Positions 1-45,991 are shown, numbered from the stretch's first letter. The stretch: DNA of 45,991 nt from Clostridia bacterium (GCA_045533905.1 JAZSIR010000010.1:1-45991), one strand, 5' to 3'. Made by a program: numbers and translations. The notes: generated by a model not told the origin, from the letters alone.

Positions 1-90
1 GATGAATATATACATTTTTACAACAATGAAAGAATACAACTTAAAACAAAACTGACACCGCTTGAAAAACGATGTCAGTATGTTGCTTAA
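1..90 (+). CDS. IS3-family (IS150-like) transposase OrfB, C-terminal fragment truncated by window start
   Basis: Frame 1 reads DEYIHFYNNERIQLKTKLTPLEKRCQYVA*, the typical YI.FYN.ER...K..LTP.E.R tail of IS3 integrase-core proteins; not in the ORF track. Confidence 0.8.
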   Translation, partial: DEYIHFYNNERIQLKTKLTPLEKRCQYVA

Positions 91-152
91 AATTTAATAT
101 TGTTTACCATAGGGTGCTTTTTTGTGTTGTCTGCACAAATTGGTGCAGTTCA
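1..152 (+). mobile_element. Right end of IS3/IS150-family insertion sequence (IRR ends ...TGGTGCAGTTCA)
   Basis: Reverse complement of 125-152 begins TGAACTGCACC..., typical IS150-group terminus (5'-TG...CA-3'), 62 bp after the transposase stop. Confidence 0.75.
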
Positions 153-176
153 CTTCGGGACATGCTTTTTAAAATT

Positions 177-1208
177 TTATCTTTGTACTCTTCCCGAACC
201 GTCGCCACCGGCAAGATTTTCTACATCTTTTCGTGAAACGAGGTTAAAGTCACCGGGAATTGTGTGTTTGAGAGCAGATGCTGCAACACCAAATTCAAGA
301 GCATCCTTGAAATTTTTGCCGTCTAAAAATCCGCAGATTGTTCCACCTGCAAAACTGTCACCCCCACCAACTCTGTCAACGATAGGTGAAATTCTGTATT
401 CTTTTGAATGATAGAATTCTTTTGTATCCCGCGCGTATGCACAAGCAGACCAACCATTGTCTGATGCAGAATGAGAAACTCTCAATGATGAAATTACATA
501 TTCAAAATTGAATTTTTCCACCATTTGCTCAAAAATGCTCTTGTATCCTGCAAGTTCCAATTCTCCGCTTGTTACATCTGTGTTTGCAGGTTTAAAGCCA
601 AGAACTTTTTCTGCATCTTCTTCGTTACCGATACAAACATCCACATACTTCATAAGATTTGACATGACTTTTTGTGCTTTTTCGCTTGACCACAGTTTTT
701 TTCTGAAGTTAAGGTCGCAGCTCACTCTTACGCCGTGTTCTTTCGCCTTTTTAAGCGTAGCTTCGGTAAGTTCTGCTGCCGCATCGGAAATAGCAGGAGT
801 GATTCCTGTGAAATGAAACCAGTCGCATCCTTTGAAGATTTTATCAAAATCAAAATCCTCTGCCTTTGCTGTTGAAATAGAGGAATGACTTCTATCATAC
901 ACTACATTTGATGCACGCATTGCAGAACCTGTTTCTAAGAAGTAAATCCCGAGGCGTTCTCCACCCTTTGCAATGTTTTGTGTCCCGACGTTCATTTTGC
1001 GAAGTGCCGCGACCGCACATTCACCGATGGGATTTTCGGGAACTTTTGTTACAAATTCTGCTTCGTGGCCGTAATTTGCAAGACTGACTGCAACATTCGC
1101 CTCTCCTCCACCATAACAGACATCAAACTCGTCTGACTGGATAAATTTTTCGTTGTTGGGAGTGGATAATCTCAACATAATCTCTCCCATTGTAACAATC
1201 TTTGCCAT
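177..1208 (-). CDS. kdgK: 2-keto-3-deoxygluconate kinase (PfkB family)
   Basis: MGEIMLRLS, GGGEANVAVSLA, YDRSHS, DLNFRKKLW, DRVGGGDSF and C-terminal LKHTIPGD...GRVQR motifs. Confidence 0.9.
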   Translation of the reverse strand: MAKIVTMGEIMLRLSTPNNEKFIQSDEFDVCYGGGEANVAVSLANYGHEAEFVTKVPENPIGECAVAALRKMNVGTQNIAKGGERLGIYFLETGSAMRASNVVYDRSHSSISTAKAEDFDFDKIFKGCDWFHFTGITPAISDAAAELTEATLKKAKEHGVRVSCDLNFRKKLWSSEKAQKVMSNLMKYVDVCIGNEEDAEKVLGFKPANTDVTSGELELAGYKSIFEQMVEKFNFEYVISSLRVSHSASDNGWSACAYARDTKEFYHSKEYRISPIVDRVGGGDSFAGGTICGFLDGKNFKDALEFGVAASALKHTIPGDFNLVSRKDVENLAGGDGSGRVQR

Positions 1209-1210
1209 TT

Positions 1211-1783
1211 TTAAATCTCCCTAACTAAAATATCTTTCAGTTCTCTTTTTGGAACACACAAAACACCATCTTCATCAAAATAATATTTTACGCTATCTTC
1301 CATTTTTGATGTTTTTGTACTCTGATCAGGATATCCTAATCCCAGAAAGTACAAAACGTCAAGCTCGTCTGCTATTTCTAAAATTTCTTTTATTTTTGCC
1401 CTGTCAATTGCGCCAAGCCAACAACTTCCCAGCCCTTTCTCCTCTGCAACCAATATCATACTCATAATGGCCGCGCCTGCATCACATTCCGCTTTTTCGG
1501 TCGGCTTGATGGTTGTGTCGTTCAAAACCGCAATAAACGCAGTCGGTGTCTGCTTGAATTCAGGGTTCCACGCAGGAATATATCCTGCATATTTGATGAA
1601 GGGGAAACATTTTTTCCTCACTTCCTGATTCTTTACGATTGCAAATTTTAGGGGTTGAAGATTTGCGCTATAGGGTGCGACCCTTGCGCTTTCAATAATA
1701 TCTTTCAAGTCGCCATTTTTAACTTCTTTGTCCTTGAAAATTCTTATTGTTCGCCTTGATTTTACAGAGTCCAAAACGCTCAT
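1211..1783 (-). CDS. Nitroreductase-family flavoprotein
   Basis: SRRTIRIF, APYSANLQP, GLGSCWLG, LGYPD motifs. Confidence 0.85.
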   Translation of the reverse strand: MSVLDSVKSRRTIRIFKDKEVKNGDLKDIIESARVAPYSANLQPLKFAIVKNQEVRKKCFPFIKYAGYIPAWNPEFKQTPTAFIAVLNDTTIKPTEKAECDAGAAIMSMILVAEEKGLGSCWLGAIDRAKIKEILEIADELDVLYFLGLGYPDQSTKTSKMEDSVKYYFDEDGVLCVPKRELKDILVREI

Positions 1784-1788
1784 AAAAT

Positions 1789-2430
1789 TTATCCTCTTGC
1801 CATCTTGATTTTTTCAATAAATTCTTTTGCAAGTGCCGTAATTTGCTTATAGTCACCTGTTTTTGCACCCGCAGTAAGCGATGACCCTGCGCCGACTGCA
1901 ACAGCACCGGCTTTTATCCATTGGTCAACATTGTCTACATCCACTCCGCCTGTCGGCATAAGTTTTGCCTGCGGCAACGGGCCGAGCAAATCCTTGATAA
2001 TTTTGGGTCCGTAAAGGTCGGCAGGGAAAATTTTAATTATATCAACGCCTGCTTCCATAGCAGTAATAACCTCGGTAACCGTTTCACATCCTGCCATATA
2101 AGGGACTCTGTAACGATTACAAAGTTTTGCAGTTTCTAAATTGAAGCCCGGGCTTACAATGTAGTTTGCGCCCGCAAGAATTGCAATTCTTGCAGTTTCG
2201 GAATCAAGCACAGTTCCTGCCCCCAAAAGCACAGAGCCGTCATTGTATCTTGCTGCAAGTTCCTCAATAACTTTATGCGCTCCAGGCACCGTGAAGGTAA
2301 GTTCAATAGAAGGGCATCCTCCCTCCAGACAAGCATCTGCAATTTTTATTGCTTTTTGTGCAGATTCCGCTCTTACCACTGCAACCAGCCCGACGTCGGT
2401 CATTTTTGTTAAAAGTCTTTCTTTTTCCAT
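1789..2430 (-). CDS. eda: KDPG/KHG aldolase
   Basis: VAVVRA, ELTFT, GAGTVLD, IVSPG, KIFPA, MPTGGV motifs. Confidence 0.92.
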   Translation of the reverse strand: MEKERLLTKMTDVGLVAVVRAESAQKAIKIADACLEGGCPSIELTFTVPGAHKVIEELAARYNDGSVLLGAGTVLDSETARIAILAGANYIVSPGFNLETAKLCNRYRVPYMAGCETVTEVITAMEAGVDIIKIFPADLYGPKIIKDLLGPLPQAKLMPTGGVDVDNVDQWIKAGAVAVGAGSSLTAGAKTGDYKQITALAKEFIEKIKMARG

Positions 2431-2448
2431 ATATTACACGTCCTTTTA

Positions 2449-3357
2449 TTATAGAGCTGATTGCGTATCGTTCGGATCTCCATTTATTGCAAGGTCATAT
2501 TCTTCTGTCCAGTCAAGGTTACGGTATTCTGCTGCACGGTCATCTTTTTCAATGAAGTCCATTAAAAGGTCAAGCATTTCCTTTGTCCATGTGTTTTTGT
2601 CTATCTGTGCAGTTGTGAACTTATTAAGGCTTATCATTTCAAATCCGAACAAATCCTTAACCTGCGTTTTTGCCGCACCACCCACAACTTCTGCAACAAG
2701 ATGGCTTGGTATAAACAGAACACCGCCTCCTGCACCAAAAACAACGTCTCCCGGTAACACAATTGCATTACCGATTCTTGTTGCGGTATTATACCCTGTC
2801 ATTATAAAATCACGGATTGGTGTAGGATCAATTCCTCTGTAATAAACCTGTGTATCCTCTACCTTTTTCATCTGCTCGGTGTCACGCACGCCACCCCAGA
2901 TTACTGCTCCGCCGTTTTCGTTTTTAGTCTTGTTCTTAAGTGCCGTTGTAAGGTTACCTCCGAGGAAAGTTCCCTTGTAAATCTTGTCATACATATCAAT
3001 TACCGGAACATCATATTCCATAAGATTGTCTATGACCCATTGGTTGTATGTGCCTGTTCGTCCCTCACTTCTTCCGATATCCTTTGTCACTTCGTCAAGA
3101 TCAGGTCTGAACGGGCAGTATGTAGCAGTAACGGCACGTCCGATAAGCTTTCTGCCGTCATCGTGAAGAGTGTGAAGCCTGCCCTCGAACTGACTTTCGT
3201 AGCCCTTTACAAATATAGGCTTCCATACCTCTTCCAGAGTTAGTGTTTTGAGCGCCTTAAGATACTTTTCTTCTACCTTTGGTCTTCCGTCCGGAAGTCT
3301 TTCGCCCTTCCATTGTGGTGTTAACTTTATTATTTCTTCTCTGTCGTTAAAATGCAT
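2449..3357 (-). CDS. RraA / HMG (4-hydroxy-4-methyl-2-oxoglutarate) aldolase-like protein
   Basis: LIGRAVTA, GGNLTTAL, GGVRD, VLPGDVVFG..GVLFIP; start moved to ATG 3357 (RBS AAGGGGAG). Confidence 0.78.
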   Translation of the reverse strand: MHFNDREEIIKLTPQWKGERLPDGRPKVEEKYLKALKTLTLEEVWKPIFVKGYESQFEGRLHTLHDDGRKLIGRAVTATYCPFRPDLDEVTKDIGRSEGRTGTYNQWVIDNLMEYDVPVIDMYDKIYKGTFLGGNLTTALKNKTKNENGGAVIWGGVRDTEQMKKVEDTQVYYRGIDPTPIRDFIMTGYNTATRIGNAIVLPGDVVFGAGGGVLFIPSHLVAEVVGGAAKTQVKDLFGFEMISLNKFTTAQIDKNTWTKEMLDLLMDFIEKDDRAAEYRNLDWTEEYDLAINGDPNDTQSAL

Positions 3358-3379
3358 TATTTTTCTCCCCTTCGTTTTT

Positions 3380-4108
3380 TTATAGATGCATTCCGCCATC
3401 TATAATTATTTCTGAGCCCGTTATATATCTTCCCTCTTCTGAGCATAAAAGCAACACGGCAGGAGCAACATCCTCCGGTTTCCCCACATATCCACAAGGA
3501 ATACTTCCTTCCACCATCTTTTTAAATTCAACATCGCTGAATGCTTCTTCGTTTCTCGGAGTTTCAATTGCTCCTGGGGCAACGTTGTTGATTGTCACAC
3601 CAAATGGTGCAAGCAATGGTGCAAAGTTTTCTGCCATTTTCTTTTGTGCTGCCTTTGTAACTCCGTAAAGTGACAATTCGGGATGCTGGTTATACTGATT
3701 AACACTTCCTATCGTAACGATTCGTCCCCAACCACGTTTTTTCATTCCTTCAGCATACTTTTTTATAAGCAAATAACTGCTTTTAACATTGCAATTCATT
3801 TGCATATCATACTCTTCCAAAGAAAACTCATCCCATTTTCTCTTATACTGAATAGATGCGTTCAAAACAAGGATATCTATATCACCGGTTTCCTCATACA
3901 GTCTGTCAATATCCTCTATTTTCAAAAGATTAGCTCTTACTGGGATAGAATTTGGAATTTTATTGCAAGCATTAATGCATTTTTCAATACCTTTCGCACC
4001 GGACACAAAAACCTTTGCACCTTGTTTTGAAAGAAGGCTTGCTATCTCAAAACCGATCCCTTGCGTTGAGCCTGTAACAAGTGCTGTCCTTCCTTTTAAA
4101 TCAAACAT
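3380..4108 (-). CDS. SDR-family oxidoreductase (gluconate 5-dehydrogenase-like)
   Basis: TGSTQGIG, YGVTK catalytic YxxxK, NNVAPGAIET, IDGG; start ATG 4108 with GAGGTG RBS. Confidence 0.88.
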   Translation of the reverse strand: MFDLKGRTALVTGSTQGIGFEIASLLSKQGAKVFVSGAKGIEKCINACNKIPNSIPVRANLLKIEDIDRLYEETGDIDILVLNASIQYKRKWDEFSLEEYDMQMNCNVKSSYLLIKKYAEGMKKRGWGRIVTIGSVNQYNQHPELSLYGVTKAAQKKMAENFAPLLAPFGVTINNVAPGAIETPRNEEAFSDVEFKKMVEGSIPCGYVGKPEDVAPAVLLLCSEEGRYITGSEIIIDGGMHL

Positions 4109-4796
4109 CTTTGAGCACCTCCCACACATTGTATTCTTTGTTGTGTTCCATCTCAAATCCGCAAGTAAGCTTTGAAGTATAATTTTTCGGATTTTCTGTA
4201 TTGCTTTCAAACATTCCATAGTGTGTTGGCACACCGACTTTTGGTTTAATTCTTTTTGTAAGTTGAACCGCTTCGTCAACACTCATATTTCCAAGCTTTC
4301 CATTGATGCAAATAAACATAATATCAATAGTATACTTTTTTAATTCTTCAAGCTTTACGTTATACACAGTATCGCCCGAAAAATACATAGTATTTCCGTT
4401 GTGCTTCACAATTACACCAACTGCCGGAACTGTGTGGTCGGCAAACACTGCATTTAACTCAAAATCACCGATTTTAACTTTTGTTCCCGCATCAAAGGAT
4501 TTGTAATTTATAACTCCGCACTCCAAAAGTGTCTTTTCTGCATCCTTCGGTGCTAAAAACATCATTTTTTCCTTTTTCATTAAAGGAATTGCATCAATAT
4601 CTATATGGTCAAGATGATTGTGTGTACAAATCACCGCATCGCTCTTAAGTTCATCCGGCAGAAACGGTGCTTTTACCATTCTGCCACGATTGGCAATTCT
4701 GTCAACAACATTTGATAAATATGGGTCAATGCATATTTCCGTTTTTCCATCGTTTAAAACATATCCGCTTTGCCCTATCCACTTTATTGTAAGCAT
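4101..4796 (-). CDS. MBL-fold metallo-hydrolase (UlaG-like lactonase)
   Basis: WIGQSG, IDPYLS, THNHLDHID, YFSGDT, PTHYGMF; ATG overlaps upstream TGA (TGATG). Confidence 0.85.
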   Translation of the reverse strand: MLTIKWIGQSGYVLNDGKTEICIDPYLSNVVDRIANRGRMVKAPFLPDELKSDAVICTHNHLDHIDIDAIPLMKKEKMMFLAPKDAEKTLLECGVINYKSFDAGTKVKIGDFELNAVFADHTVPAVGVIVKHNGNTMYFSGDTVYNVKLEELKKYTIDIMFICINGKLGNMSVDEAVQLTKRIKPKVGVPTHYGMFESNTENPKNYTSKLTCGFEMEHNKEYNVWEVLKDV

Positions 4797-6142
4797 CAGC
4801 TCCACTCCCTGTCATTTGCCCATTCATTATCCCACTGCGTTGTAGGTTCCCATATTCCGGGATATTTTTCGTGCATATGCTGTGCAATAAGTTCTTCATT
4901 AAGCTCGTCAATGCCAAGACCTGGTTTGTTGGGAACATTTACAAAGCCATCTTTGAATAACGGATTGTCAATACCAAACGCAAGGTCATTCCACCACGGA
5001 ATATCGACGCTATGGAATTCAACTGCCAACACATTTTGAACGGCAGCCGCTGCGTGAATTGCCGCCATACAAGCAATGGGACTTTCCGCCATATGTATTG
5101 CCATTGCAACGCCGTACTTGTCACACATATTGCCAAGTTTTTTCATTTCCATTGCTCCGCCCACCGTGAGCATATCCGGGTGAACAACAGATACTCCGCC
5201 GTTTTTCATAAGGGGTTCAAAGTTTTCAGCAAGGTATATATCTTCACCTGTACAAATAGGAACATTGCAGCTATTTGCGATTTTTACATAGTGGTCGGTA
5301 TAATGCCAAGGTGCAATATCCTCAATCCAGGCAATATTATACTTTTCAAGACGCTTTGCAAACATAATGCAGTCCTCTATGCAAATATGTCCAAAATGGT
5401 CAATTGCGAGAGGAACCTCATAACCGATAACATCTCTTACCTGTTTCACATAATCCTCAAGGTAATCCATACCTTTTTGCGTTAAATGAATACCTGTAGC
5501 ATGATGCGGGATTGTAAATACCTCATAATTTTTACCAAGCATCATATCCATATCAATCGAACCTTTTTGGTGATTGATTGCCTTCATAGAATATTTCTTT
5601 ATATCTTCTAAAAAGCCGATGGGTGCATTAAGACAACCCGGCTCGTCCAGCATAAGCTCGATGCCCAAATCCATTTTTAGGAAGGTAAAGCCCTGCTCCA
5701 TTCTTTTTTTCAAGGCATGTCCCATATCGGTTCCCGTATGCTTTCCGTCAACATCTGTATCACAGTACATTCTGACCTTATCACGGAACTTGCCGCCAAG
5801 CATCTGCCAAAGCGGAACCCCCCATGCTTTGCCTGCCAAATCCCAAAGGGCGATTTCTAAGCCTGACACACCGCCGCCCTGACGCGAATGACCGCCGAAT
5901 TGTTTGACTCTTCTGAACAATTTGTCAACATTACAGGGGTTTTCTCCGATAAGTCTTGATTTAAGCATAAGTGCATATGTTGCGCTTGATGCATCACGCA
6001 CCTCGCCATATCCAACAATTCCCTGATTCGTATAAACCTTAATAAGCGGACAATGTTTTGGTGCGCCTGTTATGTTTGCTACTCTTATATCCGTTATTTT
6101 AAGTTGTGAAGGTTCCGAACATCTGTTAACATTCATTTCCAT
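4796..6142 (-). CDS. Enolase-superfamily (mandelate racemase/MLE subgroup) sugar-acid dehydratase-like protein
   Basis: GIVGYGE, EIALWDLAGK, LGGKFRDKVR, metal ligands in IDH/WIED/TGED; strong AAGGAGG RBS. Confidence 0.88.
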   Translation of the reverse strand: MEMNVNRCSEPSQLKITDIRVANITGAPKHCPLIKVYTNQGIVGYGEVRDASSATYALMLKSRLIGENPCNVDKLFRRVKQFGGHSRQGGGVSGLEIALWDLAGKAWGVPLWQMLGGKFRDKVRMYCDTDVDGKHTGTDMGHALKKRMEQGFTFLKMDLGIELMLDEPGCLNAPIGFLEDIKKYSMKAINHQKGSIDMDMMLGKNYEVFTIPHHATGIHLTQKGMDYLEDYVKQVRDVIGYEVPLAIDHFGHICIEDCIMFAKRLEKYNIAWIEDIAPWHYTDHYVKIANSCNVPICTGEDIYLAENFEPLMKNGGVSVVHPDMLTVGGAMEMKKLGNMCDKYGVAMAIHMAESPIACMAAIHAAAAVQNVLAVEFHSVDIPWWNDLAFGIDNPLFKDGFVNVPNKPGLGIDELNEELIAQHMHEKYPGIWEPTTQWDNEWANDREWS

Positions 6143-6155
6143 TTTTTATTCCTCC

Positions 6156-6184
6156 TTGACATTCCTTATCATATATATTATAAT
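6156..6184 (+). promoter_or_regulatory. Sigma-A promoter of araC-type gene (TTGACA-17-TATAAT)
   Basis: Perfect consensus: TTGACA 6156-6161, TATAAT 6179-6184. Confidence 0.75.
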
Positions 6185-6216
6185 TTGAGTATAGCATACA
6201 AAATTATGTAATACCA

Positions 6217-6251
6217 CCACTATTTTATGATTTTTGTCCACTATTTTATGA
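6217..6251. promoter_or_regulatory. Tandem direct repeat CCACTATTTTATGA x2 (21-bp period), putative AraC-family operator
   Basis: Exact 14-bp copies at 6217-6230 and 6238-6251, between the divergent operon and araC. Confidence 0.65.
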
Positions 6252-6272
6252 AAAAGGAGGGGATTGGTCGTT

Positions 6273-7121
6273 ATGCGCCATATGGAAAACGTCTTTTTTG
6301 ACGAAAATAACAATATTATAATCCGTACTTTTCGCTCGTCTGTGAAACCTGGACGCCGTATTCTTAACGACCATCACCACACCGAGTGTGAGGTTTCTGC
6401 TTTCCTTTCAGGGTCGGGAATTTATTCCGTTCACGGACAAGAGTACTCCTTTTCTTCCGGAGATATCTTCCTTTTCGGCAGCAACGAAGCGCATTGCATA
6501 ACTGAAATTTATGAAGACCTGAATCTTTTGAACGTTCATTTTGAACCAAGAATTTTGTGGGAACGGCACGAAAATGTTGACCTTTTGAAATTGTTCTTTG
6601 AGAGGAGCAAAAACTTTTCCAACAAGTTCCCTGAAAAAGACGAAACGCTTTCCAAAACTCTTATCCGTCTTGAAAAAGAAATTGCCGAGAAAAAAATCGG
6701 CCATACGATTTTGGTAAAATGTCTTTTGTTTTCTGCGCTTGTTTATATTCTTCGTGCATATGACTGTTCGGGAGGGGAATCTTCATTTTCTAAAAATCTT
6801 TCTTTGCTGCCAAATTTGAAAGACGCCATTTTCTATATTGACCAGCATCTTGACAAAAACATCACTTTGAAGGAAATTTCGGATGTTGCTTGCATGTCGC
6901 CGACATATTTTTCTGCAGTTTTTAAAAAATTTAATGGTATCTCCCCTTGGGAATATATAACTATCAAAAGAGTGGAAGCGGCAATTGAAATGATAAAATC
7001 CACAAATATGACAAAACTGGAAATCGCAGAAAAGTGCGGATTTTCCAGTTCATCTAATTTCTATAAAGCCTTCTTTGCTGTAACAGGGAAAAAACCGGGC
7101 GATTACGCCGCCGGTTCTTAA
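6273..7121 (+). CDS. AraC-family transcriptional regulator (cupin + double HTH)
   Basis: N-terminal HHH cupin; C-terminal MSPTYFSAVFKK...IAEKCGFSSSSNFYKAF. Start could be TTG 6264. Confidence 0.92.
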   Translation: MRHMENVFFDENNNIIIRTFRSSVKPGRRILNDHHHTECEVSAFLSGSGIYSVHGQEYSFSSGDIFLFGSNEAHCITEIYEDLNLLNVHFEPRILWERHENVDLLKLFFERSKNFSNKFPEKDETLSKTLIRLEKEIAEKKIGHTILVKCLLFSALVYILRAYDCSGGESSFSKNLSLLPNLKDAIFYIDQHLDKNITLKEISDVACMSPTYFSAVFKKFNGISPWEYITIKRVEAAIEMIKSTNMTKLEIAEKCGFSSSSNFYKAFFAVTGKKPGDYAAGS

Positions 7122-7134
7122 AGACAGTAATTTT

Positions 7135-7170
7135 AAAGGGCAGAAACGATTGATTTCGTTTCTGCCCTTT
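7135..7170. terminator. Bidirectional intrinsic terminator
   Basis: AAAGGGCAGAAACGA-6nt-TCGTTTCTGCCCTTT between convergent genes. Confidence 0.8.
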
Positions 7171-7190
7171 CTCACATATCTTTTATCACT

Positions 7191-7721
7191 TTATTTTTCT
7201 TCGGCCGTCAGAATTTCAAGTAGTGCCTGATACGTTTTCTCGGGGTTTTCCCGAAATCTTCGGCAAACCTCCTGCGCCGTTTCCTTTGCCCCTACGCTCA
7301 TGCGGATATCGAGAAGCGGAAAGCCGCTCTCGCGTATTGAAAGCTCCGCCGCGTAGGAAAGCTCATTTATAGGACGGTAAGAAGCCGAAATATCAGCCGC
7401 ATTTCGCTCGCGTTTTTTGTAGGCGCGAATCGTTGTTAAAATCTTTTCGCGCACGGAAACGGGGATTTTCTTGATGTACGCCCCATACGCCTCCTCGCCG
7501 TGCTGTGTCAGGAAATAGAGACGAAGCCCTTCGTGCAGGTCAATATCCACAAGGCGCGTTTCCACAAGCTCGTCAAGATAGGCTTGCATCGTGAAATAAT
7601 CCACGAATGCATAATCCATAAAAATATCCGTAATCTGCCCGTTATCAATGGCCTCGCCATAGTTTTGTATGATATACAAAATAATGAGCTTGACCTCGCT
7701 CGGCTCTGTAAATGTATACAT
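7191..7721 (-). CDS. DUF4364-family winged-helix protein
   Basis: KLIILYI...QITD...DYF.MQ.YL.EL pattern recalled from the clostridial DUF4364 family; coupled to the upstream gene. Confidence 0.65.
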   Translation of the reverse strand: MYTFTEPSEVKLIILYIIQNYGEAIDNGQITDIFMDYAFVDYFTMQAYLDELVETRLVDIDLHEGLRLYFLTQHGEEAYGAYIKKIPVSVREKILTTIRAYKKRERNAADISASYRPINELSYAAELSIRESGFPLLDIRMSVGAKETAQEVCRRFRENPEKTYQALLEILTAEEK

Positions 7722-8698
7722 CAGCGCATACTCCTTATATCTGTGCCATAAAAATAGAGTGTGGTAAAATGCCCCAAGATGCGGGAGAGCATACGGTTTG
7801 AATACACTCTTTCAATATCCCGCAGCGAGAGATTGGTGCTGATAATCGTGCTCTTCTCTGCTAAAATGCGGCTGTTTACTACCTGAAAAATATCCGCATC
7901 GGTCATAGAATTTATAAATTCCGTGCCAAGATCGTCTATAATCAGAAGGTCCGCTTTATAGAGCTGTTCTTTGAGAATACTCTGTGCTTCATTTTCCCCT
8001 CTGCCAAAGCGGGCATCGGAAAGAATTTCCGTAATCTGCCCTGCACTCTGATACAAAACGGAAATTCCGCGCGCAAGCAGTGCATTTGCAATGGCGCTTG
8101 ACAAAAACGTTTTGCCAAGACCGGGATTGCCGTATAAAAACAAATTATCGGCGTGGTTTTCAAAATTGGCGGCAAATTCGCGGCATTCCTTCAGAATCGT
8201 GGCCATATTCCGGCGTGGTGACTCTTTCATCCCTTCTATGGGTGTGTCGGCATAGACGGAAATGTCGAATGTATCAAAGGTCTGCTTCGTGAGAAGCTTG
8301 CCCATACCGGACTCAGCCTGCAGCGCCTCCGACAAAAGAGAAAGATAGCAGGCGCAGAGCTTGCCGTCGTGCATCCCCGTATCTTTGCAGTGCGGGCATA
8401 CATACGGCACCTCAAGGTACCCTTTCGGGAAACCGGCTTCCGATAAAAGTGCATTCTTTTCTGCCACGTAGGAAGTCACTTTTTCCTGATACGCGCGGGC
8501 GACATCCTCGGGCGTACTCTCGCCATCCCAGACCGCAGACAACATCGAAAGACCGCCGCCGAAAATAGCATCATCTATCTCCCGGATACGCGGCACGGCG
8601 CGGTATACCTCCTCGCGGCGTGCACGGATGCGCGCATCGCGCTCCGTTTTTCGCATATTAAACTTTTTATTGACCTCGCGAAGGCTCTTATCATCCAT
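7721..8698 (-). CDS. DnaC/IstB-like AAA+ helicase loader with Zn-finger
   Basis: CPHCKDTG..CAC, Walker A GNPGLGKT, LLIIDDLGTE, ISTNL, SRI; start ATG 8698. Confidence 0.85.
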   Translation of the reverse strand: MDDKSLREVNKKFNMRKTERDARIRARREEVYRAVPRIREIDDAIFGGGLSMLSAVWDGESTPEDVARAYQEKVTSYVAEKNALLSEAGFPKGYLEVPYVCPHCKDTGMHDGKLCACYLSLLSEALQAESGMGKLLTKQTFDTFDISVYADTPIEGMKESPRRNMATILKECREFAANFENHADNLFLYGNPGLGKTFLSSAIANALLARGISVLYQSAGQITEILSDARFGRGENEAQSILKEQLYKADLLIIDDLGTEFINSMTDADIFQVVNSRILAEKSTIISTNLSLRDIERVYSNRMLSRILGHFTTLYFYGTDIRSMR

Positions 8699-9689
8699 GC
8701 TTATTGATCCTTTTTTCAAGGGCGCGGCGTTCAATGGCATCAAAATCATATACCGCCGACTGCTCGTAATTTATAAAATTGTTTGTTTTCTTTGTGCTCT
8801 TTGTGCGCGGGGCAGACGCGGGGGCCGCATCGCGGGAGAGTTCCTCCACCGTCATAATCCCCTGCCGATGCCACGACTGCAAAATGCCGTTTATGTACGG
8901 AAACGTTGCTTGTCCTGTTGTAAGAACGGCTTTTTCATATGCCGTTTTGATAAGCTCCTGCGGCATCTGCATTTCCTCCGTCCACTGGAGAAGATGCGCG
9001 TATTCCGCATCGGAAAGATCTCTTCCCGTAATGCCGAACATTCGTTTATATTTGCGGGAAAGCTTCTGGCGCTTATCGGCGTTCTGCAGATGCATTTCCG
9101 CTTTTTCTATCGTATCAATGCCCTCATCGGACCAGGCAATCGCAATTTTTTCCGCATAGCGCATATTGCACTTATCGAGTGCCGCACAGTGCTCGAGAAG
9201 CATCATAATCACCTCAAGCGGCAGGTGCAGCCAGTCATAGAAGCTGAAAAGCGTTGTCGTTTCCGCGGTGCCGAGCGTTTTGCCGAATACATTCTGCGCA
9301 AAATCAAGGAGCATCGCCATACGGCGGTCATTCGTGACGGCCTCGGCAATATCGCGTACCTTATACTGCGGTTTTTCCTGTACCACCTGCGGCTCCGGTG
9401 TTTCCATCGTAAGATCCACAAATTCAATGCCGCCCTCGGGGCCTTTTCGGATGACGCCTTTTTTCTCCCAGTACCGCCAGGCGCGTACCACGTCCGACTC
9501 TAAAATATCAAGAGCTTCCGCAATGTGTTCGTTATCAGGCTTTGTGCCCACAGCAAAGCAAAGGCGCAGCCCATAGAGGTACACCTTTACAAAGGTGGCA
9601 TTTGCTTCTGCCATATATTTATCTACAAAGACGCTGGCGACCGGAAAAGCCGGAAGCCCTACCGCCCCTGACATTCTGTAATTTACCAT
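8691..9689 (-). CDS. DnaD-domain replication protein
   Basis: FVDKYM.EAN..FVKVYLY N-terminus; two DnaD-like repeats (YAEKIAIAW, YINGILQSW); start ATG 9689 with AGGAG RBS. Confidence 0.82.
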   Translation of the reverse strand: MVNYRMSGAVGLPAFPVASVFVDKYMAEANATFVKVYLYGLRLCFAVGTKPDNEHIAEALDILESDVVRAWRYWEKKGVIRKGPEGGIEFVDLTMETPEPQVVQEKPQYKVRDIAEAVTNDRRMAMLLDFAQNVFGKTLGTAETTTLFSFYDWLHLPLEVIMMLLEHCAALDKCNMRYAEKIAIAWSDEGIDTIEKAEMHLQNADKRQKLSRKYKRMFGITGRDLSDAEYAHLLQWTEEMQMPQELIKTAYEKAVLTTGQATFPYINGILQSWHRQGIMTVEELSRDAAPASAPRTKSTKKTNNFINYEQSAVYDFDAIERRALEKRINKHG

Positions 9690-9943
9690 GGTTTTCTCCT
9701 TTGGGAAAATATCTCCTGCGATGTGTCGGGCGGCCATAGGCCGCCCGACATAAGTATTATACCACCATAAGGGTCAAAATTCCAGTCTTATTTTTACAAA
9801 ACGGTTACAAATTAATTTTCTTACAAGGGATAGTAGAGATTTTCTTTTTTTCTTCTAAATCTTGCGCATATCCCCCGGAATGTGATGAGGGATTGCTTTT
9901 TTATCCGGAATATGGTATACTTTTCCCGAAAGGAAGGAACAAA

Positions 9944-10717
9944 ATGGACAAACAAACCCTTTTATCGAAGTTTGCAAAAACAGAAGAGGACAAACTCTTT
10001 CTCGCCCATATACTGGACCGCGAAGCACAGTGCATCCATAAAAACATCCCCGTGGAAACCGAGTTTCTGGACCCGCGGTGTCAGGCACTTGTGCTTTCGG
10101 TGCTTCCGCATTTTGCGGCAAGGCCCGTCCTTTTTGGCGGGTATGAAGAGGCCGAGCGCAAAATGCTCTTTTTCCTGCCCGACTACATGGAGGATGTGCC
10201 GCAGGATGCCCTCACGGTTTTACGAGCGGACCACCGCGATACGCGTCCCCTCTCGCACCGCGACTACCTCGGCAGCATTTTGGGCCTTGGCGTGGGCCGC
10301 GCAGGTGTGGGTGATATTTTAGTCCGCGAAAACGGGGCGGACATCATTATCCGCGCTGCGCTTTCCGACTTTTTCCTCACACATTACGTTTCTGCCGGCC
10401 GCACCGCGCTTTCCGTTTCCGCGCATCCACTCGAAAGCCTTATGCTCCCCGAAACCGAGCCGGTGTATAAAACGGCCTCCCTCGCCTCACTCCGTGCCGA
10501 TGCCGTGCTCGCGGCCGCCTTTTCCGTATCGCGCACGCTTTCTGCCGAAGCGGTACGCGCGGGCAAGGTCTACCTCAATAATCTCCCGCTTACAAAGGGG
10601 GATAAACTGCTTTCGGAGGGCGATAAGCTCCGCTGGCAAGGGAAAGGCAGATTTATCATCGAAGAAACAGGTGGGCTTAGTCGAAAGGGCAGGCTTTTTG
10701 TCACATTCCGTTTTTGA
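9944..10717 (+). CDS. ylmH: YlmH/Sll1252-family S4 RNA-binding protein
   Basis: TEFLDP, FGGYEEAER, SHRDYLGSILGLG, SLRADAV...SR, GKGR. Confidence 0.85.
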   Translation: MDKQTLLSKFAKTEEDKLFLAHILDREAQCIHKNIPVETEFLDPRCQALVLSVLPHFAARPVLFGGYEEAERKMLFFLPDYMEDVPQDALTVLRADHRDTRPLSHRDYLGSILGLGVGRAGVGDILVRENGADIIIRAALSDFFLTHYVSAGRTALSVSAHPLESLMLPETEPVYKTASLASLRADAVLAAAFSVSRTLSAEAVRAGKVYLNNLPLTKGDKLLSEGDKLRWQGKGRFIIEETGGLSRKGRLFVTFRF

Positions 10718-10844
10718 AATATGGGATTTTTGAACAATTTGTAAAGATAGTATAAATAAAACGAAAACATCTCATCACGTTGCTTGACAGACGGGATGTT
10801 CTCATATAGGCTATACCCTGTGATATATCGTAGGAGGTTTTACT

Positions 10845-12590
10845 ATGAAATTTTTTTCCTTTTTTAAAGATATGCCCCGAAAGCGGCGCCTACTTCTTTT
10901 CGCTTGCATTCTCCTTCTCCTTGCCGTGGTGCTTCTCCTCGGGCGCGTATTTTCAAAGGACAAAACGAGCCAAAGTAGCCGCGAGGTGGAAGTGGTGCGG
11001 GGCAATATCGTCTGCACCATTGAAGGAAGCGGCGTGCTGGAGGCAAATGACCAGTATACCATCCGCTCGCTTGTAACGGGCGAGGTGCTTTCCGACACGT
11101 TCCAGGAAGGCGATATGGTGAATAAGGATGACCTTTTATATGTCATTGACAGCACGAATCTCGATTACACCCTGCAAAAAGCCGAGTCTAGCGTTGCCTC
11201 GGCACGGCTTTCCTACGAAGAAGCTCTCGATACGCTCTCACACCAAACGGTAAAAGCGCCGATTAGCGGTGTGATTACTTCACTTTCTGTAAAAGAAGGC
11301 GACGAAATTGCAAGCGGCATACAGGTGGCGGAAATTATAAATGCCGACCGTATGCTCCTCACGCTTCCGTTCCTTTCCCAGGATGCCGCCGACATCTCGC
11401 CCGGTGCCTCGGCACAGGTGGTAGCGGAATCTGCCCCATCGGAAGTGCTTTTCGGCACGGTAAAAAGTGTGGCCAGCGGTAGCACAATAAGTACGCTCGG
11501 CGCCGCTGTCACAATGGTGGAAATTCTCGTGGAAAATCCGGGCGGCCTTACAGAGTCCTCCCGTGCCACAGCCACTATAGGGGCATATGCCTGCCATGAC
11601 AAGGGCACGCTTGTCTATGAAGAAGCGAAAAAGGTGACTGTAAAAACGGGCGGTACGGTGCGTTCTCTCTCGGTTTCCCTTGGGGACCGTGTCGCTGCGG
11701 GCACCACGCTGTTTTCTCTGGAAAACGAAAGCACGGCGCGAAGTGCCGAGCGAAGCCGCCTTTCGTATAACGACGCTGTTTTAAGCCGCGAAAATACATA
11801 TGACCAGCTCGAAGACTACCAAATTAAAGCGCCGATTTCCGGCAAAGTTATTCAAAAGACCGTAAAAGCCGGAGATAAACTGGAAAGCGGCAGCGGCAGT
11901 AACGCCTCTTCTATGGCGATTATTGCCGACCTTTCTGTTCTTACCTTCGAGATGAGCGTTGACGAACTCGACATTAAAGACGTGCATGAAGGACAAGAAG
12001 TACGCGTCACGGCCGACGCCATCCCCGGACGCACCTTTTTAGGCCATGTAGATACCGTAAGCATCGTGGGCACCGCCACAAACGGGGTGACCTCGTATCC
12101 CGTAAAGGTTGTTTTAGACGATGCGGAAGATACAGGCCTCATCCCCGGTATGAACGTAAACGCCACCATTATTACAGAATCTCGCGAGAATGTTCTCGTA
12201 ATCCCCGCCGCCGCCATCTCGCGCGGCAATATGGTGACGGTGCGCGGTGCGGCAGAAAAAGTGCCCTCTAAAGAGACAGCAGAAGCCGATACGGCTGCAG
12301 AGCGTGTGGAGGACAAAGCTGCAGAAAACACTTTTGCAGGAGAAGCGCCGGACGGCTATCACTTTGTACGGATTGAGACAGGCGCAACAGATGGTACGAA
12401 TATTGAAGTTCTTTCCGGTCTTTCAGAAGGAGATATACTTTTGATTAGCGCCTCTGTCGGCGATACACAAAGCGCCGTAAACTTCACACGCGAAGGGGCA
12501 GAGGCCATGATGAGCGGTATGCCCATGGGCGGCGGTATGCCTATGGGCGGCATGGGCGGCAGTATGGGTACGCGCCCCGGCGGTCGCTAA
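10845..12590 (+). CDS. Efflux adaptor (MacA/HlyD-like membrane fusion protein), extended form
   Basis: N-terminal TM; repeated lipoyl-like motifs (KAPISG twice), VDELDI, PGMNVNATI; Met/Gly-rich tail. Confidence 0.85.
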   Translation: MKFFSFFKDMPRKRRLLLFACILLLLAVVLLLGRVFSKDKTSQSSREVEVVRGNIVCTIEGSGVLEANDQYTIRSLVTGEVLSDTFQEGDMVNKDDLLYVIDSTNLDYTLQKAESSVASARLSYEEALDTLSHQTVKAPISGVITSLSVKEGDEIASGIQVAEIINADRMLLTLPFLSQDAADISPGASAQVVAESAPSEVLFGTVKSVASGSTISTLGAAVTMVEILVENPGGLTESSRATATIGAYACHDKGTLVYEEAKKVTVKTGGTVRSLSVSLGDRVAAGTTLFSLENESTARSAERSRLSYNDAVLSRENTYDQLEDYQIKAPISGKVIQKTVKAGDKLESGSGSNASSMAIIADLSVLTFEMSVDELDIKDVHEGQEVRVTADAIPGRTFLGHVDTVSIVGTATNGVTSYPVKVVLDDAEDTGLIPGMNVNATIITESRENVLVIPAAAISRGNMVTVRGAAEKVPSKETAEADTAAERVEDKAAENTFAGEAPDGYHFVRIETGATDGTNIEVLSGLSEGDILLISASVGDTQSAVNFTREGAEAMMSGMPMGGGMPMGGMGGSMGTRPGGR

Positions 12591-12608
12591 AGGAAAGGTG
12601 GGCTTTTT

Positions 12609-13295
12609 CTGATTACCTTACAAGATGTATATAAAATCTATTCTGACGGCGAAACCGAAATTCGGGCGCTTGACGGCGTTTCCCTGCACATCGCAAAAGG
12701 TGAATTTGTAGCCATTGTCGGCTCCTCGGGAAGCGGCAAGTCTACCTGTATGAATATTATCGGCTGTCTGGATGTGCCCACAAGCGGTTCTTATATTTTA
12801 GACGGCACGCCTGTTGCCACCATGCAGGAAAAAGAGCTGGCCTTCGTGCGAAACCAAAAGCTCGGCTTTGTATTTCAGCAATATAACCTCATCCCAAAGC
12901 TTACCATTTTGGAAAATGTAGAGCTTCCTCTTTTGTACCGCGGCATACCTTCTGCCACGCGTCGCCAAATGGCGATGGAAGCACTCGAGCGCGTGGGGAT
13001 TGCCGACAGATACAAGAAACTGCCGTCCCAGCTTTCCGGCGGGCAGCAGCAGCGTGTTTCTATTGCCCGCGCCCTTGCGGGAAGACCGCCCGTAATCCTG
13101 GCAGACGAGCCGACGGGTGCCCTCGATTCCAAAACCGGGCGCGAGGTTCTGGATTTTATGAAAAGCCTGCACAGGGAAGGCACTACCATTGTTTTAATCA
13201 CGCACGATAATGCGATTGCCGCAGAGATTCCGCGCGTGGTACGCATTGCAGACGGAAAAATCCTTTCCGACAGCGGAGAGGGGGCGAGCGCTTGA
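12609..13295 (+). CDS. ABC transporter ATPase (MacB/LolD type); probable CTG start
   Basis: In-frame upstream extension LITLQDVYKIY...GSSGSGKST contains Walker A, upstream of the first ATG (12750); LSGGQQQR, ADEPTGALD. Confidence 0.85.
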   Translation: MITLQDVYKIYSDGETEIRALDGVSLHIAKGEFVAIVGSSGSGKSTCMNIIGCLDVPTSGSYILDGTPVATMQEKELAFVRNQKLGFVFQQYNLIPKLTILENVELPLLYRGIPSATRRQMAMEALERVGIADRYKKLPSQLSGGQQQRVSIARALAGRPPVILADEPTGALDSKTGREVLDFMKSLHREGTTIVLITHDNAIAAEIPRVVRIADGKILSDSGEGASA

Positions 13296-14461
13296 ATTTT
13301 ACACAATCCTTTCGTTTGGCGCTGAAAAGCCTTCGCGCCAGCAAAATGCGCTCGTTTTTGACGATGCTCGGCATTATTATAGGCGTTGCGGCTGTTATTA
13401 TCATCGTGAGCCTCATGTCAAGCCTTACAAACTATGTAATTTCCACATTTGAAGATATGGGCGCAAATCTTATCACCGTTTCCATTTCAGGGCGCGGCGG
13501 CGGACGAACGGTACACCCCGACGAAATGCAGGAGCTTATGCTCGACCATCCTGAAATCGGCTACATTTCCCCTACGGTCTCTCTGTATGCAACTGTGAAA
13601 AAAGATAACGAAAACATCTCCATGCAGGCCACAGGGGTGAACGAATACTATGATGAAATCAAGCAGATTGACGTGCAGCTCGGGCGCCACCTTTCGTTTG
13701 TGGACATCGATGCACGCTGCAAAAACTGTGTGGTTGGGACATATGTGGTGAAGGAGCTTTTTGGCGAGGAAAATCCTTTAGATAAAATGATTTCCGTAAA
13801 CGGCTATCCCTTCCGCATTGTGGGCGTTTTGGAAGAAAAGAGCACAAGCGGCGCCGGAAGTGCCGACAGCGTGCTCCTCCTCCCCTACACCACGGCCAAA
13901 CAAATTTCCGGCAGTGCAATTTCTTCCTACAGTGTCAGCGCTGCCACGAAAGATACGATAGACGCTACCAATACGATTTTGGAAACGTTTCTCCTCGAAA
14001 AATTTACCTCCGACGATTATTTTACGCTCATAGATCAGGCGGCCATCATTGAAGAGCTAAACCGCCTCATCGGTATGATGACCACTATGCTTGTCGGCAT
14101 TGCGGCGGTCTCCCTTTTGGTTGGCGGCATTGGCGTTATGAACATTATGCTCGTATCCGTCACGGAGCGAACGCGCGAAATCGGCATACGAAAAGCCCTC
14201 GGGGCAACGCCATGGGATATTTTAGGGCAATTTTTGGTGGAAGCCTCCGTCACAAGCGGTATTGGCGGCATTTTAGGCATTGCAGTCGGCATCGGCGGTG
14301 CCTCTAGTGTGGCCTCCCTCATCGGGATGCCGTTTACGCTTTCTATCCCTTCTGTGTTTATCGCCTTTACAGTTTCCGCCGCCATCGGTATTGGCTTTGG
14401 ATACTTCCCTGCAAAAAAGGCATCGCGTTTAAATCCCATAGATGCCCTTCGATACGATTAA
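13292..14461 (+). CDS. MacB/FtsX-type ABC permease
   Basis: RSFLTMLGIIIGV, GGIGVMNIMLVSVTERTREIGIRKALGA, PAKKAS.LNPIDALRY. Confidence 0.92.
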   Translation: MNFTQSFRLALKSLRASKMRSFLTMLGIIIGVAAVIIIVSLMSSLTNYVISTFEDMGANLITVSISGRGGGRTVHPDEMQELMLDHPEIGYISPTVSLYATVKKDNENISMQATGVNEYYDEIKQIDVQLGRHLSFVDIDARCKNCVVGTYVVKELFGEENPLDKMISVNGYPFRIVGVLEEKSTSGAGSADSVLLLPYTTAKQISGSAISSYSVSAATKDTIDATNTILETFLLEKFTSDDYFTLIDQAAIIEELNRLIGMMTTMLVGIAAVSLLVGGIGVMNIMLVSVTERTREIGIRKALGATPWDILGQFLVEASVTSGIGGILGIAVGIGGASSVASLIGMPFTLSIPSVFIAFTVSAAIGIGFGYFPAKKASRLNPIDALRYD

Positions 14462-14479
14462 GAAAGGAGTTTTACAGAC

Positions 14480-16726
14480 ATGCGAAAAAAAATATTCGTT
14501 TGCCTTTTGGCATGCCTCTTTCTATTCTCCGCCATCCCTTCTTTCGCGGCAGAGACGGACGGACGGCTCGCGCTTCTTAAAAGCCTCGAAATTATGGAGG
14601 GGTATGAGGACGGCTCCTTCCGCCTTGAAAACTTCTTAACACGTGCGGAATTTACGAAAGTTACGGTTTCGGCCTCGGAAAGCCGAAAACTTGTCTCGAC
14701 TGCACTTTCCACTTCGCCTTTCCCGGATGTTCCGCATACGCTTTGGTCGGCACCCTATATAAAACTTGCGGCACAAAACGGGTATGTAACGGGGTATCTT
14801 GATGCTACCTTCCGTCCCGATGCTACCATCACCTACGCAGAAGCCACTGCGGTATGTTTGCGTCTTTTGGGCTATCAAAACAGTGATTTTGGTACGGCCT
14901 GGCCGCGCGGACATATGGAAATTGCGGAAGATATCGGTCTTACAGACGGCATCGTGCTCGACTATGCCGCCCCCATCACACGCGGCGATACGGTAACGCT
15001 TCTTTATAATCTTTTAGACGGCACCGTAAAGGGTACGGGACAGAAATACGTTGCTCTTCTCAATTGTACGGTCGAAGACAATGTGGTAATTCATCCTTCT
15101 TCCGCGGGGGACTCCTATATTCCTGACTCGAAGGTATTGACTTCGCTTGGCACTTTTAAGAAGGGAAAGCATTTTTCGCCCGACTGGGTAGGACGAACAG
15201 GTCGTCTCTTTGTTGAAAACGGAGATACCATTTGCGGCTTTGTGCCGAATACACAAACCGTTTCCACCTATGCCGTATACTCTGTTTTACAGGACGGCGT
15301 TATCACCTATAAAAACGGGCAAATGGAAAAGGTTTCGCTTTCAGACGGTCTTCCCCTATATAAAGACAGCGTACTTTCCGGTACCTTCCAAAAATCTGCG
15401 CTTCGCATGGGGGATATTCTGCGTGTTGTATATGACGAGGACGGCGACGCCGAGTATGTGAGCCTTGATACCGATGGCGTAGACGGTCCGTACACGGCAC
15501 AAAACGGCACGTGGCAAAGCCGCTTCCCCATAAATAGTACGACCGTGATTATGCGCGACAGCCAGAAAGTATCTGCCGCCGACATTCAAACACATGATAT
15601 TCTGTACTATTCGGAAGCACTTAACATGGTTTTGGCATATACGGACAAAGTAACGGGCATCTATAAAAACGCGTCTCCTTCGAAAGATGCCCCCACCACC
15701 GTCAACATTTCCGGCACTTCGTACACCATCGAAAGCGTGGAGGCTTTCCATAAGCTTGCGGCGGGCGGCGCTTTTGCCTTTGGCGATACCGTAACACTCC
15801 TTTTAGGGAGAGAAGGTGAAATTGCAGACGTTTTGACCCCCGGCGATACAGGGGACGTGGTCGGCTTCGTGACAGGTGTAGGGACAGAAGCCTTTGAAAC
15901 GGCGCTTGGGGAATCGTATAGCGCCTACTCTCTGACGCTTACGCGCCCTGACGGGCAATCGGTCACCTTTGAAAGCGATCGCGATTATTCCCATCTTTTG
16001 AATGCGGTGGTTTCTGTCACCTTCTCCGGAGACCGGGCACGCGCCGCCCGAGTGGAAAGTTCTTCCTTATATGGCACATTTTCACTTTCTTCGCAAAAAC
16101 TCGGCACAGAGTCTCTGGCAACCAATCTGAAAATTCTGGACACCTATTCCGCCAGTCAATATGTAGGGGGCAGCACCGTTTCCGTTTTCCCGTCAAGGCT
16201 TGACGGCGTAAATATCCCGTACGGCAAGATTCTGTACGCCGCGCGAGACGGGCAAAACCGCATTTGTGAGCTGATTTTAAAGGATGTTACGGGCGATATG
16301 CACAGCTTCGGCATCGTTACAAAAGCGAAATCTATGTCGGAAGGTTCTCAGCTTTCCGGTACATACAGCTATATTATCGACGGAACGACAGGTACGTACC
16401 AAACAAACGGAACTCTCTTCTCCGTCTATTCTGACAATCCTGCGCAGTTTACGTACAGCGGCGGCAAAGTGCACAGCATAACGCCCCTCTCTGAAATTTC
16501 CGGCACCGTTCGAGAAATCACGGCAGGCTCCCTTCTCTACGCAGACGGCAGCCGCTATGACATAAGCGAGGCCGCCATCTACACCGAAGTGGATGCAGGG
16601 GTGTATGTACGCAAAAAGGTAAGCGACATAGGAAGCGGCAATTATGCAATACGTGCCTATTATGACCGCTCCCCCTCCCAAGGCGGAAAAATACGTATTT
16701 TGGTGGCAACGAAAAAAATAAGATAG
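14480..16726 (+). CDS. S-layer homology (SLH) domain secreted protein
   Basis: Signal peptide (SFA-AE); SLH motifs GYEDGSFR..LTRAE, FPDVP..W, GY.DATFRPD..ITYAE, ITRGD. Confidence 0.82.
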   Translation: MRKKIFVCLLACLFLFSAIPSFAAETDGRLALLKSLEIMEGYEDGSFRLENFLTRAEFTKVTVSASESRKLVSTALSTSPFPDVPHTLWSAPYIKLAAQNGYVTGYLDATFRPDATITYAEATAVCLRLLGYQNSDFGTAWPRGHMEIAEDIGLTDGIVLDYAAPITRGDTVTLLYNLLDGTVKGTGQKYVALLNCTVEDNVVIHPSSAGDSYIPDSKVLTSLGTFKKGKHFSPDWVGRTGRLFVENGDTICGFVPNTQTVSTYAVYSVLQDGVITYKNGQMEKVSLSDGLPLYKDSVLSGTFQKSALRMGDILRVVYDEDGDAEYVSLDTDGVDGPYTAQNGTWQSRFPINSTTVIMRDSQKVSAADIQTHDILYYSEALNMVLAYTDKVTGIYKNASPSKDAPTTVNISGTSYTIESVEAFHKLAAGGAFAFGDTVTLLLGREGEIADVLTPGDTGDVVGFVTGVGTEAFETALGESYSAYSLTLTRPDGQSVTFESDRDYSHLLNAVVSVTFSGDRARAARVESSSLYGTFSLSSQKLGTESLATNLKILDTYSASQYVGGSTVSVFPSRLDGVNIPYGKILYAARDGQNRICELILKDVTGDMHSFGIVTKAKSMSEGSQLSGTYSYIIDGTTGTYQTNGTLFSVYSDNPAQFTYSGGKVHSITPLSEISGTVREITAGSLLYADGSRYDISEAAIYTEVDAGVYVRKKVSDIGSGNYAIRAYYDRSPSQGGKIRILVATKKIR

Positions 16727-16890
16727 AAAATGGCCGGCTCCAAAAGGTCGGCCACGGCTTCGGAAGCGTCTCTTCCGTCTTCCGTAAAGACCTTGATACC
16801 GTTATCTCGGCAGGGTTATGGCTTGCTGTGACGGAAAGACAGATTGTTTGTGACTTTCCGTTTCAAAAATAAAAAGGTGACTTTCTTTTC

Positions 16891-17013
16891 TGAACAGGTC
16901 CGGTAAAAACGGACAATAGAAAAAAGAGCCTCCTATGGTATAACGAACCATAGGAGGTATTTTTATGCCATAGGCACTCTTTTTTGTGCTGTCCGCACAA
17001 ATGGAGCAGTTCA
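16891..17013 (+). mobile_element. 123-bp MITE derived from IS3/IS150 family, with TTC target duplication
   Basis: Begins TGAAC, ends GTTCA, ~46-48-bp imperfect terminal IRs, flanked by TTC (16888-16890 and 17014-17016); right end resembles the IS end at 107-152. Confidence 0.75.
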
Positions 17014-17033
17014 TTCGGAGAGTCCATTTTTGC

Positions 17034-18152
17034 TTATATTTCTTTTCGTACGCCCGTATCCTCCGTAAGCATCTTTGCGGGATAGCCAAGCTTTTCAATG
17101 GCCTTTATAATCCTGTCGCAATCCTTTTCGTAGGCATATACAAAGCCGCAACCGCCACCGCCGCTGCCGTTGATTTTACCGCCGAGAGCGCCAAAGGCTT
17201 TTGCCGTAGCCAGAATTTCCTCAATGCGCGCGGTGGAAATCTGGAGCCCGTCGCGCAGGTTGATATGATGGCGGGAAAGGAGACGGCCGAGAGCCGCATC
17301 GTCCACTTTTTCTTCGGAAAGAAGTTCCTTTCCTTTCAGAAGGATCCGATAGTTATCAATCGCCGCCGTGAAAACTTTTCTCTGCTCTTTGTCGAGTGTA
17401 TCGAGAAGCGGCATTTTTTCATCCTCTACAAACTCGCGGATATCGCGAATGCCATATTTCGAAAGGGCTGCGAGCGCATCCATCGCCGGTTTTTTGGCGT
17501 TTGCCAGCACGCGCGTTGTATCCTTCTGCTCGAGAGAATCAAACAAAATGAAGCGACCGCCGAGATGCGACGAAAGGCGCGTCACCTCTGTTCTTCCCTC
17601 CGGGAAAGAAAGGTTCACAAGGCCGCCGAGTGTGGAGGAATAATGGTCCATCATCCCGCCCGGCTCGCCGAATTCCGTAACCTCGGCGCGGTGTGCAAGC
17701 TCGGCAATTCTCTCGGGCTTTTCAGCATCAGGATGGCCGATGGCTTCTAAAATTGCGCGGGTCAGCACCACGATCATCGTGCTCGAGGAGCACATGCCCT
17801 TGCCGATAGGAATTTCCGAATCCATCTGGATATCAAACCCCGAAAGCGGATACCCTTCTCGAAGGAGAACGTTGATCGTGCTCTTTAGGTAATCACGGCT
17901 GCGCGTGTATGTAATTGGTTCGGAAATATCAAATTCGTAAATAGTATAGAGACCTTTCTTGTTTTCCTCCCCGAGTGTCTTGATAGAGGAATCGCGAATG
18001 GCAATGCGGATAAGACTGTCATCCCTTTTGGCGATTCTGGCAAAAAAACGCAGGTTTATGGCAACTGCAATGACCTCAAGCCCCAAATAATCCAGATGCT
18101 CGCCGAAAAGGCACAGTCGACTCGGTGTAGAAACTCGGATTTCTGTGCGCAT
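17034..18152 (-). CDS. GHMP kinase (galactokinase-like)
   Basis: RLCLFGEHLDY, IPIGKGMCSSS, GMMDH, GGKINGSGGGGC; start likely ATG 18152 from RBS spacing (alternative 18161). Confidence 0.8.
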   Translation of the reverse strand: MRTEIRVSTPSRLCLFGEHLDYLGLEVIAVAINLRFFARIAKRDDSLIRIAIRDSSIKTLGEENKKGLYTIYEFDISEPITYTRSRDYLKSTINVLLREGYPLSGFDIQMDSEIPIGKGMCSSSTMIVVLTRAILEAIGHPDAEKPERIAELAHRAEVTEFGEPGGMMDHYSSTLGGLVNLSFPEGRTEVTRLSSHLGGRFILFDSLEQKDTTRVLANAKKPAMDALAALSKYGIRDIREFVEDEKMPLLDTLDKEQRKVFTAAIDNYRILLKGKELLSEEKVDDAALGRLLSRHHINLRDGLQISTARIEEILATAKAFGALGGKINGSGGGGCGFVYAYEKDCDRIIKAIEKLGYPAKMLTEDTGVRKEI

Positions 18153-18168
18153 TTTATACATCTCCCCC

Positions 18169-18229
18169 TTGCTTTTTCAAAAATAGTGCTGTATACTATG
18201 AGTATACCAGATTTGGGAAAGAAAAGCAA
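18169..18229. promoter_or_regulatory. Mirror-image overlapping sigma-A promoters (TTGCTT-17-TATACT on both strands)
   Basis: + strand: 18169-18174 / 18192-18197; - strand: 18229-18224 / 18206-18201 with extended TG. Confidence 0.6.
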
Positions 18230-18282
18230 GGCATATCTGTAAAAGAACACAGCAGATTACACAGGCGAAAGGAAGAAATTCT

Positions 18283-19068
18283 ATGCAAATAGGAATTATC
18301 GGCGCAGGCAATATGTCCTCCGCCATTATGCGCGGCCTTATCGGGAGCGGTATGGCCCCTTCTGCTATTTTTGTAAGTGACATTTCCGAAGAAAAGCGCG
18401 CTGCCGCCCGCGCCGAGGGTGTCCGCGTTGGCACAAATGAAGAGGCGGCTGCTTTCGGCGATGTTATCATTCTCGCCGTAAAACCGAATATTTTTGAAAA
18501 GGCGCTTCCGCCGATTGCCGCATCTGTGGCAGGAAAGCTTGTCATCTCCATTGCGGCAGGCAATACGATTTCGTATGTTTCCTCGCTTCTGCCCGCGGCG
18601 CGCGTGGTACGCCTTATGCCAAACACCCCGGCCCTTGTCGGCGAGGGGATGACGGCGATTTCCTTCGCACCGCCTGCCACCCGCCAGGATGCCGTTTTGG
18701 TGGAAAAGCTCTTCTCTGCCATCGGCAAGTGCATACACGTCCCCGAGTCTCTGATGGATGCAGTGGTTTCCGTAAGCGGCAGCGGCCCCGCCTATGCCTA
18801 TATGCTGATAGATGCGATGGCCCAGGGCGGCGTACGCGGCGGTCTTTCTGAAGCCGATGCGCGCATTTTAGCGGCGCAGACCGTGTTTGGTGCGGCCAAA
18901 ATGGTGCTCGAAACAAACATTGCCCCCTCCGTTCTTACGGATAACGTCTGCTCTCCCGGCGGCACGACGCTTGCCGCTGTGGAAGCCCTGAAACGCCGCG
19001 GTTTCCGCGAAGCAGTTTTAGAAGCTGAGGAAAAGTGTGCCGCACGAAGCGTGGAACTGAAAAAATAG
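18283..19068 (+). CDS. proC: Pyrroline-5-carboxylate reductase
   Basis: IGAGNM, LAVKP, RLMPNTP, SGSGPAY, VCSPGGTT. Confidence 0.95.
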   Translation: MQIGIIGAGNMSSAIMRGLIGSGMAPSAIFVSDISEEKRAAARAEGVRVGTNEEAAAFGDVIILAVKPNIFEKALPPIAASVAGKLVISIAAGNTISYVSSLLPAARVVRLMPNTPALVGEGMTAISFAPPATRQDAVLVEKLFSAIGKCIHVPESLMDAVVSVSGSGPAYAYMLIDAMAQGGVRGGLSEADARILAAQTVFGAAKMVLETNIAPSVLTDNVCSPGGTTLAAVEALKRRGFREAVLEAEEKCAARSVELKK

Positions 19069-19128
19069 AAAAACACTGCATACCTGTCCTTCTTCCCGCA
19101 TATTAGTAGAAGCAGAAGGAGGATGTAT

Positions 19129-19692
19129 ATGAAATTCCGAGACAGGCTCTTTTGCTTTTGTATGCCCTGCGCTGTTTTTGCCGGCCTTTTGCTCGGCGCT
19201 GCGTCCGCCTGCCGTGCGGAAACGGGAGCGCTCTTTGTGGCGGCGGCGGAAAGCTTTGCTTCTCCCGCACTCGCCTCGGAAAGTTTTTTGCATGCACTAT
19301 GGCAAAACGGTGGACTTGCCGTGCTTTTAATTCTCTTGGGGACTTCCCTTCTCGGCGGCCTTCCGATGGCTTTTCTTTTAGGCCTTCGCGCCTATGCCGC
19401 AGGCTTTGCCGTTTCCGCGCTCGTATCCGCCTACGGGGGACGCGGCTTTCTCGCGGCTGTGTGCGGCATTTTCCCGCACCATCTTTTCTACATTCCTTTT
19501 CTGTGTCTTCTGGCGATACACAGCGTGCGCTTTGCCGTGCGCCTTTCTGATAAGAAAAATTCTGCACCCGCACGCCTTTCCTCGTATCTTCTTTCTTCCC
19601 TTTTGCTGACGCTTCCCATCTTTTTGGGGTGTCTTGTGGAAGGCTATATTTCCGCGCCGCTCCTCCGGGCTGTTTTGGGCGCATATGTGTAA
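19129..19692 (+). CDS. spoIIM: Stage II sporulation protein M
   Basis: Multi-TM protein with GF....L...G..G, PHH.FYIP, EGYISAP; position upstream of xerD; candidate sporulation-sigma promoter GCATA-16-CATATTAG at 19078-19106. Confidence 0.75.
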   Translation: MKFRDRLFCFCMPCAVFAGLLLGAASACRAETGALFVAAAESFASPALASESFLHALWQNGGLAVLLILLGTSLLGGLPMAFLLGLRAYAAGFAVSALVSAYGGRGFLAAVCGIFPHHLFYIPFLCLLAIHSVRFAVRLSDKKNSAPARLSSYLLSSLLLTLPIFLGCLVEGYISAPLLRAVLGAYV

Positions 19693-19705
19693 AGGAGAGC
19701 TCCCT

Positions 19706-20569
19706 TTGAAGCAGTTTACCACATTTCTGAAAACAAAAAAGAAACTTTCGGAAGCTTCCATCGCGTCCTACGTGCGCGATGTGGGGCTTTTTTCTGCCTT
19801 TTTGCAAAAGGACCTTTCGCGGGCTACGGAAAAGGATGTTCGCAGTTTTGTTCTGCATATGCAAAGTGAAGGACGGGAGACGGCTACTATTTTGCGTTCT
19901 CTTTCCTCCCTGCACACGTATTTTTCTTTTCTCGTAACCAAGGGCCACTGCAAAGCTGACCCCACCCGAAATATCCGGCGCCCCGCCTACACCCGCAAGC
20001 TCCCCGTAATTTTAACCGAGGAGGAAGCGGTGCGGCTTTTAGAAGCGCCCAAAGGAGACACGCCGCTTGCGCTTCGCGACCGTGCACTCCTTGAACTTTT
20101 ATACGCGACCGGCATCACGGTTTCGGAGCTTCTCTCCCTGAACGTGGAAAATATCAACATCCGAAGTCGTACACTCCTGCTTCGTTCTCCCGCGCACACC
20201 CGCGTGGTCCCCTTTGGACGCCCGTGTGCGACGGCACTTTCCGCCTATATGAAAAACGCCCGCCCCCTTCTTTTCAAAGGGAGCGGTGCGGTTGCGCTTT
20301 TCGTAAGTTCGGGTGGCACCCGCATTACGCGGCAGGGTGTGTGGAAGCTGCTCAAAAAATATAAGGAAGCCGCGGCGATTGATAAGGATGTAACGCCGCA
20401 GATGCTCCGCCATTCCTTTGCAGCACATCTTCTCGAACACGGGGCCGATACAGCCTCCCTGCAGGAGCTTATGGGCTTTACCGATGCCGGTTCCCTTGCC
20501 ATCTATACGAAAATGCAGGAAAACAAAATTCTGGATGTGTACGGAAAAACACACCCCCGCGCAAACTAA
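19706..20569 (+). CDS. xerD: XerD-like tyrosine recombinase with degenerate active site
   Basis: SAM-like N-domain, RDRALLELLYATG, LRHSFA.HLL..GAD, HPRA end; TTG start after AAGGAG; several catalytic residues substituted. Confidence 0.8.
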   Translation: MKQFTTFLKTKKKLSEASIASYVRDVGLFSAFLQKDLSRATEKDVRSFVLHMQSEGRETATILRSLSSLHTYFSFLVTKGHCKADPTRNIRRPAYTRKLPVILTEEEAVRLLEAPKGDTPLALRDRALLELLYATGITVSELLSLNVENINIRSRTLLLRSPAHTRVVPFGRPCATALSAYMKNARPLLFKGSGAVALFVSSGGTRITRQGVWKLLKKYKEAAAIDKDVTPQMLRHSFAAHLLEHGADTASLQELMGFTDAGSLAIYTKMQENKILDVYGKTHPRAN

Positions 20570-20649
20570 AAACATATTTTGCAGCCTTTCTGCATAGGAT
20601 TCTACCAAAAACGGCAGATATTTCTGTCGGAGATGGAGGTCCGCTTTCC

Positions 20650-21789
20650 TTGAAAAAATATTTTTGTATTTTTCTGATTCTGCTTTTTTGCCCCGTGCTC
20701 CCTGCCAAAGCCGAGGTGCCTATGCTTTCCGTACAAGCGAAAGCCGCACTTCTGATGGAGGCGGAAACGGGGCGAATTTTGTTTGAAGAGAATATCCACG
20801 AAGCCTTCCCGCCTGCTTCCGTGACCAAAATTATGACGATGCTGCTTACGATGGAAGCCATCGAAAAAGGGCAGATTACCTTTGACACGATGGTGACGGC
20901 AAGCGAAAATGCAAAGCGGATGGGCGGCTCTACGATTTTCCTCGACACAGGCGAGAAGATGCGCGTATATGACCTTCTGAAGGGCATCGCAGTTGCTTCC
21001 GGAAATGATGCATGCGTGGCGATTGCGGAGCATCTTGCAGGGAGCGAGGCGGAATTTGTGCGCCGGATGAACGAGCGTGCCCGCGAGCTGGGTATGGAAA
21101 ATACGAACTTTGTAAACTGCAACGGGCTCGATACCGAGGGGCACGCGATGAGTGCCTACGATATTGCGCTGATGAGCCGCGCTCTTATCCGGCACGAGAA
21201 AATTTTTGAATTTACGACCATCTGGACAGACAGTCTCCGCGACGGATCTTTTGACCTTGCCAACACGAATAAGCTGATTCGGTTTTATGACGGCGCGAAC
21301 GGTCTGAAAACGGGGTCTACGGACGATGCTCTCTACTGCCTCTCCGCCACCGCAAAGCGCGGGGATATGCAGCTTATTGCCGTCATTATGGGCGCCCCCT
21401 CCTCTACGGAGCGCTTCGCGGGGGCGCGCACACTTCTCGACTACGGCTTTGCCGGCTTTGAAATTGCGAAAGGGCCGGATACCGGAACGCCCGTATATAC
21501 GGCAGAGGTTTCGCTCGGTGCTGAAAGCACGGTGCCCCTTTGCCTTGCCACTCCCTTTTCTGCTCTTTTGGAAAAAGGAAAAAGCGGAGAGGTAGAAACG
21601 CGGTTTGAAGTACCCGAACCGCTGACAGCGCCGCTTTCCGCGGGCGATGCGGCCGGCCGCGCACTCTTTTATCTTGGCGACGAATGCCTCGGGGAGGTGC
21701 CGCTTACCGTTTCGGTCGATATGCCGAAAAAGACGCTCGGGCAAATTCTGACGATGCTTCTCTCCCGGTGGTGCGGCTCGAAAATGTGA
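20650..21789 (+). CDS. dacF: D-alanyl-D-alanine carboxypeptidase (DacF-like)
   Basis: Signal peptide, PASVTK, SGNDA, GLKTG; candidate sigma-F-like promoter GCATA-16-GGCAGATATT at 20592-20622. Confidence 0.85.
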   Translation: MKKYFCIFLILLFCPVLPAKAEVPMLSVQAKAALLMEAETGRILFEENIHEAFPPASVTKIMTMLLTMEAIEKGQITFDTMVTASENAKRMGGSTIFLDTGEKMRVYDLLKGIAVASGNDACVAIAEHLAGSEAEFVRRMNERARELGMENTNFVNCNGLDTEGHAMSAYDIALMSRALIRHEKIFEFTTIWTDSLRDGSFDLANTNKLIRFYDGANGLKTGSTDDALYCLSATAKRGDMQLIAVIMGAPSSTERFAGARTLLDYGFAGFEIAKGPDTGTPVYTAEVSLGAESTVPLCLATPFSALLEKGKSGEVETRFEVPEPLTAPLSAGDAAGRALFYLGDECLGEVPLTVSVDMPKKTLGQILTMLLSRWCGSKM

Positions 21790-21805
21790 ATTTATAAAAA
21801 TGCAC

Positions 21806-21834
21806 TTGTACTTTCCGGCCATTTCTGCTATACT
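21806..21834 (+). promoter_or_regulatory. Sigma-A promoter for DUF1385-prmC
   Basis: TTGTAC-17-TATACT with extended TG. Confidence 0.55.
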
Positions 21835-21875
21835 GAAAACAGAGAAAGTTTATAGTCCACAAAGGAGTTTACTAT

Positions 21876-22796
21876 ATGGGAAACGAGACACATAAAACAA
21901 GTATCGGGGGGCAGGCACTGATTGAAGGCGTTATGATGCGCGGGCCGCGCACAACCGCCATGGCCGTCCGCAATCCCGAGGGTGAAATTATCATCGAAAA
22001 ATGGCCCACGCCCGGCACGGAGCGCGCAAAATTCTTTAAGCTTCCCTTCATCCGCGGCATTTTCAATATGGCCGATTCCCTGCGCTTTGGCTACAAGTGC
22101 CTGATGCGCTCGGCCGAGATTGCGGGGCTTGAGGAGGAAGAAAAAAAGGACGAAAAGAAGGAAGCCTTCCTTATGAGTCTTCTGATGGTTGTGAGTACCG
22201 TTTTGGCCGTGCTTTTATCCGTGGGACTTTTTCTGTATCTGCCTGCGTTTTTATTCCGTCTCCTTGCAGATGCCGTACCTGTATTTGACAATAGCGTTTT
22301 CCGCGCCGTTTTTGAAGGCGTGTTCCGCATCATTCTGTTTGTGGGCTATATGGCCGCAATGCTCCTTATGAAGGACATCCGCCGCACCTTTATGTACCAC
22401 GGTGCCGAGCATAAAACGATTTACTGCTATGAAGAAGGCCTTCCGCTGACGGTGGAAAATGTACGGAAAATGCGCCGTTTTCATCCGCGTTGCGGCACTT
22501 CGTTTATGATTTTGGTACTGCTTGTCGGTATTATCATTTCTATGTTCATCCGCGTGGACGCCCCGCTTCTTCGTACGCTTATTAAGCTTTTGACGCTTCC
22601 GATTGTGGTGGGCGTAGGGTATGAGCTTATCAAATTTGCCGGCAGACACGACAATATGGTAACGCGTATCATCTCCGCGCCCGGCGTATGGCTTCAGCAT
22701 CTGACCACCATCGAGCCGGATGACGGGCAGATCGAATGTGCCATTGCCGCAATGGAAGAAACGCTTACGGGTAACCGGGAGGATGACGCATGGTAA
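21876..22796 (+). CDS. DUF1385 (YqhQ-like) membrane protein
   Basis: IGGQALIEGVMM, FMYHGAEHK, HPRCGTSF, LQHLTT.EP. Confidence 0.88.
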   Translation: MGNETHKTSIGGQALIEGVMMRGPRTTAMAVRNPEGEIIIEKWPTPGTERAKFFKLPFIRGIFNMADSLRFGYKCLMRSAEIAGLEEEEKKDEKKEAFLMSLLMVVSTVLAVLLSVGLFLYLPAFLFRLLADAVPVFDNSVFRAVFEGVFRIILFVGYMAAMLLMKDIRRTFMYHGAEHKTIYCYEEGLPLTVENVRKMRRFHPRCGTSFMILVLLVGIIISMFIRVDAPLLRTLIKLLTLPIVVGVGYELIKFAGRHDNMVTRIISAPGVWLQHLTTIEPDDGQIECAIAAMEETLTGNREDDAW

Positions 22797-23602
22797 TCCG
22801 CTCTCTTCTCGCTTCTGTCCCTATTCCGCGCCTCGATGCCGAAATTCTCCTCGCGCACGTTTTAGGCATCCCGCGCGAAAAGCTTCTCTTTATGTATAAT
22901 ACGCCCGTCGCACCTTCCTGTGCGGCGGCATTTTCTATGCTTTCCGAAAAGCGGCTCGCCGGCTGCCCTGTTGCATATCTCTGCGGCGAAAAGGAGTTTT
23001 ATTCCCTTCCCTTTTATGTAAACGAGCACACGCTCATCCCGCGGCCCGATACGGAAACGCTTGTGGAGTGGGCCATTCCGTATGCCAAGGAGGCACGTGT
23101 TCTTGACATTTGCACCGGCAGCGGCTGCATCGGGATTACCGTGGCAAAAGAAGGCGGCGCAGAAAGCCTTACGCTTCTCGATATTTCGGAAAAGGCGCTC
23201 GCCGTGGCCGAAAAGAATGCGGCGCGGCACGGCGTGGCGGCAACGCTACTTCTGTGTGATATTTTAAAGGACTCCATCGAAGGGGAATTTGACCTTATTT
23301 TGTCGAATCCCCCGTATATTGAAACGGATGTCATCCCCGCGCTTTCGGGCGATGTGCGCGACTTTGAGCCGCATCTTGCGCTTGACGGCGGCGATGACGG
23401 GCTTCTTTTCTACCCTGTGATTATCGAAAAAGCAGCCGCACTTCTCCCTCCCGGCGGCCGGCTCGGCCTTGAAATCGGCTACTCGCAGGGCGAAGCCGTT
23501 TCCAAAATGCTCGCTTCCCGCTTCGAAGAGGTTGCCGTTCTTCCGGACCTTGCGGGGCATGCGCGCGCTGTGGTAGGGCGGAAAAAGGATCTGAAAATTT
23601 GA
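22790..23602 (+). CDS. prmC: Release factor glutamine methyltransferase
   Basis: LIPRPDTE, LDICTGSG, SNPPY, EP..ALDGG, LEIG..Q. Confidence 0.93.
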   Translation: MVIRSLLASVPIPRLDAEILLAHVLGIPREKLLFMYNTPVAPSCAAAFSMLSEKRLAGCPVAYLCGEKEFYSLPFYVNEHTLIPRPDTETLVEWAIPYAKEARVLDICTGSGCIGITVAKEGGAESLTLLDISEKALAVAEKNAARHGVAATLLLCDILKDSIEGEFDLILSNPPYIETDVIPALSGDVRDFEPHLALDGGDDGLLFYPVIIEKAAALLPPGGRLGLEIGYSQGEAVSKMLASRFEEVAVLPDLAGHARAVVGRKKDLKI

Positions 23603-23627
23603 CAAAGGGGAAAAGATATGATATACT
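23599..23627 (+). promoter_or_regulatory. Sigma-A promoter for OLE RNA (TTGACA-17-TGnTATACT)
   Basis: TTGACA 23599-23604 (contains the prmC TGA stop), TG 23619-23620, TATACT 23622-23627; predicted TSS ~23634. Confidence 0.75.
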
Positions 23628-23636
23628 GCACAGTAA

Positions 23637-24233
23637 GGTGGTGCAGTATCCTAGTCAGGATGCCGATTCCCAGGACGGGCCTAAAAATCCGTAGAAGGGC
23701 ATATCGATGAAGTTCCTGGTGTTGGCTTTCGATGCCAGTCGGGGGTCGATGCTGGGGGTTAAGGTTTAGGGGCGAGTCGCAATGGCATGCGATGTGGACC
23801 CCTTTTCCGTGGAGACCTACGTGCGTGCTTTCCGCCCGCTCGCCTTTGGCGACGGAACGAAGTACGGCGTGGGAGTAAACCTGCCATGCGGTGCCAGGCG
23901 GCGCTGTGGGCAGAGTAGCCTGCCTTGCGTGGATATGAAGGATAACGGTTCAGGCTCCGCTTTTGTCGGCCAACAAAACGGAGACATTGCTGTTTGAAAT
24001 CCTATCTGCAAAAAAGGCTAAGAATCGGTTTGACTGTTGAGGAAATCTCCTAGGCTGTTCGAGGTAGAGGGATACGGAGGATTGCAGTGCGGACTAAGTG
24101 GCAATCCGCTTTGCATCCCAAAAGATGCAGCTTCTGTTTAATCGGAAACGGCCCGGAGCGGCGACGCGCGGGCACGGAAGTGGGAAATCCAACGCGGACC
24201 TATGCCGCAAAATTTACTCCGTATTCTGCCACC
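23637..24233 (+). ncRNA. ole: OLE RNA (ornate, large, extremophilic RNA), ~600 nt
   Basis: Ordered blocks recalled from the OLE consensus: GGTGCAGTAT.CTAGTCAGG, GGGCCTAAAAATCC, ATCGATGAAGTTCCTGGTG, GCAATGGCATGCGA, GTAAACCTGC, GTAGCCTGCCTTG, GGCTAAGAA, ACTGTTGAGGAAA.CTCCTAG, GAGGATTGCAGTGCGGACT.AGTGGCAAT, ACCTATGCCG; 5' GGTGG pairs with 3' CCACC; directly upstream of oapA-dxs-tlyA. Confidence 0.9.
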
Positions 24234-24259
24234 CAATTTTTTTATAAGGATGACTTTTT

Positions 24260-24859
24260 GTGAAAGACGATATTCCGAAACAAAAACGCAAAAAAATAAA
24301 AGTAAAGAGCAATCATACGTTGAATCGGAAGGTGAGCGTGGGCTGGGTTCTCACGACGGTGCTTCTGACCTTTTTTCTTTCTGTGGCAATTACCGTGTTC
24401 ACATCTTCCCTCCTCGGGGATGTGGCGCTTTCGATTGCCGTTTTCATTTTATTGTCCATTGTCCTTTTAGGTATACTTTTTGATATTCTGGGAATTGCGG
24501 TCGCTACTGCGGCCGAGGCGCCGTTTCACGCGATGGCCTCAAACCGCGTCAAGGGTGCCGTGGATGCGATCCGTCTTATCCGAAACGCCGAGAAAGTTTC
24601 GAATTTCTGTAACGACGTTGTCGGCGATATCTGCGGTATCGTGAGCGGTGCTACGGGCACGTTCATTGCCACCGCGCTCATCACGGACTTTTCCCTTCCC
24701 TCGTTCTTTACTACGCTTGTGGTAACGGGCACAGTCTCCGCCATCACGGTGGGTGGCAAGGCGCTCGGTAAAACGCTCGCCATCAACCAGTGCAATCAGA
24801 TTGTATTTGCCATCGGCAAACTCATTTCTATATTTCACATAAAGAAAAGCAGGAAATAG
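24260..24859 (+). CDS. oapA: OLE-associated membrane protein A (DUF21/CNNM-like)
   Basis: FDILGIAV.TA.EAPFHAMAS, NFCNDVVGDICGIVSG (DxxxD and GxxxG), TVGGKALGK; immediately downstream of OLE RNA. Confidence 0.85.
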   Translation: MKDDIPKQKRKKIKVKSNHTLNRKVSVGWVLTTVLLTFFLSVAITVFTSSLLGDVALSIAVFILLSIVLLGILFDILGIAVATAAEAPFHAMASNRVKGAVDAIRLIRNAEKVSNFCNDVVGDICGIVSGATGTFIATALITDFSLPSFFTTLVVTGTVSAITVGGKALGKTLAINQCNQIVFAIGKLISIFHIKKSRK

Positions 24860-24860
24860 T

Positions 24861-26687
24861 ATGTACAAACTTCTGGAAACGGTGAACACACCCGCGGATC
24901 TTCTCGGCCTTTCCTACGAAGAGCTCGATGTGCTCAGCCGCGAACTCCGCGCTTTCCTAATTGAAAACATCCCGAAAACGGGCGGGCATTTTGCCTCGAA
25001 CCTCGGTGTTGTGGAGCTGACGCTCGCTCTGCACCGCTCTTTTTCCGTGCCGAAAGATAAGCTCATATGGGATGTGGGGCACCAAAGCTATGTGCACAAA
25101 ATTCTGACCGGCAGAAGAGAGGCATTTTCCACGCTTCGGCAGTTTGGCGGTCTTTCCGGCTTCCCGAAAACAGAGGAAAGCCCCTATGATGCTTTCAATA
25201 CCGGCCACTCCTCCACCTCCGTTTCTGCCGCACTCGGCCTTGCCTGCGCCAGAGATTTACAGGGGGGCGAAGGCGAAACGATTGCCGTTATCGGCGATGC
25301 CGCCTTCGGCAGCGGTCTTTCGATGGAAGCGCTCAACCATATCGCACATTGCCACCACAAGGTGATTGTGGTTCTCAATGACAATCAGATGTCTATCGGC
25401 AATGTTGTGGGCGGCTTTTCGGAATATCTGAACAAAATCCGCACCCGTTCTTCATACTATACGATAAAGCGTGAAACGAGTGACGTTCTGCACCGCATTC
25501 CCCTCTTGGGGAAGCCCTCCGTAAAAGCACTTCAGAAAATAAAAACATTCCTCAAATACTGCATAACGCCCGGCGTTGTTTTTGAAAAACTCGGCTGTAA
25601 GTATCTCGGCCCGTGTGACGGGCACAACATCCGCCAGCTTTGCGATACATTTGAGGAAGCTAAGAAAATTTCAGGGTCCGTAATTATACACGTTCTGACC
25701 AAAAAAGGAAAAGGGTACGCACCCGCTGAAGAAAACCCCGCAGCATACCACGCCGTTTCCCCGAAGAAATCGGCCGGAGAAAGCTGCAGTGTCCGTTTCG
25801 GGAAAACGCTTCTTTCCCTTGCGGCAGAAAACGAAAAAATTGTGGCGATTTCGCCTTCGATGCCCGAAGCCTCGGGGCTTCCCCCCTTTGTGGAAAAGTT
25901 CCCCGTCCGCTTTTTTGACACAGGCATTGCCGAGGCGCACGCCGCCACGCTCGCCGCAGGGCTTGCCAGGGGCGGGATGGTGCCCGTGCTTTCCATTTAT
26001 TCTTCCTTTCTCCAAAGAGCGTACGACTCGGTTGTGCACGACATTGCCCTTTCGAATCTGCACGTGGTGCTTTCGATAGACCGCGCAGGTGTTGTAGGCA
26101 ATGACGGGGAAACCCATCAGGGGCTTTTTGACCTCTCGTTCCTCTCGCACATTCCGAATATGGCAATTGTAGCGCCGGCAGATCTCGATTCCCTCTCGGA
26201 AATGCTCCGATATGCTACAATGGAGCACCGGGGCCCGATTGCCGTTCGTTTCCCGCGCGGCACGCTTCCCCCGCTCGCGCTTCCCCCATTTGTGTTTGGG
26301 AAAGCCGCCACGCTCCGCGAGGGCAAAGATATCACGATTGCGGCGCTTGGCCGTATGGTACATATTGCGTTTGCCGCTTCGGATCTTCTTATGGAAAAAG
26401 GCATATCGGCGGAGGTTATCGATATCCGCACCGCAAAGCCGCTTGATCTCGCTTCTCTTCGTGCCTCGCTTCTCAAAACGGGTACGCTTCTTACAGTGGA
26501 GGATAACACGGCGCCCGGCGGTATCGGTGAGAAAATTGCAGCCGCACTTTCAGGCGAAGGGCGCGTTGTGCCATGTGCATTCCCCGATGCATTTATCCGC
26601 CACGGCGATGTGCGGGAGCTTCTGGCGCTTTACGAGCTGGATACCGAAGGCATCGCAAAACGGGCAGAAAGGACTTTGAAGGCATGA
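24861..26687 (+). CDS. dxs: 1-deoxy-D-xylulose-5-phosphate synthase
   Basis: GGHFASNLG, WDVGHQSY.HK, GHSSTS, LNDN, GIAE.HA, FLQRAYD, DRAG..G.DG.THQG. Confidence 0.95.
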   Translation: MYKLLETVNTPADLLGLSYEELDVLSRELRAFLIENIPKTGGHFASNLGVVELTLALHRSFSVPKDKLIWDVGHQSYVHKILTGRREAFSTLRQFGGLSGFPKTEESPYDAFNTGHSSTSVSAALGLACARDLQGGEGETIAVIGDAAFGSGLSMEALNHIAHCHHKVIVVLNDNQMSIGNVVGGFSEYLNKIRTRSSYYTIKRETSDVLHRIPLLGKPSVKALQKIKTFLKYCITPGVVFEKLGCKYLGPCDGHNIRQLCDTFEEAKKISGSVIIHVLTKKGKGYAPAEENPAAYHAVSPKKSAGESCSVRFGKTLLSLAAENEKIVAISPSMPEASGLPPFVEKFPVRFFDTGIAEAHAATLAAGLARGGMVPVLSIYSSFLQRAYDSVVHDIALSNLHVVLSIDRAGVVGNDGETHQGLFDLSFLSHIPNMAIVAPADLDSLSEMLRYATMEHRGPIAVRFPRGTLPPLALPPFVFGKAATLREGKDITIAALGRMVHIAFAASDLLMEKGISAEVIDIRTAKPLDLASLRASLLKTGTLLTVEDNTAPGGIGEKIAAALSGEGRVVPCAFPDAFIRHGDVRELLALYELDTEGIAKRAERTLKA

Positions 26688-27478
26688 AAACGCGTCTTGA
26701 CATCTATCTCTGCGAAAAAGGACTCGTTCCCACCCGCGAAAAGGCAAAAGCCGTGATTATGGCGGGTGAAGTATATGTAAATGACCAAAAAGCGGACAAA
26801 GCGGGACAAACCGTTTCTGAAGAGGATACGGTAGAGGTCCGCGCCGATTCCCTTCGGTATGTAAGCCGCGGCGGGCTCAAACTCGAAAAGGCTATGGCCG
26901 TTTTTCCCATTTCTCTGGAAGGTGCCGTCTGTATGGATATCGGCGCTTCCACGGGCGGTTTTACGGACTGTATGCTTCAAAACGGCGCCCGGAAGGTGTA
27001 CGCTATCGACGTCGGATACGGCCAGCTGGCCTGGTCCCTTCGCACGGATGACCGCGTTGTAAATCTTGAGCGCACAAACATCCGCTATGTCACGGAAAAC
27101 GAAGTGCCCGATACGATTGATTTTGCAAGCGTGGATGTTTCCTTCATTTCGCTTCGCCTTGTGCTTCCCGTGGCGTTCTCCCGCCTGCGCGACGGCGGCG
27201 AGATGGTTTGCCTTGTAAAGCCGCAGTTTGAAGCCGGCCGTGAAAAGGTTGGAAAAGGCGGCGTGGTACGGGATCCCGAGACGCACCGCGAAGTGATTGC
27301 CGCCGTAATTTCCTACGCGGAAGAGGCGGGCTTTTCCGTACAGAATCTCTCCTTCTCGCCCGTAAAAGGGCCGAAGGGAAATATTGAATACCTGCTGCAT
27401 ATTACCAAAACCGATGCCGAAAGTGCACCGGTGGATATCCCGAAAACGGTGGAAGCGGCACATCTGGAAGCAAAGTAA
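26684..27478 (+). CDS. tlyA: TlyA-family rRNA methyltransferase
   Basis: RLD S4 domain, YVSRGGLKL, DIGASTGGFTD, DVSFISL, KPQFEAG, GNIEY; ATGA overlap with dxs. Confidence 0.93.
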   Translation: MKTRLDIYLCEKGLVPTREKAKAVIMAGEVYVNDQKADKAGQTVSEEDTVEVRADSLRYVSRGGLKLEKAMAVFPISLEGAVCMDIGASTGGFTDCMLQNGARKVYAIDVGYGQLAWSLRTDDRVVNLERTNIRYVTENEVPDTIDFASVDVSFISLRLVLPVAFSRLRDGGEMVCLVKPQFEAGREKVGKGGVVRDPETHREVIAAVISYAEEAGFSVQNLSFSPVKGPKGNIEYLLHITKTDAESAPVDIPKTVEAAHLEAK

Positions 27479-27483
27479 AATAG

Positions 27484-27514
27484 AAAAGGAGCTGTAAAAC
27501 TTACAGCTCCTTTT
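27484..27514. terminator. Bidirectional intrinsic terminator ending the ole-oapA-dxs-tlyA unit
   Basis: AAAAGGAGCTGTAA-AAC-TTACAGCTCCTTTT. Confidence 0.8.
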
Positions 27515-27517
27515 GGT

Positions 27518-27970
27518 TTATATCTCTTTCGGAAGAACCGTCCGTTCATCTTTTACATTTTTCAGAACGAAGTGTGTTCTCGTGGCCGAAACCCCCTCAA
27601 GGCTCTTGATGTGCCGGTGAATACTTTCGAGGCTCTCCGACGTATCGGTCACAATCTTCAGGATGAAATCGAAATCCCCTGTCAGATAGTCGCAGGAAAT
27701 GATGTTCTCATTCTCGCGCACCATCTCCGTGAAGGAATCGTAAAAGCGCGGGTGCTCAAGGCTTACCTCCATCAGCGCCGTCATATCATTTCCCATCTGC
27801 TTCTGGTCCAGAATCACGGTGTAACCCTCAATGAGACCGCACTTTTCCATCTTGCGGATTCTTTCCAAAACGGCAGAAACGGAAAGATTGATTTCTTCCC
27901 CTATGGCCGAGGCCTTCTGGCGTGCATTTTCGCGAAGGCGGTGTAAGATTTTATAATCAATTGCATCCAT
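27518..27970 (-). CDS. Lrp/AsnC-family transcriptional regulator
   Basis: MDAIDYKIL..LRENAR, LS.SAV.ERI.KME..G.I.GY, TGDFDFILK; promoter TTGACA-17-TAAAAT at 28031-28003 (-). Confidence 0.9.
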   Translation of the reverse strand: MDAIDYKILHRLRENARQKASAIGEEINLSVSAVLERIRKMEKCGLIEGYTVILDQKQMGNDMTALMEVSLEHPRFYDSFTEMVRENENIISCDYLTGDFDFILKIVTDTSESLESIHRHIKSLEGVSATRTHFVLKNVKDERTVLPKEI

Positions 27971-28114
27971 ATGCCCTTCTCCTTTTTCCTTTGTTACTTT
28001 CCATTTTACGAAATTTTCGGCATATTGTCAAGTGTATTTTTCGCGGCAAAACATTGCTTTTTCGGCGACAGCGTGGTAAAATACAGGTAGATACGGCAGA
28101 AAGGAGCAAAAAAT

Positions 28115-28573
28115 ATGCCTTTTACCATATTTGCAAAAATTCTTTCTTACATCTTTGTTCTCATTATTTACCTTTTTATCATTAAGATTATCCAGATGGT
28201 CACACAGGACATTGAGGTGATGCGCCGCCGCAAAACGAGCGACATTGCGGCACACACCTACATAAAGCTTTTAAATCTCCGCCACACGCTCGACTTTGCG
28301 GCAGAGGAAAACTATCCGCTTCTGAAGGATTCCGTTTTAGGCAGAAGCCCGAAATGTGATATTCCGATTGACGACCCCTTCCTCTCCCAAAAGCATGCCG
28401 CCTTTCTGTGGCGCGACGGTGTTTGCTATCTGCAGGATATGGGCAGCACAAACGGGACAAGCCTCAACGGCGAGAAGGTTTCGGGCGACCCTGTGGAACT
28501 ACTAAACGGCGACCGCCTCGATATCGGCCAGCTCTCCTTCATTTTTGTGACGGAGGAGGGGCACCATGCGTAA
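28115..28573 (+). CDS. Membrane-anchored FHA-domain protein
   Basis: N-terminal TM; LGRS, SQKHA, DMGSTNGT, NGD. Confidence 0.88.
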   Translation: MPFTIFAKILSYIFVLIIYLFIIKIIQMVTQDIEVMRRRKTSDIAAHTYIKLLNLRHTLDFAAEENYPLLKDSVLGRSPKCDIPIDDPFLSQKHAAFLWRDGVCYLQDMGSTNGTSLNGEKVSGDPVELLNGDRLDIGQLSFIFVTEEGHHA

Positions 28574-29861
28574 TCTCAAAAAGCTTTCACCGCTTCTTTT
28601 AGTGCTTCTTGTAAATTTTCTGGGGTTCGGGATTCTCTTTTTATCCGATGCCCGGCCGGATAAGGTGGCCGCGTACTATGCGCTCGCGCTCCTCGGCATT
28701 ATTCTGATTTCCTATATTGTCATCGTTTTTTTCTCCCGCGGAGACGAATACCTTTTCCTTATCGTTTCGATGCTTCTTTCTGTGGGCATCATTATGCTCT
28801 TTCGCCTCGATACGGCGCAGGCTGTGCGCCAGATTACCTGGTTCTATGTCGGTATGGCCGGCTTTTGCCTCGTGTACGGCGTATACCGCCTTGTTCCCTT
28901 CTGGCACCGCCTTCTGCCGCTTTATACCCTTGTGGCCTTTCTCCTTTTTGTGGCCACGCTTCTTTTCGGCACGTACAGCGGTGGCGCAAAAAACTGGCTT
29001 TTCGGCTTTCAGCCGTCCGAGCCGATTAAAATTCTGTACATTTTAGGGCTCTCTGCCCTTTTCACGGCGCCGTATGATACCTCGCATGAAAAGACACTCG
29101 CCTTTTTCGAAAAGCGCCTGCAGTTTCTCAAAAAGCCTGTCCGCTTTGTGCTTGCGCACTTTTCCTCGCCGGCAAAGCGGCCGCTTCTGATTATGGCCTA
29201 TGCCTATATGCATCTCGGTTTTCTGGTGCTGCAGAGAGAATGGGGCTCGGCCGTCTTGTATTTTGCCATCTATTTTGTGATGCAGTTTGTGTTCGGCGTA
29301 AAATACCGCTATCTCTTTCTGAATCTGTTTCTCGCCGCGGGCGGTGGTCTTTTAGGATACCGCTTCCTTTCGCATATCCGCGAGCGCGTGGCTATCTGGC
29401 AGGACCCCTTTGCCGACAAAAGCGGCCTTGGGTATCAGATTGTGCAGTCGCTGTACGCCATGGCCGCCGGCGGCTTTGCAGGTGCCGGCATCGGGCAGGG
29501 CTTTCCCGAATTTGTGCCGGTTGTAAAAAGCGACTTTATTTTTGCCGCTATCTATGAAGAGCTCGGGATGCTCGGGGCGGTGGCCGTTGTATTTCTTTTC
29601 TTTTTGCTTGTATACCGCGGCATCAAGATTTCCCTTATGGTCAGAACACCTTTTCATAAGGCGGTAACCCTCGGCATAAGCCTTATGTTCGGCTTCCAGG
29701 CGCTCATTATTATCGGCGGCGTCACGAAGATGATTCCGCTGACGGGTATCACGCTCCCCTTTATGAGTGCGGGCGGCTCCAGCCTTGCCACTTCCTTTGC
29801 TTCGCTTGCCATATTGCAGGCCATCTCTGCGAAAACGGAGGATTTAAGCGATGACATTTAA
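28566..29861 (+). CDS. SEDS family FtsW/RodA glycosyltransferase
   Basis: GAKNW, FQPSE, YQI.QS, SDFIFA...EELG, IPLTGITLPF.S.GGSS. Confidence 0.9.
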   Translation: MRNLKKLSPLLLVLLVNFLGFGILFLSDARPDKVAAYYALALLGIILISYIVIVFFSRGDEYLFLIVSMLLSVGIIMLFRLDTAQAVRQITWFYVGMAGFCLVYGVYRLVPFWHRLLPLYTLVAFLLFVATLLFGTYSGGAKNWLFGFQPSEPIKILYILGLSALFTAPYDTSHEKTLAFFEKRLQFLKKPVRFVLAHFSSPAKRPLLIMAYAYMHLGFLVLQREWGSAVLYFAIYFVMQFVFGVKYRYLFLNLFLAAGGGLLGYRFLSHIRERVAIWQDPFADKSGLGYQIVQSLYAMAAGGFAGAGIGQGFPEFVPVVKSDFIFAAIYEELGMLGAVAVVFLFFLLVYRGIKISLMVRTPFHKAVTLGISLMFGFQALIIIGGVTKMIPLTGITLPFMSAGGSSLATSFASLAILQAISAKTEDLSDDI

Positions 29862-31230
29862 CAAAAAAATTATCGTGGTTTTAGCCCTGATGCTCACGCT
29901 CTTCTGCGGCGTAACGCTGTACTTTTCCTATTTCCAGATTTTCAAAAGCCCCGCGCTTTCGGGCCACAGTGAAAATCCGCGCACCGTGGCGCAGGAAATG
30001 CGCAAAAAGCGCGGCTCGGTGTATGACCGTGATGGTGAGGTTCTCGCCAAAAGCGAAATGACGGCGGACGGGCAAAAGCGCGTATACCCTTTTAACCGCC
30101 TGTATTCCCAGCTGATCGGTTTTTCCTCGAATCGCTACGGGCGTACACTGCTTGAGGACACCTATAACCGCTATCTTCTCGGCGGCGGGGCGGACAATGC
30201 CCTTACAGAGGCGCTTTTCGGCTATGCAGGTGAAAAAGGTGCCGATCTGCACCTTACCGTAGAGCACGACCTGCAGCTTCTGGCCGCCAATCTGCTCGGC
30301 GACCGCCGCGGTAGTGTAGTAGCGATGGATCCCGCCTCGGGCGAGATTCTCTGTATGGTGTCAAAGCCATGGTTTGATGCCAATACCATTTCCCAAAATT
30401 ACGAAACACTTTCCGAGGAAGCGGGCAACTTTTTCCCGCGTGCAACGGACTGGAACTATGTGCCCGGTTCCGTTTTCAAAATCATCACGGCCGCGTCCGC
30501 CCTGGAAAACGGCCTTGAAAATACGGAATATGAAGATACGGGCACATTCACGGTCGACGGCTATGATATCCATAACTACGGCGAGAAGGTATACGGACTT
30601 TTAGATATGGACACGGCCTTCTCAAAATCCTCCAACACCTATTTTGCCTCTCTGGCCACCACGCTCGGGGAAAAGGCACTTCGGGAGACGGCGAAAAACT
30701 TTTATTTCGGCCGCGAAATTCCGTTTGACATCCCCGTCCGGAAAAGCACCACGCTCACCGGTCATCCCACGGCAACGGATGTGGCGGCCGTCGGCTACGG
30801 GCAGGGTGATACGGAGGTAACGCCGCTGCATATGGCAATGATTACTTCCGCCATCGCAAATGACGGCGTGATGATGGCGCCGTACGTTGTAAAAAGCGCA
30901 GAAGCGGACGGAAGTATCCTATATAAAAAGGAAAGCCGTATTCTGAACCGCGCCGTTTCGGTCACAACGGCAAGGCGCATTGCCGATATGATGGAAAAAT
31001 GCGCATCGGAGGGAACGGCCGCGGGAGTAGCCATCCCAGACATCACTGTCTGCGCCAAGACCGGTACGGCAGAGGTCGGCGAAGGGCAGAAGGACCACGC
31101 CTGGTTTGTAGCCTATGCCCCGCGGGAAAATCCCGAAATTGCTGTTTCGATTGTCCTCGAAAATGCGGGCACAACCGGTTCTGCCTGTGCCTATATGGCC
31201 AAAAGCCTTATTTCCTCCTATTTGCAATGA
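29851..31230 (+). CDS. Class B penicillin-binding transpeptidase (PbpA-like)
   Basis: RGSVYDR, PGSVFK (SxxK), SSN, KTGTAE. Confidence 0.9.
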   Translation: MTFNKKIIVVLALMLTLFCGVTLYFSYFQIFKSPALSGHSENPRTVAQEMRKKRGSVYDRDGEVLAKSEMTADGQKRVYPFNRLYSQLIGFSSNRYGRTLLEDTYNRYLLGGGADNALTEALFGYAGEKGADLHLTVEHDLQLLAANLLGDRRGSVVAMDPASGEILCMVSKPWFDANTISQNYETLSEEAGNFFPRATDWNYVPGSVFKIITAASALENGLENTEYEDTGTFTVDGYDIHNYGEKVYGLLDMDTAFSKSSNTYFASLATTLGEKALRETAKNFYFGREIPFDIPVRKSTTLTGHPTATDVAAVGYGQGDTEVTPLHMAMITSAIANDGVMMAPYVVKSAEADGSILYKKESRILNRAVSVTTARRIADMMEKCASEGTAAGVAIPDITVCAKTGTAEVGEGQKDHAWFVAYAPRENPEIAVSIVLENAGTTGSACAYMAKSLISSYLQ

Positions 31231-31342
31231 GATTTTTACCTTTCTGTAAAAAAAATGTAAAAAAGCACTTGCATTTTTTTGTGAGTTCGTGTAGAATTAT
31301 GGTATACATTTTATGCCATCGAAGGCACATCCGGAGGCGACT

Positions 31343-31918
31343 ATGGAACTGCTTAAACAACGCATTTTGAAAGACGGCAAGGTTTTTCCCGGCAATGTCC
31401 TGAAGGTGGACAGTTTCCTAAACCACCAGATGGATGTTTCGCTTTTCTGCGAGCTGGGCAAAGATTTTTACCGCCGCTTTAAGGATGAAAACATCACAAA
31501 GATTCTGACGATTGAATCCTCTGGCATTGGCATCGCCTGCATTGCGGCTATGTTTTTTAACGTACCCGTGGTGTTTGCGAAGAAAAATAAGACGAAGAAC
31601 ATCGCCGGAAATGTATACACAAGCCGCGTGGAATCCTTCACACACGGGCGCGTGTATGACATTATTGTCTCCCGTGAATTCCTCCACGCGGACGACCGCG
31701 TTTTGCTGATTGACGATTTTCTCGCAAACGGAAGTGCTCTTTTGGGACTTTCCGCGCTTGTGCGGGAGGCAGGTGCCACGCTTGCGGGCGCGGGCATCGT
31801 GATTGAAAAAGGGTTCCAGACGGGAGGAAAGCTCGTCCGCGATACCGGCCTTCGCGTAGAATCGCTTGCCATTGTTTCCTCGATGGATGAGAATGGCACG
31901 GTGCACTTCGCGAACTGA
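31343..31918 (+). CDS. xpt: Xanthine phosphoribosyltransferase
   Basis: LKVDSFLNHQ, TIESSGI, IDDFLANG, IEKGFQ.G; promoter TTGCAT-17-TAGAAT at 31269-31297. Confidence 0.93.
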   Translation: MELLKQRILKDGKVFPGNVLKVDSFLNHQMDVSLFCELGKDFYRRFKDENITKILTIESSGIGIACIAAMFFNVPVVFAKKNKTKNIAGNVYTSRVESFTHGRVYDIIVSREFLHADDRVLLIDDFLANGSALLGLSALVREAGATLAGAGIVIEKGFQTGGKLVRDTGLRVESLAIVSSMDENGTVHFAN

Positions 31919-31990
31919 TTTTTCGAAAATATGGCAAAGGGCCGTATTTATAAAGCGTCTATGGCGCACGAATTTAAGGAGGAAAAGAAT

Positions 31991-33139
31991 ATGACAAAGC
32001 ACATGAAACTGCTGGCTGCTCTTTTGGCTCTCACACTGGTATTCTCTGTTGCTGCATGCACAAAGGATGAGCCGAAACCCGCCGCAAACCCCGAATTCAA
32101 AGTTGGCGTAATCCACATCAGCGACCCCGCTGAAGGCGCAGGCTACACCTTCGCACACGAGCAGGGCATCCTCGCTATGCGCGACAATCTCGGTCTTGCC
32201 GACGACCAGATCATCCGCAAGATCAACATCGACGACACCGATGTACAGGCAACCAAGATTGCAATTGAAGAATGTATCGATGAAGGCTGCTCCATCATTT
32301 TCGGTACCAGCTTCAACTATATGAATACAATGGAAGAAATGGCCGCAGAATATCCGGACATTATCTTCTCCCACGGCACCGGTTACAAGTCTAACGACAC
32401 CAATATGAACAACTACTTCGGCCGCATTTACCAGGCCAGATACCTCACCGGTATTGCTGCAGGTCTCAAGACCAAGACAAACAAGATCGGTTACGTTGCC
32501 GCTATGGGTGTTGACAACGCTGAAGTTACCGGCGGTATCAACGCTTTCGCAATGGGTGTAGCTTCTGTAAATCCGGAAGCCAAAATCTATGTAGAAGTTA
32601 CAAACAGCTGGTTCAGCCCGGACCTCGAAAAGAAAGCTGCTGAAGCTCTCCTCGACAAGGGCTGCGACGTTCTCGGTCAGCACTGCGACACCACGGCTCC
32701 GCAGGTGGCAGCTGAAGAACGCGGCGTTTGGGGCTGCGGCTACAACTCCGATATGACCAAGGATGCTCCGAAGGCACACCTTGTAGCTCCCGTTTGGAAC
32801 TGGGGCGTTTACTACACCATGGCAACACGCGCTGCTATGGAAGGCAAGTGGACAAATGAAAACTACTTCGGCGATATGGTTGACGGTCTCATTGACCTCT
32901 CCCCCTTGTCTGAAAACTGCGAAGAAGGCACAAAGGAAGCTATCGAAGCTGCAAAGGCTATGATTCTTTCCGGCGAATACAAGGTATTCGAAGGCAAGGC
33001 CATCGTAGACGGTGCTTTAGTAGATGCTGACCTTAAGGATAACAAGGGCAACGTGATTGTTCCGGCCGGCGGCGAAGTTTTGGACGATGCCACCATCACA
33101 GGCGCAATCAACTGGTACTTCGAAAACGTAGAAGCATAA
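31991..33139 (+). CDS. BMP-family nucleoside-binding lipoprotein
   Basis: Lipobox VAAC, G...AH..G, IFGTSF, YL.GIAAG, NAFA.G; codon usage suggests high expression; RBS AAGGAGG. Confidence 0.88.
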   Translation: MTKHMKLLAALLALTLVFSVAACTKDEPKPAANPEFKVGVIHISDPAEGAGYTFAHEQGILAMRDNLGLADDQIIRKINIDDTDVQATKIAIEECIDEGCSIIFGTSFNYMNTMEEMAAEYPDIIFSHGTGYKSNDTNMNNYFGRIYQARYLTGIAAGLKTKTNKIGYVAAMGVDNAEVTGGINAFAMGVASVNPEAKIYVEVTNSWFSPDLEKKAAEALLDKGCDVLGQHCDTTAPQVAAEERGVWGCGYNSDMTKDAPKAHLVAPVWNWGVYYTMATRAAMEGKWTNENYFGDMVDGLIDLSPLSENCEEGTKEAIEAAKAMILSGEYKVFEGKAIVDGALVDADLKDNKGNVIVPAGGEVLDDATITGAINWYFENVEA

Positions 33140-33146
33140 AAAATCC

Positions 33147-33216
33147 GGGAAGCGACGCGCAGTCGCTTCCCTTTTACGAAAGCAGCGGACTTCGGTTCGC
33201 TGCTTTCGTAAAAGGG
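33147..33216 (+). other. Intra-operon double hairpin after the BMP gene (mRNA stabiliser/partial terminator)
   Basis: GGGAAGCGAC/GTCGCTTCCC stem, then CCCTTTTACGAAAGCAGCGGAC-TTCG-GTTCGCTGCTTTCGTAAAAGGG. Confidence 0.6.
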
Positions 33217-33252
33217 ACATATACTTTTCAAAAGAAAGGATGGGTTCTCCTC

Positions 33253-34782
33253 TTGAATACAAGGCCTGCCATTGAATTATGCGACATTTCCAAATCCTTC
33301 GGCACAGTGCTTGCCAATAACCGCATTAACCTTTCGGTAAAACGCGGCGAAATTCTGGCGCTCCTCGGTGAAAACGGAAGCGGCAAGACGACGCTGATGA
33401 ATATTCTGGCCGGTATCTACCAACCGGACAGCGGCGAAATTTATCTCGATGGTGAGCGTGTTTCCATTCACGCGCCGGAAGATGCACTCCGCCTCGGCAT
33501 CGGTATGATTCACCAGCACTTCAAGCTGATTGACGTGCATACGGCCGCGGATAATATCATCCTCGGCGCGGAGCCGCGCGGTCTTTTTCTGAAGGAATCC
33601 CGCTATGACAAGGTGCGGGAGCTCTGCGACCGCTTCGGTCTTTCCATCGACCCGAAAAAGAAGATTTATTCTATGTCTGTCGGCGAAAAGCAGACGGTGG
33701 AAATCTTAAAGGTTTTGTACCGCGGGGCTGATATTCTGATTCTGGACGAGCCGACGGCTGTTCTCACTGTGCAGGAAATCCGCCGTCTTTTCGATATTCT
33801 GCGCCGGATGCGCGACGAGGGCTGTGCCGTTATTATCATTACACATAAGCTCTCTGAAGTTATGGAAATCAGCGACCGTGTAACGGTCCTTCGAAAGGGT
33901 GAAAGTGTGGCAACTGTGGAAACGGCCGCCTCCGATATGCACTCGCTTACGGAGCTTATGGTCGGGCGCGCGGTAGAGCTTTCCATTGACCGCCCCACAC
34001 GCGAGCATACGGGCACGCTTTTGGAAACACATCACCTTTGTGTGGATTCGGAAGAGGGCGTTCGCGTTTTGGACGATGTTTCCCTCATGCTTGAAAAAGG
34101 CGAAATTCTCGGCGTTGCAGGCGTTGCAGGCAGCGGCCAGCGTGAGCTTTGCGAGACGATTGCGGGCCTTATGCCGATTGCAGAGGGCGCCATCCTGTAC
34201 AAAAACAAAAACATAGAAAATATGACACCGCGCCAGATTTTCAAGGCCGGTATTTCCATGAGCTTTATTCCGGAGGACCGCCTCGGTATGGGGCTTGCCG
34301 CTTCGATGGGCATTGTGGACAATATGCTCCTCAAAACGTATCAGGACGCCAAGGGCCCGTTTGTAGAGAAAAAAACAGCACGCGCGATGGCAGAAGCCAT
34401 CACGGAAAAGCTGCAGATTTCCGCAGCAAGCATGGATGCACCGGTAAGCCGTATGTCGGGCGGTAATGTGCAGAAGGTGCTTTTGGGACGTGAAATTGAA
34501 TCGAATCCGAAGGTGCTGATTACCGCTTACCCCGTTCGAGGACTTGACATCAACACCTCTTACACAATTTACGATGCACTCAATGAACAAAAAAAGGCGG
34601 GCACGGGCGTTCTCTTTATCTGTGAAGATCTGGACGTAATGCTCGAGCTTTGTGACCGCATCCTGGTGCTTTGCCACGGCCGCGTAACAGGCGTTGTAGA
34701 TGCGAAAACGACTACGAAGGAAGAGCTCGGTCTTTTGATGACTGATGCCCATACGAAAGGAGATATGCCGAATGCTGACTGA
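33253..34782 (+). CDS. Nucleoside/sugar ABC transporter ATP-binding protein (two NBDs)
   Basis: LLGENGSGKT, HQHF, LDEPT, GVAGSGQ.EL, IPEDR, SGGNVQK. Confidence 0.92.
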   Translation: MNTRPAIELCDISKSFGTVLANNRINLSVKRGEILALLGENGSGKTTLMNILAGIYQPDSGEIYLDGERVSIHAPEDALRLGIGMIHQHFKLIDVHTAADNIILGAEPRGLFLKESRYDKVRELCDRFGLSIDPKKKIYSMSVGEKQTVEILKVLYRGADILILDEPTAVLTVQEIRRLFDILRRMRDEGCAVIIITHKLSEVMEISDRVTVLRKGESVATVETAASDMHSLTELMVGRAVELSIDRPTREHTGTLLETHHLCVDSEEGVRVLDDVSLMLEKGEILGVAGVAGSGQRELCETIAGLMPIAEGAILYKNKNIENMTPRQIFKAGISMSFIPEDRLGMGLAASMGIVDNMLLKTYQDAKGPFVEKKTARAMAEAITEKLQISAASMDAPVSRMSGGNVQKVLLGREIESNPKVLITAYPVRGLDINTSYTIYDALNEQKKAGTGVLFICEDLDVMLELCDRILVLCHGRVTGVVDAKTTTKEELGLLMTDAHTKGDMPNAD

Positions 34783-35857
34783 GTTTTTCTCGCGCTTTCA
34801 CATTGCCAAGAAGGCGGAAAGTACGGGTTTTAAGCCGCTTCTTCTCTCCTTCCTTTCTCTCCTTGCGGCGCTCTTTATCGGTGCGCTCTTCATCCTTTGC
34901 CTCGGCAAGAATCCGTTTGAGGTGTACGGCATTATTATAAAAGGTGCCTTCAAGTCCGCACGTACGGGCTCCTATGTTTTCAAAACGATTGGGTACGCCA
35001 TTCCGCTCGTCATCACTTCCATCGCCGTTTCGATTGCTTTCAAGATGAAGTTCTGGAACATCGGCGCGGAAGGCCAGATGATTGCGGGTGCGATTTTCGC
35101 TTCCTACTTCGCCCTTTTCCACGACACGATGCCGCACGCGCTCCTTCTTCTCGTGATGTTCGTGGCCGGTGCCGTCGGCGGCGGTCTTTTAGGCGCTTTG
35201 CCGGCGTATTTCAAGTGTAAGTTCGATACAAACGAAACGCTCTTTACGCTGATGCTCAACTACATTGCGCTCAGCTTTATCACCTATTTCAAGGACGGTC
35301 CCTGGTCGGAAACCCCCGGCTTTCCCGGCATTGCAAAATTTGCGCAGAATGCACGCCTGGATGTGCTCGGCGGTGTGCATATCGGCTGGATTTTCACCGT
35401 ACTTTTGGTTGTGGCGGCCTTCTTCTATATGCGCTACACCAAGCACGGCTATGAAATCAGCGTAATCGGCGACAGCCTCAACACCGCCCGGTATGCGGGT
35501 ATGAACGTCAGCCGCGTGATTTTGCGCACTATGTTCATAAGCGGTGCGCTTTGCGGCATCGCCGGTATGATTCAGGTTGCGGGCATTGAGCATACGCTCG
35601 GCGAAGGCGTTGCCGGCGGACGCGGCTTTACCGCCATCATCATCGCCTGGCTCTCGCGCCTCAATCCCTTCGTATGTGTACTCTTCTCGATGCTTTTTGC
35701 AACGCTTACACAGGGCTGCTCGGGCGGGGCGCTGCTGCGGATTGGTCTTTCTCCCTTCGTAGCAGACATTCTGCAGGGCATTATCCTATTTGTTATTTTA
35801 GCCTTTGACTTCTTTATGCAGTACGAAATCATTTACAGAGGGAGGAAAAAAGTATGA
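34772..35857 (+). CDS. Nucleoside ABC transporter permease 1
   Basis: WNIGAEGQ, TLMLNY, ARYAGM, GFTAIIIAWL. Confidence 0.9.
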   Translation: MLTEFFSRFHIAKKAESTGFKPLLLSFLSLLAALFIGALFILCLGKNPFEVYGIIIKGAFKSARTGSYVFKTIGYAIPLVITSIAVSIAFKMKFWNIGAEGQMIAGAIFASYFALFHDTMPHALLLLVMFVAGAVGGGLLGALPAYFKCKFDTNETLFTLMLNYIALSFITYFKDGPWSETPGFPGIAKFAQNARLDVLGGVHIGWIFTVLLVVAAFFYMRYTKHGYEISVIGDSLNTARYAGMNVSRVILRTMFISGALCGIAGMIQVAGIEHTLGEGVAGGRGFTAIIIAWLSRLNPFVCVLFSMLFATLTQGCSGGALLRIGLSPFVADILQGIILFVILAFDFFMQYEIIYRGRKKV

Positions 35858-36798
35858 ATATCATTAACCTTCTGACAGCCGCCATCAAAGCCGGCATCCC
35901 CCTTCTGTTCGGTACCACGGGTGAAATTATCACGGAAAAAGCAGGGAATATGAACCTCGGTGTAGAAGGTATGATGTGGCTGGGCGCCTTCTTCGGCTTC
36001 TTTACGGGTCTTACGACCGACAGCCTCGTCCTCGCGCTCGGCGCGGCCTTTCTCGCAGGGCTTCTCGGAGCACTCATCTATGCATTGCTTACGGTTACGC
36101 TCCGCGCAAATCAGACGGTTTCCGGCCTTGCCCTTACGATTTTCGGCACCGCCTTTGCAAACTTCTTTGCACTTCGTATGATTACGGACAACGGCGGATT
36201 TCTGCCGAAGCTCTCGCCGCGGCTGACGGCTGTGCTTGCAGATAAGCCCATTCCGGTGCTCGGCGAAATTCCGTACATAGGCAAGCTCCTTTTCGGGCAT
36301 AATATTCTCGTATATCTCGGTATTCTCATCGCCGTTGTTTCCTACATATATATGGCGAAAACACGCGCCGGGCTTCGTATGCGCGCCGTGGGGGAATCCC
36401 CGGCTACGGCAGATGCCGCAGGCATTAAGGTTGCCCGCACGAAATACATCCACATTCTCTTAGGTGGTGGCGTGTGCGGCCTTGGCGGCGCCTACCTCTC
36501 TCTTGCATTTTTTGGCGGGCAGTGGCAGAACGCCTGCGTAAACGGGCAGGGCTGGATTGCCGTAGCGCTCGTTATTTTCGCAAACTGGAACCCCGTAAAG
36601 GCCATTTTGGGTACGCTCCTCTTCGGTATGTTTGAGGTTATTCGCTTCCGTGTGGACTGGCCCGTGCCGGCAGCTTTCTGGGATATGCTTCCCTATTTGA
36701 TTACGACGATTATTCTCGTTGTAACCTCAATCCGCCGCTCGCGCGAGCGCAGACAGCCTCTCGGCTGCGGCAACAACTACTTCCGTGAAGACAGATAG
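35854..36798 (+). CDS. Nucleoside ABC transporter permease 2
   Basis: EKAG.MNLGVEGMM, ANQ.VSG, RAVGE.P..AD.AG, GQGWIAVALVIF, LPY. Confidence 0.9.
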   Translation: MNIINLLTAAIKAGIPLLFGTTGEIITEKAGNMNLGVEGMMWLGAFFGFFTGLTTDSLVLALGAAFLAGLLGALIYALLTVTLRANQTVSGLALTIFGTAFANFFALRMITDNGGFLPKLSPRLTAVLADKPIPVLGEIPYIGKLLFGHNILVYLGILIAVVSYIYMAKTRAGLRMRAVGESPATADAAGIKVARTKYIHILLGGGVCGLGGAYLSLAFFGGQWQNACVNGQGWIAVALVIFANWNPVKAILGTLLFGMFEVIRFRVDWPVPAAFWDMLPYLITTIILVVTSIRRSRERRQPLGCGNNYFREDR

Positions 36799-36809
36799 GA
36801 GGAAAAAAG

Positions 36810-37322
36810 ATGGAAGGCTTTTATGAAACAATTGTAAGGCACCGCAAAACACCAAAAGAGAGGCTCGTAGATCTCGGCATCTTTTTCGGCGGTATTTTTT
36901 GCACCGTTTTGGTATTCCTGATTTTTGCCGGTATGTCGCTTAAATCCTATGGCGTTGTCATCTCGGCTACCGTTCTGGTATTCGCATTCCGTTCCATCGC
37001 GCAGAATAACTGGGAATTCGAATACATCGTAACGGCGGGGCTTGTGGATATTGATAAAATCATTGCCCAGAAAAAAAGAAAGCGTGTGCTTTCCTTTGAT
37101 GCACGTGACTGCGAAATGATTGCGCCCTTAAACCGCGGGAACTACTATAAGGAATATAAAAATCTTCCCCTTTTAGACTACACGGCATATAGGGGGCACG
37201 AAGATAACTACTTCGCCGTTTTTGAACGCGCAGGCGCGCGCACCTGTGTTCTCTTCCAGCCTACGGAGGATATGGTGCAAATGTTCAAGTCTTGTAATCC
37301 GCGCAATGTTTACGTTGCGTAA
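36810..37322 (+). CDS. Conserved clostridial membrane protein (DUF6106-like)
   Basis: Two TMs followed by EFEY....G.VDIDKII.Q.KRK and F.P motifs. Confidence 0.6.
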   Translation: MEGFYETIVRHRKTPKERLVDLGIFFGGIFCTVLVFLIFAGMSLKSYGVVISATVLVFAFRSIAQNNWEFEYIVTAGLVDIDKIIAQKKRKRVLSFDARDCEMIAPLNRGNYYKEYKNLPLLDYTAYRGHEDNYFAVFERAGARTCVLFQPTEDMVQMFKSCNPRNVYVA

Positions 37323-37343
37323 AATAAATTAGGAGGGTTTAGT

Positions 37344-37883
37344 ATGGCAACACTGAAAGGTACAAGAACAGAAGCAAATCTTATGGCCGCATTCGCAGGT
37401 GAATCGCAGGCCAGAAACAAGTACACCTACTATGCATCCCGTGCAAAGAAGGACGGCTTTGAACAGATCGCCGAAATCTTCACGGAAACTGCAAACAACG
37501 AAAAGGAGCACGCCAAAATCTGGTTTAAGCTTCTGCACGACGGTATGCCGGACACGCTTACGAATCTTAAGGATGCCGCCGCAGGCGAAAACTACGAATG
37601 GACAGAAATGTACGCCGAATTTGCACGTGTTGCAAAGGAAGAAGGCTTCGACCACATTGCTTTCCTTTTTGACGCCGTCGGCAAAATCGAAAAAGAACAC
37701 GAAGAACGCTATAACGCTCTCGTGAAAAATGTAGAGAATGACGCCGTCTTTAAAAAGGACGAAGAAAAGGTTTGGATTTGCGCCAATTGCGGTCACATCC
37801 ACGTAGGAAAAGAAGCACCGGAAGTTTGCCCCGTTTGTGCACATCCGAAGGCATACTTCAAGCTTTTGGCCAAAAACTATTAA
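37344..37883 (+). CDS. rbr: Rubrerythrin
   Basis: [23 protein letters not shown]-terminal CANCG...CPVC. Confidence 0.95.
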
Positions 37884-37915
37884 AGCGAACGGCTGTAAAA
37901 AAGCTACACGCAAAT

Positions 37916-37945
37916 AGGGACTCTCCATTTTGGAGAGTCCCTTTG
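37916..37945. terminator. Intrinsic terminator between convergent genes
   Basis: AGGGACTCTCCA-TTT-TGGAGAGTCCCT. Confidence 0.7.
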
Positions 37946-37988
37946 TGTATATGCCGTTTTGCGCTCTACGCTTTTTTACATTCCCAAA

Positions 37989-38948
37989 TTAGTAACCGAC
38001 TTTTTCCCAGCACTCAAACGGCGCTGCGATTTCTTCGCTTACATATACCTGCGTCTTCATAAGCTGGAGCATCGAGCTTGGTACAAGCGGGGTAACCGGT
38101 CCGTGCAGAACGAGACGGGAAGTCATTCTCTGCCAGGAGGAGAACGTGTTGTTTGTTAAAAGTGCATGCACTTCGATACGTTCTCTTGCGTTCTTAACGT
38201 CAACCGGACCGATTGTGGCGGCCTTCGGCGGAACGTCTGCAATGTAGCCGGACTGGCCGAATACGCCGTGCAGAGAGTTCTGCGCAACCGTTAAGGGATG
38301 GAGCGTAACAATCTTCGCTTCCTGCTGGAGGTATTCTTCCATATTATCGGTAATGAACTCCTCTACGGGGTCAATAAAGGCCATATGACCTGTCCAGCCG
38401 GGAGAAGAGCTGCAGATATCGGCACCGCCCTCGCCACATTCCGTAATCATTTTGGAGTAGCAGCTAATGTTCTTGTTTGTGGGATAGTGCACGTTTTCCA
38501 TCGGCATACGAAGCTTTTCGTCGATTTGGTATACGAGGTACTTCAGCATCGAATGTGCAAAGCCTGCCTTGTAGGTTTCCGGTGCGATGTTGCCCTGGTC
38601 ATCTGCCCATTCGTCCATTGCAAAAATGTGTACCTTTTTGCAGTCTACCTGGAAGTAGTTAATGAGCTGTGCGAGCGGAATGTACGTTTCCGGTTCGGGA
38701 TTGCCGAGAATGAGGGTGATTTTTCTGTTGTTCTCGGAAGCTTCCTTAATGCGCGAGAACAGCGTAGCAATCAGCACCGGATGCGGATTCATCATAACCT
38801 TGATGTTGAAATCCGGGTTCGGATGCTTCTCGAGCTCCTTGCCGCTGATTTTGCGAAGGCGTTCGCATACTTCGCGATCACGGAAGGGTACGTAGTCCCC
38901 CGGGACAAACTTGAAATCTGTCGGCGGATCAAAAATAATGTTGTTCAT
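37989..38948 (-). CDS. Divergent NagB/sugar-phosphate deaminase-isomerase-fold protein
   Basis: FAMDEW, PGWTGHMAF.DP, LHPLTVAQN, VPPKAATIG, HGPVT..VPSS.L resemble NagB motifs; TAATG coupling to the nagA-like gene. Confidence 0.65.
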   Translation of the reverse strand: MNNIIFDPPTDFKFVPGDYVPFRDREVCERLRKISGKELEKHPNPDFNIKVMMNPHPVLIATLFSRIKEASENNRKITLILGNPEPETYIPLAQLINYFQVDCKKVHIFAMDEWADDQGNIAPETYKAGFAHSMLKYLVYQIDEKLRMPMENVHYPTNKNISCYSKMITECGEGGADICSSSPGWTGHMAFIDPVEEFITDNMEEYLQQEAKIVTLHPLTVAQNSLHGVFGQSGYIADVPPKAATIGPVDVKNARERIEVHALLTNNTFSSWQRMTSRLVLHGPVTPLVPSSMLQLMKTQVYVSEEIAAPFECWEKVGY

Positions 38949-40081
38949 TACAAAACCTCTCCTTTTAGTATTGTTTTTTTCACAGTAAACCAATGGTCTA
39001 CCAGAATTACATTGGCAAGGCTTCCGGGGCGAAGGGTTCCCACATTGTCAAGCCCGAGGAGCCGCGCGGGATTTCGCGACGCGTACGTGAACATATCACA
39101 TACCGAGCCGCCCGTGTGTTTTATCATATTTTGGCAGGCTACATCGAGCGTAAGGCGCGAGCCTGCGATTTCACCTTGATGGTCGAAATTAATGTCAAAT
39201 GCCTCCTCGCAGCCGGGAATGGGCGGACCGTCCGCTACGAAAGCATCGGAAATTAAAATAATTCTGTCTCTTCCTTTAATTTTAAGAAGCAGGCGAATCA
39301 TATAGGGGTCTACGTGAATACCCAGCGAATCGCAAATAATTTCGGCATAGATATCCCGATTATAGTTAACTGCCTCATCTACGCAAACGCCGCGGCATTC
39401 GGGATAGTTTTCAATCGTGCCTGTGGCATTGGTGTGGTGTGTGGCAAGCCGAAGCCCGTACGGCATAAGCGCCTCAATCTCATGAGGGCGCGCCGTGCTG
39501 TGTGCTACGGAAAAAACGATGCTTGGAATTTTCTTTTTTACATACTCGACAAACGCACGCGTACCTTCACGCTCCGGCGAAAGGCACCATACCTTCGCAA
39601 AATCCGACGCGGCATCCACAATTTCCGCGTAGTCTTCTTCGCGAATTTCGCCCTTCCATACGTTTTTCTCTCTGTCGCATCCAAAGTCGGGGTTGAGATA
39701 CGGCCCTTCCATATAAAGGCCGAAAACATTCGGGCAATCGCCGTGCTCCCTTGCCGCGTGAATGCGGCGGATGGCCGAGAGATGCTCCTCTCGCCCAAGG
39801 CTATAGTACAGCGCCGGCAAAACGCTCGTAACGCCGTGGCGCAGGAGTGTTTTCGAAACACCCTCCGGCTCCTCATGGAAATACCGCACGCCATCGCCAT
39901 GCGTGTGGATATCGATAAGCCCGGGGCCTACGAAAAGCCCTTCGGCATCGATAATCTCCGCACCTTCCGGCACCGAAAGCTTGCGCCCGGCAGCAAAGAT
40001 GCGCTTGTTTTCCATTAAAAGTACGCCATCCGGCTCATAATGGTCCGAGAAAACGAGAGTTGCATTCACAATTGCGCGCAT
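38948..40081 (-). CDS. NagA-like amidohydrolase (N-acetyl-hexosamine-phosphate deacetylase family)
   Basis: PGLIDIHTHG, MEGPYL, AHS, THHTNA, HVD, ISDA, AGS.LTL, NPARLLG. Confidence 0.8.
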   Translation of the reverse strand: MRAIVNATLVFSDHYEPDGVLLMENKRIFAAGRKLSVPEGAEIIDAEGLFVGPGLIDIHTHGDGVRYFHEEPEGVSKTLLRHGVTSVLPALYYSLGREEHLSAIRRIHAAREHGDCPNVFGLYMEGPYLNPDFGCDREKNVWKGEIREEDYAEIVDAASDFAKVWCLSPEREGTRAFVEYVKKKIPSIVFSVAHSTARPHEIEALMPYGLRLATHHTNATGTIENYPECRGVCVDEAVNYNRDIYAEIICDSLGIHVDPYMIRLLLKIKGRDRIILISDAFVADGPPIPGCEEAFDINFDHQGEIAGSRLTLDVACQNMIKHTGGSVCDMFTYASRNPARLLGLDNVGTLRPGSLANVILVDHWFTVKKTILKGEVL

Positions 40082-40112
40082 ACGACCCCTCCAATCCCCA
40101 TACTCTGCCCCC

Positions 40113-40142
40113 ATTATAGCATCCTTCTTTATGGCGTGTCAA
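40113..40142 (-). promoter_or_regulatory. Sigma-A promoter of the nagA-like operon (TTGACA-18-TGnTATAAT)
   Basis: Reverse complements of TGTCAA 40137-40142 and ATTATA 40113-40118. Confidence 0.7.
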
Positions 40143-40153
40143 TCGAATTGGCT

Positions 40154-40168
40154 ACGAAAAATTTTCGT
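40154..40168. promoter_or_regulatory. Palindrome ACGAAAA-A-TTTTCGT, putative LacI operator (second copy CGAAAATTTTCG at 40229-40240)
   Basis: Two related palindromes in the divergent intergenic region. Confidence 0.55.
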
Positions 40169-40249
40169 TTTTTCTCCTTGAAAAACTGTGTATTATATGA
40201 TATTATTATATTGTAATGCGCTATATTACGAAAATTTTCGGAGGTGCAT

Positions 40250-41230
40250 ATGAATCTCGCGAAGCTTGCAAAACTCGCCCATGTTTCTGTTTCCACCGTT
40301 TCCAAAGCATTCTCCGGCAGTCGGGAAATCAGCGACGAAACGCGCGAAATGATTTTAACCCTCGCGAAGCAAACAGGTTGCTTTGAAAAATATTATAAAC
40401 CGAAATACGAACGAAAGCTTATTGCGGTAATTTGCCCCGAGCTTTTGGGCGTACATTATTCTGCCATGGCCACCTGCATTGAAAAGGCGATTGCCGAAAA
40501 AGGCGGCACGATGCTTCTCTCCTTCAGTAACTTCTCTCCCAAGGCGCAAAGGGATCTTATTGAGTATTACACCACGTTTGCACATACGGACGGCATCATT
40601 GTGATTGAGCCGACGGAAAAGATTCGTACGAGTTCCAAAATCCCGATTGTACAAATCTCGCTTGGCGAAGATGCAGGGAATGTGCATACGGTGAACATGG
40701 AAATTGCGCCCGGTATGCGCGCGGCGCTTCGCTATTTAAAGCGCATGGGCCACACAAAAATCGGGTTTATCGGCGAGGCGCATACGCCGATGGAATACGA
40801 AGTGTTCTGCACGCACATGAAAGAAAACGGACTCACGGTTTCGCCTGAATTTCTCTCCATAAACGAACACCGTTTTTATGATTGCGGCTACTATGGCATG
40901 GAAGAGCTTCTTGCTCGCAAGGAGAGACCGACCGCGGTGTTCGGCGCATACAGCCATGTTTCCCTCGGTATGCTGCAAAAGCTGCGCGAAACACAGCTTC
41001 GCGTGCCGGAGGATATTTCCGTTCTTTGTATGGACGACATTGAGGTCAGCCCCTATAGAGACGTGGAGCTTGCCTCTATCCGTATGCATCTTACAACGCT
41101 TTGCGACGAGGCGGTATCGCTTCTCTACCAAAGCTTCCAAGGCGGCGATAGTCTCATAAAACACACCATAACGATAGAACGGGACTTTTCGCCCGGGGCG
41201 TCTATCACAGACCTTACAAAAAAACAATGA
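40250..41230 (+). CDS. LacI-family transcriptional regulator
   Basis: LAKLAHVSVSTVSKAF HTH; GH.KIGFI, RPTAVF, LRVPEDISV. Confidence 0.9.
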   Translation: MNLAKLAKLAHVSVSTVSKAFSGSREISDETREMILTLAKQTGCFEKYYKPKYERKLIAVICPELLGVHYSAMATCIEKAIAEKGGTMLLSFSNFSPKAQRDLIEYYTTFAHTDGIIVIEPTEKIRTSSKIPIVQISLGEDAGNVHTVNMEIAPGMRAALRYLKRMGHTKIGFIGEAHTPMEYEVFCTHMKENGLTVSPEFLSINEHRFYDCGYYGMEELLARKERPTAVFGAYSHVSLGMLQKLRETQLRVPEDISVLCMDDIEVSPYRDVELASIRMHLTTLCDEAVSLLYQSFQGGDSLIKHTITIERDFSPGASITDLTKKQ

Positions 41231-41261
41231 AAAATCCGCACACAATTGTGTGCGGATTTTT
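41230..41261. terminator. Palindromic terminator after lacI
   Basis: AAAAATCCGCACACAA/TTGTGTGCGGATTTTT perfect inverted repeat. Confidence 0.75.
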
Positions 41262-41429
41262 AAGGTTTGGCGTATGAAGCAGATGTGCAAAAAACTGCCC
41301 CCAAAGTGGCAGTTTGATTATTTATCCATATTTTGTTTTTGCGGTGTTGATGGATGAAATGCGCATTTTACGAATTGTTCCACACGCCCGAAGGGCATCT
41401 CACAAATCCTGAAAGGATTTCTTTCGTTA

Positions 41430-41467
41430 AAAAAAGCACCAATCTTGTACAAGATTGGTGCTTTTTT
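41430..41467 (-). terminator. tRNA operon terminator
   Basis: AAAAAAGCACCAATCTTGT/ACAAGATTGGTGCTTTTTT perfect palindrome right after the tRNA-Glu CCA. Confidence 0.8.
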
Positions 41468-41468
41468 C

Positions 41469-41543
41469 TGGTGACCCCTACGAGAATCGAACTCGTGTTA
41501 CCGCCGTGAAAGGGCGATGTCTTAACCGCTTGACCAAGGGGCC
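41469..41543 (-). tRNA. tRNA-Glu (TTC)
   Basis: GGCCCCTTGGTCAAGCGGTTAAGAC...CTTTCAC...GTTCGATT...GGGGTCACCA. Confidence 0.96.
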
Positions 41544-41548
41544 GCATA

Positions 41549-41625
41549 TGGTAGCGGCGAGTGGGCTCGAACCACCGACCTAACGGGTATGAACCGTTTG
41601 CTCTAGCCAACTGAGCTACACCGCC
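41549..41625 (-). tRNA. tRNA-Met (CAT), elongator type
   Basis: GGCGGTGTAGCTCAG...GGTTCATACCC...GTTCGAG...GCCGCTACCA; G1-based acceptor like the Bacillus elongator tRNA-Met. Confidence 0.93.
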
Positions 41626-41655
41626 ACATGACCTTGCGCCTCAAACGCAGGTATT

Positions 41656-41684
41656 AGTATACTACAAAATATTTACTTTGTCAA
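41656..41684 (-). promoter_or_regulatory. Sigma-A tRNA promoter (TTGACA-17-TATACT) with A-rich UP element
   Basis: Reverse complements of TGTCAA 41679-41684 and AGTATA 41656-41661; T-tract 41689-41718. Confidence 0.8.
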
Positions 41685-41790
41685 GTAATTTTTTTTATTT
41701 TTTCTTTTTTATTTTTTTACTCTCTCTTTTGGTCTATTCCATAGCCTCGTCCCATATACTGTACAAACCATAGAGAAAGGAAGAACAGCG

Positions 41791-42096
41791 ATGCTTGACG
41801 AAAAACGATTCACAAAGCCCGCACCGAAGGAGGCTATGCACAACCTGATTCTGGAAAACCGGAAAAAGCTTACACTTTCCGGCATCGAAGATGTAGACAG
41901 CTTCGATGAAGAAAGCATTTCCCTCTTCACGGATTCGGGTCTTTTAACGGTGCGGGGTGATTCTCTGCATATTCAGAAGCTGAGCGTGGAGAGCGGCGAG
42001 GTGCTCATTACCGGTCAGATTGATTCGCTCGTCTATTCGGAAGAGGACGGAAGAGCGCGCCGCGGTATAGGCTTTTTAGCAAAGCTCTTCCGGTAG
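41791..42096 (+). CDS. yabP: Sporulation protein YabP
   Basis: HNLILENRKKL.LSG..DV.SFDE, L.V.G..LHI.KL, G.IDS..Y; sigma-E-like CATATACT at 41753-41760. Confidence 0.92.
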   Translation: MLDEKRFTKPAPKEAMHNLILENRKKLTLSGIEDVDSFDEESISLFTDSGLLTVRGDSLHIQKLSVESGEVLITGQIDSLVYSEEDGRARRGIGFLAKLFR

Positions 42097-42099
42097 ACG

Positions 42100-42609
42100 A
42101 TGGCTATCTCCGTAAAAGAACAGACGCTCATTTTTCTCATATCCATTCTTGTCGGCGTGGCGGGGAGCATATTTTTTGATATGTTCCGCGCCTTTCGTCG
42201 GCTCGTGAAGGCGCGCGCTGTCTGGGTAAGCATACAGGACCTTCTTTTCTGGCTTATCACGGGCTTTTCCGTCTTTCTGTTTTTATACCGCATCAATTTC
42301 GGCGAAGTGCGCTGGTACATTTTTTTCGGGATTGGTCTTGGGATTTTTTTCTATTATCTTGCCTTCCGAAACCGTATCGTTATGCTTCTCCTCTTCCTCG
42401 CACGGATGCTTTTATCCATCCTCCGTTTTTGTCTCCGGCTTCTTGCACTTCCGCTTCGGTTTTTGTCCCGCCTTATGCGGCCCGTTTTCTTCTTTGTATG
42501 GACGCCATGCACCGCACTCGGCCGCCGATGCCGTCGGCTTGGCCGCGCTTTTTGGCGGTGGGCACGGAGAGACGGAAAAAAATTGAAAAAAAGATTGAAA
42601 ATGTATTAA
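42100..42609 (+). CDS. yabQ: Spore cortex biosynthesis protein YabQ
   Basis: FD.FR..R, QDLLFW, NFGEVRWY; follows yabP. Confidence 0.9.
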   Translation: MAISVKEQTLIFLISILVGVAGSIFFDMFRAFRRLVKARAVWVSIQDLLFWLITGFSVFLFLYRINFGEVRWYIFFGIGLGIFFYYLAFRNRIVMLLLFLARMLLSILRFCLRLLALPLRFLSRLMRPVFFFVWTPCTALGRRCRRLGRAFWRWARRDGKKLKKRLKMY

Positions 42610-42667
42610 AAAACCCTTTACAAATCCGCACTTTTCATATATAATACTTCACAAGTGGGGTAATAGC

Positions 42668-42970
42668 ATGAACAAGAGAAAAAAACAAGGCCAACCGAAG
42701 AGAAAACTGAATATTCACGCTCTTTTCATGATAGGTCTTATCATGTATCTTTGTTATGCATTGATTTCCCAGCAAACCACTCTTCATTCCTCGAATGTGC
42801 GCATTGCTGAGCTCGAGGAGGAAATCGTTTCTGCGGAAGGCCGCCTTCTGGAAGTACAGGATATGGATGCCTTTTCGAAGTCGGACGAGTATATTGAAAG
42901 AGTGGCACGGGAAAAACTGGGGCTTGTCCTTCCCGACGAAACTGTTTTCGTAGATGTAACCGGCCGCTAG
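42668..42970 (+). CDS. divIC: Septum formation initiator (DivIC/FtsB)
   Basis: Basic N-terminus, TM, coiled coil, YIERVAREKLGLV.P.E. Confidence 0.85.
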   Translation: MNKRKKQGQPKRKLNIHALFMIGLIMYLCYALISQQTTLHSSNVRIAELEEEIVSAEGRLLEVQDMDAFSKSDEYIERVAREKLGLVLPDETVFVDVTGR

Positions 42971-43060
42971 TCTTTAGAGTATGCCGTCATCACATTCGGA
43001 AGGTTTATAGCCCGCCACTCCTTACGATATTCTATTTTCCGAAGGGAGCAGCATACATTT

Positions 43061-43489
43061 ATGTCGGTTGAGGTTGGAGCAATTCTGGAAGGCCGTGTGG
43101 AAGGCATTACAAATTTTGGCGCTTTTGTAAATATCGGGGACGGTAAAACGGGTCTCGTACATATTTCGGAAGTTGCCACCGCGTATGTAAAGGACATTCG
43201 TGAGTTTTTGACGGAGGGGCAAACGGTGCGCGTGAAGGTTATGTCACTCGAACCCGGCGGCAAAATCGCCCTTTCGATTAAAAAGGCTATCAGAGAAGAA
43301 AGGCCCGCCCGCCCGAAAAGCGCACCCACCGGGCGCCCGATGGAATTTGACTTTTCCAGAAAGCGCGAAAGCACCGGCGACAGCTTTGAGGACTTACTCC
43401 TCCAGTTCAAGCACGACAGTGATGAACGGATGCAGTCGATGAAGCGCGGCAACGAACCGCGCCGCACCAGTCGCCGCGGCAATAACTGA
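43061..43489 (+). CDS. S1 RNA-binding protein (YabR-like)
   Basis: G.V.GITNFGAFV, GLVHISEVA, I.LSIK, SFED....FK.DSDER. Confidence 0.9.
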   Translation: MSVEVGAILEGRVEGITNFGAFVNIGDGKTGLVHISEVATAYVKDIREFLTEGQTVRVKVMSLEPGGKIALSIKKAIREERPARPKSAPTGRPMEFDFSRKRESTGDSFEDLLLQFKHDSDERMQSMKRGNEPRRTSRRGNN

Positions 43490-43501
43490 CGGATACAAAT
43501 T

Positions 43502-43534
43502 CTGCCTCTCTTTTATAAAGAGGCAGTTTGTTTT
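43502..43534 (+). terminator. Intrinsic terminator
   Basis: CTGCCTCT...AGAGGCAG followed by TTTGTTTT. Confidence 0.65.
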
Positions 43535-43588
43535 ACGAATACTTCTCCTGTTTCTTTGGCACACTACCTCAAAAAGGAGGTATGCCTG

Positions 43589-43744
43589 ATGCCGAAACGG
43601 AAAAAGGCACGAAAAAATCCGCAACCGTATGACACATACGCCCTCGCAGAAAAAGCAACGCGGGATCCGGATACGAATGCCGCACGGCCGAGCGATGAGA
43701 ATGTCGCCGGAATGCGAGCATGGTCTGAGGAAAACAAACTGTAA
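43589..43744 (+). CDS. Small spore-associated protein (DUF3787-like)
   Basis: C-terminal TN...PS.ENV...RAW.EENKL motif; AAGGAGG RBS; sigma-G-like GAATA-18-CACACTA at 43537-43566. Confidence 0.6.
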   Translation: MPKRKKARKNPQPYDTYALAEKATRDPDTNAARPSDENVAGMRAWSEENKL

Positions 43745-43792
43745 ATCGGTGCCTTACGGCGCCGATTTACAAGTATTTAGGAGGTACATACT

Positions 43793-45718
43793 ATGGGACT
43801 TACACTGGCACAGAAAATTATTGAAAAGCATCTTGTTTCCGGCGAAATGAAGGCAGGAAATGAGATCTCCATCCGCATCGACCAGACGCTGACGCAGGAC
43901 TCCACGGGCACGATGGCCTACCTGCAGTTTGAAGCGATGGGGATTCCGAAGGTGAAAACAAAGAAATCGGTGGCGTACATTGATCACAACACCATTCAGG
44001 CCGGTTTTGAAAATGCCGACGACCATAAATATATTCAGACAGTAACGGGCGCACACGGTATTTACTTCTCCCGCCCCGGCAACGGCATCTGCCACCAGGT
44101 ACATCTGGAACGTTTCGGCGTTCCGGGCTACACGCTTTTGGGTTCCGACAGCCACACGCCGACAGGCGGCGGCATCGGTATGCTCGCGATTGGCGCAGGC
44201 GGCCTTGACGTTGCAGTTGCGATGGGTGGCGGCGCGTACTTTCTGGCTATGCCCAAAATGGTGCGCGTAAACCTTACGGGCAAGCTTTCCGGCTGGGTTT
44301 CTGCAAAAGACGTAATTTTAGAAGTCCTCCGTATTTTAAGCGTTAAGGGCGGCGTTGGCAAAATTATTGAATACGCCGGCGAAGGTGTAGCTACGCTTTC
44401 TGTCCCCGAGCGCGCCACTATTACGAATATGGGTGCCGAGCTTGGCGCCACCACTTCGATTTTCCCGAGTGACGAAGTTACCCGCGCATTTCTTCGTGCG
44501 CAGGGCCGCGAAGAGGACTTCACGCCCCTCGCAGCGGACGCGGATGCCGTATATGACGAGGAAATCACAATTGATCTTTCCTCCCTTTCCTCGCTTACAG
44601 CTATGCCGCACAGCCCCGACAATGTAAAGAGCGTAAAAGAGCTTGAAGGGCTCAAAGTTGATCAGGTGTTTATCGGCAGCTGCACGAACTCTTCCTATAC
44701 AGATATGATGAAAACAGCCGCCATCTTAAAGGGCAAAACGGTGCATCCGGATGTCAGCCTTGTTATCGGCCCCGGTTCGAAGCAGGTGCTGCAGATGCTT
44801 GCAGAAAACGGCGCACTTGCCGATATGATTGCTGCCGGCGCCCGTATTTTAGAATGTGCCTGCGGCCCGTGCATCGGTATGGGACAGGCTCCGAAATCGA
44901 ATGCCATTTCTCTCCGTACCAATAACCGCAACTTTGAAGGTCGAAGCGGCACAAAATCTGCGCAGGTATATATCGTAAGCCCCGAAACGGCGGCGCTTTC
45001 CGCCATCACAGGAAAGCTTACCGACCCTGCAGTTCTCGGCGAACGTCTCGAAATCGAAATGCCGAAGGCCTTTATTGCCGAGGATAATATGGTTGTGGCA
45101 CCCGCACCCGAAGGGCAGGAACCGGAAGTTGTGCGCGGCCCGAACATTAAAGAATTCCCCATAAATCGCCCGATGGGTGAAAAGGTGGAAGGCAAAGTGC
45201 TGATTCGCGTGGAAGATAATATCACCACAGACCACATTATGCCGTCGAACGCTTCGCTTCTCCCCTTCCGTTCGAACATTCCGCATCTTTCCTCGTTCTG
45301 CCTCACGCCCTGCGACCCCGATTTCCCGGCCCGCGCCAAGGAAAACGGCGGCGGCATCATCGTAGGCGGCACAAACTACGGGCAGGGCTCGAGCCGTGAA
45401 CACGCCGCGCTCGTCCCCTTATATCTCGGTGTGCGCGCCGTTATCGCAAAAAGCTTTGCACGTATCCATATGGCAAACCTTATAAACTCCGGTATTCTGC
45501 CGCTTACCTTCGAAAACGAAGCGGATTACGATGCCGTTTCGATGGAAGACGTACTCGAAATCGAAAATGCACCCACACAGCTTCTTTCCGGCGAAGTGAT
45601 TACCGTGAAAAACGTAACGCGCGGTACCGAGTTTAGGACGACGCTTTCCCTCTCCCCGCGCCAGAAGGAAATTCTCCTTGCCGGCGGCCTTTTGAACTAC
45701 ACTAAAAATAACGCATAA
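43793..45718 (+). CDS. Aconitate hydratase (clostridial short type)
   Basis: TQDSTGT, DHN, GICHQ, DSHT, GSCTNS, CGPCIG, NRNF.GR, ITTDHI, GQGSSREHA. Confidence 0.93.
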   Translation: MGLTLAQKIIEKHLVSGEMKAGNEISIRIDQTLTQDSTGTMAYLQFEAMGIPKVKTKKSVAYIDHNTIQAGFENADDHKYIQTVTGAHGIYFSRPGNGICHQVHLERFGVPGYTLLGSDSHTPTGGGIGMLAIGAGGLDVAVAMGGGAYFLAMPKMVRVNLTGKLSGWVSAKDVILEVLRILSVKGGVGKIIEYAGEGVATLSVPERATITNMGAELGATTSIFPSDEVTRAFLRAQGREEDFTPLAADADAVYDEEITIDLSSLSSLTAMPHSPDNVKSVKELEGLKVDQVFIGSCTNSSYTDMMKTAAILKGKTVHPDVSLVIGPGSKQVLQMLAENGALADMIAAGARILECACGPCIGMGQAPKSNAISLRTNNRNFEGRSGTKSAQVYIVSPETAALSAITGKLTDPAVLGERLEIEMPKAFIAEDNMVVAPAPEGQEPEVVRGPNIKEFPINRPMGEKVEGKVLIRVEDNITTDHIMPSNASLLPFRSNIPHLSSFCLTPCDPDFPARAKENGGGIIVGGTNYGQGSSREHAALVPLYLGVRAVIAKSFARIHMANLINSGILPLTFENEADYDAVSMEDVLEIENAPTQLLSGEVITVKNVTRGTEFRTTLSLSPRQKEILLAGGLLNYTKNNA

Positions 45719-45881
45719 CTCCAAAAGGGAATGTAAAAAAGTCCAGATCGCAAAAAGGCAATAAAAGCACGGTATATGGAGTGCGAATCTTTCGTAGAAA
45801 TCTTATCTAAAGCCGAAAAATCTCATTTTGTTCGATTTTTCTTTCTTTTAAAGCCTTTTTGCTACACAAAAACTCCACCGC

Positions 45882-45991
45882 TCGCAGACGTCGCAAGTTT
45901 CACTTTTCGCCCGTTTGCTTTCGCAAAGCGTCCGTTTTCACTCACTTGCTCCTTTCCCCCTTAACGTCTTACGACGTTCGGGGTCCCCAGA
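45882..45991. repeat. Structured intergenic element (nested hairpins, GGGGTCCCC), probably truncated by window end
   Basis: GCAAGT/ACTTGC outer stem around TTTGC-TTTC-GCAAA; CCCC..AACGTC-TTAC-GACGTT.GGGG; GGGGTCCCC. Confidence 0.4.

Follow-up and report, generated by a model that had tools for sequence, protein, structure and literature searches.

The DNA analysed here, a 45,991-nt stretch from a Clostridia bacterium (the window), raises the question of what occupies the apparently empty 657 bp between the stop codon of prmC (23602) and the start of the next gene (24260). A sequence-only reading, which had measured the gap exactly, proposed an OLE RNA of the known family followed by the gene for its partner, OapA. 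The Rfam covariance model for OLE (RF01071) matched positions 23622-24248 across its full length (model positions 1-616 of 616), with a significant score of 457.5 bits (E = 3e-131, cut-off 50); two tRNAs were the only other Rfam matches within the window. Short open reading frames there, of 71 aa (23782), 64 aa (23817) and 58 aa (24087), were rejected as coding, because the family alignment shows many non-triplet indels. The identity of the locus as OLE RNA plus OapA is near certain, and the locus is an ordinary member of a known, catalogued family. Since 2,822 Bacillota OLEs had already been catalogued in 2024 (PMC11332333), it adds little as biology; its value for annotation is a 600-nt functional RNA and partner that would otherwise be missed or mislabelled. 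Features of the locus are collected in Table 1.

Table 1. Features of the ole-oapA locus and its neighbours, in window coordinates.
Feature	Position	Strand	Evidence and remarks
prmC, release factor methyltransferase; upstream neighbour, outside the system	22790-23602	+	TIGR03534, 270.7 bits, above cut-off
Sigma-A-type promoter-like site	23599-23627	+	TTGACA 23599-23604, 17 nt, extended -10 TG, TATACT 23622-23627
OLE RNA, 597 nt between P1 strands	23637-24233	+	RF01071 match 23622-24248, 457.5 bits
P3/P3.1 long-range stem, 5' strand	23655-23669	+	4 + 8 bp with 24022-24033
P4 A-rich loop (L4)	23680-23688	+	Motif identical in 20/20 family sequences
P5.1 loop (23731-23740) and P6.1 loop (23780-23789), mutually complementary	23731-23789	+	Both motifs in 20/20
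P7 arm, named by helix order	23818-23875	+	Family-variable; distal part 27 nt, 13 in model
P9 arm, self-complementary GGCC loop L9.3 at 23965-23974	23922-24018	+	Loop in 20/20; stem covaries
Trimmed P13	24112-24129	+	6-bp stem, CCAAAA loop, no bulge, no G-GNRA-C tip
P14.1 hairpin, GCGA tetraloop	24158-24167	+	GNRA loop in 20/20 family sequences
7-T run (24237-24243) after P1 and AAGGA RBS-like site (24246-24250) for oapA	24237-24250	+	Sequence
oapA, 199-aa membrane protein	24260-24859	+	Basic N-terminus, CNNM-like helical fold (predicted), DxxxD D119/D123 (codons 24614-24628)
dxs (DXP synthase)	24861-26687	+	TIGR00204, 687 bits; starts 1 nt past oapA stop
tlyA-family rRNA methyltransferase	26684-27478	+	TIGR00478, 278 bits; overlaps dxs stop

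To describe the RNA, 20 of the 21 OLE matches in the window's family were aligned, with that of genome G021 omitted as fragmentary. A structure of 156 pairs in 25 helices was taken from the RNAalifold consensus columns, with P13 and part of P2 placed by hand. Helix names follow helix order and published loop sequences; the Rfam model names none. Standard pairing was found in 97.4% of the cells of this structure. Two-sided changes occurred in 55 of the 156 pairs across the 20 sequences, compared with 28.1 ± 3.0 after shuffling and 13-26 for slid controls, a comparison that is flattered because the structure was derived from the same alignment. None of 100 shuffled sequences was as stable as the window's RNA (folding z = -3.5), and the end-to-end pairing noted earlier, GGTGG at 23637-23641 with CCACC at 24229-24233, closes its MFE structure.

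All 12 pairs of P3 and P3.1 are standard in the window, with consensus pairing in the family alignment as well, and 12 bp is the length given for a proposed membrane-crossing P3/P3.1 stem (PMC12265935). The loop motifs of the dimer bridges, L4, L5.1/L6.1 and L9.3, were each present in all 20 family sequences. According to the cryo-EM work on the OLE dimer (PMC12286853), the A-rich loop L4 is bridge B1 and the GGCC loop L9.3 is the intermolecular kissing bridge B3; L5.1 and L6.1 are described as inter-chain kissing loops (PMC12265935). The P4-P6 region was among the most conserved parts of the RNA (0.91-0.96), and many unpaired positions were invariant across the alignment.

The sequence-only reading had also described two GC-rich, lineage-specific variable arms, and here it was right for one of them. 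Segment 23818-23870 is 64% GC and varies within the family (majority 0.75 on average, 0.69 in the distal part); the Rfam model has a helix here, which we took as P7. Segment 23935-23995, at 48%, is not GC-rich, being under the 55% of the whole RNA. It is likely the P9 arm with its GGCC kissing loop, a core element rather than a lineage-specific arm: the loop region was 0.96 conserved, and variation was confined to stem letters, 7 of the 9 pairs (helix 18) having two-sided changes. P7, P8 and P9 are all complete in the model alignment, and P7 is longer than its counterpart in the model. The true lineage-specific change is the trimmed P13, which the earlier description did not mention.

In H. 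halodurans, OapB is reported to depend on two features of P13, a GNRA tetraloop and a bulge of one nt, with the GCGA loop of P14.1 as a weak secondary site (PMC7936274). The P13 site, the primary one, is common among OLEs, though not every OLE has to have it. The G-GNRA-C tip of P13 was found in none of the 20 family sequences, compared with 50 of 51 parsed loci from outside the family. This outside set derived from 80 loci, 77 of them with an OLE match, of which 53 could be parsed and 24 could not, two duplicates from the window's family being removed. In two of the 20 family P13s the loop is GAAA, but the bulged tip is missing. Family P13s were 4-10 nt shorter (30-36 nt from anchor to anchor, compared with 39-41 nt in most outside loci), and the trimmed stem covaries, with two-sided changes in 5 of 5 pairs. 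Since the P13 tip is gone, OapB is probably unbound at its usual site, so that tight OapB binding is likely not needed for the particle to work.

Loss of the P13 OapB site has already been published, for the 'variant 1' OLEs (Fernando and Breaker 2024, PMC11332333). As described there, these resemble the window's RNA in the missing OapB site at the P13 end and in their hosts, uncultured Clostridia with small genomes. They differ in their shorter P7, P8 and P9 and in hosts largely without OapB and OapC, whereas here P7-P9 are full and both genes are present (for oapC, as checked in the window's genome). Variant 1 RNAs score 310-390 bits by the authors' own model (PMC11332333), a scale with which the 457.5 bits from Rfam are not comparable. 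A literature search, with most subscription papers outside its scope, turned up no paper whose subject is an OLE trimmed at P13 but full-length elsewhere, which is not evidence that such RNAs are unreported.

A search of the window's genome (G000; 1.57 Mb, 95.5% complete) for oapB and oapC, as the sequence-only reading had advised, located both. The oapB gene, at 36208-36486 of contig C4, lies between map and infA (7k9b, E = 4.6e-10) and oapC/ybxF between rpoC and rpsL (E = 8e-14); rpsU (bS21) and spo0A are also present. Comparisons were extended to 41 genomes of the order: 22 from the window's family (f1), one from f2 and 18 from a sister family (f3). oapB was matched in 20 of 22 f1 and 15 of 18 f3 genomes, and the protein is reported to have further roles beyond OLE (PMC11332333). 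In all 30 OapB sequences retrieved, those from the OLE-less f3 included, the counterparts of G19, G42 and H57 are conserved. The R20 equivalent was present in 21 of 21 proteins from f1 and f2, but only one of the nine f3 proteins has it. The window's genome has Asn at the R49 position; the numbering offset is inferred from the alignment with the 7k9b match. GRD and TN..[IVL]R/K motifs occurred in all 20 family proteins examined, compared with none of 9 from the sister family, and OapB identity at matched marker distance was 50% in the family and 34% in the sister family.

Judged by sequence, the better-conserved OapB of the family would fit continued OLE binding at another site. The family may thus be a natural uncoupling, in which the primary OapB tip has been removed, full-length P7-P9 and OapB have been kept, and OapB now docks at the GNRA loop of P14.1 or binds by way of its own alpha-3 surface, though we regard this proposal as doubtful. 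Counting against relocated docking, the OapB of G011, a family member without OLE, keeps the GRD and TN motifs, the G19, G42 and H57 equivalents are kept in the OLE-less family, and the contrast in conservation amounts to one comparison between two clades. A P13-trimmed, otherwise full-length OLE with its own OapB offers material for asking whether OapB binding is required at all or has shifted elsewhere.

The near-consensus promoter said to end 10 bp before the RNA was present as described (TTGACA-17-TATACT with TG). It matches at 11 of 12 positions and is joint best of eight such sites in 22000-30000, where 5.5 would be expected, so that a single site alone could be chance. Of 19 family loci, 18 have an equivalent site (at least 9 of 12) whose end falls 4-15 nt short of P1; among random upstream positions the figure was 94 of 3800 (2.5%). 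Upstream genes differ between genera, yet the motif is kept. In the window the prmC stop codon overlaps the -35 box, and prmC precedes ole in just 2 of 10 wider ole-bearing loci. Because the site ends at 23627 and GGTGG starts at 23637, the 5' G lies 10 nt past the promoter, and transcription is predicted to start near 23634-23637.

At the other end, the mature RNA would finish near 24233. A search for sequencing runs of the window's strain found none, the best share of words being 0.10, and contigs from relatives were examined instead. RNA contigs with a short P13 from two studies, at 80% likeness, ended at 24231 (X4) and 24233 (X5), which hints weakly that the RNA has a discrete 3' end at P1. 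X6, probably a DNA contig of a relative, runs on to 24385, and X7 gave nothing. Read depth was high over the RNA and absent over oapA, a profile to which OLEs from numerous other organisms contribute; it gives no ranking of genes, and the missing cover over oapA has no evidential weight. Gut RNA libraries do hold family-type OLE contigs with the short P13.

Downstream, the oapA start lies 27 nt past the 3' end of P1, and the order is identical in every family locus fetched. oapA-dxs-tlyA was kept in all 11 wider loci; in the 10 that reach far enough, ole precedes it. Because neighbouring genes touch or overlap and tlyA is followed by a terminator-like hairpin (27484-27514), ole-oapA-dxs-tlyA is likely one operon, with dxs likely co-transcribed with oapA.

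The assignment of the downstream gene to OapA agrees with several lines of evidence. The NDVVGD motif picked out earlier occupies residues 118-123, and D119 and D123 of the DxxxD were invariant in all 91 homologues examined (91 of the best 120, from 6191 found). Among the 80 best of 590 homologue loci, 76 carry OLE no more than 400 nt upstream of the gene, and oapA is present in 21 of 21 OLE-positive genomes of the order. It is intact in all 22 genomes that carry it; an in-frame TGA in oapA of G016, considered as recoding or a broken gene, proved to be the normal terminal stop. Compared by published features with OapA, the protein shares a length of about 200 aa, a position directly downstream of ole, the DxxxD motif and basic patches, and no difference was found. 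Close homologues are labelled 'CorB' or 'hypothetical'.

Searches by family gave little further. Pfam returned a single sub-threshold match to CNNM (PF01595, E = 0.0015) and neither CBS nor CorC_HlyC domains in the 199-aa protein, NCBIfam returned no family, and neither the protein nor a profile of 91 sequences found a match by sequence in the PDB. The predicted structure is all-helical (pLDDT 81). Its top fold match was CorB (7m1u; rmsd 2.6 over 131 aligned residues) with Z = 11.7, a value inside the range that helical bundles can reach by chance, followed by CorC (7cfg; Z = 10.7, rmsd 2.5, 120 aligned); unrelated helical bundles reached Z = 10.0 and below, a thin margin. CorB took ranks 1-4 in Foldseek, with a best E of 6e-3, there being no match at 0.001 or better. 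The same top structural match is published for H. halodurans OapA, and a weak CNNM match for OapA (PMC11332333). By this model, OapA would resemble the MpfA/CorB/CNNM exporters in the fold of the transmembrane domain. It differs from MpfA/CorB in having no tandem CBS and CorC_HlyC domains, in an extra N-terminal helix outside the aligned residues 53-192, and in the DxxxD motif, which is described as distinctive of OapA and missing from CNNM domains (PMC11332333).

An anticorrelation of OLE and MpfA is published for Bacillota generally (PMC11332333), and the same pattern was found within this order. OLE was detected in the window's genome and in 20 of the 21 other f1 genomes (intact matches, 422-489 bits), and in none of the 18 f3 genomes or the single f2 genome. 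Strong CNNM matches occurred in none of the 21 OLE-positive genomes and in every one of the 19 genomes that lack both OLE and oapA; weak CNNM matches in nine OLE-positive genomes coincide with oapA itself. In G000, no CNNM family match and no MpfA-type exporter was found. Strong matches occurred in all 18 f3 genomes, in G011 and in G022, and the CNNM-CBS-CorC architecture was confirmed in the three checked of 32 strong matches.

Two genomes call for comment. G022 carries both oapA and MpfA, and the Rfam search found no OLE in it. We rejected a true absence: its oapA contig opens with the apparent last 25 nt of OLE, so the RNA was treated as cut by the contig end. G011 is the sole f1 genome without OLE or oapA and has an MpfA-type gene; a PfkB gene lies ~110 bp upstream of its dxs, with a promoter-like stretch and no trace of ole or oapA. 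This genome is 7% contaminated and its MpfA is on a 2.8-kb contig, and in the tree the family has support of 100 and the nodes nesting G011 only 75 and 43, so that its placement is not firm. As kin share traits, the whole pattern represents about two independent events. At close range it supports the published idea that the particle replaces a Mg2+ exporter, and the exchange across genomes suggests that the role of OapA likely overlaps that of MpfA/CorB/CNNM exporters. A swap of ole-oapA for MpfA in G011 would make the equivalence of OLE particle and MpfA testable between near relatives.

The reading that we favour, and consider probable, is that ole-oapA-dxs-tlyA is an operon with its own promoter, whose RNA likely dimerises and binds OapA in a membrane particle that would control the Mg2+/Mn2+ balance under stress and so stand in for an MpfA-type exporter. 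The RNA family, the identity of oapA, the gene order and the conserved promoter motif are its observed part. From there the RNA would be made from about 23634-23637 and matured to a 3' end near 24233, and, going by published structures, could dimerise through L4, L5.1/L6.1 and L9.3, which are all intact. OapA, CNNM-like but without CBS/CorC domains, would anchor the RNA, as suggested by work in H. halodurans; with OapC and bS21, the RNA would likely supply the regulation that those domains give MpfA. Tight binding of OapB would be dispensable, as in published variants. The mechanistic steps draw on papers on H. halodurans and Clostridium, and ion transport by OapA is putative. Metal balance is not the whole of OLE function, because Mn2+ is reported not to rescue the cold or ethanol phenotypes (PMC10898510).

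That failure of rescue speaks for another view, in which OLE is a general stress-signalling scaffold ('bTOR') that switches shape and binds or sequesters proteins such as bS21 and OapC, with OapA chiefly a membrane anchor and not an ion conduit. Loss of bS21 is reported to mimic loss of ole under cold and ethanol (PMC12054373), the genes for OapC and bS21 are in the window's genome, and P4-P6, so well conserved here, holds the sites for both. OapC and bS21 are, however, widespread without OLE, and a scaffold by itself leaves unexplained both why OLE and MpfA replace each other so cleanly within the order and a CNNM-like fold with invariant aspartates. We consider it somewhat unlikely as the main account, though it is compatible with control of metal ions by the particle and does not exclude it. 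More improbable is that OLE is a ribozyme with accessory proteins, for example a c-di-AMP synthase (PMC11332333). The size of the RNA and its many invariant unpaired positions fit the remark of the authors of that paper that RNAs of such size and conservation are usually catalysts, but the proposal is termed highly speculative in the paper itself.

The missing P13 tip, in a genome of 1.57 Mb, could also be taken as an early sign of loss in a decaying relic, and G011 does seem to have lost the cassette. This is scarcely credible and is largely refuted by the conservation data: the model is matched in full at 457 bits, 20 of the 21 other family genomes keep OLE, compensatory changes run throughout the RNA, all five pairs of the trimmed P13 stem included, and oapA is intact in every carrier. 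The short-P13 contigs of the gut RNA libraries likewise speak against decay.

Returning to the favoured reading of a membrane particle, the window's RNA compares closely with the full-length OLEs of H. halodurans and Clostridium acetobutylicum. It is like them in the 616 model positions, a length of ~600 nt, P1 closure, the 12-bp P3/P3.1 stem, the three dimer-bridge motifs and full P7-P9, and in oapA-dxs-tlyA downstream and a spore-former genome (spo0A). It differs from the H. halodurans type in its P13, without bulge and G-GNRA-C tip. The setting differs too: ole of H. halodurans is described as lying within one polycistronic cluster (PMC12265935), whereas here it has its own conserved promoter and varying upstream genes. 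In the window's genome, xseA-xseB-ispA is found on a separate contig, C3, followed by a different gene.

Matches to OLE and to oapA were absent from only one genome of the window's family, G011. In this genome a PfkB kinase gene lies immediately 5′ of dxs (G011:C465:1-2077, locus L162), and an MpfA-type CNNM-CBS-CorC gene was found on another contig (G011:C365; L160:135-1493, − strand). G011, whose assembly is fragmented and 7% contaminated, has probably lost ole-oapA and has MpfA instead. In a second genome, G022, the start of a contig (G022:C216:1-700, L039) resembles the final 25 nt of an OLE, and oapA-dxs-tlyA follow downstream. Since an MpfA-type gene also occurs in G022, this genome probably holds both systems.

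At three oapA homologues (L095, L112 and L158), no match to the family OLE profile was identified in the ~3 kb of 5′ DNA, and at a fourth (L118) the closest match ended 812 nt upstream of the gene. Two of these loci come from 'Bacilli' MAGs, so the diverged variant-2 form of OLE is possibly present.

Length variation was observed within OLE itself. In the alignment of family OLE sequences (A1, n = 20), the P8 loop was ~16 nt longer in G013 and G020 (columns 284-306), and the small hairpin preceding P12 was ~20 nt longer in G017 (columns 469-497); these extensions are genus-specific. Two Oscillospiraceae OLEs carry insertions in P13, a region usually of ~40 nt: in L088 this region spans 83 nt, without the G-GNRA-C tip, and in L090 it spans 58 nt, with an additional hairpin.

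The ispA-ole junction of other lineages is broken in the window's genome, where xseA-xseB-ispA (G000:C3:46211-49873, L165) is followed instead by a different gene, which, judging from its sequence, is probably flavodoxin-like. Among the remaining features of the window, the spoIIM-containing block is an ordinary sporulation-associated one.

Other features of the window
Feature	Position	Strand	Remarks
spoIIM, xerD-type recombinase and D-Ala-D-Ala carboxypeptidase genes	19123-21789		5′ of DUF1385-prmC
Perfect 14-bp inverted repeat	27484-27514		Terminator-like on both strands; between tlyA and the Lrp/AsnC regulator gene
Lrp/AsnC regulator gene	27518-27970	−	Convergent with tlyA
Two tandem tRNA genes	41472-41625	−
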